The notes beneath the pieces are model-generated. The model did no database searches and was not told the DNA's origin. It was given only the letters and a program-made list of their open reading frames with translations. From Rebecca billardiae RCC1528 (taxonomy: Eukaryota; Protista; Haptophyta): a DNA stretch of 64,000 nucleotides. This document shows, one piece after another, positions 1-64,000 of this stretch (the stretch's first letter is position 1; each line of letters starts with the position of its first letter). Where the stretch lies: positions 744,001-808,000 of the forward strand of contig OZ251239.1 in the NCBI GenBank assembly GCA_965240325.2, in the 5' to 3' direction. Position numbers and translations under genes: made by a program.

Positions 1-1330
1 GGCGTGTCCAACGCGCTCAAGTTCACCGACCGCGGCGGCACCGTGCAGTTCCGCGTGTGGCTCGGCGAGGAGGACAAGCGCACGCAGGCGGGGATGCACC
101 GGCTGCACATCGCCATCGCCGACAGCGGCATCGGCCTCTCGGAGAATGAGCTCAAGGCGATCAACTCAGGCAAGGTGTTCACGCAGGTGGGGCGCGGCCA
201 GCTGCAGGGGAAGGGCGGCACCGGCCTGGGCATCTCGATCACGCAGTCGATCCTCGCGATGCACAACGACTCGGAGCTGATCGTCACGTCGGGCGGCGAC
301 GGCCAGGGCACCAACTTCGAGATCACGCTCTACCTCGAGGTGGCGGAGCCGGGCAAGCCGGGCTCGCACAGCCCGCTGCTCACGTCGAGCGCCGACGAGT
401 CGCTCCAAGCCCACGAGATGCGGCGCGAGGTCGCGCGCGCGAGCCCGTCCACCATCCGCATGCACTTTGCGGCCGCGGCGGCGTCGCCGCCGCCGGTCGA
501 GCCCGCGCGCGAGCCGTCGACGGACTCGGAGACGGAGTCCCGCCCGGTCTCACGCCGCATGTCGGTCCTCGAGGCGCCGGCAAAGGAGCTGCCTCCGTCG
601 TTCTGCTGCCTGCACGTGGAGGTGTGCGCGCGCGCGCCGCCCGCGCGCGCCCGTGCGCGCGCCGCGCGCGGGGCGAGGTGTGCGGGCTCCGCCGCCTCAC
701 GCACGCCCCGCCCGCCGCCCCGCGCCGCGCCGCGTGGCACAGGACGACACCTTCCTCCAGCTCACGATGCCGCACGCCACCTTCATCCGCGCAAAGTGCC
801 GCTGGGAGACGGCGGACAACGGCGAGGTCGCGCTCGAGATGGTTGCCCACCGGCAGACGACCGGGCTGCCTCCGTACGAGATCATCGTGATGGACAACCA
901 GGTGCGTGCCGCGCGCTCGCGCTCGCGCTGCGCGAGCGCGCCTTCACGCGCGCGGTGGCTGCTTGCGCGGGGCGCGCTCGCGGCGGATGGTGGTCGCTGG
1001 CAGGGGCGCGGCCGTCTTTCGCGCAGAGCCCGCCGCCCGCGGCCTCACTCGCGCTCGCGCCCGCGCCGCCCCGCGCGCGCACGCGCCGCCGTGCAGATGC
1101 CGCGGATGAACGGCTGCGCCGCGGTGCGCGAGCTGCGCGCGAGCGGGTACACCGGCATCATCATCGGCATGACGGGCGACCCGATCGGCTCGCCCGAGCG
1201 CGGCGAGTTCGAGGCGGCGGGGCTGAGCGCGTGCGTCGAGAAGGACACCTCCGGCACCGACTACATCGTGCAGGTGATCCGCTCGTTCTGCCGGGCGCCG
1301 GAGGCGCCGGTGCTCGTCGCGGGCGCGTAA
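1..1330 (+). CDS. Hybrid sensor histidine kinase, 3' part (HATPase_c + receiver domain); 5'-truncated; exons 1-621, 743-901, 1097-1330
   Basis: N-box SNALKFT, G1 IADSGIG and G2 GGTGLGISI are present. Removing GT-AG introns 622-742 and 902-1096 rebuilds the receiver motifs LHVE|DD, IIVMDNQ|MPRMNG, GMTG and VEK. Confidence 0.9.
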
Positions 1331-1729
1331 GCGCGACGCCCACAGGCGGCGACGCGCTCGTTGTGGCGGCACGATGGCTTGGAGCCGACGCGCGCGCGTA
1401 CTCTGACGGGGGCGCCAGCCGCCTCGTGGCTTGTCGTGGCACGTGACAGACTGACACACTACGTGAGTGAGTTCAGCAGCATCATCTGATTCATCAGCAT
1501 TCATCGTCGTCAGCACATTCATTCATCATTATTCAGTCAATGGCATCCATCAGGCTTATTAGCAGTCTCACTTCAATCTTCATTCGTTCAGAACGCGCTC
1601 GCGGTGAAGTGAAGACGAACGGTCATCATCCAAGTGATGCGCTGGCGGTCGCGGCGGCTGCAGCCCCGCGCGCCGCGCATGATCTAACTCGGCTGCCGAG
1701 CCATGTGAGAGTCCGCGCCGCCTCGGGCA

Positions 1730-3229
1730 TCAGCCGCGCTCGAACCCGGCAGCGGTCACGGGGGCAAGGCCGAGCGGTCTGACAAGCGCCGCCTCCATGG
1801 TTGCCCCCCCTCTGCCGCTGAGGGGCCTCGGCGCCAGCGCTGCTCGGGCGCGGCACGCGGGGCGGGGCGAGGGCTTGGGCGTGCGCGTGGCGCGCAGGCG
1901 CTTACTCCGCCTCAAGCTGCGGTGCAGCAGCAGAGCCATGAGCACCGCGCCGGCGGCGGCGGTGCACAGCGGCACGAGCTGGGGCGGCGGCCGCTCGAGC
2001 CCGGCGGCGGTCGGCTGCGTCAGGGCCGCGGCGGCAACGCCGGGCAAGTGCACCGCCGCCGCGACGAGCGCGGGCGCGCCCGTGGCGGCCACGCCCGCGA
2101 CGGCGGCACGGATGTCAGCGACCGCTGCCGCCGCCGGCAAGATCGCACTGACCGGCGTGTCCGGCGGCGGCTTGGAGCTCCGATTGCGCTCGTCCATGCC
2201 CGCCGCCGGTGTCCAGTCCCACAGCACCTGCTCGTCGATCCTGTCGAGTGCGTCGGTGTCGAGCAGCTTGTACGACCTCCCGACGAGCCCTCGGCGCGAG
2301 ATTGCAATCACGCGCGCGCGCCGCGCCCAGCCGACGAGACCGTACGCGTGGTAGCCGACGCCGCCGGCGTAGCACAGCTGCACGCCGTGGTACGGCGCGC
2401 AGAAGTCGTTCAGGTGGTCGTGCGCCGCGAGCACCGCGCGCACGTCGCCCGCCTTCACGAGCGCGGCGCACATACCCGCATTTACCCGCCCAGTACTCAC
2501 CGGCTCCTGGAACTCGCCGACGCGCGCGCGCCCGCCCGAGCCGGTGGCAGCGGCGGCGTACTCGGGCAGCGGGATGTGGAAGAAGGCGAGCGCCGGCGGC
2601 GGCGCGCCGAGGTGCGCCTTCCGCCGCGCCGCCGCCTGCTCGGAGAACCACGCCACCTGGTCCGGATGGAACCAGTCGTACTCGCCCTCGTGGCCGGGCG
2701 CGGCCGAGTCTCCGCCCGAGTCGAGAACGTACAGGCTGAGCTCGGGGAGCGCGGCGGCGTGGGCGGACGCGTCGTCGGCGGCGGGGTACACGTCGAGCAC
2801 GTACGTCCCCGCGCCGTTGTGCACCGCGTGCACCGGCCCCACCGTCGCGCGGCAGTGCTCGTACTGCGTGAGGCGGCGCATGAGGTGCGCGCGGCTCCAG
2901 CCCGCCTTGTCGTCGTGGTTGCCGAGCGTGGCGAACCAGGGCGTGGCGCTCTCGATGGCGGGGGAGAAGGCGAGCTGCATCGACGCATCCGGGTCCGCCG
3001 CGTCGTCGAAGATGTTGTCGCCTGTGAACGCGACGAGGTCCGGCTGGACGCTCGCGATCAGCCTGCGCACAAACGCGGTCGTGTTGAGGTCGGAGCAGGG
3101 CCACTGGCGCTGCGCGGTGGTGAGGTCGACGCACGGCGAGCTGGCGCCGTTGCCGATGTGCATGTCCGCCACCTGCAGGATCGTGAACGTGCCGTCATCC
3201 CGGAAGCGCAGCGGCGCGGCCGCGGGCAT
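1730..3229 (-). CDS. Calcineurin-like metallophosphoesterase (Dcr2 / PAP14-28-29 type) with a C-terminal hydrophobic anchor
   Basis: LRFRDDGTFTILQVADMH, FTGDNI, LGNHD, FFHIPLPEY, AHDHLNDF and YGLVGWARRARVI motifs. ATG at 3229 is preferred over the longer ORF start, which overlaps the opposite gene. Confidence 0.9.
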   Translation of the reverse strand: MPAAAPLRFRDDGTFTILQVADMHIGNGASSPCVDLTTAQRQWPCSDLNTTAFVRRLIASVQPDLVAFTGDNIFDDAADPDASMQLAFSPAIESATPWFATLGNHDDKAGWSRAHLMRRLTQYEHCRATVGPVHAVHNGAGTYVLDVYPAADDASAHAAALPELSLYVLDSGGDSAAPGHEGEYDWFHPDQVAWFSEQAAARRKAHLGAPPPALAFFHIPLPEYAAAATGSGGRARVGEFQEPVSTGRVNAGMCAALVKAGDVRAVLAAHDHLNDFCAPYHGVQLCYAGGVGYHAYGLVGWARRARVIAISRRGLVGRSYKLLDTDALDRIDEQVLWDWTPAAGMDERNRSSKPPPDTPVSAILPAAAAVADIRAAVAGVAATGAPALVAAAVHLPGVAAAALTQPTAAGLERPPPQLVPLCTAAAGAVLMALLLHRSLRRSKRLRATRTPKPSPRPACRARAALAPRPLSGRGGATMEAALVRPLGLAPVTAAGFERG

Positions 3230-3368
3230 GGGCCTGCAGGCTTGGGCGTCAGTGGCGGGGCGGACGGGCGGCCACCATTGACGTGAGCGCCATTGCAAGT
3301 TGAAGTCTCTGATCCGCCCGACCGCCCCCGGCGACGCGCGGCGCGGGCGTTGTCGGCCGTTCGCCAGC

Positions 3369-6212
3369 ATGGCGCTGCGCGCGGCGTGGGCAGCCCTGCT
3401 GCTCGTGTCGGCCGTGCTCTTTGCGGTGCAGCTGGCGGTGCTCCCGGACGTCAGCCGGCCTGTGAGCGCGCCGGCGCAGCCGCCCTTCGTCGTCCACGTC
3501 GTCAATCTCTTCGAGGGCGCCGCCGTCACGGCAGGCGGCGCGGGCGGCGCGCCGGGCAGCGCGCGCGACGAGTACGAGCTGGCGCGCGCGTCGTGGGCGC
3601 GAGCGGCGGAGTACGCGCGCGCGCACGGGGTCGTGGTCGACCTCGTCGCCGCGTGCTACAAGCGCGACCTCGCCCGGCTCGCGCGGCCGCCCTTCCGCGC
3701 GGCGCGTCCGCTCGAGCACTCGTTCAACGGCTCGAAGCGGCTCCCGCTGCTCGCGGAGATCCTCGAGCGCGGCGTGGAGAGCTCGGCGGCGCCGTGGGTG
3801 GTGTACACGAACTCGGACATCATCATGCGCGAGGACGCGTACGTCCGCATCGCCGAGCTCGTGCGCTCGCTCCGCGGCGTCGACACGGCCTTCTCCGTCA
3901 CGCGCCGCGACATCCCGCCGGTCGATCGCGAGTCGACGCTCGCGGAGGTGGAGGCGACGGAGGGCGTGGCGCACAAGGGGCACGACACGTTCGTGATGCC
4001 GCGCGGCTTCGCGGCGCGCCTCGCCCGCGCCGGCCTCGGCCGCCTCGCCACCGGCTACTCGCCCGTCGGCTGCTTCCTGCTGCAGGCGCTCGCACAGCTC
4101 GGCCCGGTCGAGATTGCGCGAGATTCGGGCTGGACGCTGCACACGACTGCGACGGACGAGGCGGGCGGGGGCGCGGCGAAGGAGGCGTACGCGGCGCTGC
4201 GCGAGCGGCGCAAGGCCGAGCAGATGCAGCGCAACCGCCACGGCACCATCGTGAACTGGCTGAACGGAGCGGAGGCATTGCGCGCCGCGCAGCCGGCCGC
4301 GATGCGCCGCTGCTGCGCGATGCGGCCGCAGCGCGGCATGTACGCGTGCTGCGTGGCGCACACGGCGGTCGCGGACGCGGATCTGAAGCGGCGGATGCTC
4401 GCGTCGCAGTGCGACGCGCTCGACGCGCCGCCGCCCCCCTCGCCGCCCGCCGCCAACGCGTCGTCGCCGCTCGCGGCCGCGCCCGCGCCCGGCGCCGCGC
4501 GGCCGGGCGGCGCCGCGGCCGCGCCTCCTGTCGTGCTCGTCGTGCTCGAGCACGAGCTGGACGTGCGGATCGAGGCGCACGCGTACGCGCTGCGACTGCT
4601 CGACTACCTCGGCCGCTCGGTCGGCGCCAAGCTCATCGTCGCGCACGTGCGCAGGCTGGGCGCGGCGGGCGCGGGCGCGCGCGCTCTTGGAGGCCCGCAC
4701 TCGACCCTGGCATGGGGAGTGCTTCCCGTCTCCGTCTTGCAGCATGAGGCTCTGGGCGGGCGGGAGGAGGCGGAGCGCGCGCGGCACAGCGTGAAGGTGT
4801 CCGAGACCGACCTGACGCCGATCAACGCCGCGTGGCTGCGCCAGCACGCCGTCGACGCCATCGTCGCCGTCCTGCCCGGCGCCGAGCCCGCGCCGCGCGC
4901 GCCCGCGCCCGCCGCGGCCGACGCGCGCGCGGCCGAGGCCGCGCCCACTTACCCGGAGCTGCTGGCGCACCTGGCGGCGGTGGTGGGCCGCGCGCGGGCA
5001 AAGACGGGCAAGCGGCTGCCGCTCGCGCTGGCCACGGCGGGCGCCGTCTCGCCCGACGACGCGCCCGACGCCGCCGACTCGGCCGGCCTCGAGCGCGACG
5101 AGGCGGCCGCCGACAGCAGCTGGGAAATGGCGGAGGCGGCCGAGGCCGCGTGGCGCGCGCGGCTTGTGCTCGCGTGCGCGCGCGGCGTGGACGTGGTGCT
5201 GGCCGGCTCGGAGACGGAGCGGGAGCTGATCCTCGCGCGGCGGCCGTGCGCGCGGCCCGCCGCCGAGCCGGCCTCGGACGCCGCGCCGCCCAACCCGGCG
5301 GCCGGCGTCGGCGGCGCGGCCGCGCCGGCCGGCGACGAGCGCTTGAGCGACGCCGCTGCGCCGTCGGCGGCGGCCGCGGCGCCGCAGTCGCCAGCCGGCG
5401 GCGGCGGCGCGGCGGCGGGCGGGCTCGCGCCCGCCGTGGAGGCGTGGCCGTTCAGCACGCCCTCCGCGTGGCAGACCCTGCAGCGCGAGGTCGAGCTCGA
5501 GTTCGAGGGGCGGCAGCACGTCCTCTTTGTCGGCACGCCGCGCGGCCGCGCAGAGTGGTCGGTGCGCTGGCTGCTTGGGCACGTGTGGCCGCTGGTGGGC
5601 ATCGTCGACACCAGCATGGCGCTCACGCTGATCGGCGGGTACGCGACGAGCGGCGAGGGGAAGGTGAAGTTCGTCTCGTGGGCGCACGCGCTCGCGCGCG
5701 CGAAGGACGACGCCGCGCGCCTCGGCCGCAGCGCCGCGGAGCAGGCCGCGCTGCAACGCGTGTATGCTCTCACCGCGCCGCCCTCAGACCTGCGCTCAGT
5801 GCTGCGCATGCACCGGGTGCTCGTGGAGCCCGCCTTCTCGGGCGGGAACGCGACGGGGCTGGCGCCCGCCGCGACGCTCGCGCTGGCGAACGGGGCGGCG
5901 GTGCTCAGCACCACCGCGCGCGGGATCGGCTGCGTGCCGCGCGCCTCGGCGCGGCCGTGCGAGGCGGTGCGCGTCGCGCCCGCCTCCGACCCGGCCGCGT
6001 TCGCCGCCGCGCTCGTCGAGCTGCACGACTCGCGCGAGCTGTGGCACGCGCACGCGGCCGCCGGGCTGCGCCACGCCGGGCTGCAGCTCTCGACGCAGGC
6101 GCTGATGGACCGGAACGCGCTCGAGCGGCTGGTCGACTTGGCGCGCACCCCGCAGCCGCCGCCGCCGCCCGGGAGCGTCAGCGGCGGCGGTCGTAGTGGT
6201 GGCAGCAGCTGA
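3369..6212 (+). CDS. Type II membrane putative glycosyltransferase (N-terminal NSD/DxD-like domain; C-terminal GT4-like domain)
   Basis: N-terminal signal anchor, VVYTNSDII motif, and C-terminal HVLFVG...WLLGHVWP...VLVEP...ALANGAAVLSTT...DPAAFAAALVEL resembling a GT-B C-terminal lobe. Confidence 0.6.
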   Translation: MALRAAWAALLLVSAVLFAVQLAVLPDVSRPVSAPAQPPFVVHVVNLFEGAAVTAGGAGGAPGSARDEYELARASWARAAEYARAHGVVVDLVAACYKRDLARLARPPFRAARPLEHSFNGSKRLPLLAEILERGVESSAAPWVVYTNSDIIMREDAYVRIAELVRSLRGVDTAFSVTRRDIPPVDRESTLAEVEATEGVAHKGHDTFVMPRGFAARLARAGLGRLATGYSPVGCFLLQALAQLGPVEIARDSGWTLHTTATDEAGGGAAKEAYAALRERRKAEQMQRNRHGTIVNWLNGAEALRAAQPAAMRRCCAMRPQRGMYACCVAHTAVADADLKRRMLASQCDALDAPPPPSPPAANASSPLAAAPAPGAARPGGAAAAPPVVLVVLEHELDVRIEAHAYALRLLDYLGRSVGAKLIVAHVRRLGAAGAGARALGGPHSTLAWGVLPVSVLQHEALGGREEAERARHSVKVSETDLTPINAAWLRQHAVDAIVAVLPGAEPAPRAPAPAAADARAAEAAPTYPELLAHLAAVVGRARAKTGKRLPLALATAGAVSPDDAPDAADSAGLERDEAAADSSWEMAEAAEAAWRARLVLACARGVDVVLAGSETERELILARRPCARPAAEPASDAAPPNPAAGVGGAAAPAGDERLSDAAAPSAAAAAPQSPAGGGGAAAGGLAPAVEAWPFSTPSAWQTLQREVELEFEGRQHVLFVGTPRGRAEWSVRWLLGHVWPLVGIVDTSMALTLIGGYATSGEGKVKFVSWAHALARAKDDAARLGRSAAEQAALQRVYALTAPPSDLRSVLRMHRVLVEPAFSGGNATGLAPAATLALANGAAVLSTTARGIGCVPRASARPCEAVRVAPASDPAAFAAALVELHDSRELWHAHAAAGLRHAGLQLSTQALMDRNALERLVDLARTPQPPPPPGSVSGGGRSGGSS

Positions 6213-6505
6213 TGATGACGATGTCGTGACGATATATCATCTGTCGATCTATGATATGATGGTGCGCATCATCCCCGCCGCCAGCGGCAGCGCTCACAGC
6301 GCAGACGACAGCACGGTCAGCGGCAAGCCGCCCGGGGCGCGCCTCAACTCTACTCTGCGAGTCTGCGGCGGCGCGGCGGCGCCTGGAGCCGCCTCCGGGG
6401 GCTGGCTGGTCATGGCCGCGCTGCCTGACTCATCGCGCATGCTGCCAGCTGTCGGCGGATCGTCCGAGCAGCTCAGCTGCAGCAGAGTCGGAGCGCAGTA
6501 TGACG

Positions 6506-6510
<5 letters not shown>

Positions 6511-6590
<80 letters not shown>
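6511..6590. repeat. (GA)40 microsatellite
   Basis: Perfect dinucleotide run between convergent genes. Confidence 0.98.
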
Positions 6591-6594
<4 letters not shown>

Positions 6595-6864
6595 TATACG
6601 AGTATATAGCTGAGTGAGCTACTCGGAAGCGCCGGCGCCTGCTGCTGGCTGCTGCTGGCCGCGGGGCGGATCGGAGCGAGTCAGTGCGCGCGCCGCCGCC
6701 GCCGCGCGCCACTGGCGGCGGCGCGACGGCATCTGTAAGCAGCTGACGCGCGGTGGCGGACCGTCACCGAGCGACGCGAACACGCGCGAGCTCGTGCACG
6801 CGGGCGTGCGCGCGGCGTGTCGGTCCGCCCGCGCGGCACTATGACAGAACTCTGTCTCTGCCCG

Positions 6865-9750
6865 TCAGCGGCGGCGCGCGGCGCAGAGCGAGCCCGAGAG
6901 CCGGACCGGATCGGCAGGGCACGCGTCCGCGCTGTCGACAAAGGCGCCGCGCGGCCAGTCGGCCTCGCCGTCCTCGTCCTCGTCGACGCAGGGGGGCGCG
7001 TAGTCCACGCGCACGTCGCGCTCACACCGCTCGCTCTCCTCCGCCGCCACGACCACGCCCCGCCGCTCGAGCGCAGCGAGCGTGCCCTGTGCGGCCGCGC
7101 CCAGCGAGTTGCCGTCGGTCCGGACAATCTCGAGATCGAGATCGGCGGCGGCGGTGAGCGCGGCATCCGGCAGAGAGCTGAGCCGGTTGTCGCGCACGTC
7201 GAGCACGCGCAGCGCGGGCAGCGCGCCGAGCGTCGACTCGGGCAGCTCGGCCAGCCCGTTCTCAGCCACGTGCAGCAGCTCGAGCGACTCTTGCGAGCCC
7301 GCCGCGGCCGACGGCGCCGGCAGCGCGCTCAGCCGATTCGCGGTCGCAAGCAGAGCTTTGAGTGGCGGTCCGTCGGCGTCGAGCAGCCGGGCGGGCAGTG
7401 CGGAGAGAGAGTTGTCAGGCGCGGCGAGCACCTGCAGCCGCGGCAGCGACGCCAGCTCCGTCGGCAGCGCCGACAGCCGGTTCGAGCCCACGTCGAGGTG
7501 CACCAGCGCCGAGCAGAGGCCGAGCTCGGAGGGCAGGCTCGCGATCTGATTGGCCGAGAGGTCGAGGGTGCGTAGCGCCGAGAGCGAGCCGAGCCGCGCG
7601 CTCAGTCGGGCGGGGAAGCCCTCGAGGCCGTTGTGCGCGAAGCTGAGGCTGACCAGCCGCGACAGCCGGCCGAGCTCCGTCGGCAGGTCCGTGATCAGGT
7701 TGTGCCCGAGGTCGAGCGCGCGCAGCGAGCCGCGCGCCGCCGCGAGCGCCGAGCCGTTCACCCGCTCGAGCTGGTTGGTCGACGCGTTGACGGACATCAG
7801 GAGCCCGGAGCTCAGAGCGCCCAGCTCGGTGGGCAGCGCACCGAGGCCCTCGCCCGCCAGGTCGAGCGCCGCGCACGCGCACGCGAGCGGCGTGCCCTGC
7901 GCGGCGCATCCGTACGACACATTCACGCACCCTGCCCACAGCCGGGGGCCGAGGTGCGCGCGGCACTCGGCCTGATGCAGCGCGCGCGTGTCGAGCGAGC
8001 GCAGCGTCGCACTCGCGACGAACAGGCCGAAGGCGGCAGCGGGGACGAGGAGCGCGCTGGCGAGGAGGAGGACGAAGCGGAACGCGCGCCGCGCGCTCGC
8101 GTACGTCAGCGCGAGCGAGCCCACCAGCAGCGCGGCGCCCACGCCGAGCGGCACCCACGCCCAGCCCGCGGCCAGCTGGCACACGGTCACTTCCGGGAAA
8201 GTTCGCTGCACGCCCGCGAACGCGCCCGCCGCGGTCTCGGCGGCGTACGCCCAGCCGAGGCCGACGGCGAGCGCGCACAGCAGGGCGGCCCACGCGCACG
8301 CCGGCGCGAGCAGCCTGAGCAGCTGCCGCACGTCCAGCCGCGGCGGCGGCCTCGACCATCGCGACCACGCCAACTCTCCCAACGGCCCCTCCCGCCAGTT
8401 GTGCCGCACCGCCGCGCGCCGCTGCTTGGTGCGCCACGTGCGCGCGATCGTCGCGGCGGCCGAGCGGCGCGCGCTCTCGTCGATGCGCACGCGCACGTCG
8501 GCGAGGCTCTCCGCGCGCGCGCGCTTGCGCGCAAGGAACCCGCGGAACGCCGCCTGGATCCACACCGCCGCGCGCTCCTCCTGCACAGAGCGAGGCGTCA
8601 CGACTGTGACAGCGGAGCGTGCGAGGACAGGGCTGAGCCACGCGAGCCAGCCGAGCACGCCGTCGCGCGGGAGCTCGCGCACGCGGCGCGGCGGCGCGCG
8701 CGGACCGCCGAGCGCGGCGGCGTACGCGTCGAGCGGCACGCCGCCGACCTCCGCCTCCTCGTACGCCGCCGCCGCCGCGCCGAGCCCGAGCGCGCCGCCG
8801 CCGCCGTCGCCGCCGGCCGCCGGCTCGTCGTACCCCGTGCTCGCATCGTCGGCGCGCAGGCTGCCGCCGCGCGCCTCGAGCGCGGCGCGGAGCGCGGCGC
8901 GGCGCGCGTCGTCGAGCCCCTCGACGCCGCTCAGCTCGAGCTGCAGCGCCGCCGCTCGCCTCGCCACGCCCTCCTGCAGCCGGACCAGTCCGGTGTCCGT
9001 GAGCCGGTAGAGTCCGGACAAGTTGAGGCGGCCTAGGGTAGCGTTGGCGGCCAGCGCCTCTCCGAGCGGCCCCATCGCGCCGTCGCCGATGGCGTAGCAG
9101 CCGGAGAGGTCGAGGGCCGTGAGCGCGCGGTTGGCGCGCAGCCCGAGCCCCAGCTCCACCGCGCCGCGCTCCCCGATCTGCGTGCAGCCGGCCAGGTCGA
9201 GCAGCTGTACCGACGAATTCGACTGCAGCGCGTCGCCCAGGCTGCGCGCCGCGTGGTTGGAGAGCTGCGGGCAGACGGCGAGGCGGAGGACGGAGAGCGA
9301 GCGGTTCTCGCGGAGCGCGCCCGAGAGCTCGAGCACGCCCGCGTCGGTCAGCCGCGAGCAGCGCGACAGGTCGAGCGTGCGCAGCGAGGCGGTCGTGCGC
9401 AGCAGCAGTGCGAGCATGATGCATGCCGTCCGGTCCACGCCCGCGCAGCCGCAGAGCACGAGCACCTCGAGGCCGGGCGCGTGCTCGATGAGCGCAGCGA
9501 CGTTTGTGATCCCGTCGCACGTCAGGTGCGGGCTGTCCGACAGGTCCAGCTCGCGCAGCCGCGAGCGCGCGAGCGCGGGCTCGAGCGCGGGCGTCACGTC
9601 GACGAGCGACTTGTCGGTCAGCCGGCACGCGGTGAGGTCGAGGGTGTCCACGTCCTCCCACGCGGCGTCGGCGACGAGCACGGCCATCTCGCTCTCGCCC
9701 TTACGCCCGCCAAGGCGCAGCACGCCGCCGCGCTGGTGGAACGCCGCCAT
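6865..9750 (-). CDS. LRR (RNI/F-box-type) - IQ motifs - ~3 TM helices - Cys cap - LRR membrane protein
   Basis: N-terminal LDLSxCxxLTDxG repeats, IQAAFRGFLARK, three hydrophobic segments, a Cys-rich cap, then LxxLDLxxNxLxxLP repeats. Single uninterrupted ORF; ATG at 9750. Confidence 0.8.
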   Translation of the reverse strand: MAAFHQRGGVLRLGGRKGESEMAVLVADAAWEDVDTLDLTACRLTDKSLVDVTPALEPALARSRLRELDLSDSPHLTCDGITNVAALIEHAPGLEVLVLCGCAGVDRTACIMLALLLRTTASLRTLDLSRCSRLTDAGVLELSGALRENRSLSVLRLAVCPQLSNHAARSLGDALQSNSSVQLLDLAGCTQIGERGAVELGLGLRANRALTALDLSGCYAIGDGAMGPLGEALAANATLGRLNLSGLYRLTDTGLVRLQEGVARRAAALQLELSGVEGLDDARRAALRAALEARGGSLRADDASTGYDEPAAGGDGGGGALGLGAAAAAYEEAEVGGVPLDAYAAALGGPRAPPRRVRELPRDGVLGWLAWLSPVLARSAVTVVTPRSVQEERAAVWIQAAFRGFLARKRARAESLADVRVRIDESARRSAAATIARTWRTKQRRAAVRHNWREGPLGELAWSRWSRPPPRLDVRQLLRLLAPACAWAALLCALAVGLGWAYAAETAAGAFAGVQRTFPEVTVCQLAAGWAWVPLGVGAALLVGSLALTYASARRAFRFVLLLASALLVPAAAFGLFVASATLRSLDTRALHQAECRAHLGPRLWAGCVNVSYGCAAQGTPLACACAALDLAGEGLGALPTELGALSSGLLMSVNASTNQLERVNGSALAAARGSLRALDLGHNLITDLPTELGRLSRLVSLSFAHNGLEGFPARLSARLGSLSALRTLDLSANQIASLPSELGLCSALVHLDVGSNRLSALPTELASLPRLQVLAAPDNSLSALPARLLDADGPPLKALLATANRLSALPAPSAAAGSQESLELLHVAENGLAELPESTLGALPALRVLDVRDNRLSSLPDAALTAAADLDLEIVRTDGNSLGAAAQGTLAALERRGVVVAAEESERCERDVRVDYAPPCVDEDEDGEADWPRGAFVDSADACPADPVRLSGSLCAARRR

Positions 9751-9927
9751 GCGAAGCCGGTTTGGGGGCCCTGCCGGGCGTCGCCCCAGCAGCACTCCCC
9801 TGGTCCGCAGCCGGCAGCCCCGATTCCCAAATCGGGTCAACGGTTACATCGCGCTACTGGAGTACTGGTTATGGTGGGTACGGTAGCCACGGCGTGCGGG
9901 ACCCCCAGCACGCGGCCGCGTGCACGC

Positions 9928-12738
9928 TCAGATCGTCAGGTGCTCGCGCAGCACGGCGTGCGCCAGCGCGAGGTTGCCGCTCTGCCGGTAGATCAGCGCC
10001 AGGTTGTACGCCGCCTCGCGCCGCAGCTCGCCCGGGCTCGCGAGCGCGCGCTCGTAGCACACGCGCGCAAAGTCGAACGCGCCGAGCTGGTGCATCGCGC
10101 GCCCGAGGTTGTAGTTCGCCTCCTGGTTGTACTCGCGCTGGTCGGCGTACTCGGAGAGCCATGAGAAGGCGTGCGCGGCCATCACGTGCGCGTCGACCGT
10201 CACGCGGCTCACCACCTGCAGCAGGAAGCACACGCCGAGGCAGAGGCACACGAGAGGCTCCGCGCGCGCGCCGCCGGGCGCGCGCGGCGCGGGCGAGGGC
10301 AGCGCCGCGCCCGCCGCCGCGCCGTCCGCGCCGCGGCTGGGCGGCGCGGTGGTGTACGAGCCCAGCGGCAGCAGCCGCGCGTACTCGCCCAGCGCGAGCT
10401 CGAACGAGCGCGCGAGCATGCAGTTGTGCCCGGTCGCCATGATCACGGGCCTGCACTCCTGGTGCTTCGCCAGCAGCCGCACCTGAGGGCGCGTGGGCGC
10501 GCGAAGGAGGGCGGCGCGCGTGAGACACCGGCATACCCACCCACACACACACACACACGCACACACACATGGATACACCCGACGGCACACCGTGCGCGCA
10601 CGCGAACACACGCACACAGACACGGTTGCACGCACACCACAGCGCCGCGCACGCGAACACACGCACACAGACACGGTTGCACGCACACCACAGCGCCGCG
10701 CACGCGAACACACGCACACAGACACGGTTGCACGCACACCACAGCGCCGCGCACGCGAACACACGCACACAGACACGGTTGCACGCACACCACAGCGCCG
10801 CGCACGCGAACACACGCACACAGACACGGTTGCACGCACACCACAGCGCCGCGCACGCGAACACACGCACACAGACACGGTTGCACGCACACCACAGCGC
10901 CGCGCACGCGAACACACGCACACAGACACGGTTGCACGCACACCACAGCGCCGCGCGCGCGAACACACGCACACAGACACGGTTGCACGCACACCACAGC
11001 GCCGCGCACGCGAACACACGCACACAGACACGGTTGCACGCACACCACAGCGCCGCGCACGCGAACACACGCACACAGACACGGTTGCACGCACACCACA
11101 GCGCCGCGCACGCGAACACACGCACACAGACACGGTTGCACGCACACCACAGCGCCGCGCACGCGAACACACGCACACAGACACGGTTGCACGCACACCA
11201 CACCGTGCGCGCACGCGAACACACGCACACAGACACGGTTGCACGCACACCACAGCGCCGCGCACGCGAACACACGCACACAGACACGGTTGCACGCACA
11301 CCACAGCGCCGCGCACGCGAACACACGCACACAGACACGGTTGCACGCACACCACAGCGCCGCGCGCGCGAACACACGCACACAGACACGGTTGCACGCA
11401 CACCACAGCGCCGCGCACGCGAACACACGCACACAGACACGGTTGCACGCACACCACAGCGCCGCGCGCGCGAACACACGCACACAGACACGGTTGCACG
11501 CACACCACAGCGCCGCGCACGCGAACACACGCACACAGACACGGTTGCACGCACACCACAGCGCCGCGCACGCGAACACACGCACACAGACACGGTTGCA
11601 CGCACACCACACCGTGCGCGCACGCGAACACACGCACACAGACACGGTTGCACGCACACCACAGCGCCGCGCACGCGAACACACGCACACAGACACGGTT
11701 GCACGCACACCACAGCGCCGCGCGCGCGCGCGCCACGCCTCACCAGCCACTTGATGTCGATCAGCGTCGTGAGCTCGGCGGTGCGCGCGTGCGATTCGCT
11801 CGCGTACAGCACGCGCCAAAGGTGGGCCTCCGCCGGCGCGGCCGCGAGCAGCGCGCGCAGCTCGCTCGCCAGCGCCGCCCACTGGTGGTTCTCGATTGCG
11901 CTCCGCACGACCAACAGCCTGAAAGTGAGCGCCGAGTCTGAACCGCTTCGGTCGAGGAGGTTCCCCTCCGGCAGCGGGGGTGGTCGGGCGAGCGCGGCGC
12001 GCGCCACCGAGCCCTCGTCGGCGGCGGACGGCGTCGCCGCGCCGAGCTGCGCCATCGCCGCCGCGTCCGCGCGCGCCCCCTGCCGCGCGGTGCCGCGCAT
12101 CGAGCGCATTGCGCGGTGCAGTAACAACACGTGCACCGGCGAGCTGCTCGCGCCGGCCTTGCAGAAGGCTGCGCAGAGGGCGATGATGAGCTGGCCGTAG
12201 CCGTCGAGGCCAAGCACGTCTTGGAGGGGCGGCGGCGGCGCGGAGGCGGTCGGCGCGGCGCTCGGAGCCGCCGGCGGCGCGGACGACGCCGCGCCCGCGC
12301 CGCCGCTTCCGCCGCCATGGGCGCCACAGTTGGCCTCTGTCGCCGCGGCCGCGGGCTGCGCTGTCAGCGGCTGCGGCGGCTGCTCAGGGCGCGCGCCGGC
12401 CGCGGGCGGCTGCGCGCCGGCCGCGCCGGTGCGGCGGCGGCGTGCAGCTCGTGCGCCCTCCTCTTCCTCCTCCTCGTCCTCCTCGTCCTCCTCCTCCTCC
12501 TCCTCCTCCTCGCCATCGTCGTCGTCGTCGAGGTCTGTGCCTGAGCCGGCGCCGCCGCCGCCCGGAGCGTCCGCGCCCGCGTCCGCGTCTGCGTCCGCGT
12601 CCGCGCCGCCGCCGCCACCGCGGTGCGGTGCGCGGCGCTTGCGCTTGCTCCCCACGCCCGCGGGCCCGTCGCCGCCGCCCGGCAGCGGCGCGTCCGCCGC
12701 CGGCGCGCCCGCCACCGGCTGGCCCTGCCCCTCCTCCT

Positions 12739-12772
<34 letters not shown>

Positions 12773-14834
12773 TGCCGCCTGCGCGCGGCGCGTGCGAGGC
12801 GGTCTGTCGTGTGCTTGGAGCAGGGCAAGGCCGCGCGCCAGCGCGTCGGCGTGCCTGTTGACGGCGCTGAGGCAGACGACGAGGAGGGCGGTGACGCGCG
12901 GCGTGGCGGGTACGGGCCGCACCGCGCCGCCCGCCGCGGCACCGCCGGCACGATCCCCGCCCGCCGCGCCACAACCGCCCGCCGCCCCGAGGGCACCACC
13001 GCTTCCGCCGCCGCCGCCGCCCGCACCGCCGCCGCCCGCCGCGGCGAGCGGCGGGACGGGCGGCGGCGCGTCGAGCTGCTGCTCGAGCACGTCGATGGCG
13101 AGGTCGACACGTCCGAGGCTCTGCATCGCCTCCGCAACGCCGACCGCGGCCTCGTCGGCGCACGCCCACGCGCGCGCCGTGAGCGCCGCGTGCTCCGCCT
13201 CGGCCGCCGAGGGCGCGGGCGGCGCGGGCGGCGCGGGCGGCGCGGGCGGCGCGGACGGCGCGGGCGGCGCGCCGGCCGCACCACCACCCGAGTCGACTCG
13301 CGCCGCGCCGTGCTGCGCCTCGTCTGCGCCCGGCAGCGCGGCGGAGGGCGGCGGTGGCGGCGGCTCGGCCGCGCGCGGCCGTGCCGCGCGCAGCTGCCCC
13401 GCCGCCTCGCGCGCCACGGCGCACGCCCGCCGCAGTGCCTCCGTCGACTCCTCGGGACGCTCGGCCGCGCGCAGGCAGAGGCCGAGCGAGAGCTCGCGTT
13501 CCGCCAGGCGCACGCGCGCGGCGGCGGCGTCCGCGGCGGCGGCGCGCGCGCACGCCTCCCGCGCCTGCGCGACCAGCCACTGCCACAGCGGCGCCGCGTC
13601 CTCCGCCGCGCCGAGCTCGTCGAGCGAGATTGCAATCTCGGCGAGCAGGCTCACCTTGCGCGGGTGCTGCTGTGACGGCTGCGCGTGCGGCTGTAACGGC
13701 TGCTGTAACGGCTGCTGTAACGGCTGGGCGGTTGGCGCGGCGGCGGCGGCGGCGGCGGCGCGCAGCGCGGGCTGGACGAGGGGCGCCCACAGCGCGTCCG
13801 CCGCGCCGCGCTCGCCCAGCCGCGCGCGGCACACGCCCTCGCGCACACTCACTTCGATCGGGAGCTCGGCCGCGCGCCTCGCGCCGAGCCCGTCGCGGAC
13901 GGCCTCCACCCAGCGGAGAGCGTCGCGCTCGCGGCGCGCGCCGACGAGCAGCTCGAGGAGGAGGTCGAGGTTCTCGAGGTCGATGCGCGCGCCCTGCGCC
14001 TCCGTGCCCTCGCCCGCCGCGCCGCCCGCCGCCTGCCCGAGCGGCGCGCCGAGCATGGCCGCGCCCGCGCCGCCGCGTAGACACCTCTCCAGCTGCGCCT
14101 CGAGCGCGCTCGCCGCGCGCTCGTCCTGGCCGAGCTCGCGGTGGAGGCGCGCGAGGTCGCGGCAGGCGTGCGCGTCATCGGGCTTGATGCGCAGCAGCGC
14201 CTGGTACCCGCGCACCGCCGCGTCCGAGCGCCCCAGCTCGCGCAGCAGCTTGGCGCGCTCGCGCAGCGCTCGCTCGTCGTCCGGCGTGACTAGGAGCACT
14301 CGGCGCAGGCAGTACGCCGCGCGCCGCGTGTCGCCGAGGCCGACGGCCATCTCGGCGATCTGGCGCCACAGGTTGGCGTCCTTCGGGCTCAGGTACGCCG
14401 CGATGAGGAACGACTGCATCGCCTTGTGCCGCTCGCCCAGCTCGTCATAGATCAGGCCGAGCGTCTGGTAAGGCGATGGGTGCGAGGGGCACTGGCGGAT
14501 GGCCTCGAGGAGCAGCTCAGAGGCCTCGGCGAGCTCGCGGAAGGCGAACTTGTGGTTCGCCTCGCCGATCATCTTTTGCACCTCCGGCGTCAGCTTGCCG
14601 CTGCCCGCGCCCTGCCCGCCGCGGCGCGAGCGGCGGCTCACCTTGCGCCGCGTGAGCCCGAGGATCTGCGGCCGGGCGGCGCGGCGCGGCGCGGGGCGTC
14701 AGGCGCGCGGCGCGGGCGGGATGGACGACAGCGATGCCGCACGCGGGGTGGCGCGCGACGGCCGAGCGGGGTCGTGCCCACCGGCGGCGCGCGCGCACCT
14801 CGTCGATGTCGCCCCATCGCTGTCGCTGCGCCAT
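9928..14834 (-). CDS. GTF3C3: General transcription factor IIIC subunit 3 (Tfc4/tau131), TPR protein; exons 14834-14799, 14665-11744, 10482-9928
   Basis: N-terminal MIGEAN...EAIRQ...PYQTLGLIYDE...FLIAAYLSPKD...W TPR array, and C-terminal QEANYNLGRAMHQLG...YERAL...LRREAAYNLALIYRQSGNLALA. GT-AG introns 14798-14666 and 11743-10483 join the frames. Confidence 0.9.
10599..11722. repeat. Minisatellite, 22 copies of a 51-bp unit (two 52-bp variants), intronic
   Basis: Unit CACGCGAACACACGCACACAGACACGGTTGCACGCACACCACAGCGCCGCG, head-to-tail with no spacers. Variants ending ACACCGTGCGCG start at 11160 and 11569. Confidence 0.97.
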
Positions 14835-14924
14835 GCTTTCGAGTTTCGACTCGGACGGACCTTTGTCCGGTGTTGGCTCGGGGCTCCGGCGCTCCGCCGT
14901 ACAGTCGTGGTAGATTCCTTCGAC

Positions 14925-15197
14925 ATGGCGGCCGCTGAGACACCGCGCGAGAAATGGGCGCGCATCACGACGGAGATGGACCGCGACATGCGCTCCGAAG
15001 GAGAGCAGCGAGCGCGATCAGGCCCCAACTGGAAAATGTTCACCCCCATCCTCTGGGCGCCCGTGTTTCCCTCGATTCGCATCGCGCTACGCAACCGGCC
15101 CGTCGCGCGCACGCGCGCATTCGTCGCAGCGGTCGCGCTCGCAAATGTGCACGGCTTCTGGCTGGTGATGGACCCAGGGGGTGAGCTCTTCGAGTGA
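14925..15197 (+). CDS. Small (90 aa) membrane protein of unknown function
   Basis: PILWAPVFPSIRIALRNRP...AFVAAVALANVHGFWLV resembles, from memory, a small uncharacterised plant/algal family. It lies head-to-head with the TFIIIC gene. Confidence 0.65.
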   Translation: MAAAETPREKWARITTEMDRDMRSEGEQRARSGPNWKMFTPILWAPVFPSIRIALRNRPVARTRAFVAAVALANVHGFWLVMDPGGELFE

Positions 15198-16035
15198 AAA
15201 CGGCGTTGGCTACGCCACTCCACGCGGCATGGCCCTCGCGCACGCGCGCAGCGCCTCATGAGGCGCAAGACGGGCAGCGAATCCGATGCGCACCGACCAT
15301 GGCCGCGCCGACCACAGCTGGCGATGGTCCCACCTGACGCCGACAGGGCTCGAGGCCACACTCTACAGACGCCGCGATGGTCGCGGCGGTGCTACGTGCT
15401 GCGACACCGTCGGCCGCGTGGCGCAGACACGGCGCGGAGCCCGCGAGGTCACCGTCCCTCGGCGCACGGAGTCACGGACCGGGCGCCCGGTCGTGCACAG
15501 TGCGAGCTGGCAACGATCCCGTCGCAGCGCCCGGCGTGCAGGACGGCCTTGACAGACCGTGCTTCTGACGCGTTGGCGCCCGCGACATGGGACCATCCGC
15601 CATGCGCCACCGCTCGCATGGTCGCCGAGCGCGCAGCCGTGATCACATGGGCAACTCCGCGTGCCCATCTCGTCCTTTTTAATCTTTTTTTTGCCTTTTC
15701 CTCGCGGAGCACCGAATAAAATGACGAACCTCAGACTTGCACCCACCAGCACGGCGGTTTGATCGAGAGCTATGACATCTCCCATCTCATGATTCAGCTT
15801 TGCGCCCGAACATGCGGTGTGATTGGTCGATAGGCACGCGAGAGGTCAGAGGCGAGCTACTTTACCCCTCGCTCTATGCGGAACTTCCTTGCCCGTCGTA
15901 TGGCGGCCCTTGGTCGTATGACGTTATTGGGCGAGTTGGTCCACGCCCGCCACTGCGGCGGTCGCTCTTTCGGCGGGTCCGTGCAACAGCACACAGCCAC
16001 CCGACACCAAGCGTCGCCACGCGCGCGGCGCTACA

Positions 16036-18376
16036 ATGTCCGAGCCGATGCCCGAGCCGGTGTACAACGGGGGCCCATGGGGCCCCGCGATGGACGTGAT
16101 CCTCTCCCTCTTCCCCATCGCCATCCTCCTCTACACCACGCTCAAGTCCAACCCACTGCCGACCACGCAGTCGCTCCCGCTCGCCGCGCTGCTGATCTGG
16201 TTTGTGCGTATCGCGTACCTGCAGTCGGATCCGCTCGAGACGTGCGCGCTCGCGATCCTGGGGTTCTTCTCGGCGATCACGCCGATCACCATCGTCGCCG
16301 GCGCCATCTACCTCTTCGAGGCCATGGAGTCCACGCGCTGCCTCGACTGGATGCGCGCGCGCATGAAGGAGTTGTCGTCCGGCCACCCGGTCGCCGAGGT
16401 GATGCTGATCGGCTGGGCGTTCGCGTACATGATCGAGGGCGCGTCGGGGTTCGGCACGCCCGCCGCGCTCGCCTCGCCCATGCTGATGGGCATGGGCCAC
16501 CCCAAGCTCGAGACCGTCGTCTGCCTGCTGCTGATGAACACGTTTGCAACGGTGTTCGGCGCGGTCGGCACGCCCATCTGGTTCGGGCTGGGCGGCACGC
16601 TGCGCAAGGACGAGGCGAGGCTGAAGGCGGTGGGCATCCGCGCCGCGCTGGTCACCTGCATCGCCTCCTTCCTCCTCGTGCCCCTCGTCGTCTCCATCCT
16701 CGTGCCGCGCAAGGTCGTGCGCAAGAACCTGATCTTTGTGATGCTGTCGATTGCGTCGATTGCCATCCCGAGCGTCGCCATCGCGAGCTTCTCGTACGAC
16801 TTCCCCTCGCTGGTCGGCGGCTCGCTCGGGCTGGTCATCACCGCGGGGCTCATCAAGTACAAGGTCGGGCTGCGCCCGGCCGAGATCTCGCCCGACGACG
16901 GCCTCGACCCGGCGGTCGAGCCGCCGGGCGTCACGTCTGTGGAGGAGGAGGAGGACGTTGAGGCGGCGGCGGAGGCCGAGCGCGGCGCGGGCGCGGGCGC
17001 GGGGGCGGGCGCGGCGAACCCGCACCCGTCGATGGAGCAGCTCGACGGCTCGGGCGCCGGCAGCTCCTCGCGGGGCGGCGCCAAGAAGGCCAACGACCTG
17101 GAGCTCGAGAACATGTCAGCGCACGCGCGCGTGAAGCACCCGTCGGCCGCCGCCGTGTCCGAGCTGCCGGCGCGCGCGGACACGGACGCCGAGGATCACG
17201 AGGACGCGAGCCCGCCCGAGCTGGCGTGGCAGACGTCCGCGTCGAAGCGCGCGGGCGCGGGCAACCGCGCGCCCGACGTCAAGTACGTCGACCTCCGCCA
17301 GGCCGAGTCCCAGTCCTCGATGAAGCGCAAGGGCTCGATCACAGACCCGCTCGCCATCGCGGTGAAGGCTGAGAAGTCGGCCGTGCACGCGCTCGGCCGG
17401 ATGATGCCGCTGTGGCTGACGGTGCTGCTGCTGATGCTCACGCGGATCGAGGAGATCGGGATCAAGGGCGTGTTCAAGGACCAGAGCAACCTCTCGATCA
17501 ACTGGGACCTCGGCAACCTCGGCCGCTTCTGGCTCTCGTACTCGGGCGTGGTCGGGCTGTCGCACATCCTGCGCGCCGGCGACCCCAACCCGCCCGAGGG
17601 AGCGTTCGGACACACGGTCAACTGGTCATACGAGATCCTGTACGTGCCGTTCGTGATCCCGTTCGTGATCGCGGGCACGGCCGCGCTGCTGCTCTACCGC
17701 GACCAGCTCAAGACGCCGCCCAAGCAGATCGTGCTCACCGTCGTCGGCCGGATGGTCAAGCCGTCCATCTCGCTGTTTGGCGCGCTCGCGCTCGTGCAGA
17801 TGATGCGCGGCACGCGCGGCGACCTCGGCACGCCCGCGTACCTCGTGGGCGTGATCCTCTCGGACGCGCTCTCGTACGGCTGGCTCGTGCTCGCCGCGCC
17901 GCTCGGCATCCTCGGCTCCTTCTTCTCCGGCTCCACCACCGTCTCCAACCTCACCTTTGGCGACGTGCAGAAGGTGGCCGCGCAGCAGCTCGGCTTGCAC
18001 GTCGAGTCTTTGCTCGCGCTGCAGACGTGTGGCGCGACCATGGGCAACGCGGGTGCGGCGCGGCGGCGGCGGCGCGCGTTGCGCTCGCGCGGCGTGCGCG
18101 GCGCAGCCCGCCGCGCGGCGGCCGCGCGCTCGCCGCGCGCTCCGCACGCGCGCTCACGCCCCGCCCCGCCGCCGCGCGACCCACGGCCCGCCCCGGCCCC
18201 GCCCCCATCCACCCGGAGCAGTCTGCCTCAACAACATCATTGCCGCGTGCGCGGTCGTCGGGCTGAACGTGCCAGAAGGCGAGCTGATGAAGCGCACCGG
18301 CCCGATTGTCGGCCTCTTCTACGTGATCGCCACGCTCGTCCTCATCCCCTTCCTCTTCGGCAGCAGCACTGTGTAG
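16036..18376 (+). CDS. L-lactate/glycolate permease (LctP family); intron 18053-18221
   Basis: LIGWAFAYMIEGASGFGTP, VFGAVGTPIWFG and GSFFSGSTTVSNLTFG motifs; spliced GATMGNAV-CLNNIIA; many TM helices. Confidence 0.9.
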
Positions 18377-19459
18377 ACATCGGGTGTATAGGGGAAGCGC
18401 GCTGCACGCACTGACGTGACGCGTGGGGGGGCTGGCGCGCGGGCTCGGTGATGACGCGCGACTCCGCCTGCACGGCCGCTCAGGCCGCAGGAATCAGGAT
18501 GACGCCTGACGGCAGGACCGTGTTCCGGGCGGCAGCGTCGGCTGTGTCCATCAGGACAATGATATACTGGCATCCACGGCGGTGTCACATATATGTGAGA
18601 ATGCTGCCTAGCTCAGACGACTACGCCACGCGGTACCGCGCGGCCCGCGCCCGGTCGATCCGCAATTATTCCGCGAAGTGATGAGTGATGACGAATTATT
18701 CCGCCTGCCGGCATTCCGCGAGACGACTCGACAGACGACTACGCCCGGTCACTCACTACTCAGTGTCTGCGGGCGTCATTGAAGCTCCGCCAGTCCGGGA
18801 CCGGGCCCGGGGCCCTGTCGTGGGCGTGCGACCCCGGGGCCACCGCGTCAGCAGGCCGACTGCTCCGTCTGCTCGGCCTCGGGGCTCCGGGCCGCCCGTC
18901 GGGCTCGGGCGCCGAGTCGCCGACTCTACTAACGGTTGACGACTGGCGCCCACTGCCCAGTGCAGGCGACTCGACCATCAGCATATCGATATGATGCATT
19001 ATTGCATACTGCTGCGTGATGCTGATCCGACGATCGATGATGACTGATACGAGCTGTCGTGAGTACCACGCCCGCGGGCCCGCTGCACGCTATATTATTC
19101 TTCGGACGATTCGATCTGGCAGGCTAGCCACCGGGCCGCCTGCCAGCGGCGGCCCGCGGCCGCGCCGGCGCGCACGGAGTCGCCTCAGTCGGAGTCCGAC
19201 CTGCTCTGTGCTCAGAGCCCCTCGGAGCCGCCGCACCGGGCCGGCACTCTCGGCGGGCCGCGCACCGGGATCGACCACGCAGTCACGAACACGCGTGATG
19301 ACTCGTCAGCATCTGTCGTCGTCAATTATTGAGTGACGAGTTGATATTTGCGCATGCTGATGATGACGTGATGGACGATGACGAGCAGTCAGTCGTCATC
19401 GCGTACACACGGTCGTCGGCGGCGGCGGCGGCAGCACATCAGCACAGCACTGCGCGCAG

Positions 19460-20371
19460 TCATGCGAACGTGAACTTGCGGTAGTCGGTGAAGCCCTTCG
19501 TGCGCCGCTCCGTCATCTTCTGCTCCTTGGGCCGCACGACCGGCCGCGCGTACTCGGCGACGGGCCGGTCTGGGTCGAGCACGCCGCCGCCCACAATCAC
19601 GACCGCCTTTGTCGGCTCACCGTCCGCGTGGCCCACGCCCTCGATCTCGTCGAGCAGGTCGAAGGAGGCGGGGATGACGCGGCCGAACACCATGCGCTGG
19701 CCGTCGAGGTCCTCCAGCGGCTTGAACGAGATGATGAACTCGTTCGACCGCTCGCTCGCCAGCGCGATCACGCCGCGGCACGTCAGCCTGAGCCCTTCCC
19801 ACAGCGCCTCCGCTGAGCCGTGGAAAGCGGTGCGCGTGCCGGCGCGCTCGTCGGCGACGGCGGTGCCGCCGCGGCAGAGGAAGCCGGGGACGATGTACGA
19901 AAAGCGCGAGTCCAGGTACGAATCCGCGACCACCGACGGCGGCGGCGCCGCGCCTTTCGCACGCGCGGCCGCCGCCTCGGCCGTGTTGCGCACCAGTCGC
20001 ACCATCGCGGCCGTCGTGCGCGGCAGCAGGTCGTCGAAGACCTCAAAGATGAGGCGACCGGTGGTGACGAAGGACTGCATCTTGGCCATCGTCGACGTCT
20101 GCTTGCGTAGCTCGATGTCGAGGTACAGCAGCGTGCCGACCGTCTGCGAGCGCCCCTCCGTGCGCGCGACGAGCTCCTCGAGGTGGGCGAGACGGTCGCC
20201 GTTGTCGCGCTCGACGCGCTCGCGCTCCTCGAGCTCGCGCTGCAGCTTGCGGAACGCCTCGCTCGGCTCCTCGCCCTCCGCGCCCTCCTGCTCGTCGTCC
20301 GCCGCGTTGTCCAGCTGCCACGCGCGCGGTCGCTTGCGCGACGTCGAGAAGGTGTTCGCGCGGCGCTGCAT
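19460..20371 (-). CDS. Cyclophilin-like protein (divergent) with N-terminal coiled coil
   Basis: LYLDI, GRLIFEVFDDLLPRT, YLDSRFSYIVPGFLCRGG, GVIALA and EFIISFKPLEDLDGQRMVFGRVI motifs. First ATG at 20371. Confidence 0.8.
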   Translation of the reverse strand: MQRRANTFSTSRKRPRAWQLDNAADDEQEGAEGEEPSEAFRKLQRELEERERVERDNGDRLAHLEELVARTEGRSQTVGTLLYLDIELRKQTSTMAKMQSFVTTGRLIFEVFDDLLPRTTAAMVRLVRNTAEAAAARAKGAAPPPSVVADSYLDSRFSYIVPGFLCRGGTAVADERAGTRTAFHGSAEALWEGLRLTCRGVIALASERSNEFIISFKPLEDLDGQRMVFGRVIPASFDLLDEIEGVGHADGEPTKAVVIVGGGVLDPDRPVAEYARPVVRPKEQKMTERRTKGFTDYRKFTFA

Positions 20372-20648
20372 CGTGATCGTCGCCGGAGGTGTCACGATGG
20401 TGGGCGGGTCGCGCCAAGCAAGAATGCAATACTACATAAGATGGGGTTCTTTTTAGGCCTTCTTTTTAGGTTTTTATTTCTTCGCCATCAAAAGCTGCTG
20501 CGCTGAAACTTGCATGCCGCCAGCGGGCGCGCCCCGGGCCTGGCGGAGCGCGGAGTGATCACGGTCGACCGGCTGACGCCGACGGCTCGCTTGACCTGCG
20601 GGCGACGCGGGCGGCCCTCGACGCCAGCGTCGCCGCCTCGCCTCCCGG

Positions 20649-22568
20649 TCAGACCTTGATTCTGGCCGCCTTGGCCGCCTGCGCCTCCGCGGCCTTGGCC
20701 TTCGCCGCCTTCTGCGCCTCCGCGGTGAACGCATCGACGTCGCGCAGCAGCGGACCGCCGCCGCCCGCCGCGGCGGCGCGCGCGCCCAGCGCGTCGGCGC
20801 GCAGCTGGCGCAGCCGCGCGAGTGGGCGCGCGTCAGCGAAGCTACCGGCGACGAGCGCCTCGAGCGCGGCCATCGACGGCGCGAAGAACGCGCCGAGCTT
20901 CGCGCGCAGCTCGGCGGGCATCGTGCCGCGTGTCTGGTGGTTTGGCAGCTGGCTGCGCTTCTTGTGCCCAGTCTCGCACCGGCCCGTGATCGTGCTCGAG
21001 ATCGTGCCGTCGGGCGCGGCGCGGAGCGAGAGGCCGGTGAACGATGCGACGGCGTCGAGGATCGCCTGCCCGCCCATCTCGCGCAGGTCCTCGGAGAACA
21101 TGAACATGAACTGCGCGCGCTCGAAGTAGGCATACGCGCCCGCGACGCACACCTCGTACAGAGAGTTGCGCACGTACTGACGCGCGTCGCCCGAGCCGCA
21201 TCGCATCAGCTTGCTCACGACGTCGGCGGGGCGCATCTGCGCGATGAGCTGCGGCCGGGCGAAGAGGGTGTCGTTGCGGTAGCACGCGCGCACCTGCGCC
21301 GCCTCGATCGCCACGGCGCTCTCGAAGCTCGGGTTCTTCTCCCAGCCCCAGGTCCGGAACATTCCATACTCGGAGAAGGCGCGAGAGACCGGATCTCGCA
21401 GCATCACGATGAAGCGCGCGCGGCGCGAGAGGTCGGGGCCGTAGCGCTCGCGCATGACGCGGAGCGCGTGGGGCGAGCACAGGTAGTTGGGCGTCATGTC
21501 CAGCGTCTGCGCGCGCCCCGCTGGCAGCTCCGCCGACAGCGGGAACGCAATCTTGAAGCCGGCCGAGTCTCGATACGTTGTGCGCTCGCGCGTCGGCGCG
21601 TCCGCAAAGTTGCGCCGGCAGCCGGGCCACGCCGACTTGGGGAAGTAGCCGTTGTCGAGGTACGGCTCGGTCTCGGCGGGGAGCTCGGTGCTGATGTTGC
21701 ACAGCGCGCGCACGCGCGCCGACGTGGCGTCGAAGAAGCGGCGCATCGCCGCCGTGCCCAGCCGCGCGCCGCGCGGCGGCGGCGGCGCGCCGTTCCGTTC
21801 AGCCCAGAGACAGAGGGGCACGCGCGGCCCCGCGAGGGACGCGAGGTCGCGCGCGGCGCCGGGCTCGCGCGGCATGACGTCCTTGTTGAAGAAGAAGGGC
21901 TCCTTCACGTCGTGGAACATGCCCACCGACGACGGGCGCAGCCCGGACAGCAGCCACGCGCGGCCGGCGCACCGCTCGTCCGCCCACGCCGCCGGCTCGG
22001 GTGAGTGGCAGACCACCTTTGGGTGGAAGGCGTAGCTCGCGCACTTGTGGATGAAGGTGGTGCCCGCCTTCGGGCAGCACGGCACGAAGAGCGTGGGCAG
22101 CACGCGCGTCGAGCGGAACGCGGCGGGGCTCGCCGACTCCGCCGCCACCACCGCCGGCACGTGCTGATCGGCCAGCGAGCCGTTGCACTCGAGCGCGCTC
22201 GCGGGCTCGGGGATCCGCACCGCGGCGGCAGCGCCCGCGGCGCGCGCGCGCGCGCGGGCGCGCGCTCGGCTCGGTGGCTCGGTGCGCTCGGGGCGGGGGT
22301 CGGCGGCAGGGCCGGTGGAGCGTATGCTCGCGGCCTCGCGCGCAGGCTGTGCGCGCGATGGAGCGGCCGGCGCCGCGGCGATCGGCGCGGCAGCGCCCCT
22401 CGCTGCACGCGCGTCGCGCGCGCGCATGTCGGCGCCGGTCTGCGCCTCGACGGGTCGCGCGTGTTCGACCGCTTGGAACGCACGCTGCCAGCCCAGCCCG
22501 AAGGTGATCACGCCGAGTACTACGGCGAGCACGAGCCCGCGGTAGAGCGGGTGCTCCTGCGACGGCAT
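20649..22568 (-). CDS. Golgi-type sulfotransferase (heparan-sulfate 3-O/N-sulfotransferase-like)
   Basis: Signal anchor, 5'-PSB PKAGTT, KEPFFF, DMTPNYL and 3'-PB MLRDPVSRAFSEY. An alternative start lies at 22613. Confidence 0.85.
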   Translation of the reverse strand: MPSQEHPLYRGLVLAVVLGVITFGLGWQRAFQAVEHARPVEAQTGADMRARDARAARGAAAPIAAAPAAPSRAQPAREAASIRSTGPAADPRPERTEPPSRARARARARAAGAAAAVRIPEPASALECNGSLADQHVPAVVAAESASPAAFRSTRVLPTLFVPCCPKAGTTFIHKCASYAFHPKVVCHSPEPAAWADERCAGRAWLLSGLRPSSVGMFHDVKEPFFFNKDVMPREPGAARDLASLAGPRVPLCLWAERNGAPPPPRGARLGTAAMRRFFDATSARVRALCNISTELPAETEPYLDNGYFPKSAWPGCRRNFADAPTRERTTYRDSAGFKIAFPLSAELPAGRAQTLDMTPNYLCSPHALRVMRERYGPDLSRRARFIVMLRDPVSRAFSEYGMFRTWGWEKNPSFESAVAIEAAQVRACYRNDTLFARPQLIAQMRPADVVSKLMRCGSGDARQYVRNSLYEVCVAGAYAYFERAQFMFMFSEDLREMGGQAILDAVASFTGLSLRAAPDGTISSTITGRCETGHKKRSQLPNHQTRGTMPAELRAKLGAFFAPSMAALEALVAGSFADARPLARLRQLRADALGARAAAAGGGGPLLRDVDAFTAEAQKAAKAKAAEAQAAKAARIKV

Positions 22569-23094
22569 GGCCGATGGCGGCGCTCCCACTGCGACGCGAA
22601 AAAAAGGGACCATGCATTGGAAAGCGACGCGCGCTGTGATGCGAAAAACATTTATTTTGACCCCTTGGGCCTTGGCCCTTTATAGATGTGACCGTGTGTG
22701 AAAACGTCAAAATCTACCCACCACATTTGAACAAAGTACTCAATCACGTACTACGGCGGTGTTTTCGAAGCCGCCGAATAGTAATCAGGCGTATCGTTAA
22801 CTCGTATGACGGTCAAACTCCCAGTAGCCGTACGGGATCTCGCGAAGTTTCATGACCAATCTGCAATATACTATCTCCCTTGATCCTGGGCTTCGTCGAA
22901 TCGTCGAGGTGTCAGCCCCATAATCACACCGAGCAGAAGCCGTCGTAAACATAGTCATCAACATTGCCGGAGCGGGCGGCGGGCGGAGTCGTGCCACACG
23001 CGCGGGGCCATCCTTTTCATTTCCTCGCGCGTCTCTCGCCATCGCGCCGGTCGCGCCGATGTGGCGACGGGGAGCGTCGGCTGTGAGCACTGGC

Positions 23095-26000
23095 ATGCTC
23101 GCGCGTGCCTTGCGTGCGGCGTCGGCCGCCTTTGCCGTTGTGCTCGTCGTCGCTCCTCGCGGGGCGTGTGGCGCGCCGCTCGACATCTCAGCGTGCCTGG
23201 CTGACCCGCCACACTGCCAGAGCATCCTTGCTACCTCGCAGGGACTCACGGGCACGGTTCCTACCGGTGTGTCTCTTCCCCCTCCCACCCTGCGGCTGCG
23301 CGCTGCGCCCCGAGTGCGCGAGCTCGCCACCGCGTGGCGCGCACTCACAACCCCCGTATCGTTGTTCATGTGCGCCGCGCAGAGCTCGGCCTGCTCACCG
23401 AGACGCTGACGCTGGGTCTCAACTTCAACCTGCTCAACGGCACTCTGCCCACCGGTGTGTAGCACCCCTCTGCGCGCTGCAGCCGCGCGCACGCCGCTCA
23501 GCCCAGCCCCTCTCTCCCTCCCCCCTGCTCGCAGAGCTGGGGCTGATGCGCATCGCGCACGGCGTTTACCTCTCTGGGAACGAGCTGGAGGGCACGGTGC
23601 CCACGGAGCTCGGCCAGCTCGGAGGGCTGCGTGATCTCTTCCTGGAGGGCATGGGACTGCGCGGCACGATCCCCACCGAGCTTGCGCGGCTCACAGTCCT
23701 CAACGAACTGTGCGCGCCGCGCGCCCCGGTCGAGAGCCTAGGCAGCCGCCGGACAGGCAGGGCGGCTGCCTCGACTGAGCGTGGAGCGCGCCGACCCCGC
23801 CGCCGCACCCCGCGCGCCGCGCAGCAAGCTCACGAACAACGGCCTCACCGGCACCCTCCCGGGCTCGGTGGTCGGGGCGTGGACGGCGCTCGCCAAAATG
23901 TGCGCGCGGCCGCTCCCCTGCCTCTGAGTGCCTCCCCCGCTTCTTCACGCTTCGTCACGCGCCGCCACCCCTCGCTCGCAGCCCGTTGGCGGCTCACGCG
24001 CCGTCACTCCACGGGGCCCGCCACCGCCGCCCCCCCCCTCCCCCCTCCGCGCCCTCCTCGCCGCGGCTGCTCGCAGGGAGGTTGGGCGCAACGCGTTCAC
24101 GGGCACGCTGCCTTCCGAGCTCGGGCGCCTCACCGCGCTGCGCATCGCGCACGCGTTCCGAAACTCGCTCGTGGGCGCGATTCCGAGCACGATCGGCGGC
24201 TGCACCGCGCTGGAGAACTTCCGGCTCACGTTCAACTCGCTGCAGGCGGTGCCGCCGGCGCGGGCGCTGCCGACGGAGCTCGGGCGGTGCACCCGCCTGA
24301 GCACCTTCTCCCCCGACTTCAACCCGCTGCTGCGCGGCGACGTGCCCTCGGAGCTGTGGCGCGTGACGCAGCTCGGCTTTCTGCACCTCTCGCACACAGC
24401 GCTGAGCACGACGCTGCCGACGGAGGTCGGCGCGCTGACCAAGCTGTGGAGCCTGCGCGTGCAGGAGATGGGCACGCACGGCACGATCCCCACCGAGCTG
24501 GGCGAGGCGGCGGCCCTCACGATGCTCGACGTCTCCTACACGTCCGTCTCTGGCAGCGTGCCGACCGAGCTGGGCCGGCTGAGTGTGCTCACGCACGCCA
24601 AGCTCGCGCCGTCGGCGCTCGGCGGCGCGGTGCCCACCGAGCTCGGCGCTCTGAGCGCGCTCTCCAAGCTGGGCCTGCCGGAGGCGATGTGCGCGAACTT
24701 CCCGATCGGCGGCGGCTTCGGCACCGCGCCCGCGCCGCCTTGCCTCTCGCCGCCGCCCGCGCCGCCATCGAGCCCGCCCGCGCCGCCGCCGCCGCCCGGC
24801 TCGTCGCTGCTCGCCGAGCTCGAGATTGCAATCTCGCTGCCCGAGTTTGGCGCGGCGGAGCGCGCGGCGCTCGGCGCGGCGCTCGCCGGCTTCCTCGGCC
24901 TGCCCGAGCACTTCGTCGCGGTGCGCTCGGCGCGCGCGGGCTCGACGCTCGTGCAGCTCGAAATCTACGAGCCCATCGACCGCCTCGCGCCGGTCGCCGA
25001 CCTGCTGACGGCCACGTCTCTCCCGGCGCTGAGCGCGGCGCTCGGCTTCCAGGTGCTGGCGCAGCCGAGCGTGCTCGCGCCCGCCAGCCCGCCCGCGCCC
25101 GCGTCGCCGCCGTCGGGCGGCGCCGTCGGTGCTGCCGACGACGGCGGCGGCGGCGCGGCGCTCGAGCTCGGCCCCGCCGCCGCGGACGCCGAACCCGACC
25201 CGGCAGTGGCGCCGCCGCTCCTGGCCGCGTATGCACTCTGCGCCGGCGCGTGCGCGCTCGGCGCGTGCCTCTGGTACGCGCGGCGCGCGCGCGCGGCGGC
25301 GGACTCGCAGGCGATCGAGGCGGCGCTCGCGTCCAACCGCTCGTTCCAGTTCCCGATGCACCTGCTCTCCGCCACCGACTTCATCGAGTACGGCCGGCTC
25401 GCGCAGTTTGAGCGCGTGCGCGACGAGAAGAAACATCTGGTGGTGGTGCGCTGCCACGCCGCACGCGCGCGGCGGCCGGTGCCTGCTGCGCGCGCGGCCC
25501 GATGGCATGCAGCGCCGCGGACGTGCGATGCGCCGATGCCCGACGCGCCCGACTCACTGCATGCACGCCGCGCCGCCGCCCCGCTCCCGCGCCCTCCCCG
25601 CTCCCGCGCCCTCCCCGCTCTCGCGCCCGCACGGCCGCGCGACCGCAGGACCTGGTGGAGGACGCGCGCGCGCTGTTCCTTCCGGCCGAGGCCGCGACGC
25701 GCCCCACGCTCTCGCCCGCGCCGATGGCGAGCAGCTTCCGCGCGGGCGCGGGCCTGCGCAGCGCCGCGGCGGCCGCGTCCGCGCGAGGCTCCCTCCCAGG
25801 CTCGACTAGCAGCTCGTTCCGAAGCGCGTGCTCCGTGTGTGCGCGCGCGCCGCACGGCTCGTCGGTCGGGTGCTCCTCTCCGAAGGGCCTGGCGAAGCGG
25901 CGGCGCTCGCTCAGCCCGACGGCGCCCCCGCGCGCGCCCAGCCACGCGCAGGGCGCGCTGCCGCTGGTGCGCGTCTCCAGCCACCACTCGCTCACGCCGC

Positions 26001-28153
26001 CGCTCTCAGCCAACGTGGGCAGCCAGCTGAGCCCTGAGCTGTCCGCGCGCGTGGCGCGGGGCTCTCGCGCCAGCCCGGCGCCGCCCGCGCGCGGGGCGCG
26101 CCGCTCGCGCAGCCCCGAGCTTGCCGCGCGCCGGGTGCAGAGCGCTGCCGAGCTGTGCGCAGACGCGGCCGCCTCGTCGCGCGGGCCGCGCCTCGCCCCA
26201 CGCGCCGCGGCGTGCGTGGCGCCCGAGCTCTCCGCGCCGCTGCACCCCGCGCGCCCGGCGGCGCCCATAGCCCAGGCGGGCTCGGCCGCAAGCCTGCGCG
26301 CGGACGTGGGCGCGCGCTCGCTCAAGATCTGCTTCGTCTCGCACCAGTGGCTCAGCTACGACAGGCCGGACCCGGCCAGCATGCAGTTTGGCGCCATGGC
26401 GAGCGCGGTGCGGCACGTGGCCGCGGCGAACGGCTGGGCGCTCGAGGACGTGTTCGTCTGGTGCGACTTCTCGAGCGTGCCGCAGCGGCACGCGCCTTCG
26501 CAGGCGGCGGCCATCTCATCGCTCGCGCTGTACGCGTCCGTCGCCTCCGCCTTCATCGTCGCGGCGCCGGACTCTCACCACGGCAACACGGGCGCGCCGG
26601 TGGGCGCGGACTCGTGGCGGACGCGGCTGTGGTGTCGCGCGGAGCAGGTGACGACGCGCGCTCGACGCGCGCCGTGCGCCGGCGGCGCGCGCGCCCCGCG
26701 CGCCCTCGCCGCCCGCTCAGCTTCTCGGCCGCCGCCGTGCCGCGCCGCCGCCGCGCCATGCCCCTGCCGCTTGCCGCGCGCGCGTGGCCCGCGCGCGCGC
26801 GCATCAGTTCTGCTACGTCGCGATCAACGGCCCTCGCAACGTGTGGCTCGCTACCTCGAGCTCTGAGCCGCCGACGCTGGTCGACATGCCTTGGCTCAAC
26901 TCGACGCTGATGGTGTGCCCGGGCGTGCACGCCGCCGCCGCCGCCGCGCCGCCGCCGCCCATCCGACCCAGCGGGTTGCCGCGCACCCGCCCGCGCCCGG
27001 CGCCTCGGCTCGCGGACGCGCCGGGCGTGCAGGCGGGCACTCACGAGCGACCCCGCCGCGGCGCCGCCCTGCCGCCCGCCGCCGCGCACCGGCAGGTCTT
27101 CGAGGGCGAGCTCTCGTGCTGCGCGAGGCGGCACCGCGGCGAAGGCAACGAGCCGCAGCGTGCGCGCGCGCGCGCGCGCGCGCGCTGCAGCGCCGACCCC
27201 CGCGCCCGCGCGGCGCGCCTCGCCGCTTCGCCCTCGCGCGCGCCGCCCACACCCCTGCCGCGGCTCTGTCCTGCGCTCTGCCCCTCACGCCCTCCGCCCG
27301 CCCTCGCACCCCTGCCCCTCGCCCGTGCCCGCAGAGTGCGACCGCGAGCGTCTGGTGCAGCCGCTGCTGGGCCTGTATGGGGAGCTGTATGCGCGCAAGT
27401 GCCACGACGAGCTCACTGCTCTCCCGGCGGAGGCGGCGGCGGCGGCCGCGGCGACGATGGCGCGGCGGCGCAGCCGCCGCGTCTCCGCGGGCTGGCGAGG
27501 CCGCACGGCCAGCGTACGGCACTCCGGCGCCGCCGACTCATCACCGACGTCGTCGCCAACGTGGGGGCGCAGCGCCGCGCTTGAGCTCGGCCTCGCGCGC
27601 GCGTCGCAGTCGGAGGCGGCGGATGCGAGCGACCGCTCAGCGCCCGTCTTCCAAGACCTGATGGTGCGTGCGCGCCCGGCCAAGCGCATGCGCGCACGCG
27701 GCCCCCGACGCCGACGCACTCACGGCGCGCGCGCATCGTCGCCACCCCGACCCGGCCGTGCACCGCCCCGCTGCGCCGTCCAATCGCCCCTCGGCCTCGG
27801 CCTCGGCCTCGGCCTCGCGCTGCTGACGGCAGGCGTGGCTCGACGGCCCGCGCAAGACCCGCCTCTTCCCGAGGGACTTCCGGTACGCCACCGAGCGCGG
27901 CGTGCGCTCGCGCGTGCTCTTTGGCCGCCTCCTCGCGCAGATGGAGTGCAGGCAGGAGCTGGCGGCCGCGCGGCTCTGGCAGGGCGACGCGGGGCTGCAG
28001 CCGCGCCGGAGCCGCACCGGGTCCCCGGACGTGCCACGACGACGCTCGAGGCCGTGGAGCGAGGCGCGCGCAGTGCGTCAGCTCGTCTGCTGCGCGTGCA
28101 CGTGCTTCGTCCATCAGCAGGCTCCGGTGTACTCAGACGATGCCGCGGCGTGA
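23095..28153 (+). CDS. Multi-exon receptor: signal peptide - plant-type LRR ectodomain - TM - cytoplasmic HET/TIR-like domain
   Basis: LxGxIPTELGxL repeats joined across introns 23267-23382, 23455-23534, 23710-23824 and one ending 24076. TM LLAAYALCAGACALGACLWY-ARR. Cytoplasmic FPMHLL...FVSHQW...PDP...VWCDFSSVPQ...AISSLALYA...RLWCRAE. The 3' exon boundaries are approximate. Confidence 0.75.
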
Positions 28154-28687
28154 GCCTTAGCGGACCCTAGCCAAGTGCCCAGGCTCGGGAATGGGTACTA
28201 CTGAGCCGGGGCTGAGCGCGTGTCTAGCTCGGACCGGCTGCCACGCATACCGCACTCGGCTGAGCCCCTCAATGTGAGCGCGCCCTCGTGAACCAGCGCA
28301 CACTGCTGAGTACCGCCGCAGCCGCGTAGCCGTGTGCCAACCGGGCGGTGCCCGCAGCTTCACAGGCCGCGTTGCCGTACGCGACTTCCTGTCGCCGCTG
28401 CCACTCGACTGAGAGTGAGCGGAGTGAGCTGGTCCTGCCGCCCGGCCGGCTCGGACTGTGGGCCTGGCATGCGGCGCGGCCGAGGAGAACACCGCGCCTC
28501 GCAACCATCGATCTCCGCTTCGTCGCGCCCGCCCGGGCAGCCATGCGGAGGCGATGACGAAGCGTCGTCGCCAGGGCGTAGTTGAGATCCGTCAAAGCCT
28601 TCGCTCCGTGCTCGCTCGGTCATCAGCCAAGTCAACGCGCTCCTGTCGCCTTCCGTCGCACCAGCGCTTCAGCGCGCGGGCCGATTC

Positions 28688-29969
28688 ATGGGCTCTGACG
28701 GCGCAACCCGGCGCCGCCGACCGACGATGCGCGCCACGAGCAGCGGGCGCACGGCGGGCGAGCTCGAGGCCATCGCCGCGTGCGCGTCGTATGCATTCTG
28801 CTCGGTCTCCTTGTCTCTCTGCAATAAGCTCGTCTTCTCCGGCAAGAACTTCGACTACCCCATGGCCATCCTCACGTTCCAGAGCCTGTGTGCCGTGATC
28901 TTCTTGAAAGGCGGCGACCTCGTCGGCCTGTCGAAGCCGATGCCGCTGCAGAGAGGTGCGATGGGGGATGCGTCGGCACGCGCTCTTCGCCCCGATCCCC
29001 CACGCCGCGCTGACGCGCTCCGCACGCCCCGCAACGATGCCGCGCGCGCGCGCGCCGGCAGACTTGTTTGTTGCGATGGCGCCGGTCACGTTGCTCTTCT
29101 GCGCAATGCTGTGGACGTCGGGCAAGGCGCTGCGGTTCTGCTCGATGCCGCTCTTCACCGTCTTCAAGAACATGGCGGTGGTCGGCACGACCACGTGGGA
29201 GTACTTCCGCTTCGGCAACACCGTCTCGATGGGCGCGATGTTTTCGCTCCTGATGATGGTCGGCGGCTCGGTCGTCGCCGGGTACGGCGACATGACGGCG
29301 ACGATGGAGGGGATGTTCTGGCTGATGGCGAACGTGGTGGTGACGGTGGCGTACCTGGCCACGCTCAAGGAGCGGATGCCCACCGACGTCTCCTCCTCCT
29401 CCAAGACGCTGCACAACAACGTGCTCACGCTGATGCTCTTTGTCGTCTCCTCGGCCGCGACCGGCGAGCTGATGCCGTTCTGCACGCAGCTGAGCAGGCA
29501 GCCGGCGCGGATGCAGCTGGGCGTGCTGATGACGGGCGTGCTGGGGACGGCGATCAACATGTCCACCTTCTGGTGCATGCACGTCACGTCGGGCGCGACC
29601 TACGCCTTCGTCGGCGCGACCAACAAGATCCCGGTCGCGATCCTAGGCCACTTCCTCTTCCACTCGGTGCTCACGCCGTCCGGCTGGATGGGCGTGGGCT
29701 TTGGGCTGGCGGCGGGGCTGGTGTACGCCGTGGCGAAGGAGCGGGAGCGGCAGCTCAAGGACGCGAGCGCGATCGCGGACGGCGCGCAGCGCGAGCGCGA
29801 GCACCTGCTCGGCGAGAACACCGACGACGCCGCCAGCCCGGGCAAGCCGGTCGCCACGCGCGTCGCGGGCGGCGTGGCCGCGGCCCCGGACGGGCCGGAG
29901 GCCGACGTCGAGCTCGGCCGGCTGGGGGCGGGCACGGTGCGCGGCGGGGAAGACGATGACCTGAGATGA
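28688..29969 (+). CDS. Nucleotide-sugar transporter (GDP-mannose transporter Vrg4/GONST-like, SLC35); intron ~28956-29061
   Basis: YAFCSVSLSLCNKLVFS, WTSGKALRFCSMPLFTVFKN, HNNVL and WCMHVTSGATYAFVGATNKIP motifs. Confidence 0.88.
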
Positions 29970-30532
29970 GGCGGCTCGTGTGGAGCTGCCCGTACGCGCG
30001 GGCGGTGTGCGCAGCCGCACGCCCGCGCCGCCGGCCGTCCCCTCCCACCGTGAGTGTCGCGCGACGCACACGACTCGATCGACAAAGTCGTCACCGTCAC
30101 CGGACACTCGTCACTCTCCTGGTCTCCTGACGGAGTGATGACCGCGGTGCGCGCGCGCGCCATAATGTCACGTGAGGTCACGTACGAAAGTCGTGTGCGA
30201 GCAGCGACGCTGCGACGCGGCCGGTCGGATGGACGCGGTGACGCGCTGGCAACCTGACGGCTCCCCTCTGAATCTCTGATGACCGCAGCCTGATTAACTT
30301 ACTGCTGTCTGCTCACCACTCGGACTCGGTCAACTCCGACTGGGGCGGTGGGCCCGTCCGTGCGGGTGGGCACCGTGCCGGTGCGTCCGGCCTTTGCGAG
30401 TTTGCGCGCCACAAAAACATTTTCTCGCGCAAATAATCGGCGGGCGCCGCCCGCCGGCGCGGCTTGCCCAACGACCACTGCCTGGCATGTCTGCTTGAGC
30501 GTGGAGCCCGGCGTGCTTGCTCGTGCTCTCAG

Positions 30533-33500
30533 ATGGTGCGCCCAACGCTCGCGGGCGAGAGCATCGATGTGCTCGATGAGCTCGACTTGGACGAGGACGA
30601 TGACATGGGCGCGTCCGGCGACAGCGGCAACTTCGACGACGGTGAGCCCATCACGAGAAGTCGCAGCTATCAGAGCATGCCGTCTGCAGCGGCCGCGCTG
30701 ACGAGCGCGGACGCCGCGTCGACGGGAGGCCCGGACTCGAGCCCGATGATGCGGCCTTCGTCGGTGCCGGCCACCGCGACGCGGCCCAGCCCTCCGTCCA
30801 CCGGCGCGTCAACCGCTGCTGCCGCCTCAAGCGGTTCGACCGCAGCAGCGGCGCGGCCGCCCGTCGCGCCCGCGGCGCGGCCGCCCGTCGCGCCCGCAGC
30901 GCGGCCGCCCGCCGCGCCGGCGGCGCGGCCGCCTGCCGCACCGGCACCGGCACCGGTGACCGCCCCGCCCGACGCGGCCTGTGCCGGCTCCGCGCGGCCG
31001 CACGCGACGCGCGCGCGCAGCGGCGACGGAGCCAAGGATGCCGGCGGCAGTGAGGCCGGGAGTGGCCTCCTGTCGCAGGCGGCCTCGCTCGCCCTGGCCG
31101 CGCCCGAGCACGCGCAGCCGCCGCCGGCCCCATCGCCCGGGCGTCGGAGCCAGCAGCCGGCGGTCAGCTCGACCGCCGCCGCCGCCGCCGCCGCCGTCCC
31201 AGGCGCGGGCGCGGGCGCGGCCACCGCTGGCGCGCGCGCCGCGTGCGCAGCCGAGCCCGCGCGCGCCGAGCCGTCACGACACGAGCCGGTGGCTGCAGCT
31301 GCTGGGCCCGAGCTCGGCCTCGGCGCGAAGGGCGCCAGCGCCGGTGGGCGCGCAGACCGCGACGACTGCGCGTCCTCGCCGCGCACAGCGCCCGCTCTGC
31401 AGACTCCGCGCGCCGGCGAGGCCCCCCCGGGAGCGCCTTCGGTCGGCCGGCGCAGCCCAACTGCCCACAGCCGCGCTGCGTGTGCCACGGCGCCGACGGC
31501 CGTGCGCCCCCCGCCGTCGTCGGGGGCGCCCGCCGTGCCGGCCGCGTCGGCGGGCGCGCCGCCCGCGGCCGCCTCCGCGCCGCCTGCAACGGGTGGCGCG
31601 CCGCCCCCGCCAGCCTCGGCGCACCCTTCAGCAACACCCGGGTCGGCTTCCGCGGCCGCGCCGGTGCCGGCTGCGTCGGCGGCCGCGTCGCAACCCGCGA
31701 CGCTCAGGGCGGCACCGGCCGCGCGCCCCGCCTCATCCGGCCCCGTCGCGAGCTCTCTGTCCGCCGACGACCTCGGGCGCACGGCGGACGGGCGCAAGAT
31801 CCTCTCCGTCACGCGGCGCGTCATCTCGTCCTCGGCCTCGCCCTCGTCCTCCTCGCCCGCCGCGCTGCGTCCGGGGGGCGCCGTCGCGTCTGCCGGCACG
31901 ACGCCGCTGTCGCAGCGCCCGACCGCCGCCGCTCGCGCCGCCGGCCCGAGCGCGCTGGGCGTGCGCCAGGCGCGGAGCTCGGAGCCGATGGCGCCGTCGA
32001 CGACGCATGCGCGCTCGGGCGCGCACGCGCAGCCCACACAGCCTCCGCCGGCGCCGGCGTCCATCGCAAGCGCCGAGCCTCCGCCGCCGCCCGCGCCCGG
32101 CGCGCGCGCCGCGCCGCGCCAAGGCCCGCGCCCGCCGGCCATCGTCGCGCCTCAGCCGGGCGCGCCGCCGGGCTCGGGCGCGTCGCTCACGCTCTCCCTC
32201 GCCTCGCCACTCCGCTCCGCCGCGTCGCCGCTCTCGTCTCCGTCCGGACTCTCGCCCGTGACCGGGTCGCCGCTCACCTCGCCTTTCTCGCCGTTGGACG
32301 AGCCGCCGGCGGCCGGCGCGGAGGCGAGGGCGCGGCGGGGCAGCGGCGGCGACGGCGGCGCGGCCGCCGAGCCGAGCGCGGCGGGCTCGGGCGGCGCGGC
32401 GCAGCCTCGCGCCGCGCCGCCCGGCGCCGGCCTGACCACGCTCCCGCCGACCCTCTCGAGCATGGCCGCCAGCCGGCAGGCAGCGGGCGAGAAGATTCTC
32501 ACCTTCGACGAGCTCGGCCTCGATTCAGACTCAGAGCCGGCCGAGCCGTCGCCCAAGACTCGGCACGTGGCGGCGGCGGCGGCGGCGGCGGCGCGGCCGC
32601 CGCCCTCGGCGTGCGGCGGCAGCGATGTGCGCGGCGGCGGCGGCGGCGCGGCCGGCCCGCCGGGCGTGCACCGCGCCGCGCCGCCGGCCCTGCGCCCGTG
32701 CTCCTCCGCGCCGCCCCTCTCCAGCCGCGAGTCGACGTCGCCCGAGCCGCCCGCGCTGCGCCCCGCGCCGAGGCGCGCGGGCGGCCACAGCGCCGAGCGC
32801 TCGCCGACCGGTGCCGCCGCGCAGCAGCGCCATGCGCTTTCGGCCGACGAGCCGAGCCGGCCGGTGCGGCGGAGCGAGAGCGCGGCGGGCGGCGCGTCCG
32901 CGCACGCCGCGACCCCGCCGTGGGCCGCCGTGCCGCGCGTGGCCAGCGCCGACCGCGTGGACGCGCTCGCTGGGGCGGGCCATCTCGGCGGCTCGCCGCT
33001 GCGGCGCGGCAGCGGCGCCGCAGCACACCCAGCTTCGCCGGTGCACGCGGAGGGCACGGGTGCGGCCAGCGCAGCGGGGGCGCGCGCGTCCGCCGCCAGC
33101 GCGGCGGCACCTCCGCAGCAGCAGGCCGAGGCGGCCTCGCCGCCGCACGCGCCGAGCGCGCGCACCAAGTACGAGCAGGTGCTCGCGCGCATCCGGCGCG
33201 AGATTGACAATCTCGAGGACGACGACGAGATCGCCCGCCTCTCCGCGCGCGCAGCCGCGACCGGGGTCCGGCGGCCGTACTGGGCGGGGGCGGAGGCAGG
33301 GGCGCTGCCTCCGGGCGGCGGGTTCGAGCACCCGCGGCCGCCCGGCCCGCACGCGCGCGCGCGCGTGCGCGCCGCCGCCTACCCCGACGAGCACGCCGAC
33401 GACGAGGGCGACGACGGCGCGCCGGTCCGCGCCAACGCGGCCGCGCCGTTCATGTACGCGCGCGGCGCGGGCGTGCTGGGCGAGAGCCCGGTCGAGCTCG

Positions 33501-34393
33501 TGCTCGCGGCGGAGGCGGCGCTCAGGCCGGGCGGCGGCGCGTACGGCACGCGCGCGCCCGGCAGCCGGGCGCGCGGCGCGCTCGGCGCGGCGCGCGCCCG
33601 CTCGGCCGCGGCCATCGGGCGCGACGTCGATCAGCGGTGCGGCGCGCGCCGCACGCACAGCCAGCGCGCGCGCGCGCGGCTGCTGGCGCGCTCGGCGTCG
33701 CACGCGGCCGCGCGCCGGCGCGCAGCCGGCGGTGCACGCACTCACGCGCTGAGTGCGCTGCGCGAACGGGCCCTGCCCGCCCCCCTGCGCCCATCGCGCC
33801 CGCGCTCGCTGCAGGCTGCTCGAGCTCACCCTCAGTCTGCTTCTCGAGCCGAGCGCGCCGACACACACCGGCGCCGCGGCCGCGCGCGCCGACGCGGCCG
33901 CGCGCGCGCCCACGCACGCCGTCGCGCAGTGGGCCTCGCGCGTGCAGGCGCGGCAGCAGCGCGTGCAGGCGCTCGGGCAGGGCCTCGGCGCCGAGACGCT
34001 CGCGCCGCCGCTGCTCGCGCTCAAGGCGCAGCTCATGAGCCACGCCAAGAGCCGCTCCCCGGACGGCACGCTCGCGCAGCCCGTCAGCGAGGCGGTGGAC
34101 CTCGTCCTGCGCCGGCAGGTGTGCGGCCGGCTGGCGGCGCGCGACGCGCCTGCCGAGCGCGGTTGCGTCCGAGCGCGGCGCGTCCCGGCTCGCTCGCACG
34201 CAGTGCGGCCGTGCGCGCCCTTCTGCCCCGGCGCGCCGCGCGCGCGCCGCCGTGCCCGCACCCGCGCCACGCCGACGCCCGCCGCCCCTCGCGCGGTGCG
34301 CAGGTGCTGCGACTGCTCAACAACGAGAGCGTCGGCTCGCTGCTGTGCGACGAGGCGCTGCACGAGCTCGAGGCGGATGGCCTGCTCAGCTGA
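30533..34393 (+). CDS. Large Ala/Pro/Ser-rich disordered protein with a spliced helical C-terminal domain; unknown function
   Basis: Long ORF with coding-like acidic N-terminus. Probable introns at ~33637-33814 and ~34119-34303 give ...LLELTLSLLLE...VDLVLRRQ|VLRLLNNESVGSLLCDEAL. Confidence 0.6.
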   Translation: MVRPTLAGESIDVLDELDLDEDDDMGASGDSGNFDDGEPITRSRSYQSMPSAAAALTSADAASTGGPDSSPMMRPSSVPATATRPSPPSTGASTAAAASSGSTAAAARPPVAPAARPPVAPAARPPAAPAARPPAAPAPAPVTAPPDAACAGSARPHATRARSGDGAKDAGGSEAGSGLLSQAASLALAAPEHAQPPPAPSPGRRSQQPAVSSTAAAAAAAVPGAGAGAATAGARAACAAEPARAEPSRHEPVAAAAGPELGLGAKGASAGGRADRDDCASSPRTAPALQTPRAGEAPPGAPSVGRRSPTAHSRAACATAPTAVRPPPSSGAPAVPAASAGAPPAAASAPPATGGAPPPPASAHPSATPGSASAAAPVPAASAAASQPATLRAAPAARPASSGPVASSLSADDLGRTADGRKILSVTRRVISSSASPSSSSPAALRPGGAVASAGTTPLSQRPTAAARAAGPSALGVRQARSSEPMAPSTTHARSGAHAQPTQPPPAPASIASAEPPPPPAPGARAAPRQGPRPPAIVAPQPGAPPGSGASLTLSLASPLRSAASPLSSPSGLSPVTGSPLTSPFSPLDEPPAAGAEARARRGSGGDGGAAAEPSAAGSGGAAQPRAAPPGAGLTTLPPTLSSMAASRQAAGEKILTFDELGLDSDSEPAEPSPKTRHVAAAAAAAARPPPSACGGSDVRGGGGGAAGPPGVHRAAPPALRPCSSAPPLSSRESTSPEPPALRPAPRRAGGHSAERSPTGAAAQQRHALSADEPSRPVRRSESAAGGASAHAATPPWAAVPRVASADRVDALAGAGHLGGSPLRRGSGAAAHPASPVHAEGTGAASAAGARASAASAAAPPQQQAEAASPPHAPSARTKYEQVLARIRREIDNLEDDDEIARLSARAAATGVRRPYWAGAEAGALPPGGGFEHPRPPGPHARARVRAAAYPDEHADDEGDDGAPVRANAAAPFMYARGAGVLGESPVELVLAAEAALRPGGGAYGTRAPGSRARGALGAARARSAAAIGRDVDQRCGARRTHSQRARARLLARSASHAAARRRAAGGARTHALSALRERALPAPLRPSRPRSLQAARAHPQSASRAERADTHRRRGRARRRGRARAHARRRAVGLARAGAAAARAGARAGPRRRDARAAAARAQGAAHEPRQEPLPGRHARAARQRGGGPRPAPAGVRPAGGARRACRARLRPSAARPGSLARSAAVRALLPRRAARAPPCPHPRHADARRPSRGAQVLRLLNNESVGSLLCDEALHELEADGLLS

Positions 34394-34834
34394 CGAGCGG
34401 GCGCGTCAGCTGACGAGCGGGCGCGTGGCCGCGTGACCCGGGACTCCTGGGCGGGAGCGGGCGGGGCGGGCTGGGCGCTGCCGTGCCACCGGGCCGCGCG
34501 GCGGGACGAACGTAGTTGGAGACGAGTCCGTTGGTCCGTGGTCGCGCGACTGCGATGACCGTCAGTTGTGATACTGCTGCTGTAGTACGTAGTCGCTGAT
34601 GATGAGAGATGCGCGACGATATATATATATGCGCCGCGGGCAAAGTCGTGGCGGTCAGCAGCAGTTAGGGTAGGGCTGGAGGCTTCGGCCGCCAGCCTGA
34701 TCACCCGGAGCCCGTTATAAAGGGGCGGACGAATTTTAAAAGTTCTGATAGTGATACTAGCTGATAAGCGGCAAGCGCGCGCTAAGCTCAACTTTGACAA
34801 TATATATAATAAAGCAGCTACTGTGATATACTAT

Positions 34835-34840
<6 letters not shown>

Positions 34841-34914
<74 letters not shown>
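34841..34914. repeat. (AT)n microsatellite
   Basis: Perfect AT run at the left edge of the lower-GC island. Confidence 0.98.
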
Positions 34915-34917
<3 letters not shown>

Positions 34918-35357
34918 TAGCCGTCCTCGGAGCGCCTGCGCCATCCAGATGCAGTGAGGAGGCGAGGCACACGCCGGCCGGACTTGAGCTCGGCCGCCTG
35001 GCTCAGGCTGAATGGCAGGCAGGTGTTGATACGGCGCATTGCGCTCCCACCGTCCTCTTAGACAATCAGTTATTGTGCCAATAACCCCACATATATATGC
35101 ATGATGCTACTGCGTCGTCGTACTAGTACCGTAGTCGCAGTGCGTGACGATGACTGATGCTTATGATGCTTGAATCTTGATTGATGGAGTCCGCCAGCAC
35201 CCGGACTGCACCGAGCACGGGCTGAGGCTAGTCAGGCTAGGCAGTAGGCGCACGCCGCACCGGCACTCTGCGCTTCGCCGGGAGCGGCTCGGGGCCCGGG
35301 CCGGCCGCCGGCCGCCGGCGAAGACGTAGTCTCGATTTCTTAGTGGGGCTGAGCGTA

Positions 35358-35477
35358 TATAGCGAACCAGCCAATCGCTAGTCTCAGTTTCTAGGCCAGA
35401 TCCGCAGATCATATAGTAAGTCCTGGCATAGTTTCTAGTGACGTGACAGCTCCTTATTACTGCCCGCGATTGCCTGT
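35358..35477 (+). mobile_element. Dispersed repeat copy A (MITE/TIR-like family)
   Basis: TATAGCGAACCAGC..CGCTAGTCTCAGTTTCTAGGCCAGATCCGCAGAT..GTGACAGCTCCTTATT..TGCCCGCGATTGCCTG matches the reverse complement of 45683-45802, and its first half matches 45289-45564 and 45815-45890. Confidence 0.75.
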
Positions 35478-36311
35478 ACATGATGATGACCGTCGGCGGC
35501 CGGCGCCCGTAGTCGTTTTCAGGCGTATTCGCGCTGCGAGTGACGCGAACACTGTCGACTACCGTGCATCAATATATATCTTTATATATAATATATATTA
35601 TCAGCTGAGACATGGTCATGCTGCGCCGATGACGGATGAGCCGCTGCCGAGTGTGGAGTGCCGGTCGGCACGACACTGACCGTCTCGGACTCCGACTCCG
35701 TGACGGACGCCGAATCTTATGCGTGCTGATATGACTATTCGGCGGCGCCCGTTGTCGGCGTCGTAGTCTACGCACTGCTGGGCATTCGGGCGCTATCAAA
35801 TAGTAGTAACTTAGTCAGTATCATCATCAACTGACAACTGTCGTGGTCCTCCTGACGGCAGAAGGGAAGCCGGAAGGGCGCGCACGGATGACGAGTTGAG
35901 TGATGTGATGTCGTCAGATCGACTACAGCGATGCAGTTGCTGCCTTCAGCCTTGCTGGCTGAAGTAGTACTGTAGTAGTGTCATAACCAAGTCGCTGTCC
36001 GTCGCGCGGTCCTTGGGACTGGGAGCAGGGCGGTCGGTGGACGGTGGTGCGACGAGGGCACGGTTTCTAATCGGCAGTCGGTTTCCCGCGCCACAAACCG
36101 CCCTCGCGCGTCCAAAAGAACGCATGCAAGTCCCGCGACGACGAAGCCGCCCGACGCCCGTACGACGTACCCGGATGAAGTTTTCGTAGTAGTACGCGTG
36201 CCGTTTCGTCGCAATACAATCGCTCGTGGTACTTGCATCAAATACCCGCCCGCGCGAAGTACCACCCACCTGGCGACCGGCTTGTCGAGCGATCGACAAC
36301 GGCGACCCGCG

Positions 36312-36661
36312 ATGCCGCCGCAGCACGTGAACGACTCCCAGCCCACCACGTCGGCGATGCTCCGTCGCATGGAAATCCGCAAAGAGTATCGCATCAAGCG
36401 AGGCACCTACTATTTCCAGCGGCGAGCGTTCAGATTCAGCTCTCGCCACGTGAGTGCGCTCTCAACGCCGTCCGTTCACGCGCGCACTCGCCAACGCGAC
36501 TGCAACGCGTTCCGTTGTGCGGCGCGCATTGACACGCCCTTCCACTGCCCTTTCGCCCGCAGCAAGGGGCGCTCACCAAATCGCGGACCAGCAGCGGGCG
36601 CTTCATCAAGAAGTCTTCGAAGCTCGCTCACACCACAGAGCCCAATGTTGCACAGGCGTGA
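36312..36661 (+). CDS. Putative 78-aa CCT/NF-YA-like microprotein; exons 36312-36449, 36563-36661
   Basis: GTGAGT donor and pyrimidine-CGCAG acceptor. The spliced product reads RMEIRKEYRIKRGTYYFQRRAFRFSSRH|QGALTKSRTSSGRFIKK. Confidence 0.6.
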
Positions 36662-38970
36662 CTAGCCCAGACTCAGAGGGATTTGACGCACACCTCTATG
36701 CCGCATGCTCACGTCGCACGCCCGTGGGCCGCCTGAACCTCTCCTTACTCAGCAGTAGGTTGTCAACCTCACGGTTGCCGGTCGGTTCAGGCCGTCTGCT
36801 CAGACGGCTGTTCGTGGGCACGTCTGAAATCTGAACTACTGCTCGGTGACGCTCCTCGGCACGCCCGACTCCTGCTCAAGCACATCTACCAGCTGATGGG
36901 CAACGACTACACGATGCTGGCGCACGCGGCACATCGGCTCGTGTGTGTGCAGTGTGACTACACAGACGAGGAGTAGTCCTGGGCGTGCTCTCGTCGGCGA
37001 CTGGTCCACTGCCCTCACTACCTGCCTAGTGCCCGTTGCGCCCGGCCCGCGCCGTGTTCACACGGCGTGTCCGAATGACCCACTACTCACTAGACTAGAG
37101 GGGTGCTGAACGGGGCTGCTCGGCTCATGCGCGGTCAGCACTAAGCCAATTGTGATAAACGGGTGGCTCTGGCTTCGATTGACCCCTGCCAGAGAAGGGC
37201 ACTGCTAGCTCCTAACTGAACTACTCCTTCATCAAGTCACTCGTGAAAACTGGTTAACTGCACTCAGCGGAGGACCCCAATGCATGCCTGGATGATGACT
37301 ACAATCAGAGCGATGTTGGGCCAACAAGCACGTTTTCTCTATAGCTCAGATTCATCATCTATTTTACTATGTATGTACCCATTTCAGACCCTGGTCGGAA
37401 CACAGTCCGGGAGCGATCCGGATGCACCCGTAGCGATTGGAAATATGCCAATGGCAATTGCCACCGCAGACGACTGGGTAAATAGCTATGAAACATAGAG
37501 TCTGAAGCAGTCACAAACTCACTGAAACTGATTTTCACACTGCCTAGGGACCGAGTGATGGGCACCGCTGTCTGCTTAGGAGTTACTAGTTAGGCCTGAG
37601 ACGCTTGACTTATTGCCGGCCCAGACGATTCCGCGCTGAAATAGCAACCTGCCTGCTACTGACTAACTTAGACGCTTCAACTCAGTACTTATACTCAGGG
37701 AGTTCGGGGGCCTTAGGACTTAAGCCTTAATAACTAGTTATTAAATAATTATTAAACTTAGTTAAGCCGGGACTCGCTCACGGTGCCTCGGTCATAGTGT
37801 GGCTACACTTCGCCGGGCGTTCACTCGGCCACAGGCCGCCACAGCGGAAATAATGCGAAGATCATTCGGCGAGTTCGGCCCAACCGATTACTAACTTAAT
37901 ACTTACTCGCTCAGGCTACGCCCGGTTCCGCGTCTATTAGACCGGACTGGCAGCGCGGGCAGCTCGGACCGGACCGGAGCCCGGGGGTAAGACTTAGTCT
38001 CGGCTGGCCAGGCATTCCCACTGATTCCCAGTCCGCCTAACTCTCCGTACGACCGTCAGTCCGAGACACTCGGCAGCCCTCCTGGTAATCAGACGTGCGT
38101 TTAGTGCTCGGCTGGCACCCAGATAGGCTATCAGAATCATTTCCGATACAGGTTGGATGACCCTGTGTGTATCTCCCTTCCTTCGGACTGGAATAGCTTG
38201 CCCATCGGCAGAATCAGCAGCTGCCCGTCTCACCCGTCCTGCCAACCGCGACTTAGGCACCGTAGGAAATCCTGCACGTCGACTCAGACGGGACCTGGCT
38301 TATCCGATGCGGTGTATACGCGTGCTGCGGATCACTCGGTTTGCCGGTCAGGCGTCGTTCCTGCACTGCCCGTTCCAGCGCGGGACGGCAGGTCCAGACG
38401 CGCGGCGAGCGCAGCAACAGCAGAATTGTCCCCCTAATCATGTTGTCTTTCGTCCGGCATTCCCGTTTCCGCCGCCTTCGAGTGATTCGGCGGTGAACTG
38501 GTTGTCCATCACTCCATGCCTCCCTCCCATGGGCTGGCGTCGCCCGCTGGAAGCCCGGAATGCTTCTATGATAAGCGGGTACCAGTGCGATCGAATCTCG
38601 TCAGCTCGATAGCGCCGGTTGCTATTATTGATCATCAGCCTGCTATCAGAGGAGACTCAAATCATAATCATATGGGTAAGTCCGCATCAGCGTCAAGTAT
38701 CCGGCGTATTTACCCGCCTGAAGTACCCGGCCGCCGATGAATATGACGAGAATGGGAAAGGGACGGGACGAATAAGAAACACGCGGGAGCGCTGGGCGTG
38801 TTACGGAGCTCCGTTACTTTCGCCGTCGAGCCTTGGCTCTCGCGGTTGTCCCCGGGCTCCCTTCGCGGTACCCTGCCTCGGGTAGCCCGCGACCGTACCC
38901 AGGCCACGCCGAGCGCGAGGTCGAGCGCGAGGCTTCGGTCCGCGTGCGCGTGGCTCTTGCCGCTCGGCCC

Positions 38971-40581
38971 ATGTCGGACAGCACGCAGCGCGTCGCCGAG
39001 GAGGTCACCGCCGCGGATGAGGCGCGCTCGGCTGCCGATGCCATTGAGTCAATCCCAAAGCTCGCGGACGCGGTGCGGCGCAAGCTGGATGAGGTGACGC
39101 ACTCGCCCGAGAAGGCGCCGCATTCGCCCGGCACGCCGCTCTATATGACGCTCAACATGAAGGGGCGCGCGCTCTTCGATCTCGCCTTCATCCTCGCGCA
39201 CGTGGAGGGCGCGGCGCAGCAGAAGCGCGTGCTCGAGCTGTGCGAGCGCGCGGGCGTGGCGTACACGATGGTGCGCATCATCGAGACGGAGCGCGACGAG
39301 GGCGACGGCTTCGCGGCCAAGTCGGCCGTCCTCGCGCTCTCGGTCCTCGCCAACCTCGCCTGCCACAACGGGCACGAGCAGCTGATGCAGCCCGAGATCA
39401 ACGCGCTCGACCTCTTCCTCGCGCTCCTCAACGACGCCGAGTCGCAGGCGCAGTCGCCGCTGGTGCTGCCGTACTCGATCGCGGGCGTGCGGAACCTGTC
39501 GAACCAGAAGGGCGCGGCCGAGCACCTCCGCAAGTCGGGCGGCGAGAAGCTGCTGCAGGACCTCGTGAGGCGCGGCAAGAGCAGCGGCGCTGACGGGCTC
39601 GACGAGCACACGCTCGTGCACGCCACCAAGGCGCTGATGAACGTGAACGGGCTGGCGCCCAAGGCGCCGCTCGGCGCGCACCTGCTGCCCGGCGCGAAGA
39701 AGAAGGCCGAGGAGGAGGCCGAGAAGCGGCGCAAGGAGCTCGAGAAGGAGCACGCCGAGCTCGTCAAGAGGCGCGACGCCGCCGTCAAGGTGCAGCGCAA
39801 CGTGCGCCGCTACCAGACGGAGAAGAAGTTCGCCTTTGCGAAGAAGGTCGAGAAGTCGGACAACATGCGCGTGGGCGCGTCGCAGGAGATGCTCGTGCTG
39901 ATTCAGGGGCTGCACGCCGACGAGCCCGGCCAGCGCTCCAAGGCGGTGCTCAAGCTCGCCAACTTCGCCGCGCGCTGCTCCTCGGTGAAGCTCGCAGAGC
40001 TCGCGCTCCACTGCGACGACATTGTCGGCCTGCTCAACCCCACGACCGAGCCGCCGAGCACGATGGCGTACGCGTCGTGCGTGCTGGCCAACCTGTCGTA
40101 CACGCGGAACGGGCAGCGCAACGCGATCCGCGCGGGCGGCGTGAGCGCGCTGCTCGGCGTCATCCGGCACATCGTCCAGACCAAGTCGGATGGCTCAAAA
40201 GGCAACTCGGTCTCGACGCGCAACGCGGCGTCGTCGCAGGCGGCCGCCGCGCTGCAGAACTTGTCCTACGAGTTGCCGCCCGTGTGCGATGAGCTGGTCG
40301 CGGAGGGGGCGATGAAGGTGCTGCACAACCTCATGTCCTACGAGGAGTCGGACGACGCCTGCCGCGAGTACGCCGCCGGCGTGCTGACCAACCTCAAGGT
40401 GTACGCGTCAAAGGAGCTCGACCCCGCGTCGATGCAGGCGGCGACGCTCGCGAGCGAGCTCATCAAGGACAAGCACAAGCGCTCGGTCGAGATCGAGTAC
40501 GCAATGTCCGTGCGGATACAGGCGGTGTGGCGCGGCGTGAGCTCGCGGCGGCGCGTCGCGCGGATGGTCAAGAAGAAGTGA
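38971..40581 (+). CDS. Armadillo-repeat protein with two IQ motifs
   Basis: ARM-like helices (ALSVLANLA, IAGVRNLS, AIRAGGVSALL, AAAALQNLS, AAGVLTNL) and IQ motifs VQRNVRRYQ and IQAVWRGVSSRR. Confidence 0.85.
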   Translation: MSDSTQRVAEEVTAADEARSAADAIESIPKLADAVRRKLDEVTHSPEKAPHSPGTPLYMTLNMKGRALFDLAFILAHVEGAAQQKRVLELCERAGVAYTMVRIIETERDEGDGFAAKSAVLALSVLANLACHNGHEQLMQPEINALDLFLALLNDAESQAQSPLVLPYSIAGVRNLSNQKGAAEHLRKSGGEKLLQDLVRRGKSSGADGLDEHTLVHATKALMNVNGLAPKAPLGAHLLPGAKKKAEEEAEKRRKELEKEHAELVKRRDAAVKVQRNVRRYQTEKKFAFAKKVEKSDNMRVGASQEMLVLIQGLHADEPGQRSKAVLKLANFAARCSSVKLAELALHCDDIVGLLNPTTEPPSTMAYASCVLANLSYTRNGQRNAIRAGGVSALLGVIRHIVQTKSDGSKGNSVSTRNAASSQAAAALQNLSYELPPVCDELVAEGAMKVLHNLMSYEESDDACREYAAGVLTNLKVYASKELDPASMQAATLASELIKDKHKRSVEIEYAMSVRIQAVWRGVSSRRRVARMVKKK

Positions 40582-41468
40582 GCCGCGCGCCGGCGGCCAC
40601 GCGCGCCGCGCCTCGGCGGCGCGGCCGCCGCCATCCTCCTTCGTCGCCGCGCGGCGTGCGGGCGGGCTGTTGCACGCTCCGGCGGCGCGCGCGCTCGCTC
40701 GCGAGCCGCGCCCCCGTGTCCGGGCGCGCGGCGCGTGCGTGTGCATCGGCCGCTATGGCCTGGGACCATCCTCACCGCGCCGCGGCTTTGTCGCGGCGCC
40801 ACAAAGTCAATCCGTGACGGCCGAAACGGCAGGACAATCAATACCTGCGGCACCTGCCCAGGCTGCCCCTTCGGACCGCCGGTACACTTATCGCGTCGCC
40901 GCTCGGAATCTGACGATGCATCATTCAGACTGATGCACTCCACTGGCACTGTGACTGGCCGAGCCCGCGACTCCGGGGCCACCGTGGCGTGGCGCCCTGG
41001 CTGGCTGGCTGCCAGGCCGTGTGAGCGGCCTGCGGGCCCGCGGCCCCGGGCCGCGGTGCGGCCACTCACTCATGCACTGCCACTGCCAGCCGCCATGTCG
41101 GGCTCTGCCACAGTCCACTCGGCCACAGTCATCAGGGACAGCCAGTCGGACCCTATGGCTATGGCATTTAATAAGTTCCCCGCGATGGCCATGGCGCCCG
41201 TGCCACTGCCACGTCGTGAAGTATCTGAGCAGCAGTAATCCAGAGTATGATTTATCATGATACACTACTGCCACTGTGACACCATGACTATTGACTGTGT
41301 CACTGTCTGTACTTCAAGTAGCCAGCGTGAGCGGAGCTGCGGCCACGGGGGCGCCGGACCAAGGGTCCGAGTGAGTCGCCTTTACACAGGACCAGGTAGC
41401 CGGACAGGCTGTAGGCTCTGCACTTGTCCTCCCGCGTCGGGTTGTCCCGTCCAAACTGCAGCAGTACG

Positions 41469-44400
41469 ATGGACAGGGATGACGCTCACCCGCTCGACTT
41501 CTCGGCCGTCTTCGAAGATGAGCAAGCCTCCGGGCTCGTGGACCCTGTGACGTACGAGATCATGCGCCACCCCGTGCGCGCCACGGGCACCGGGGAGGTC
41601 TATGACGACGCAGCTCTCGCGCGGTACAACAACGAGAACGACAACGTCGCCGCGGGCATCTCGCCGTTGACCGGCACGCAGCTCGGAGCCATCGTGGCGG
41701 CGGAAGACAAGGCCTCGCAACTCGCCGAGTTGCGGTTGCGGCTCCACGGCAGCCCCAAAGCCGCTGCATCTGCCCCGGCCGCAGCGACCGGTGGGCCCGG
41801 CCAAGCGGACGCCACGCAAGTGCGCTCGATTGAAGACGTGGCTGGCATCTTCCGATGCCTGGACGAGATGCGGCCGGTGCTCGGCGACATGCTCGCTGGG
41901 TGGGAGCCGCCGCGCATTGTGGTCATTGGCTCGACGAGTGTTGGCAAGAGCACGCTGCTCGAGCGCCTCGCGATGATGCCGCTCTTCCCGCGCCAACGTG
42001 GCGTGTGCACGCGCGTGCCCATCCATCTGCGGCTGCGTCGGTGCGCTCCCGAGGACTCGCACGCGCGGCTCGCCGTTCTCAACACGGCGACGCGCGAAGA
42101 GCAGCCGCCGGACGGCCGTATGATCGCCATCGACAGCGGCTGGCGCGAGGTGAGCCAGCGCATGACCGAGATGCTCGCAGACGCTGGTGCGCGCGCGGTG
42201 AGCGGCACGCACGCCATCGTGCTCACGGTGCACCACTCCTCTGTGCCGCTCATCGACCTGGTCGACCTGCCCGGCGTGCAGAGCGACACTCCTGCGAGCC
42301 GCGAGCTCACCGAGGGCATCATCCGAGCGCACGTGGGCACGCGTGCCTCGGACATGTACCTGCTCGTCACCAAGTGGACGACCGGCTGCCGGACCCAGGA
42401 CGCAGGCGGTCTGCTCTTTCTCGACGACGAGACCAAGACGCGCACAGTGGGCGTCCTCACTCACTGCGACAAGGTGCGGGACGCGGAGGACCGCGAATGG
42501 CTTTGCTCGATCATCCAACGCGAGCCGGAGGAGCTCGTGGTCGAAGAGCATGGCATCGCCCGTCTCGCGCCGAATGGCTGGGTGGCCGTCGCCAGCGCCG
42601 AGCCAGTTTCCTCGCCTCCCGCTGCACAGGGGCAGCCGCAGCCGACGGCTGGCCTGCAAAGGCTTCTCGGGTTGCGCCGCTCGGAGCTCGCGCACTTTGG
42701 GTCGGACGACGACCTGCGCAGGCTCGTGGACGAGGGCAGCGCGACGTGTGACGCGCTCGTGCAGCGCCTCGAAACAATGTACCTCAAGGTGCTCGAGGAC
42801 GAGTGGCTTCCGGACACGCTCGGTCGGCTGCGCGAGCACACGCGCGAGCGCGAGCGGCAGCTGCTGCAGCTGGGCCTGCCCGTGCAGCCGACGGACGATG
42901 AGGCGCGCGCCGAGGTGGACCGTCTGCTCTTGCAGGGCTACACACAGCTGGTGGATGCGTGTGTGCTCGAGGTGCTCGAGCCCCTGCGCAGTGCAGCGCG
43001 CCGCGCATGGCCCGACACATTAGTTCAGATGTCCGCGTCTGAGCTGGGCGCGGTGTGGCGGTCGCGCGAGTGGCTGCTGCGCATGCTTATGCACGAGGCG
43101 CTCGACGACTTGCTTGCGCACTGGACGCACGGCCTACGCAAGCTCGTGTACGCGTCGAGTGCCGATGAGACCACCCCGTTCCGCATTGCGCGCTTCGGGT
43201 CGTACGCCGAGCTGGTCGTAGACTGCATGCGCGCGGTGGCCGTCGATGCCATCAACAAGGCGAGCGCAGCGTGTGACGCCATCCTCGAGCGCACCTTCGA
43301 CGCGAGCGACGGCGCCTGGCTGCACGCGGCATTCATGGACAAGTGTGCGTGCGTGCAGCTGCACTTCGACTCCATCGGCTTTGCGGACGCCGTCCTCGCC
43401 TCGTGCGTGCTCCCACTCCCCTCGCTGGAGGTGCTGCAGGCAGCCCACCGCACAGCGACGGCACTCGGCTCCGAGCGCGAGTCGTGCGGCGCCGAGCGCA
43501 CGCGGCTCGAGGAGCAGTGCGCCCAGGCGCGGGCGGCCGGGGCTGAGCTGTGCGTCGGCGTGTGCCGGGCTACGCTCATGCCGCTGTGCGGAGCGCTCGA
43601 GACGACTGGCGCTGAGTTGCTACGCAGGCCGAGTATCAAAGCACGCATTGCACCATGTGACCTTGAGCGAGTGCTGCCAGGGCTCGTGCAGGTGGCCAAG
43701 TTCAATGACTCGCTGACACAGCTCGACCTCTATGCCCTCAAGCTCGGCGACCAGGGCGTGTCTAGCCTCGCCAACGCGCTGAGCGTGAACGGCTCGATCA
43801 CGACGCTAGGCCTTTATTTCGACGACAACATCGGCGACCAGGGCATGTCCAGGCTCGCCGACGCGTTGCGTGTGAACTGCTCGATCACAACGCTGAACCT
43901 CCACAGCCGGAACTTCGGCGGGCAGGGCATGTCCAGCCTCGCCGACGCGCTGCGCGTGAACGGCTCCATCAAGGCACTGGAGCTCGGGGGCGTCAACGAC
44001 GACGTCGGCGACCAGGGCATGTCCAGCCTCGCCGACGCGCTGCGCGTGAATGGCTCGATCACGACGCTGTGCCTTCCTTCCAGCATGAACAACATGAGCA
44101 CCTGGAACTACATCGGCGACCAGGGCATATCCAGGCTCGCCGACGCGTTGCATGTGAACTGCTCGATCACAACGCTGAACCTCCACAGCTGGAACCTCGG
44201 CGAGCAGGGCATGTCCAGCCTCGCCGACGCGCTGCGCGTGAATGGCTCGATCACGACGCTGTGCCTTCATTCCAGCATGAACAACATCGGCACCAGGTAC
44301 TACATCGGCGACCAGGGCATGTCCAGGCTCGCCGACGCGTTGCATGTGAACTGCTCGATCACAACGCTGGACCTCCTCTGCATCGGCGCCAAGGGCATGT

Positions 44401-45182
44401 CCAGCCTCGCCAATGCGCTGCGCGTGAACTGCTCGATCACGTCGCTGCGCCTCTGGGGCGACGACGAAGGCGTGCCCAGCCTCGCCAGCGCGCTGCTCGT
44501 GAACGGCTCGATCACGACGCTGGGCCTCCGCATGAATAACTTCGGCGACCACGACGTGCCCAGTCTCGCCGACGCTCTGCGCATAGACTGCTCGATCACG
44601 ACGCTGAGCCTCTGGGCCCAGAACATCGGCGACGAGGGCGTGTCCTCCAGCCTCGCCGACGCACTGCGCACGAACACCTCCATCACGACGCTGAATCTCG
44701 ACGAGAACTACATCGGCGAACAGGGCGTGTCCCACCTTGCCGACGCACTGCGAGTGAACTGCTCGATCACGACGCTGAATCTCGGCTGGAACAACATCGG
44801 TGACCAGGGCGTGTCCAGCCTCGCCGGCGCACTGCGCGTGAACTCCTCTATCACGGCGCTGAAGCTCGACTGCAACGACATCGGCGACCAGGGCGTGTCC
44901 AGCCTCGCCGACGCCCTGCACGTGAACTCCTCTATCACGACGCTGAATCTCGACTTCAACAACATCGGTGACCAGGGCATGTCCAGCCTCGCCGACGCCC
45001 TGCACGTGAACTCCTCTATCACGACGCTGAATCTCGACGAGAACTGCATCGGCGACGATGGCGTGTCCCGCCTTGTCGACGCGCTGCGCGTGAACAGCTC
45101 GATCACCACGTTGGACATCGTCAGCGGCAACAACATCGGCGACGAGGGCGAGGCCGCCCTCAAAGAGGCGCTGCTGCTGTAG
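41469..45182 (+). CDS. U-box + dynamin/Mx-family GTPase + helical stalk + 17 RI/NLRC3-type LRRs; intronless
   Basis: U-box DPVTYEIMRHPV..TGEVYD..AL...ISPLT. G1 PRIVVIGSTSVGKSTLLE, G2 LFPR..GVCTRVP, G3 LVDLPG, G4 VLTHCD. C-terminal SITTLxLxxNxIGDQGxSSLADALRVN repeats. Confidence 0.9.
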   Translation: MDRDDAHPLDFSAVFEDEQASGLVDPVTYEIMRHPVRATGTGEVYDDAALARYNNENDNVAAGISPLTGTQLGAIVAAEDKASQLAELRLRLHGSPKAAASAPAAATGGPGQADATQVRSIEDVAGIFRCLDEMRPVLGDMLAGWEPPRIVVIGSTSVGKSTLLERLAMMPLFPRQRGVCTRVPIHLRLRRCAPEDSHARLAVLNTATREEQPPDGRMIAIDSGWREVSQRMTEMLADAGARAVSGTHAIVLTVHHSSVPLIDLVDLPGVQSDTPASRELTEGIIRAHVGTRASDMYLLVTKWTTGCRTQDAGGLLFLDDETKTRTVGVLTHCDKVRDAEDREWLCSIIQREPEELVVEEHGIARLAPNGWVAVASAEPVSSPPAAQGQPQPTAGLQRLLGLRRSELAHFGSDDDLRRLVDEGSATCDALVQRLETMYLKVLEDEWLPDTLGRLREHTRERERQLLQLGLPVQPTDDEARAEVDRLLLQGYTQLVDACVLEVLEPLRSAARRAWPDTLVQMSASELGAVWRSREWLLRMLMHEALDDLLAHWTHGLRKLVYASSADETTPFRIARFGSYAELVVDCMRAVAVDAINKASAACDAILERTFDASDGAWLHAAFMDKCACVQLHFDSIGFADAVLASCVLPLPSLEVLQAAHRTATALGSERESCGAERTRLEEQCAQARAAGAELCVGVCRATLMPLCGALETTGAELLRRPSIKARIAPCDLERVLPGLVQVAKFNDSLTQLDLYALKLGDQGVSSLANALSVNGSITTLGLYFDDNIGDQGMSRLADALRVNCSITTLNLHSRNFGGQGMSSLADALRVNGSIKALELGGVNDDVGDQGMSSLADALRVNGSITTLCLPSSMNNMSTWNYIGDQGISRLADALHVNCSITTLNLHSWNLGEQGMSSLADALRVNGSITTLCLHSSMNNIGTRYYIGDQGMSRLADALHVNCSITTLDLLCIGAKGMSSLANALRVNCSITSLRLWGDDEGVPSLASALLVNGSITTLGLRMNNFGDHDVPSLADALRIDCSITTLSLWAQNIGDEGVSSSLADALRTNTSITTLNLDENYIGEQGVSHLADALRVNCSITTLNLGWNNIGDQGVSSLAGALRVNSSITALKLDCNDIGDQGVSSLADALHVNSSITTLNLDFNNIGDQGMSSLADALHVNSSITTLNLDENCIGDDGVSRLVDALRVNSSITTLDIVSGNNIGDEGEAALKEALLL

Positions 45183-45288
45183 CGCCACTATCAGCCCATG
45201 CACTACGTAAGGCCGACACGGCGATAGCTGGACAGGTCGCGCCGCCCGGGCCGGCGGCCGAGCCGACCGACCGTTACCGCCGTGACAA

Positions 45289-45890
<602 letters not shown>

Positions 45891-46767
45891 ACTGCTAAGA
45901 CACCGCCGGGATTCTAGCTGCTACTGTCGTCGCGGCTGACTGACGTGGCGGTCCGCCGAGGCGCAGTGCCCGCGGGACGCGGCGCGCGGCCCGACTACCG
46001 GAGTACAGGCCAAGCCCCGGCGAACTTCTCTGACTGACTCCTGGCCAGTGCACCGCGGCATCCATGCAACATCATGCCAGATTTGCTCCAAGATGGCCCC
46101 AACATTCTCGTCGGCCTCGCCGGCCGGGCCTAAAGACTCAGCGGGGGGCTCTGCCCCCCCGCGCCTGCGCGGCGGGCGGACCTAGCTTAGTATTCTAAGA
46201 AACGGAGACTCCTTAGGCGCTCGGGCTACCGATTAATAAATAACCGAACGGCTAAGAAACCGAGACTAGCCGTGAGATCTCTGACTTCTCATTGCCCGCG
46301 ATTGCCTGTAGAGATAGTCTGCTCAGAAATATTGACGATGCCCTTTCCGGAACTATGTGTCAGCAGTTGTGATTGCCGCCAGCAGCTGGTGGCTGGGGCA
46401 CGACTCGCCCACGAGCCCTCGCCACGACGGGGCCGCCGCCCGCTGGCGCTGAGTGTGGCCCAGATGATAGCCCCCGGTGTGTCCAGTTAGCCCGCCCGTA
46501 TGGCCACCTGTAGCTAAGCTAGTTTGTAGTACCCGGTCAGAAATGACGGGCCACCCGTGGACGCGTGGTACTGTAGTTTTCATCATACACTGATAACTAC
46601 TCGTGCGTTTGGCAATATGAAACATAGCGTATAGTCTCTAGAAACAGCTATTGTCCGTGAACCTATTGGGAGGTCCGAGGTTAGGCGGTCGGATAAGTGC
46701 GCGACAATTCTCGCCGTTATATTGAAGTCGTCAATGACTGTACAATCGGGGGTTGGAAGGGGCTCTG

Positions 46768-46776
<9 letters not shown>

Positions 46777-46854
<78 letters not shown>
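46777..46854. repeat. (GT)n microsatellite
   Basis: Perfect dinucleotide run preceded by a short (TA)n. Confidence 0.98.
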
Positions 46855-46856
<2 letters not shown>

Positions 46857-47214
46857 TGTAGTGTGTGTACTGCATGGTCCGGCCAGCTTGGTTCGGCCGG
46901 ACTTATTTGGCTTAATTATACGGGGCCAACGGCGGACGAGTAACGGAGCTGGCTACTGCCACTGGGGGGGGCGGTGGACCGGAGTCCGGAGCCGGAGCCG
47001 CTGCAACGCGCCAACGGGCCGACGAGGCGTCCGATGCGGGCTTATGAGTGCAGCAGACAGCACAAATATAGAGCCAGAGACTATGAGAGAGTGAGAGACA
47101 TCAGTCAAGAGAGCCGAGAGACGAATCGGCGTCCGCGCCTTCTAGGGCCTGTTGCAAATTGAATAAATACCAACAAATATGTGACGGCGACATCCCAGTG
47201 GGAATCCGCGTGAC

Positions 47215-47367
47215 GCCCGGTTGGATGCAGAGTGTTCTCTGCGAGGATGGCGTCTGGACCGCGGGGAACGCGATCGCTGCACCCCTGAGGTTGTCGTGAG
47301 TGCAGCAATCCACTTGCGCCAGGCTGGGGCGTGACCTACGTCGAGAACACTCTGCATCCAAGTGGGC
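47215..47367 (+). ncRNA. Candidate pre-miRNA / long fold-back RNA
   Basis: Perfect 19-bp inverted repeat 47221-47239 / 47343-47361 plus nested inner stems. G-U pairs favour the + strand. Confidence 0.45.
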
Positions 47368-49473
47368 ACCCCCTCATGTCCAAGCGGAAGCAGAAGCTCT
47401 CCGCGCGCGGTCGACGCGGCAAGAAAGCTCAGAAGGGCTGGAGCTCAAGATTCAGCGCATGCTGCAGCCCGCAAGACGCGTGAGGAGGCGGGCACGAGGC
47501 GCTACGCAAGTCCCGGTCGACCTCGATCTCATCGTCCGAGTCCTCAGCTCCAGCGCCGGCCTTCCGCTGGAGCTGCGCCGTCACGTCGTGCGACGTGCTA
47601 GTCGTTGAGCTCGCTGAAGATGGGGCGGGGCGCGCAGGGACCGGACATGTTGCGCGGGAGCGCGGCACGGCACGGTGCGCACGAGCACGGCCAGCGACAC
47701 ACCCACACGCGACCCGCCTGGTCGATGCGCAGGTTGTGGAAGCTCTTCCGGCTTGAGTGCGGGCGCGCTTCTCGTCGCGCGTCGCCGTGTCGATTGTGTT
47801 GTACCCCGGAAAGTCGCGGTGATCTCGGCGTAGGGTACCACCACACGATCGCGCGTCGTCGCGAGCTGCGCGCGCGTGCGGTTCATAATCAGCTCCGAGC
47901 CGCCCAGCTCCGTGTCCGTCTGCTTGGCCGTCCCCAGCCAGCGCGCGATCTCCTCGGTGAAGCTGATAATGCGGGGCGCCCTCCTCGAGCGCCGCCGAGG
48001 CCCGAGCGCATCAGCTCCGGGTTGACACTGGCTCGCAGAGCGCTTCCTGGACGACCAGCAGCGACGCGTGGCACTCATTGAGCCCGGTCACAACGGGGCC
48101 ATCCCAGCCGTGGATGACGCCGGCGGCAACTAGTCTGATGACAGTGAATCCTACGAGTACTATCTCATTTTCTTGCAGCAGTACTGTCCTGTTGAGCACC
48201 GTTCGGACACTGCGCCGTAAGCTACTACTGATCCTCGACGCTTACCTCTGGGCCCCGACACTGCTTTGGGGGCGTCTGGGGACTGATCGTGGCTGGCACC
48301 GAGGTGGTCAACTTCATCTACTTGGCTGGCGCACCTTCGACTCCTCCAATACCCAGTATCAGAAGTACCGCGAGCTCTCGTGGTGGCACTCCGAGGAGCG
48401 CTGCACCGCAAGGCGAGCGTAGACTGCAGATGGTGATTGCGAGCGCGCCCGCGGGCGAGACTACGCACAACTCGAGCACGATGGGGAAGGCGTTGAGGAA
48501 GATCCCGGGCGTTCTCTCGGCCGCAGACCAAAGCATGATTCTCGACCAGATGGCTGAGCGCGCCGACGCGCTCGATCACAACTCGTGTCGGCACTGCACG
48601 CGGACGGCGTCGACGAGTGTCGACCTGACTGCCGAGCGTGCCGTGACTGTATAGCATGCAGCGCGGCGCACACTCTGTCTAGAACCGTAGGCAAGCGTCG
48701 ACGCGCGTCGTCTGGTGCGACGCGCGCCTCCTGAGCGCCTCCCGTGGCCGCCGCCGCAGCGCGGCAGCGGCCATCATGAAAAAACAAATCGCTCGCCGAA
48801 ATTCCCCCCGATGTCGCGTTTGGTCTCACTTCAAAATGCAACAAGCCCTAGTGAGTTCCGCGACCAGGTCAGGCAGTGCGCCACCCTCGCGCAGATTGCT
48901 CCCCCCTAACCGGCTAACCGCGCGCTAATTAACGGCCTCAGGCCGCCCTAAGCCTACTCCCCAGAGTAAGAAGGCGGAGCGGCCGGCACGGGCCACCCGC
49001 CCACAGGCTCCGTACAGGGCCATCGGCGGAAGCCCGAGCCGACCCGCCCGTCGGCCCGTGCGGCGGGGCACTCGCGGCGCGGCGACGGCAGATGCCGCGT
49101 ATATGCTGCGCCAGACGAGGCCCACTACAGCCGCGCCTATGCACAGCCGCTGCCACTGCGCGCGCACAGTACTGCGCACTGCGGCACCGACCACCGACCG
49201 TGCATGACCGTCCCTCACGCCGTCCGGCGGCCACCGCCCGGACCGCGCGGCGGCCGACCGCCTACGGAGCCAGCAGTTTGAGGCGAGCATTATCACGCGC
49301 AGGACCGAGCGAGGTGGCAAGCCTGGCCATAGGAGGAGTGGCGCCTGGTTTGAGCTGCCAGCAGCCCATTGCGGGCCTTGGAGCGCGCGCACGGCACAGG
49401 TGCAGCCAACGATTCTGACTTGGCTCGACCTGCAGCCGGTGCCAGCCCGTCTGCGAGCGCCAGCAGCGCGGCG

Positions 49474-49803
49474 TCACTGGCGCTCGCGCTTGGCTTTCTT
49501 ACCCTTCCCTCTTTTTGGCCTCTCCATTGCGTCCAGCTCGTCCTCGCTATCGCCGCCGCCGCCGCCGCCTTCTTCGTTGAGCTCATGCCACCCGTCATTG
49601 TCGGCGGCGGCGATGCCGAGGGCTGCGCGCTCCTCGTCGACGCGCTCGGAGAGGTAGCTGTTCACCTGCTCCTTGAGGGCGTCGAGCACGTCCTCCACCG
49701 CGCCGACGGGACGTTCGGCGGCATTTTTCGACGCGTCCAGTGGTATGCTGACCTCGTGCAGCCGCTCGCCCCCAGAGGTGATGGTCGCGCTCACGGCCGC
49801 CAT
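49474..49803 (-). CDS. Small acidic protein (109 aa), Gon7/C14orf142-like
   Basis: Beta-hairpin-like N-terminus, amphipathic helix VLDALKEQVNSYLSERVDEE, acidic tract and RPKRGKGKK tail; coding-like codon usage. Confidence 0.6.
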   Translation of the reverse strand: MAAVSATITSGGERLHEVSIPLDASKNAAERPVGAVEDVLDALKEQVNSYLSERVDEERAALGIAAADNDGWHELNEEGGGGGGDSEDELDAMERPKRGKGKKAKRERQ

Positions 49804-49823
49804 CCTGCGTTCACGACTTATTT

Positions 49824-50825
49824 ATCCCCTTACCGCAGTTCACTTTGCTTCGTATGGAAGCAAAGTTGACGGCGCCCGCTGAGGGCGCCCTGCGGCCAGT
49901 CAGGGCGTCTTTGGGCGCTGAACGCCGCATGACACTGTGCAGGCATGGTCTAGCTACCCTCAGACAGCCGCCAGACTGGTCCCTCCAGCTACAATGCCTC
50001 CACGATGGCATCCCGCGGCAGCGCGCCGAGCTGCCGTACGGGCGTGCGTGTCGTGCCCGCCAGGCTGGCCGTGTGCCCGCGACACCCGGCTGCACGCCTT
50101 GCAGCTGCTTCAGGCAGGTAGGCGATCGGTCGAGATGGCTGTAGGCGGTGTACGTACTGCACGCGCTGGTCTGCGCGCGTTCACATGACTCGTCGCGCTG
50201 AACTCACTCACCTGCCAGTCGCGCGTGACACGCTTGGCGGCTTGCCGCACGCAGCAGCCGCAGGCCGCGCGCGCGGCGTGATTGCCGAGTGCAAGTCAGC
50301 CAGGAGCTCGGCGGGATGGGCGGTCATGTTTCTTCGTCTGTTTCGGTGTCGATCACATGCGCGACGCGCGCGCCCCGCTGCGCAAGTACACCCTCCTCAT
50401 TGCCGACGTCACACAGGAAGCCGCATGATGGATCTCGAGCTCGGAGAGCAGCGTCCGAGCACCACAGGCACTGACTGGCAGCCCGAGAGCCGACCGGCGG
50501 GTGACGTCCTTCACCCCGCCTGATGCGGTACCGCGTGCGGCACCATACCGCAGCGATACGAGCACCTCAGAGGCGAACTGAGCACCCCTCAAAACTTTGC
50601 TTCTGGGCGTGCTCGAACACTCGTTTGGCACTCCGTTTGGACGCCGTGGCACCGGAGAAGGGGGAGGGCGGCGGCGATGAGGCTCGGGTGGCCCACGAAC
50701 ATGCTCACAAAGATGCCTCTCAGCCATCGCGCGCCCTCTCGTGGCGTCCACCTGCCCGCCGAGCACGCACCCGCGGGGGCGAACCCATCTTTGCTTCGTA
50801 TAGAAGCAACCTGCGGTAAGGGGAT
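49824..50825. repeat. ~1-kb segment bounded by perfect 15-bp inverted repeats with sub-terminal hairpins
   Basis: ATCCCCTTACCGCAG (49824-49838) and CTGCGGTAAGGGGAT (50811-50825), each adjacent to a TTGCTTC-GTATR-GAAGCAA hairpin. Confidence 0.75.
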
Positions 50826-50914
50826 TGGGGATTATTTTGGGCCAGCGGCCCAGCGCCGCGCGCGCACACCCGCCATCGGCGGATTTGTGCCGCGCGGCAC
50901 GGCCCGCGCGGGGG

Positions 50915-52129
50915 ATGCGACCGCTGGGGGCGCCCGTGCGATGCGTGGGCGCGCTGCTGCTCGCGGCGTCGATCGGCGCGAAGCCCGGCGGCCACCACGA
51001 GCCGCTCTCCCTGCGCGACATCCACTTCATCGTCATGTCCTCCGAGGAGGTGATGGAGCGCGCGCTCTGGGTGAACCACACGTGGTGTTCGTACGAGCAG
51101 GCGAGCTGCGTCTTCGCGTCGCCGAGGCGGATCTGCTCGTCGATCTTCGGCGGGTGCCTGAAGACGATGCTCGTCTCGGGCCAGGCGCCGAAGAACTGCT
51201 GCCAGGAGCGCAGCTTCTTCTGCCTGGAGCACCGCGCGCAGACGCTGAACGCGCAGTACCGCTTCCTGCCGGCGCTGTACGAGTACACGCGCTCCGAGGC
51301 GTACGCGAGCGCGAAGTGGGTGGTGCTGGTGGACGACGACGCGTTCGTCTTCGTCGAGAACCTCCGGCGCCACCTCGAGCACTTCCCCACGCACGTGCCC
51401 CTGTACATGGGCGAGTTCCTCGAGGGGAGCGGCTGGTCGTTTGTGTGCGGCGGCGGCGGCTCCGTGCTGAGCCGCGCGGCGATGGACCGGATGAACCTGC
51501 ACCAGTGCATCAAGCAGGTGCACCCGAAGTGCATGCAGTCGGACTGGATGATCGCGGAGTGCGCGCACCGCGCCAAGGTGCGCTTCATCAAGGAGCACGG
51601 CTGCAACACGTGCTCGCACATCAACAAGCGGCGCGCGCACAACGTGATCCACACCCTGCTGCCCAGGTGCCACTTCATGCAGCAGGCGGCGCTGTTCCTG
51701 CCGTACATGGCGCCGCAGCTGAACGGGGTGCCCTCGATCATCCACGGCTTCCGCACCGAGGCGCACTTCCGCAAGGTGATGCAGTGGTTCCGCCACACGC
51801 ACCCGAGCAACGGCAGCTGGACGGCCGCGCCGGTCGCAAGGCCGCTGCCCGGCGGCCTGCTGCGGCTGCAGCCGGGGGCGGCGGGCGGGGAGGGCGGGGA
51901 GGGCGCGCGGCGCGACGAGCCGCTGCTCACCGTCATCAGCGACGAGGAGGACCGCCGGCGCGCGGGGGGCGGCGCCGCGGGCGCCCGAACTGGCGGCGGC
52001 GGAGCGGCGGCTGCGGCGGAGGAGGAGGACGACGATGACGATGAGGAGGACTCGGCGGAGGACTCGGGGCAGCACAACATCAACGCGCGCGATCAGGAGC
52101 AGTCCCTGCGCGAGAAGAGGCCGTGGTGA
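50915..52129 (+). CDS. Fringe/GT31-like beta-1,3-glycosyltransferase
   Basis: Signal anchor, KWVVLVDDDAFVFVENLRRHL, PLYMG, GGGGSVLSRAAM and SDWMIAEC motifs. Confidence 0.85.
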   Translation: MRPLGAPVRCVGALLLAASIGAKPGGHHEPLSLRDIHFIVMSSEEVMERALWVNHTWCSYEQASCVFASPRRICSSIFGGCLKTMLVSGQAPKNCCQERSFFCLEHRAQTLNAQYRFLPALYEYTRSEAYASAKWVVLVDDDAFVFVENLRRHLEHFPTHVPLYMGEFLEGSGWSFVCGGGGSVLSRAAMDRMNLHQCIKQVHPKCMQSDWMIAECAHRAKVRFIKEHGCNTCSHINKRRAHNVIHTLLPRCHFMQQAALFLPYMAPQLNGVPSIIHGFRTEAHFRKVMQWFRHTHPSNGSWTAAPVARPLPGGLLRLQPGAAGGEGGEGARRDEPLLTVISDEEDRRRAGGGAAGARTGGGGAAAAAEEEDDDDDEEDSAEDSGQHNINARDQEQSLREKRPW

Positions 52130-52512
52130 CGGCGGCCTCGCGCGCGCGCGCCGGCGCGGGGAGCGCCCCGCCCGCAGGCCACCGTCGGGGAACACTCTGA
52201 CCGTCGCCGTACTTGTAGCGTACAGTATTACTTCAAAGAACAGTACAGTACGGACTACTTACCATGTACAGTCAAATACGGTGCTATTGAAGCTACGGTA
52301 CGTACGTACGATGCAGCAGGCGGTAGTGCCGGAAGCACGGGCAAGGTTCAAGGTCCGGGGCGAATACGAACGGCTACGCGAGGCGCATGCTCGGGTCTGC
52401 TCGGGCGCTTGCACCGGTGGCACAAGAAGCTGGCCTGCTCGAAAGGGTCGTCGCGCGTGGGGAGTGCGGGCCAAGCGCGGCCATCATCTCGGCAGGCGCG
52501 GTGCGGCGCGGC

Positions 52513-54227
52513 ATGGTGCCCCGCTACGGCAGCCGCGGCGCCCCGCCAGCTCTCAACTCGCCCATGCCCACGCCGCACGCCGCGGCGGGCGCCCCCCCGA
52601 GCGCCGTGTCTGTCGTCGCGCGCGTGAAGCCCGTGCTCGCGCGCGACGGCCCGCACTCGGGCGGCCGCGCGGTCACGTGCCTGCCGGACCGGCGGAGCGT
52701 GGAGGTGAGCACGCCGCTGAGCGGCTCGCGCACGTTCACCTTCGAGGCCGCCTTCGACGGCGACGTCACGCAGGAGCGCTTCTTCGCCGAGTCGGGCGTG
52801 CCCGAGCTCATTGACTCGGCGCTCTGCGGCTACGCTGCGACCGTGTTTGCGTTCGGGCAGACGGGCGCGGGGAAGACGTACACGATCTCGGGGACGGACG
52901 GGGCGATGTTCGCCTCGGCCTCGCGCGCCGGCCGCCGCCCGCCCGCGCACTCGCCGCGCGCCCCCGGCCTCGTGCACATGAGCGCGCACTACCTCTACGA
53001 CCGGATCACCGAGCTGAGCGAGGGCGGCAGCTTCACGGTGCGCGCGACGTACCTCGAGGTGTACAACGAGCAGGTGGCCGACCTGATCTCGCCGTCGGGC
53101 CGCCCGCTCGCCGTGCGCTGGTCCCCCGGCGGCGGCTTCTACGTCGAGGACCTCTCCGTCGTCAAGTGCCGCGGGCTGAAGGACCTGCTGTACGTGATCG
53201 AGAAGGGTCTGCACTCGCGGCAGGTGCGCTGCCACCGGCTCAACTCGGAGTCGTCGCGCTCGCACTCGATGCTGACGATCTACGTGGACTCGGCGCCGAG
53301 GGGCGGCGGCGGCGCGGACGGGGAGCACGCGCCGCCCACGCCGGGCGGCGGCGCGGCGCGCGGCGCGCGCAAGCGGTACGGCAAGATCTCGCTGCTCGAT
53401 CTCGCCGGCTCGGAGAACCTTCGGTCGACGGGCTCGCAGGGGGCGGGCGTGCGCGAGGCGGGCTCGATCAACAAGTCGCTGTTCACGCTGGGGCAGGTGA
53501 TCAAGGCGCTCTCCAAGGCGGGCGCGGAGGCCGCCGCCGCCGCCGCCTCGCCCGCCAGCCCGCGCCACGTGCCCATCCGAGACTCGGTGCTCACAAAGCT
53601 GCTCTCAGATTCGCTCGGCGGCTCGTCGCATGCGCTGATGGTGGCGTGCTGCTCGCCGCACGCGCGCGCCGCGGGCGAGACGCTGCGCGTGCTGCAGTAC
53701 GCGAGCTCGGCGATGGGCATCCGCACGCAGCCGGCCGTGCGGCACAACCCGCGCGAGCAGGTGATCAACCAGCTCCGCCTCGAGGTCGACGAGTTGCGGC
53801 GCGAGGTGCAGATGCTACGCCAGTCAGTGCTCACGTCGTCGTCGTCCGCGCCGCCCTCGCAGCAGTCGCCTTCGCCCTCGCCCTCGCCGCTCGGCGGGAG
53901 CGTGGCGGAGCAGCCCGGCGCGGCGGGGCAGGGCACGCCCGTCGGCGCGGCGGAGGCCGCCGTCGCGCGCCTCGGCGCGCGCGCGAGCGCCGCCTTCGAC
54001 TGGCTGCGCGCCGGAGCGAGCGCCAGCCCGGCCGACGACGAGCGCGGCGCCGCGCGGCGCTGGCCCGCGGCCGAGCTCGCGCCGCCTCGCGCGAACGGCG
54101 GCGGCGGGTACGGCGGCGGGCGCGGTGTTGACGAGGGCGTGCCGCTCCGGCGCTCCAACTCGCAGGGCGCGATCGACGAGCGCGAGCGCCGAGCGCACGA
54201 GCGCCGCAGCGCCGACTCGGCGGCCGA

Positions 54228-54269
<42 letters not shown>

Positions 54270-56954
54270 CGATGCCGTGTTCGCCGCGGCGGAGCGCGAG
54301 GCTCGGCGCAGCGCCGCGGCGGCGGGCGGTGCGGGCGCGCCGCGCGTGCACGTGCAGCTCAACGCCAGCGCCACGCCCTCGTCGCGCCTCGGCGGCGCCG
54401 CGCCCGGCGGCGCCTCGGCGGCGCACGCAGCAGGCGCCACGGCCTCGCCGCCGCGCGCCGCCGCGGCCCGGGCGGCCGCCGGCAGCGGCGGTGCGCTGCT
54501 CGGCAGCGCGAGCGCGCTGGATTGGTCGGCGGGGAAGGAGGGCGCGGCCGGCGCGCCGTCGGGGCCGTCCGCCGCCGCCGCCGCGAGCGTGCTCGCCATG
54601 GGCGCCGTGCCGACGCCGCCGCCCGCTCCGATGCAGCTCGGCCGGAACGGTGCGCCGCCGGTCGTTCGAATCTCCCTGGCTGACCTCACCATGACGGCTC
54701 CGGTGGCGGCGCAGCCGGCGGCGCAGCCGGCGGCGCCGCCGCCGGCGCAGTCGCCGCCGCGCCCGCCGCCGGTGCAGTCGCCGCCGCGCCCGCCGCCCGC
54801 GGAGCCCGCGCCCGAGCCGATGGCGTACGCGCCGCCGCTGCACTCGCCGCACCGGCCCGAGCCGCGCGCGCCGGCGCCGCGCGAGCGCGCAGCCTGCTCC
54901 TCCGGAGTCGCTCTGCCCGAAGCGGCCGCGCGGTGGCCGGCGCCGCGCGCGGCCGTAGGCAGTGAGCTCGATGGCGGCGCGGCGGTTGGCGGCGGTGCCG
55001 GCGGGCGCGGGGGTGGGTGCGAGATGGCGCCCGTCGGTGGCAGCTGTGCCGTCGGGCTGGGTGGTGCCGGCGCTCGCGACGCCGCCGCCCTCACCGCCGG
55101 CGGCGGCGCGCCGTCGGCCGGCGGCGGCGGCGCGCCCGTCGGCGGCGGCCGCGCCCACGCGGTTCGGGAGCGGATACGGGCGCAGCTGCTCGCGGCGGCG
55201 GCCGCCGACGGCGCGGACAGCGCGTCGCCCGCGAGCAACAGCAGCCCCGAGCTTAGCTGGGCCGTGCGCGCCGCGGCGCAGGCCAAACCGCAGCCGCCGG
55301 CAGCCCAGCCGCACACGTGCGCGTGCGCAGGCGCAGGTGCGAGCGAGACGGCCCGCCCGCCCGCCCGCGCGGCGCGCTGCGCGGCCGCTGTGCCGAGCGC
55401 CGTCGCCGCGCGCGTCCCACGCGCGTGCGCGCCTGAGCCCCACATGCCCGCCGCCGCCGCCGCCACCCCCGCGCGCCGTGCGTTCAGGCCGGCTCCCTCT
55501 CTCGCCCACCACGCCGCCGCGCACGGCCGCTGCCAAGGCGCGCGCCGGCGCCGCGCCGCTGCCGGGCGGCGGAGTGGGCGGCGGCGCGGCTGCGGGCGGC
55601 AGGCTGCCCTTCGGCGCGTGGGCGGCGTCTGATGGGACGGCGGGCGCGGCGGAGCTGGACAGCACGGACATGATCACGCACGCCGGCTCGTTCCCACCGA
55701 CGCCCGTCGACCCCGCGCGCGCCGGCCCCGCCGCCCCGCCGAGCGGCGGCCGGCAGCTGGCGACCGCGGTGCGCTCGAGCCGGGAGCGGGCGCTCAGCCG
55801 CGCCGCCGAGCGTGCCGCGCAGCAGGAGCAGCGGGGGGAGGCCGCAGCGCTCAGGTTGTGGGTGCGCGCGCGCGCGCGGCGCCCGGCGCCAGCGGCGAGG
55901 GCGAAGCCGGCGGCGCGCGCGCGGGGGCGGGGTGGCGTGGCGGGGTCCGCGTGCAGCGCGCGCCTACAACCCTCACACCATGGGCTCACACCAACACCAC
56001 CCACCTGCCTGCCCGCGCCGGCGCGCCGGTGCGCCGCTTATTGCGTCGCCCGCGCCGCTTGCGTCGCAGGATTTCTCCGCCCGGCCGTCCGAGCCGGCAG
56101 GCGGCAACGTGAATGGCGGCGGTGCGGACGCGGACAGCGCCGACGGCGGGAGCCCGTCCGCGACGAGCGTGCTCACCCCCGAGCACAGCTCGCCGCGGCC
56201 GGTGTCGTTCACACCACTCGGCGGCGGCGCGGGCGCGGCCGGCGCGGGCGCGGCCGGCGCGGGCGCGGCCTCGGAGGCGCTCGACCGCCGCTCGCTCGCC
56301 ATCCTCGAGCGCAGGTCCACCGACTCGTGTGGCCGGAGTGATTCGCAGGACAGCGCGTCGCTCCGCGGCGCGCTGCAGCCCGGGCAGCCCGGGCCGCAGG
56401 CGCCCGGCTCGGGGCGACAGTCCCCGTATGTGACGGCGGCGGCGGCGGGCGCTGCGATGACGGTTGCCGCCGTGGCCGCGGGCGCCGAGCGCTGCTCGCC
56501 AGGCTCGGCGAGCACGGCGGCGATGGCGGCGGCGGCGATGACGGCGACCGCCGCCGCGGTCGCCGCCGCGGGCGCCGAGCGGTACAGGCACGCGTCCGAC
56601 TCCGAGCCGTCGCCGCCGCCGTCGGACAGCGCCGTGCTGAGCGCGGCCGCACTCGAGCTGCACGCTGCGCAGCTGCAGCCCGGGGGCAGGGGCCCCGCGC
56701 CGAGCGCGCTCACGCAGCCGCTCAGCCGGGGGAGCTGGCTGAGCGGCGCGGAGGCGGGCGCGCCCATCGCCAGCCCGTCCGACGCCGCCTCGCCGCCGGC
56801 GCTCCCGGACCCGGGGCCGGGGCTGGCCGCCGCCGCAGAGTCGCCGCCGTCGGCTCCGGCCCCAGTCGCGGATGCGGCCGCGCCAAACCACCTGCCGGGG
56901 CCGGCAGGGCAGCAGCAGCACGGCCGAAATCGGCGCAGCCGCGGGCGGAGTTGA
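52513..56954 (+). CDS. Kinesin motor protein (KIF12-like) with a long disordered tail; start and 3' exons approximate
   Basis: VVARVKP, FTFEAAF, FAFGQTGAGKT, YLEVYNE, LAVRW...GFYVEDL, SSRSH, LDLAGSE, INKSL and VPIRDSVLTKLL motifs. Probable introns end at ~55488 and 56069. Confidence 0.88.
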
Positions 56955-57408
56955 TCGTTGGCACTGCGCGGCGTCGGGCTGCCGGCGAGGTTGTTGCGTT
57001 GAGGGTTGGGTGACGCCGGCATGCCACGGCCTCGCATGCGTGCATGGCCCTGAATCCCCTGATGACTGCGCACGTTCGAAGGCGCAGCCGACGACGCGTG
57101 GACGGTGATGATCCGATCCGTACGTCATCGGAAAATAAAAAGCTCAGGCCACACGCACACGGCACGTGCACGCACGCGACAGCAAGAATCTTTTTTCAGT
57201 TTTTGTTGCTGCGCCCTGGAAAACAGGGGCATGCAAAGGGCGCGCGCGCCCGCCGCGCGCCCGCCCGTGGCAGTGTCGAGGACTAGCCCGCGCGGTCTCG
57301 CCGTGCCCGCGCCTGTGGCACCGGCGTGCGTGCACGTGCTTGCTGCGCTCGCCGAGCGCGCTGCGCCAGCCGGTCGTCCGGCGACGCGTGGGCGCAGCAG
57401 CGCGTGCC

Positions 57409-58374
57409 ATGCGGCTCGACGACGCCGCGATGCGCGCGATGGAGGTCGGGCGCGTTCGCCGCGACAACACCAAGCCGATCAACTCACTCGACTTCTTCCA
57501 AGACGGCAGCCTGCTGATCACGAGCAGCGACGACGAGAGCATCCGCGTGTACAACTGCGCGGAGGGAAAGCTGCAGAAGCTGATGTACTCGCGCAAGTAC
57601 GGCGCGTGCCACGTGCGCTTCACGCACCACCCGCTCTCCGTCATCTGCGCCTCGCGCAACGCGGCGGGCGAGCACGCGCTGCGCTACCTCTCGCTGCACG
57701 ACAACCAGTTCCTGCGCTACTTCGCGGGGCACACGGAGGCGGTGACGTCGCTGGAGATGTCGCCGAAGGAGGACCTCTTCGTCTCCGCCGCGCGCGACTC
57801 GACCGTCCGGCTGTGGGACCTGCGGCAGGAGGGCGCGCTCGGCATGCTCTCCGCGCCCAAGCACTCGCCGCCCACGGTCGCGTTCGACCCGGATGGGCTC
57901 ATCTTCGCCACCGCCATGTCGGACACGCAGCGCAGGGCGGTGCGGCTGTACGACATGCGCTCGTACGAGAAGGGCCCGTTCACCACCTTCCATCTCAGCG
58001 GGCCGCCAGTCGCCTTCCACCACCTCTCCTTCTCGAGCGACGGCAAGATGATCCTGCTGCCGTCCGCCGCCGACTCGATCGAGCTGATCGACGCCTTTGA
58101 CGGCAACCAGCTCGCGAGCTTCCGCGGGCACGTGAACACGCGCTCGCTGATGCTGGAGGCGTCGTTCTCGCCGGACGGGCAGTACGTCGTCTCGGGCTCG
58201 GAGGACGGCACCGTGCACGCGTGGCACGTCGGCACCGGCCGCGAGGTGGCCGTGTGGCAGGGGCACAACAACGCGGTGATGGCCGTGCGCTTCAGCCCGA
58301 CGCACATGCTCGCCGCGACCGCGTGCGCGTCCAGCTTGCTGTGCCTGTGGATCCCGCGCCTCGACGGTGCGTGA
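57409..58374 (+). CDS. WDR82: WD repeat protein 82 / Swd2 (COMPASS and PP1/PNUTS component)
   Basis: INSLDF, SSDDESIRVY, YSRKYG, RYLSLHDNQFLRYFAGH, RLYDMRSYEKGPF, FSSDGKMIL, IDAFDG and EASFSPDGQYVVSGSEDG motifs. Confidence 0.93.
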   Translation: MRLDDAAMRAMEVGRVRRDNTKPINSLDFFQDGSLLITSSDDESIRVYNCAEGKLQKLMYSRKYGACHVRFTHHPLSVICASRNAAGEHALRYLSLHDNQFLRYFAGHTEAVTSLEMSPKEDLFVSAARDSTVRLWDLRQEGALGMLSAPKHSPPTVAFDPDGLIFATAMSDTQRRAVRLYDMRSYEKGPFTTFHLSGPPVAFHHLSFSSDGKMILLPSAADSIELIDAFDGNQLASFRGHVNTRSLMLEASFSPDGQYVVSGSEDGTVHAWHVGTGREVAVWQGHNNAVMAVRFSPTHMLAATACASSLLCLWIPRLDGA

Positions 58375-58773
58375 GCGCCGCCGGGGGAGGGCTGCCTGCT
58401 CGTCCGCAGAGCCGCCCGCCTGCTGGCGCCGGCAGGATCGCGCTGGACCTGGCAGCAGATGCCAGCCGCACTCCGCTGCCACGCACGCTCCTGTCGCATG
58501 GCCATGGACTCAGCGCCGCCGACACTGTGCGCGCCACACGCGCGCACACGCCACACGCGGACGCGCCACGCGCCACACGTGAGCAGAATAATAGCAAAGC
58601 GTATATACGACAGCATATGCATATGAGATGATCGTCAGAGTCGTCAGAGTCGTATAATATATAGCAAACATAGCACTCATCAGAGTCGTCGCCGTTGGCA
58701 GTGTCATCGGTGTCATCCGGCTCGGGCTCCGGCCTCCGCGCGCGCCGCGCGGACGCGCCGCGCGGCCTGGCGG

Positions 58774-59973
58774 TCAGTATTTCAGCGCGTGGTACACCTT
58801 GCCGATAGCGCACGCATCGGCAGCGCGCTGTTGCAGCTGCGCCGCGGGTGAAGGCATCGGCGAGCGGTCGCGCGAGCCGCCCCTGGCGCTCGCCACCTCG
58901 TGCTCGCCGCCCGCGGCGCCGCGCGGCGTTCGCCGCGCCGCCGCTGCGTCGGGTGGCTCGGGCGCGGCCAGGCGCCGCCGCTTGGCCATGTGCGGCCGCC
59001 GCTCCTCCGCGCGCGGCGATTCCTCCGCCGGAGCGCCGGCGTCGTGCTCGGCCCGCAAGGCCGCCGCATCCCGCGCGCCGATCCGCACCCAGTCGCGGCG
59101 CGAGACGCGCCCCCACCACGCGAAGGGCGTGCCCACGTGCGCGCGCTCGAAGAAGGCGACCGGCCGGCGGCGCACGAGCGCGAGGCTGACCATCGACTGC
59201 TCGCTCCACGCGCTCACGCCCTCGACGCGCGCGAGGTGCTCGAGCTCGCGCAGGAAGCGCGCGGAGAGGCGGACGAGGTGCTCCTGCGTCGTGTACCGCA
59301 TGTGCGTCGGCACGAGCCGCGCGTACGCGGGCGTCACCGTGCCGTGCCACAGCCAGCCCTCCTCCGCGCGCACGACCGCGCCGTTGCGCACGCGCTGCTG
59401 TCGGAACGCGCGCGTGAGCTTGGCCTCGTTGCAGATCAGGTCGGCGCCGTCGGGCTCGTACGCGCGCAGGAAGGCGGGGAGGCTGCCGCTGAAGCCCACG
59501 TCGTCCTCGCACACCCACACGCGCGAGAACGCGCGCGCGCGCACGCCGTGCGCCCACGCGCCGATCGCCTCCGTGTGGAACCCCCAGGAGATCGTCATGC
59601 CCTCGGCGCGCTTTCGGAAGTAGCAGCCGCTCGCGTACGCGCCGCCGGCGAAGTGCGCGGGCTGCGTGAAGATGCGCAGCGAGCGCGCGTACCGCGCGAC
59701 GAGCTCGGCCTCGGTGTAGCTGTGCACGCGCCCCGCGGGCAGCATGCTCCGCAGGCGCGCCGCCGCCCGCTGGCCGCGCGGTCGGGACGCGTCGACGCTC
59801 ACGTGCAGCTCGAACTCCGTGCAACGCAGCTGGCGGAACCAGTCCATGATGCGCGCCAGCATCGCGTCGGTTGGGTCGTGCGTGCGCACGAGGAAGGCGA
59901 CGGGCGCGGAGGCGGGGGCGCCGTGCGCCGCCATCCCGCGTCCACGCGAGCGCGCGAGGTTCAGCGCCACCAT
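58774..59973 (-). CDS. Hypothetical glycosyltransferase-like protein (DUF3405-like); start uncertain (59973 or 59934)
   Basis: FSRVWVCEDDVGFSG...DLI, VRLSARFL, WSE and terminal YHALK resemble DUF3405-like GT-A proteins. Confidence 0.55.
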   Translation of the reverse strand: MVALNLARSRGRGMAAHGAPASAPVAFLVRTHDPTDAMLARIMDWFRQLRCTEFELHVSVDASRPRGQRAAARLRSMLPAGRVHSYTEAELVARYARSLRIFTQPAHFAGGAYASGCYFRKRAEGMTISWGFHTEAIGAWAHGVRARAFSRVWVCEDDVGFSGSLPAFLRAYEPDGADLICNEAKLTRAFRQQRVRNGAVVRAEEGWLWHGTVTPAYARLVPTHMRYTTQEHLVRLSARFLRELEHLARVEGVSAWSEQSMVSLALVRRRPVAFFERAHVGTPFAWWGRVSRRDWVRIGARDAAALRAEHDAGAPAEESPRAEERRPHMAKRRRLAAPEPPDAAAARRTPRGAAGGEHEVASARGGSRDRSPMPSPAAQLQQRAADACAIGKVYHALKY

Positions 59974-60147
59974 CAAATTGCGCCGTCCGGCGACGGCGGC
60001 GCCTGGGGGCCGCGCCGGACTCCGTATGCAGTAGGCGCAAACTGCCTGCCGCCTCTGAACCGTCAAAGCGGCCGCCAATGAGTGAGCGCTTGGCTTAGAC
60101 CCGTCAAGGGGGTCTTGCTGTGAGGCGGCTGGAGGGCGGCGGCCTGG

Positions 60148-61247
60148 ATGGCGGCAGGAGGCGCCCAGCCGCACCTGGTGGTGCACCAGGCGGAGACGGG
60201 CCTGACGTACCTGCTCGCCCCCGAGGCGTGCACCAGGTGCGCCTCCGCGCCTGCGCCGCGCTGCGCGTGCCATGCGTGCGCACGATGCTCACGCCCGGTC
60301 GGGGGCGCGCCGCGTGCCGCTGCGTGCGTCGCGCGCGCGCAGTGTGGACGCGGTCAAGCATGGGCTGGCACCCGCCGTCGGCGTGGCGCCGGAGCACCAG
60401 ATCCTGATTTTTGAGGGCGACAAACTCGACGACACGCGTGCGCTCGCCGACTACGGCCTGCCGCACGTGCGCGCGCGCGATCATGCGCGCGCGCTCGCGA
60501 GCCCACCGCCCCGCGCGCCGCGCCCGCCGCGCGGGCTGACGTGCAGCACGCCGCCGACGCGCGCCCGCTCGCGCAGGAGTCGCGCGCGATCTACATGTTC
60601 AACCGGCGCATGCTCGCCCGCGACGCCGGCCCGCCGCCGCCGCCGGTGCTGCTGCCGATCGGCGTCGAGGTGCCGCCGGCGCCCGAGCTCCCGCCCGTCC
60701 AGGTCGCGCGCGGCGCGTCGCCGCTCGTGCTCGCGCTGCTCGACTACCGCACGCAGTTCTTCGGCCACCTGTTCAGCGCGCGCGCCTACCACGAGGCGAG
60801 CGGCGCGCGCCTCGAGTCCGTCGTGCAGTCCCTCGCGCAGCAGCGCGTGCAGGCGGACGCGCTCGGCGCGGCGCTGCGCAACCTGCGCTCGTTCGCGGCC
60901 CAGATGAGCGAGCGGTACTCGCGGTTCAAGGAGCGGTTCCACGAGCAGCTGGGGCAGAAGCAGGCGCTGGTCGACTCGTTCGAGGCGGACATCGCGCGGC
61001 TGCGCTCCATCCGGCTGCACCCCATCCTCATCGCCATCGAGGGCATCGGCGCGGCGGACGAGGCGGCGCCGCAGACGCTGCTCGAGTGCTGCGGCGAGGA
61101 GCGGCTGCGCACGTGGCTGCGCGAGTGCGAGCAGCACGCGGACACGCTGGTGTCGCGCGCGGCGGAGCTGGCGACGGCGTACGGCGAGCTCGTGCACTCC
61201 GTCGACGTGCAGGAGCACAGGCCGCTGCTCGTCGGCCCGGACGCGCT

Positions 61248-61287
<40 letters not shown>

Positions 61288-64000
61288 TCGGCCGCGGCCG
61301 CGGCCGAGGCCGCGCCCGCGCCCCCGCTCGGCCCCTCGGCCGGCGCCGACGACCCGCGCGTCGCTGCGGCGCGCGCGCGGCTCGCGGAGCAGGCGGCGAT
61401 CGTGCAGGCGCTCGACCGTGACTACGCGCGCGTGTGCCTCCTCGTCGACGAGCAGGTCGCCGACGCGCACGCGCACGCGCAGCAGGCGGCGAGCGCGTCG
61501 AGCGACGCTGCGGCCGGCTCTGAGAGCGGTGCGCTCGGCGGCAGCCGGCGGCCGAGCGTGGGCGGCAACGTGCGGCTCTCGCAGGAGTGCGCGGCGCTGG
61601 AGGACATCCGCGTGGGGCACCAGGAGGAGCAGCTCCCGGCCATCCTCGCCGCCGACGAGTCCTTCGCCGCGCTGCAGCGCGCCGTCGCCGACGAGCAGGC
61701 GGCGGTGGGCGCGGAGCTGCACGTGCGGCTGCGCGCGGTCTCCTCGCTGCAGGCGGCGATCGCCGAGCTGCGCACCAAGCTCGGCGTGTACGCGACGCTG
61801 CTCGCGCGCGTGCAGAACTACTGCGTGCACCTGGCGTACATGCACGAGCTGCCGCGCACGTACCAGGCGTGCCTCGCGCAGCTCGTCTGCCGCAAGGCGT
61901 ACTCCGACGCCTTCTCCGCGCGCGCTGCGGCCGCGGTCGAGAGCCTGGCCGGGCTGCGCGAGGACGAGTTCAGCGCGCGCATGGCCTTCATGGCGGCGTA
62001 CGGGCGGATGCTGCCGCGCGGGCTGCCGGTGCTGGCGAAGCTGCTGCAGAGCCCGCCGCCGCACTGCGACGTGCGCGTGCCCGCGCCGGAGCTGCCCCCC
62101 GACCTGCCGCGCATCTCGCCGGAGGACGTGGCGAGCGCGGGCGCGCTCGCGGGCGACGCGGACGGCGCCGAGCACGGCGCGGCCGGCGCGGGCGCGCTCG
62201 TCGCCATGGCCGCCGGCGGTGCGGACGCGCCGGCGGTGGCGCACACCGGGCTGGAGGCGCGGCTACGCGTGCTGCAGACGGAGAACGCCAGGCTCCGCGC
62301 CGAGATGGCCTTCCGCGCCATCGCCACGCCCGGCGCGACCACGGGGGCGCTCGGCCTCGAGAGCGCGCCGCTGCCGGCGCCGCCCGCTTCGGCCGCGCAG
62401 CACGACGGCAGCCGCTCGCCCGCAGGGCCGGCGGACGCGGCGGGAGTCGGGGGCGAAGGGGCGGACGCGCGGCCGGTGCTGCCGCCGCGCGCGCACTCGA
62501 CCCCCGCGGTGCCCTCCTCCTCCGCCGCCGCCGCAGCCGCCGCCGCAGCCGCCGCGGCCGCCGCCGACGCGGGCGCGGCCGGCCCCGCGGCCGCGGAGCG
62601 CGCGCTGCATGCGCTGCGGCTGCAGCACAGCTACTCGGCCGAGCTGCAGCGGCGGCTGGAGGAGCAGGAGGCGCAGGTGCGCAAGTACGAGGAGAGGATC
62701 GCGCAGCTCGAGGCGGCGCTCTCGCCGCCCGCGCCCGCGCTCGCCACCGTCGACGCGCCGCCGCGCGCCCACGCCGCGCAGCAGCTCGAGCCGCCCTCGG
62801 CCGCGCCCGCGCTCTCGCCGCGCGCGGCCGCGCCGCCGTCGCCCGCCGAGGGCGCGGCCGCCGCGGCTGCGTCGGCGTCCAGCGGTGGGGGCGCGGATGG
62901 CGGCAGCGCGCTGAGCTCGCTGGCCGTCGTCGCGCCGGCCGCGCCGGCCGCGCTCGGCGCGTGCGACCTCGGCGACGTGTCCGTCGCGCGCACCACCTCC
63001 GCGGGGAGCGAGCTGTCCTCAGCTGCAGGCGCCTCAGCGAGCGCGGTCGTCGCCGCGCTGAGCGCCGCGCCTGCGGCGGCGGCGGCGGAGGCGGCTCTGA
63101 CCGCCGCGGCGCCGGCTGCGGCCGCGCTCGGCGCCGCAGTGGATGCGGTGCCCGGCGCCGCGCAGCCCGCGGGCGCGGCCGTGGCCCTCCCGGCCGCCGG
63201 CAGCCCAGGCAGCCCAGGCAGCCCAGGCAGCGCGTGCGCCCCATCCGCCGCCGCTCGCGCCTCGAGCGCATCGGCGCCCTCGCCGCCGCCGCCGCCGGCT
63301 GCGAGCGCCGAGCGCGCGGCCGGCGCGGCGTCGGAGGGCGGCGGCGCGCCGCGCGCGCTGCGCGTGCTCAGGCAGGGCATCGCGGAGGTGCGCGCGCGCC
63401 GCACGCGCGGCGGGGGCGGGGGCCGCCGATGCGCGCGTGTGCGCCGTCGCCGATCGCGCCCGCTCACGCCGAGCCGCGCGCCCCACGCGCCTTGCAGGCG
63501 CGCCGCTGCCTCCCGCCGAGCCCAAGCCAGGCGGATGCGCACGGCGCGGCGGCGAGCGCGCCCGCGGCCAGCGGCGCCGCGCCTGCGGACGCGGACGCGC
63601 AGGCTGTGGACGCGCTGCTCTCCTCGGCGCGGCAGGCGGCGCGCGCCAACATGACGCTCGGGCGCGCGCTGCAGCAGACGCGCGCGCTCGCGCAGTCGCG
63701 CATCGCGTACACCTCGATCGAGCCGGGCGCGCGGGTCCTCTTCGTCGCAGCGCCAAGCACGGTGTGGCGCGCGGCGCGGCGCGCGGCGGGGGCGGCGCGC
63801 GCGTGCGCCGGGGGCGGCCGGGCGGTGCGCGGTGCTGACCGCGCGCCAGCCCCCCCGCGCGCTCGCGCAGGCGCCGCGCGCGGACGCGCCGGCCGGCGCG
63901 TCCGGCTGCTTCGTCGCGTACACCAAGGGGCTGCCCAACCGGTTCCTGGCGCCCGCGTGCGTGCACGCCTTCTTCAGGGGCGCGGCTGCGGCGGCGGCTG
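60148..64000 (+). CDS. ATG11: Autophagy scaffold ATG11/RB1CC1 (FIP200); multi-exon, 3'-truncated
   Basis: Spliced N-terminal ubiquitin-like domain (VHQAETG..SVDAVK..GVAPEHQILI..KLD..RALADYGLP..IYMFNR), FEADIARLRSIRLHP, coiled coils, and the start of the Claw domain RIAYTSIEPGARVLFV..FVAY...NRFL. Confidence 0.85.

Follow-up and report, generated by a model that had tools for sequence, protein, structure and literature searches.

Background

The closest described systems to the locus reported here are cell-surface receptors and intracellular immune domains from several kingdoms. Animal Toll-like receptors (TLRs) consist of a signal peptide, a capped solenoid of leucine-rich repeats (LRRs), a single transmembrane (TM) helix and a cytoplasmic TIR domain, and the plant LRR receptor kinases and receptor-like proteins also carry Cys-capped LRRs and a single TM helix. 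The fungal HET domain mediates cell death in heterokaryon-incompatibility proteins and fungal NLRs; the proteins that carry it are soluble in the cytosol, and the domain often forms the N-terminus of NLRs. A review treats the enzymatic activity of HET domains as not yet established (PMC10197012). In TIR NADases the C-helix carries a WxxxE motif that includes the catalytic Glu and binds NAD+ (PMC10641520).

Although marine phytoplankton are able to sense nutrients, microbes and viruses, only a small number of the surface receptors and output chemistries involved have been identified. A survey from 2010 reported no LRR receptors either from its single haptophyte or from its alveolates (PMC2939053). 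The haptophyte Gephyrocapsa huxleyi has receptor-like TIR proteins in which a TM segment joins an extracellular ligand-binding region (leucine-binding-like, EGF-like) to a TIR-like domain inside the cell; this domain keeps a conserved Glu and was aligned by the authors to the RPS4 TIR (PMC12489294, New Phytol 2025). The corresponding genes are expressed mainly in viral infection, one cluster already at 0.5 h post inoculation, and carry no LRR or NBS domains according to that study (PMC12489294). Here we describe a gene in a 64,000-nt stretch of the Rebecca billardiae RCC1528 genome (contig OZ251239.1, hereafter the window), for which the initial annotation had proposed a convergent TLR-like surface receptor ending in a HET/TIR-like domain instead of a kinase. 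Unlike the G. huxleyi TIR genes, the window gene has an LRR ectodomain.

Gene structure and receptor layout

The window gene is predicted to consist of ten GT-AG exons on the forward strand (23059-28153; Table 1), which together give 3717 nt or 1238 codons, in frame through the TGA; translation could start at either of two in-frame ATGs, at 23059 or at 23095. All nine introns are GT..AG and 80-203 nt long, with GTG(C/T/A)G donors and (C/T)CAG acceptors. The donor of exon 1 (G/GTGTGT) splits a GAG codon and splicing completes TVPT-E-LG, while the 24-residue LRR register is unbroken over the E1/E2, E2/E3, E3/E4 and E4/E5 junctions, which is not by chance. Support for the exon chain is provided by collinear homology to P0001, an uninterrupted 849-aa ORF with the same layout, present on two 2.7-kb contigs with short flanks. 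In tblastn searches against the window exons, P0001 was collinear with E2, E3, E5, the core part of E6, E7, E9 and E10, and the E5/E6 junction (KKHLVV/DLVEDARALF) matched QQHKVLDLVEDAHAFF of P0001. In P0002, a gene model from Pavlovales sp. CCMP2436, extra sequence is found exactly at the positions of window introns 6 and 8, suggesting that these two intron positions are conserved. The homology supports the LRR ectodomain, TM helix and cytoplasmic domain as parts of one gene, and the translations and junction register recovered all features that the initial annotation had placed on the exon chain. The annotated protein of the window gene itself was absent from all search results.

Table 1. Exons and features of the window gene (positions in the window).
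Feature	Position	Strand	Evidence
E1: start codon, signal-peptide-like hydrophobic stretch, Cys pair (N-cap), start of first LRR	23059-23266	+	translation, hydropathy
E2	23383-23454	+	
E3	23535-23709	+	
E4	23825-23899	+	
E2-E4: LRR units 2-5, 24-residue register kept at junctions	23383-23899	+	Pfam LRR_1 on exon 3; tblastn HSPs to P0001 LRRs
E5	24077-25445	+	
E5, first part: eight more LRR units, C-terminal Cys pair (codons at 24690 and 24741)	24077-24743	+	Pfam LRR_14 (E 1.7e-8), LRR_1
E5, middle: Pro-rich stalk (24744-24800), ~94-aa segment (24801-25082), Pro/Ala/Gly-rich linker	24744-25217	+	translation
TM helix, then RRARA	25218-25280	+	top Kyte-Doolittle window of exon 5; equivalent TM in nearly all relatives
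Juxtamembrane element, FQFPMHLLSATDFIEYGRLAQFERVRDEKKHLVV / DLVEDARALF, split by intron 5 (25446-25648)	25281-25678	+	aligns to P0001 and P0003 over junction
E6	25649-26647	+	
Ser/Pro/Arg/Ala-rich insert, 208 codons	25679-26302	+	tblastn gap vs P0001 and P0003
Degenerate triple repeat in insert	26030-26149		
HET/TIR-like core, strands A-C and start of helix C	26303-26647	+	phmmer; all family-invariant residues
SHQW	26339-26350	+	
WCDFSSVPQ	26459-26485	+	
ISSLALYA	26513-26536	+	
RLWCRAE (Glu codon 26642-26644)	26624-26644	+	
E7	26808-26912	+	
E8	27096-27159	+	
E7 and E8: remainder of helix C, strand D, VFEGELSCC block	26808-27159	+	tblastn HSPs to P0001, P0003
E9	27335-27663	+	
E10, ends in TGA	27833-28153	+	
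E9 and E10: CDRERLVQPLLGLYGELY helix, low-complexity linker, FPRDF...LFGRLLAQME block, tail	27335-28153	+	tblastn HSPs

The predicted protein starts with a signal-peptide-like h-region (AAFAVVLVVA) and a Cys pair preceding the first LRR, and continues with about 13 xxLPxEL units, which are plant-type LRRs of 24 residues (periods within E5 of 24, 29, 25, 24, 24, 24 and 24). Behind the C-terminal Cys pair and the Pro-rich stalk, the ~94-aa segment separates the stalk from the TM helix; it gave only a weak match to HVO_1552_C (E 0.068), and had no relative among the retrieved proteins. The single strong hydrophobic segment, LLAAYALCAGACALGACLWYA, is followed by basic residues consistent with the positive-inside rule. 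The signal peptide, Cys cap, dozen or so 24-aa LRRs, Pro-rich stalk and single TM helix with basic stop-transfer of the initial annotation are thus all seen, and the absence of a kinase it had assumed agrees with the Pfam searches, in which no kinase family was found in any window exon piece. The LRR part of P0001 finds plant LRR receptor-like kinases at E values of about 1e-80 to 1e-90. A search with full-length P0001 for the combined LRR and module architecture was uninformative, with generic LRR proteins dominating the matches.

In LRR type, period, Cys caps and single TM helix the window gene resembles the plant LRR receptor kinases and receptor-like proteins, but its output is a HET/TIR-like module and the kinase domain is absent. 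Its overall layout, in one gene, is that of the animal TLRs, as originally proposed, whereas its LRRs are of the plant-type 24-residue GxxPxELG class and its cytoplasmic domain is HET-like and accompanied by a 208-aa disordered insert. Because the window gene has no bona fide cytoplasmic TIR domain, we refer to a TLR-like layout and not to a TLR, and with nothing pointing to an ancestry shared with TLRs, this layout looks independently assembled, by a haptophyte alga using plant-type LRRs and a HET/TIR-like tail.

The cytoplasmic module and its receptor family

The cytoplasmic module comprises ~330 conserved residues: the juxtamembrane element comes first, followed by a core predicted to be flavodoxin-like and, at the C-terminus, a helical/beta part. 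The SHQW, WCDFSSVPQ, ISSLALYA and RLWCRAE motifs listed by the initial annotation are all located in E6. In the juxtamembrane element one Glu is invariant across the family (E34 of P0003) and Pro, Phe and Arg residues are nearly so, the VFEGELSCC block fits the family consensus VFxGxxTCC, and the near-invariant Asp (CDR) and Pro (FPRDF) are kept in exons 9 and 10, with exon 9 also containing a second low-complexity stretch. Judged from the exon translations, in which 8/8 family-invariant residues are present, the module is intact in the window gene.

A phmmer search with the core against 1.84 billion representative sequences gave 1329 matches at E <= 1e-3 and 483 at E <= 1e-10, with the window core being 45-58% identical to the top matches. 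The 1329 representative clusters come from haptophytes, a diatom and a dinoflagellate. In nearly every match long enough to show one, the C-terminal end of a TM helix lies 65-95 residues upstream of the core, and the window gene likewise has its TM helix upstream of the core. The ectodomains vary, and include ANF_receptor, periplasmic/solute-binding proteins, dCache, MHYT, Ephrin_rec_like, CUB, EGF and, rarely, LRR domains; at least five proteins match the cytoplasmic part of P0001, among them MMETSP transcripts with ANF_receptor and Ephrin_rec_like ectodomains. Eight residues (E34, S68, W71, Q116, R163, W165, R167 and E169 in P0003 numbering) are invariant and about 18 near-invariant across family members that are only 23-45% identical. 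On these alignments, the SHQW module is not peculiar to the window LRR protein, and appears as the common output of a very large single-pass receptor family, the same tail being joined to hundreds of different sensor ectodomains over three major algal lineages. This large cytoplasmic family is unannotated and lacks a Pfam entry. Most of the family ectodomains are predicted small-molecule sensors, so that a role in general transmembrane signalling is suggested no less strongly than one in immune cell death.

Relationship to HET and TIR domains

PF06985 (HET) was the sole recurrent Pfam family in the relatives, matching 20/67 at E <= 0.1 (best E 1.9e-5), and when nine relatives were scanned singly, six gave PF06985 scores of 13.9-21.7 bits and all nine stayed under the gathering score of 22.5 bits. 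The alignments in the relatives are collinear and cover HMM positions 1-107 of 146, starting at the SHQW strand. The proposed HET likeness therefore holds for the relatives, but is not seen with Pfam in the window's own sequence: the window pieces had no HET match at E <= 1, and the 112-aa core no HET or TIR match at E <= 10. In the ESM Atlas, an Ascomycota cluster named 'HET-domain-containing protein', every member of which carries PF06985, aligned over 187 residues of the predicted module with TM-scores of 0.40 (query) and 0.50 (target) and an rmsd of 4.5. The window motifs parallel the strings SHxW, WIDxxCIxQ and RxWCxxE, which we take to be those of fungal HET domains, and the order of the blocks also seems alike (an S-H-x-W strand, then W-x-D-x-x-S/C-I/V-P-Q, then R-x-W-C-x-x-E). 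These comparisons suggest that the window core is remotely related to the fungal HET domain. In contrast to fungal HET, the window-type domain is located C-terminal to a TM helix, has a conserved juxtamembrane element and a C-terminal extension, and occurs in haptophytes, a diatom and a dinoflagellate, not in fungi.

For structure prediction we used P0003, the closest contiguous homologue of the window gene, for which AlphaFold gave a pLDDT of 88 and a pTM of 0.85 for the whole module, and 92.8 and 0.88 for the core. The Trp and Glu of WxxxE are invariant in alignments of 67 and of 60 sequences, and RLWCRAE of the window retains the Glu that the initial annotation had regarded as putatively catalytic. 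In the core model, W110 and E114 open a helix (109-122) following the third strand (83-87), and the motif would thereby sit where TIR NADases carry their C-helix WxxxE. TIR domains with NAD+ glycohydrolase/cyclase activity (SARM1, plant TIR-NLRs such as RPS4 and RUN1, bacterial AbTir and ThsB) are like the predicted core in having a flavodoxin-like alpha/beta domain with WxxxE after the third strand, and, like the window module, are found at the output end of receptors. TIRs are 12 of the best 50 structural neighbours. Foldseek, which the initial annotation had recommended, found nothing in PDB and BFVD at E <= 0.001. Flavodoxin-like reductases and lumazine synthase score like TIRs, and lumazine synthase and designed cages top the Foldseek search with the core, with a poor rmsd (8-10 A). 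No TIR Pfam model matched the window pieces or any of the 67 relatives, sequence profile searches of the PDB with A1 and A2 gave no matches, TIR included, and the ESM Atlas feature search gave no usable match. The predicted core fold is compatible with TIR.

Candidate functions and alternative explanations

The reading we lean towards, tentatively and with a little less than even confidence, is that of a type I single-pass receptor with a TIR-like N-glycosidase core. Binding of a ligand by the LRRs would cluster the receptors and bring the cytoplasmic cores together, switching on an N-glycosidase-type active site built on the invariant Trp-x-x-x-Glu at the helix start after strand C and on the invariant Ser, Gln and Arg residues. 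This site may cleave NAD+ or a related nucleotide, as TIR enzymes do, either releasing a small molecule that acts as a signal or depleting NAD+ locally; the NADase activity itself is something we infer purely by analogy. The same architecture could instead be used for other chemistry, with a glycosyltransferase- or deoxyribosyltransferase-like module binding a nucleotide-sugar or nucleotide and transferring a group to modify a cytoplasmic substrate upon ligand binding, which we consider rather unlikely. A non-catalytic module that serves for assembly or as an adaptor, recruiting partners after receptor clustering as the TIRs of animal TLRs do, seems distinctly unlikely, as the eight invariant and about 18 near-invariant residues retained at such low identity include a Ser-His-Gln-Trp loop, an Asp, a Gln, two Arg and a Glu, a kind of conservation seen more often in active sites than in interfaces.

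It is also conceivable, if improbable, that the gene model is partly wrong, with the LRR-TM and HET-like halves on separate transcripts, or with the 208-codon insert being wholly or partly an intron. Separate transcripts, which the initial annotation had named as the finding that would speak against it, are contradicted by P0001, where both halves are in one ORF, and by the E5/E6 junction reproducing a conserved motif; there is no stop/start signal between the halves, and intron 5 ends GTGCGC...CGCAG like the others. The insert is located between the juxtamembrane element and the first core strand, and because of it the TM helix lies 290 residues upstream of the core, compared with 65-95 in the family. 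The insert of ~200 aa that the initial annotation described is thus present and Ser/Pro/Arg-rich, but it precedes the HET-like core and does not interrupt it. It is missing from P0001 and P0003, open frames come cheaply in DNA of 78% GC, and internal GT and AG dinucleotides are present, all of which would fit an intron. However, the in-frame GC3 of the insert is 0.92-0.94 in every 150-nt bin while the nine introns show no such periodicity, the degenerate triple repeat has a period of 39-42 nt, which is divisible by 3, and at 624 nt an intron here would have three times the length of even the longest of the other nine. Codon-position GC and the repeat period make an intron the less likely option; most probably the insert is translated and serves as a regulatory or spacer segment specific to the lineage, disordered and located in a surface loop.

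A wider reading, possible but on the doubtful side, sees in the SHQW/WCRAE module a nucleotide-cleaving enzyme of the TIR/HET type that is coupled to receptors. Haptophytes, diatoms and dinoflagellates would use it as a general transmembrane output, much as other organisms use receptor kinases or receptor guanylate cyclases. An NAD+-derived messenger would then report nutrients bound by ANF, solute-binding or Cache ectodomains and molecules of microbial or self origin bound by LRRs, and the LRR version in the window would be an independent invention of the TLR plan. If the tail is a TIR-type enzyme, it would add a receptor-coupled form of NAD+-derived signalling and connect the HET domains of fungi with TIR immunity and with sensing in algae. 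There may also be a bearing on alga-virus interactions, because the G. huxleyi TIR-like receptor proteins are expressed mainly during viral infection (PMC12489294). Compared by description only, these proteins resemble the family members P0296 and P0297, which have ANF_receptor and Ephrin_rec_like ectodomains. One point against the favoured reading is that the range of ectodomains in the family looks more like equipment for sensing nutrients or chemicals than for recognizing pathogens.

Organisation of the receptor gene

The GC content of the window is 69-83% across most of its length, which together with the short GT-AG introns identified the region as eukaryotic. As modelled, the gene consists of ten exons on the + strand (23059-28153), separated by canonical GT..AG introns of 80-203 nt which all have GGTG(C/T)G-like donors (cut after the first G) and CGCAG-like acceptors, and the summed exons give 3717 nt or 1238 codons with a TGA at the end. 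Exons 1-5 belong together on direct sequence evidence, as the codons split at the first four junctions rebuild the LRR consensus (e.g. TVPT-E-LG) and the 24-residue period is kept. The flanks (22614-23058 and 28154-28687) have a lower GC content and lack long coding-like frames, while a 654-codon ORF on the minus strand (20649-22613) terminates before the gene and another ORF begins at 28688 on the plus strand, so that the gene limits are well defined.

Exon translations bore out the signal peptide, Cys caps, plant-type LRRs, Pro-rich stalk, single transmembrane (TM) helix and cytoplasmic motifs of the initial annotation. The LRR periods within exon 5 are 24, 29, 25, 24, 24, 24 and 24, and the LRR part matches the Pfam families LRR_1 and LRR_14. 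Because RRARA follows the hydrophobic helix, the protein is predicted to have type I topology, its C-terminus lying in the cytoplasm. The segment between stalk and TM helix runs SSLLAELEIAISLPEF...GFQVLAQPSVLAP, and its alternating hydrophobic patterns suggest a small folded domain; it matched no Pfam family (HVO_1552_C at E 0.068 only) and had no counterpart among the fetched relatives, including the 849-aa homologue P0001.

Features of the receptor gene, its product and the family module
Feature	Window position	Remarks
E1	23059-23266	+
E2	23383-23454	+
E3	23535-23709	+
E4	23825-23899	+
E5	24077-25445	+
E6	25649-26647	+
E7	26808-26912	+
E8	27096-27159	+
E9	27335-27663	+
E10	27833-28153	+
Signal-peptide-like start		h-region AAFAVVLVVA; alternative ATG at 23095
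Cys pair		after signal-peptide-like start
LRRs		about 13 units, plant type, xxLPxELGxLxxLxxLxLxxNxLxG
C-terminal Cys pair		after LRRs
Pro-rich stretch	24744-24800	
Segment of about 94 residues	24801-25082	between Pro-rich stalk and TM helix
Pro/Ala/Gly linker		after 24801-25082 segment
TM helix	25218-25280	LLAAYALCAGACALGACLWYA, sole strongly hydrophobic segment, then RRARA
SHQW	26339-26350	cytoplasmic part
WCDFSSVPQ	26459-26485	cytoplasmic part
ISSLALYA	26513-26536	cytoplasmic part
RLWCRAE	26624-26644	cytoplasmic part
Juxtamembrane element		consensus FxFPxxLxSAxDFxxxGxLxxHExLR...LD
Core		consensus FFSHQW..PDP...VWxDYxSIPQ...LAIxSLxxYAS...FVIVAP..H.DTG...TYxxRxWCRAEQ
C-terminal blocks		VFxGxxTCC, CDKxxLVxPxLGLY, FP....LFGxL

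Continuity of the gene and the Ser/Pro/Arg-rich insert

Comparative evidence upheld the proposal that the LRR ectodomain and the HET-like tail lie in one gene. A phmmer search with the 112-residue core (window positions 26312-26647) against 1.84 billion representatives gave 1329 matches at E <= 1e-3 and 483 at <= 1e-10, with P0001 as top match (58% identity in the core). P0001 is encoded without interruption by a single ORF, found on two assembled contigs of 2.7 kb that look like transcripts (flanks of about 130 and 30-40 nt), and its layout is that of the window gene: a signal peptide, at least nine GTLPTELG LRRs, Cys caps and a Pro/Ser-rich stalk are followed, from the membrane on, by a TM helix, RRRR, the juxtamembrane element, the SHQW core and the C-terminal blocks. 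In tblastn searches P0001 and the cytoplasmic-only homologue P0003 were collinear with E2, E3, E5, the core part of E6, E7, E9 and E10, and the 21 codons of E8 (VFEGELSCC...) resemble VFEGQLTCC and VFEGEMTCC when compared by eye. At the E5/E6 junction, KKHLVV joined to DLVEDARALF corresponds to QQHKVLDLVEDAHAFF in P0001. The Pavlovales sp. CCMP2436 model KAJ1632992.1 has extra, non-conserved stretches at residues about 364-400 and 455-490; its extra sequence lies directly after WCRAEQ and before CDR, exactly where the window gene has introns 6 and 8, and thus these intron positions appear to be common to both, with the public model probably retaining unspliced introns. Given the single ORF of P0001, the tblastn collinearity, the matching E5/E6 junction and these intron positions, it is very unlikely that the two halves are carried on separate transcripts.

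The window gene carries 208 codons (25679-26302) without counterpart in P0001 and P0003; they encode a high proportion of Ser, Pro, Arg and Ala and separate the helix DLVEDARALF from the first core strand, ICFVSHQW. The insert of about 200 residues noted initially is therefore present, but it precedes the domain it was thought to interrupt, and the core fold is uninterrupted. A cryptic intron would be the alternative reading of this stretch; the in-frame GC3 is 0.92-0.94 for each 150-nt bin of exon 6 (on a par with the LRR and core regions, 0.96), whereas no consistent codon-position bias was found in the nine introns. A degenerate triple direct repeat within the insert (26030-26149, spacings 42 and 39 nt) encodes SPELSARVARGSRA / SPAPPARGARRSR / SPELAARRVQSAA, and as its period is divisible by three, the insert grew partly by in-frame duplication. 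The insertion point falls in a loop of the P0003 model, between helix 48-54 and strand 63-69. Because of the coding-like GC3, the in-frame repeat and this loop position, the insert is probably translated, as a disordered loop, and a cryptic intron is quite improbable. RRxS-type motifs are common in the insert.

A cytoplasmic module shared by a receptor superfamily

In nearly all proteins extending far enough at the N-terminus, among the best 150 of the 1329 matches, a hydrophobic helix ends 65-95 residues upstream of the core. A 67-sequence alignment defined a conserved module of about 330 residues in which E34, S68, W71, Q116, R163, W165, R167 and E169 (P0003 numbering) are invariant, and all of these occur in the window exons. 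Pfam searches of 62 ectodomains returned ANF_receptor (7), Peripla_BP_6 (6), Ephrin_rec_like (6), dCache_1 (3), MHYT (3) and several solute-binding families, as well as CUB, EGF, Ig-like and beta-helix types, with LRRs in just two of the 62; members combining TM helix, juxtamembrane element and SHQW module with varied ectodomains include P0008, P0012, P0296 and P0297. Among the named sources are haptophytes (Diacronema lutheri, Pavlovales sp. CCMP2436, Isochrysis galbana), the diatom Stephanopyxis turris and the dinoflagellate Effrenium voratum, and further members come from MMETSP transcripts; structure neighbours in the ESM Atlas included cytosolic haptophyte clusters combining a similar fold with Ank, MORN, LRR_6, HNOB or TPR. 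The module is thus the shared output of a receptor superfamily, for which there is no Pfam model of the output domain. The family is of very large size and has so far gone unannotated.

The window gene has a TLR-like plan, which is supported here, built from parts different from those of Toll-like receptors; particular to it are the extracellular plant-type LRR ectodomain on the module and the large disordered insert. A 2010 survey did not find LRR receptors in Emiliania huxleyi or alveolates (PMC2939053). Gephyrocapsa huxleyi proteins described in 2025 combine, across a TM helix, an extracellular region of leucine-binding/EGF-like type with an intracellular TIR that has a conserved Glu; they are expressed mainly in viral infection, one cluster as early as 0.5 h after inoculation, and the authors note no LRR or NBS partners (PMC12489294). 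Family members with ANF_receptor and Ephrin_rec_like match this published description.

HET-likeness, fold and putative active site

The cytoplasmic domain had been annotated as HET/TIR-like, of which the HET-likeness stands, while a TIR fold is compatible but unproven. The window's own pieces matched neither HET nor TIR in Pfam, and the relatives likewise had no match to TIR models. HET (PF06985) was the only Pfam family recurring in the relatives (20/67 at E <= 0.1, best 1.9e-5), with scores of 13.9-21.7 bits in six of nine singly scanned relatives against a gathering score of 22.5; the alignments of these six are collinear and open at HMM positions 1-5, which fall on the SHQW strand. These profiles are good evidence for remote homology to HET, the closest named family, yet lie below the score for Pfam membership. 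HET domains outside fungi are known from green algae and moss (PMC4540973).

PDB sequence profile searches gave no match, and the fold was assessed on the contiguous P0003 with family alignments. AlphaFold2 modelled the whole module confidently, at pLDDT 88 and pTM 0.85 (core alone 92.8 and 0.88), the core being a flavodoxin-like beta-alpha sandwich. Foldseek found no significant match (RPS4 TIR at probability 0.93, E 0.055), and a fungal HET cluster from the ESM Atlas aligned over 187 residues (TM 0.40/0.50), longer than every TIR alignment. The modelled fold is compatible with the TIR / deoxyribosyltransferase class, without being diagnostic.

An invariant Trp and Glu, four residues apart, open the helix after the third strand (helix 109-122 follows strand 83-87 in the core model). 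In TIR NADases the Trp and Glu of the C-helix WxxxE bind NAD+ and are required for catalysis (PMC10641520); HET is related to TIR, its activity not having been demonstrated (PMC10197012). The module may have a WxxxE active site of this kind, whether for NAD+, a different nucleotide or a nucleotide sugar, and by this analogy we tentatively propose, at somewhat less than even confidence, that it signals as an NADase. Of the two main rival readings, other nucleotide-dependent chemistry in the core is rather unlikely. The dense invariant polar residues across sequences of 23-45% identity favour an enzyme over a scaffold, and the second rival, a non-catalytic adaptor, is accordingly rated unlikely.

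A second plant-type LRR region was detected by tblastn with P0001 on the minus strand (7036-7935, 29-32% identity, E to 1.5e-13); the SHQW core was not detected in it, and it is probably the gene of another LRR protein.

Follow-up and report, generated by a model that had tools for sequence, protein, structure and literature searches.

A U-box, dynamin and LRR protein of Rebecca billardiae and its apparently undescribed protist family with swapped C-terminal modules

Introduction

Mx-like dynamins are ancient and widespread, their role outside animals is undefined, and Mx-like, MADS and PADS lineages have been reported in haptophytes (Langley et al., 2025, PMC11789081). Ubiquitin, RING and LRR are not mentioned in that paper. 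Here we describe a gene of the haptophyte Rebecca billardiae RCC1528, located in a 64,000 nt stretch of contig OZ251239.1 (the window), whose product shares with Mx proteins the dynamin-type G domain, the three-helix bundle-signalling element (BSE), the four-helix stalk and the lack of a PH domain. It differs from them by an N-terminal U-box, a C-terminal LRR array, a G4 motif of the form T-x-C-D instead of T-K-x-D and a replaced P-loop Gln. The likeness to Mx is one of layout, seen by profile, sequence and structure, rather than a clade placement in a phylogeny with named references.

The TRIM proteins (TRIM5alpha, TRIM-NHL) have the same general plan of an N-terminal E3 fold of the RING class, a helical self-assembly module and a swappable C-terminal binder, and NHL and filamin, as in TRIM-NHL, are also part of the C-terminal repertoire of the family described below. 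Unlike TRIM proteins, the R. billardiae protein has a zinc-free U-box in place of the RING, no B-box, and a dynamin GTPase with stalk in place of the coiled coil; zinc RING, B-box and coiled-coil families were all unmatched in the Pfam search. Sequence homology to TRIM proteins is absent outside the E3 fold, and the protein is an analogue, not a member, of that group.

NLR/STAND proteins share the order of effector, NTPase and LRR, and the RI-type LRRs of the R. billardiae protein are closest to those of NLRP/NOD2. Its NTPase is, however, a dynamin-type GTPase and not a NACHT/NB-ARC ATPase, and most of its relatives have no LRR. Pfam matched neither NACHT nor NB-ARC and gave only AAA_16 (E 0.35) and AAA_28 (E 0.019), both below cut-off and at the level of the P-loop. 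A reading made from the DNA letters alone (the sequence-only reading) had called the protein NLR-like and tripartite; the three-part architecture stands, while "NLR-like" holds only as an analogy since the NACHT/NB-ARC/STAND module is absent.

Two further systems share part of the architecture. The plant PUB ARM ligases also combine a U-box with a C-terminal repeat solenoid, and two relatives of the R. billardiae protein (P0046 and P0002) have ARM repeats, those of P0046 also matching the PUB ARM model, but the family differs from them by ≈600 residues of dynamin-type GTPase and stalk between U-box and repeats. ROCO proteins of the LRRK2 type likewise have LRR and GTPase in one chain; they contain Roc-COR instead of dynamin, place the LRR N-terminal of the GTPase and have no E3 domain. 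Roc and COR were unmatched in the R. billardiae protein with Pfam, and weak Roc matches at the P-loop level were seen in two of its homologs.

Results

The gene is a single uninterrupted open reading frame on the + strand (41424–45182), and its first ATG, at 41469, gives a protein of 1237 aa. The GC contents of the three codon positions (GC1/GC2/GC3 = 0.66/0.47/0.87) follow the pattern expected of coding DNA in this genome, in keeping with the intronless ORF of about 1237 aa noted earlier. The U-box, dynamin and LRR modules all look intact, and the ORF is free of decay. The predicted features are collected in Table 1.

Table 1. Predicted features of the R. billardiae gene, with coordinates in the window
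Feature	Residues	Position (nt)	Strand	Basis
Complete intronless CDS	1237 aa + stop	41469–45182	+	ORF list; GC3 0.87, GC2 0.47; end-to-end alignment with the U-box/dynamin/LRR homolog P0011
U-box domain, divergent	18–95	41520–41753	+	Family profile; AF2/Foldseek; Pfam below cut-off
Flexible linker, low confidence	96–120	41754–41828	+	pLDDT below 50 at 101–120
First BSE helix	121–141	41829–41891	+	AF2 helix; within Mx alignments starting at residue 102–106
Dynamin-type GTPase domain	146–394	41904–42650	+	Pfam Dynamin_N; MxB motif alignment; family conservation
G motifs		G1 41928–41951; G2 Thr 42009–42011; G3 42264–42275; G4 THCD 42459–42470	+	MxB alignment
BSE helix 2, four-helix stalk and GED-like C-terminal helix	395–718	42651–43622	+	AF2; family profile; Foldseek
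Small beta insert in stalk	610–673			AF2 secondary structure
RI-type LRR array	746–1237	43704–45179	+	Pfam LRR_6; PDB matches; unit list; TRF
Tandem duplication of a two-repeat 192-bp block	846–909 and 910–973	44004–44387	+	TRF period 192, 90% matches

The central part of the protein matches Pfam Dynamin_N over residues 150–332 with 68 bits (cut-off 27, E 1.3e-18). All four dynamin G motifs, including the deviating G4, had been proposed from the sequence and were found by alignment to MxB: G1 GSTSVGKS, G2 CTRVP, G3 DLPG and G4 THCD (TKPD in Mx), with G1 to G3 canonical. Across 66 family members, conservation reaches at least 90% at G154, G159, K160, S161, T181, D266 and G269 and is complete at D334, the retained specificity Asp of G4. 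His replaces the Lys of G4, and in the P-loop, which is GDQSSGKS in Mx/dynamin, the catalytic Gln has become Thr; because of these two substitutions the GTPase kinetics may differ.

The predicted fold of this part is Mx-like. The AF2 model of residues 1–760 (pLDDT 86.2, pTM 0.80) aligns end to end with its 30 best Swiss-Prot structural matches in Foldseek, all 30 of which are Mx proteins, and has full-length matches to dynamin, MxA, MxB and Drp1, which agrees with the helical stalk suggested earlier. The family profile aligns its positions 140–704 to chain residues 25–598 of MxA (E 2e-41). As CmDnm1 scores 5e-42 with the same profile while MxB is the best single-sequence PDB match of the GTPase, the ranking of the nearest dynamin-type relatives is ambiguous. 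Dynamin_M and GED gave no significant Pfam match in the R. billardiae protein, and neither a PH domain, a transmembrane segment nor another lipid-binding module was found by Pfam. With a G1–G4 G domain and a predicted BSE and stalk, in sequence and model, the GTPase part is assigned to the dynamin superfamily. A second structure model covers residues 1–100, and the modelled part of the protein ends at residue 760, close to the start of the LRR array.

The N-terminal U-box had also been proposed, and with Pfam alone it stays below the cut-off of 21.4 bits for PF04564 (15.5 bits with the full-length protein, 20.3 with residues 1–100). A family U-box profile built from 42 homologs, with the query left out, nevertheless matches residues 18–90 with 34.8 bits, and PF04564 itself is matched at E ≤ 0.01 by 43 of 43 aligned U-box segments of the family. 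The AF2 model of residues 1–100 has a pLDDT of 82.9 overall and about 95 in the U-box core, although this fold could come from stronger U-boxes in the AF2 alignment. Its top PDB matches in Foldseek are all U-boxes (OsCIE1, LubX, PUB13, Prp19, CHIP and E4B; TM by target 0.73–0.78, rmsd about 2 Å); the best matches include rice and soybean PUB U-boxes, and the RINGs of TRIM21 and TRIM69 are also among the matches. Based on the query-free profile, the model and these structural matches, the predicted U-box is confirmed as divergent yet real.

It is the most divergent U-box among the family copies compared. The conserved Arg of the Y-E/D-R motif is replaced by D, the helix Trp by Y, and there is a one-residue insertion in the D-G turn. 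The hydrophobic E2-contact positions are retained, as are Y45 and P66, which are invariant across the family. Given the low Pfam score and the substitutions, the ligase activity of the R. billardiae U-box may be weak or absent.

The C-terminal array matches LRR_6 in Pfam (E 1.2e-26), and in PDB its sequence is matched best by ribonuclease inhibitor and the LRRs of NLRP/NOD2, as would be looked for in the C-terminal domain of an NLR. Its RI type agrees with the sequence-only reading, but the proposed count of 17 repeats does not: there are 16 full units of 25–36 aa with an L-A-D-A-L helix, flanked by an N-cap and by half a unit at the C-terminus. Tandem periods of 84, 168, 192 and 252 bp were found with TRF. 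All 16 changes between the two copies of the 192-bp block are nonsynonymous (0 synonymous; Fisher p = 0.026), and they cluster just after the β-strand. By per-position entropy, the variable positions of the repeats are x5, x7, x8 and x10 of LxxLxLxxNxL, residues that sit on the predicted binding face. Among the nearest repeat pairs pN is 0.36 at variable positions against a pS of 0.16 in the scaffold, a contrast that is suggestive only because the entropy profile was known when the positions were picked and the pairs of repeats are not independent of one another. The strong GC3 codon bias alone could suppress synonymous change in the array.

Searching 1.84 billion representatives at 50% identity gave 1791 homologs at E ≤ 1e-3, 432 at E ≤ 1e-10 and 87 at E ≤ 1e-30. 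Those with names come from haptophytes, the green alga Cymbomonas, MMETSP transcriptomes and marine metagenomes. The family profile also matches known U-box ligases (LubX 6e-16, PUB12 4e-15 and CHIP). Among the best 151 of the 1791 homologs, 102 have a full N-terminus, and 95 of these carry a U-box, without exception at the N-terminal end and in 12 proteins as two copies. One MMETSP transcript (P0025) has the U-box and dynamin parts of a homolog on a single mRNA in another species. For the R. billardiae gene itself, sequencing runs were looked for with the whole gene and its flanks (RNA) and with its N-terminal part (runs of any kind), and none was listed.

The C-terminal part of the family is, by comparison, variable, with LRR, NHL, WD40, Kelch, ARM (with or without ANK), filamin, Neuralized, TLDc, decapeptide repeats or no module at all. 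The family tree has two clades with NHL, two with filamin and two or three with LRR. Over 801 aa the Cymbomonas proteins P0013 and P0016 share 94% identity, after which they continue into unrelated C-termini. The swapping of terminal domains among relatives that had been suggested for this gene is thus strongly borne out. The family separates from canonical dynamin-superfamily proteins with an SH-aLRT of 99, the outgroups including two canonical dynamins from IMG/VR.

Pavlovales sp. CCMP2436 has the nearest relatives, with 41–47% identity, and in one of these the stalk is likewise followed by RI-type LRRs. The best match among the 1.84 billion representatives is 47% identical, and a close, conserved ortholog, which would have spoken against a fast-evolving defense gene, was not found there. 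With its relatives the R. billardiae gene makes up a large protist family, apparently undescribed so far, in which the U-box and dynamin part is constant and the C-terminus is swapped. No description of a U-box–dynamin fusion was found in the literature searched. This agrees with the earlier statement that the architecture is not found in any characterized family, with the addition that uncharacterized homologs are already numerous in the databases.

A paralog within the window was rejected, as the N-terminal 760 aa match only their own gene there (tblastn) and LRRs are otherwise matched only in an unrelated LRR/IQ protein (6868–9843). The neighboring genes encode metallophosphatase, lactate permease, sulfotransferase-like, EamA, IQ/ARM, Fringe-like, WD40 and ATG17-like proteins, and a defense island around the gene is ruled out, as these are ordinary housekeeping genes. 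A repeat-rich island had been proposed on the basis of the sequence; the repeats are there, with (TCTA)55 and (TG)45 just downstream of the gene (TRF), but the adjoining genes are ordinary. The less extreme codon bias holds only mildly, with a GC3 of 0.87 against 0.90–0.95 in the adjoining ORFs.

Discussion

The combination, in one chain, of a dynamin with the layout of Mx, a domain for ubiquitin ligation and a domain for target binding recurs in hundreds of protist proteins, and the binders are interchangeable. By analogy, the constant core of E3 and oligomerizer and the C-terminal repertoire of the family fit the logic of TRIM proteins better than that of NLRs. With slightly more confidence than doubt we favor a TRIM-like reading, in which a U-box E3, a flexible linker and an Mx-like GTPase core would form an assembly-switched ligase with an interchangeable binder, probably in a context of defense. 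The ligase activity, its activation by assembly, the target and the defense role are what we infer from the observed domains, catalytic motifs, family and module swapping.

In such a protein the LRR surface would bind the target. GTP-controlled dimerization of the G domains and polymerization of the stalks, as in Mx and dynamin, would concentrate and pair the U-boxes, and since U-box/RING ligases generally need dimerization to activate E2~Ub, assembly could switch on ubiquitination, either of the target or of the assembled proteins themselves. The N- and C-termini of dynamin-superfamily proteins meet in the BSE beside the G domain, so that U-box and LRR might be neighbors at one end of the molecule. 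The working principle would be that of a TRIM protein with its B-box and coiled coil swapped for a dynamin motor. An immune or antiviral role of the R. billardiae protein is plausible because of the diversity of the family, its module swapping and the nonsynonymous-only divergence on the LRR face, and defense or another genetic conflict, for example with giant viruses, would be its most probable biological setting.

The order of effector, NTPase and LRR, the similarity of the LRR sequence to ribonuclease inhibitor and NLRP/NOD2, the hypervariable surface of a recently duplicated array and the diversity and patchy distribution of the family would also suit an NLR-style receptor. Here the LRR would auto-inhibit until a ligand frees the dynamin domain to exchange nucleotide and to oligomerize like a resistosome or inflammasome, and the U-box would be a downstream signaling effector and not the tagger of the ligand. 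The protein is, however, without a STAND (NACHT/NB-ARC) module, LRR auto-inhibition is pure conjecture, and in most relatives the place of the LRR is taken by NHL, WD40, Kelch, ARM, filamin or Neuralized, which are typical substrate-binding modules of E3s such as TRIMs and not NLR sensors. We regard the NLR-style receptor as possible but doubtful.

A housekeeping or regulatory E3 family with no role in defense, in which the dynamin part serves to bring the ligase to membranes or organelles (fission sites, endosomes, plastid or mitochondrion) and the C-terminal repeats pick endogenous substrates, seems unlikely. As general background, most dynamin-superfamily proteins remodel membranes, and TRIM-NHL and plant U-box-ARM ligases are mostly developmental or regulatory; one homolog matches the plant PUB ARM model, and the genomic neighbors are ordinary. 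Yet no module for membrane binding (PH, transmembrane or other lipid-binding) was found, the best structural matches are the membrane-independent Mx proteins, the closest relative is only 47% identical although it comes from a genome of the same order, and modules are frequently swapped. The divergence between the LRR duplicates is nonsynonymous only, and such divergence, low identity and module swaps are not typical of conserved housekeeping genes. It is quite improbable that the U-box is degenerate and the protein an LRR-aimed, Mx-like restriction or scaffolding GTPase without ligase activity, as might be read from the Pfam score below cut-off, the R to D and W to Y changes and the insertion in the D-G turn. 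Against this stand the E2-contact hydrophobics and the invariant Y45 and P66, the confident core of the predicted fold, the score with the family profile and the undecayed ORF.

The TRIM-like reading gives a concrete biochemical hypothesis, that of an assembly-activated E3 ligase, for which the family offers natural specificity swaps. It would also provide a candidate defense repertoire in ecologically important algae, which are attacked by giant viruses. We know of no earlier example of a dynamin-type motor replacing the coiled coil of a TRIM-like ligase, and the family would be the first. A wider proposal, which we put forward tentatively and with more reservation than the mechanism itself, is that the U-box/dynamin proteins might be a hitherto unrecognized class of innate-immune effectors in eukaryotes, the "TRIM-like Mx proteins" of marine protists. 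Their swappable binders would recognize structures of pathogens, for example the capsids or factories of giant viruses, and polymerization of the Mx type would trigger ubiquitination. If true, this would join Mx restriction with the TRIM5-type mechanism of lattice-activated ligases, which to our knowledge are known only separately and in animals, and it would favor the view that Mx-like dynamins were ancestrally antiviral.

A viral origin of the gene was considered and rejected, as a scan of IMG/VR gave only three distant canonical dynamins, and the two that were scanned for domains consist of Dynamin_N, Dynamin_M and GED without a U-box. Two of the three IMG/VR dynamins sit on giant-virus MAG contigs.

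The U-box and dynamin modules of the query protein

The U-box was the sole doubtful module of the query and was consequently tested in three ways. Pfam placed a sub-threshold U-box at residues 23–59 of the whole protein (15.5 bits, cut-off 21.4), and residues 1–100 alone scored 20.3 bits; in relatives, each of the 43 aligned N-terminal segments matched PF04564. A U-box profile built from 42 relatives, with the query left out, gave the query 34.8 bits over residues 18–90. The AF2 model of residues 1–100 (pLDDT 82.9 overall, ≈95 in the core) had U-boxes as its best structural matches in PDB, namely OsCIE1, LubX, GmPUB13, Prp19, CHIP, E4B and Ufd2 (TM by target 0.73–0.78, rmsd ≈2 Å). Residues Y45 and P66 are invariant across the family, while the query has substituted the conserved Arg and Trp and has one extra residue inserted in its D-G turn. 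Because of the query-free profile score and the fold matches, the N-terminal domain is, by homology and modelled fold, a U-box and a predicted ligase, and the substitutions make it a divergent copy. The U-box proposed in the sequence-only reading is thus borne out, although its Pfam score is sub-threshold.

The same reading had proposed a dynamin/Mx GTPase with four G motifs, and this also held. Pfam Dynamin_N covers residues 150–332 with 68 bits (cut-off 27), and the PDB sequence match of the GTPase part is MxB. The MxB alignment gives GSTSVGKS for G1, CTRVP for G2, DLPG for G3 and THCD for G4, compared with GDQSSGKS at G1 and TKPD at G4 in Mx proteins. When query residues 1–760 were aligned with 65 relatives (66 sequences), the P-loop Gly/Lys/Ser, switch-I Thr181, Asp266 and Gly269 were kept in at least 90% of the sequences, Asp334 was invariant and the G4 consensus was T-x-C-D.

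AF2 run on this alignment (pLDDT 86.2, pTM 0.80) modelled a disordered linker (residues 101–120), a G domain, bundle-signalling element (BSE) helices, a four-helix stalk and a long C-terminal helix. Foldseek matched the model to full-length dynamin, MxA, MxB, Drp1, Mgm1 and OPA1 in PDB, and each of the best 30 structural matches in Swiss-Prot was an Mx protein, with the alignment running from end to end. The family profile matched CmDnm1 (5e-42) and MxA (2e-41; profile positions 140–704 against chain residues 25–598), and its N-terminal part matched the U-box ligases LubX (6e-16), PUB12 (4e-15) and CHIP. On the structure and profile matches and the conserved G motifs, the GTPase and stalk are those of a classical dynamin-superfamily member with an Mx-like layout and no PH domain. 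A small, confidently modelled insert of a β-hairpin and two short helices, where the family consensus is not conserved, sits within the C-terminal portion of the stalk ahead of the long GED-like helix. This insert may occupy the stalk tip, the site of loop L4 in Mx and of the PH domain in dynamin.

The LRR array

The C-terminus matches Pfam LRR_6 (E 1.2e-26); in PDB its sequence is matched by ribonuclease inhibitor and by the LRRs of NLRP proteins and NOD2. The RI-type array noticed at first reading is therefore confirmed, but the count of 17 is not, since there are 16 full units, preceded by an N-cap and followed by half a unit at the C-terminal end. TRF found periods of 84, 168, 192 and 252 bp in the array. 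By per-position entropy, the scaffold L-A-D-A-L and N-x-S-I-T-T-L is almost invariant and unit positions 24, 26, 27, 28, 1 and 2 are variable. They map to x5, x7, x8, N9 and x10 of LxxLxLxxNxL plus the Ile/Leu at position 2; Asn is kept at position 28 (N9) only in some units, and the Ile/Leu is moderately variable. These positions form the exposed strand face and ascending loop, where length changes fall too.

Comparison of two adjacent 64-residue blocks shows 16 nonsynonymous changes and no synonymous ones (Fisher p = 0.026). Between nearest-neighbour repeat pairs, pN was 0.36 at the variable positions, against a scaffold pS of 0.16 and pN of 0.10. The positions were chosen post hoc from entropy, the repeat pairs are not independent, and strong GC3 bias may lower the number of synonymous changes.

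A modular family of U-box dynamins

Residues 1–760 were compared exhaustively by HMMER with 1.84 billion representatives clustered at 50% identity. There were 1791 matches at E ≤ 1e-3, of which 432 have E ≤ 1e-10 and 87 have E ≤ 1e-30. The nearest relatives, from Pavlovales sp. CCMP2436, reach just 47% identity, the best in this search, and up to 52% over BLASTP local alignments. Other named relatives come from Cymbomonas tetramitiformis, Chrysochromulina tobinii and MMETSP transcriptomes, and most of the rest lie on short marine metagenome contigs. Judged by the nearest matches, the genome of the window is probably that of a pavlovophycean haptophyte. The nearest neighbour in the ESM Atlas (score 0.94) is a cluster of 84 "hypothetical proteins", mostly from Haptophyta, with Dynamin_N in 95% and a U-box in 92%.

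Among the best 151 of the 1791 matches, the family profile found a U-box in 96, always N-terminal, and in 95 of the 102 whose first BSE helix is preceded by 60 residues or more. Two tandem U-boxes precede the dynamin part in 12 proteins (P0001, P0007, P0012, P0014, P0030, P0043, P0049, P0058, P0062, P0083, P0100 and P0126), which could give an intramolecular U-box dimer.

C-terminal modules of about 50 family members, from Pfam scans
Module	Members
NHL	P0009, P0010, P0021, P0036, P0049, P0083
WD40	P0024, P0032
Kelch	P0126
ARM	P0046, P0002 (P0002 with ankyrin)
LRR	P0011, P0016
Filamin	P0014, P0018, P0027
Neuralized	P0007, P0054
TLDc	P0078
Decapeptide repeats	P0066
Unrecognised or none	remaining scanned members

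P0011 has its modules in the same order as the query (alignment of 1073 columns), and in the partial Pavlovales protein P0004 RI-type LRRs begin right after the stalk. A quick maximum-likelihood tree was made from the G domain and stalk of 66 family rows and five canonical dynamin-superfamily outgroups. The family was split from the outgroups with an SH-aLRT of 99, at a point where, as the tool warns, long branches meet. The query clusters with two Pavlovales proteins (support 100). NHL modules fall in two separate clades, filamin in two and LRRs in two or three, in agreement with the swapped terminal domains anticipated among relatives. The C. tetramitiformis proteins P0013 and P0016, in both of which a U-box is absent, share 94% identity over 801 residues, to the stalk end. 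Beyond that point the C-termini are unrelated: P0016 carries LRR_6, where P0013 has a weak DUF4336-like region. The abrupt switch reflects a cassette exchanged very recently, or else alternative or artefactual gene models.

Haptophyte dynamins of the Mx-like, MADS and PADS types have been described in a paper (Langley et al., 2025; PMC11789081) that is silent on LRR, RING, U-box and ubiquitin, and a 2025 survey of giant-virus homologs handles dynamin and U-box separately. Literature searched by domain names or Pfam accessions held no description of the combination, as the sequence-only reading had supposed, and database entries for family proteins read only "hypothetical" or "U-box domain-containing". 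Mx-like dynamins and U-box ligases are each of a known kind; their joining, we consider, defines an undescribed modular family. IMG/VR yielded only distant canonical dynamins, and no U-box was found on those of L004 and L005 by Pfam scan; these two may belong to the virus-associated clades of Langley et al.

Possible mechanism and role

Dynamin-superfamily proteins form GTP-state dimers via their G domains and polymers via their stalks, and both ends of the chain come together at the BSE, adjacent to the G domain. The dimer is the usual working form of U-box and RING ligases, and TRIM5alpha becomes active when its RINGs cluster on a lattice. Joined with the anatomy of the query, this background makes an assembly-activated E3 ligase the most economical reading. 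The C-terminal module, here the LRRs, would select the ligase target and would adjoin the U-box at the BSE end of the molecule, and assembly of the dynamin part would turn on the predicted ligase. The logic would resemble that of TRIM proteins, except that the oligomeriser is nucleotide-driven.

The protein had initially been seen as NLR-like and tripartite. The U-box/dynamin/LRR order does follow the effector–NTPase–LRR layout, but Pfam finds no STAND module in the query and LRRs are one among many interchangeable C-termini in the family, so the analogy is weaker than that with TRIM proteins. Family diversity, patchy distribution, swapping, LRR divergence and the antiviral precedent of Mx suggest a possible role in defence.

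Genomic setting

The window is very GC-rich (0.57–0.83 in 2-kb bins). GC1/GC2/GC3 of the studied ORF are 0.66/0.47/0.87, matching the coding pattern expected for the genome, and its codon bias is indeed less extreme than that of its neighbors, with GC3 somewhat lower than the 0.90–0.95 of adjacent ORFs. Two long, pure microsatellites follow the gene directly on its downstream side, in a lower-GC stretch (0.57–0.61). Genes of ordinary kinds surround it (for a metallophosphatase, a lactate permease, an EamA protein, an IQ/ARM protein, and Fringe-like, WD40 and ATG17-like proteins), with no second copy of the studied gene within the 64-kb window. Part of another ORF, with LRRs and an IQ motif, is 31–38% identical to RI-type repeats in the studied gene.

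Features in the window and on viral contigs from the IMG/VR scan
Feature	Position	Strand	Description
LRR/IQ ORF	6868–9843	-	992 aa; LRR_4/LRR_8/LRR_6 repeats and IQ motif
Open frame of studied gene	41424–45182	+	first ATG at 41469, giving 1237 aa
Stalk insert	43296–43487	+	residues 610–673
Adjacent LRR blocks	44004–44387	+	64 residues each
(TCTA)55	45322–45539		microsatellite
(TG)45	46776–46868		microsatellite
ATG17-like ORF	60415–63651	+	1079 aa; ATG11/ATG17 autophagy scaffold domain; GC3 0.94 (extreme)
Viral dynamin	L004 68–1996		giant-virus MAG contig; Dynamin_N+M+GED
Viral dynamin	L005 366–2144		viral contig; Dynamin_N+M+GED
Viral dynamin	L006		giant-virus MAG contig; canonical dynamin
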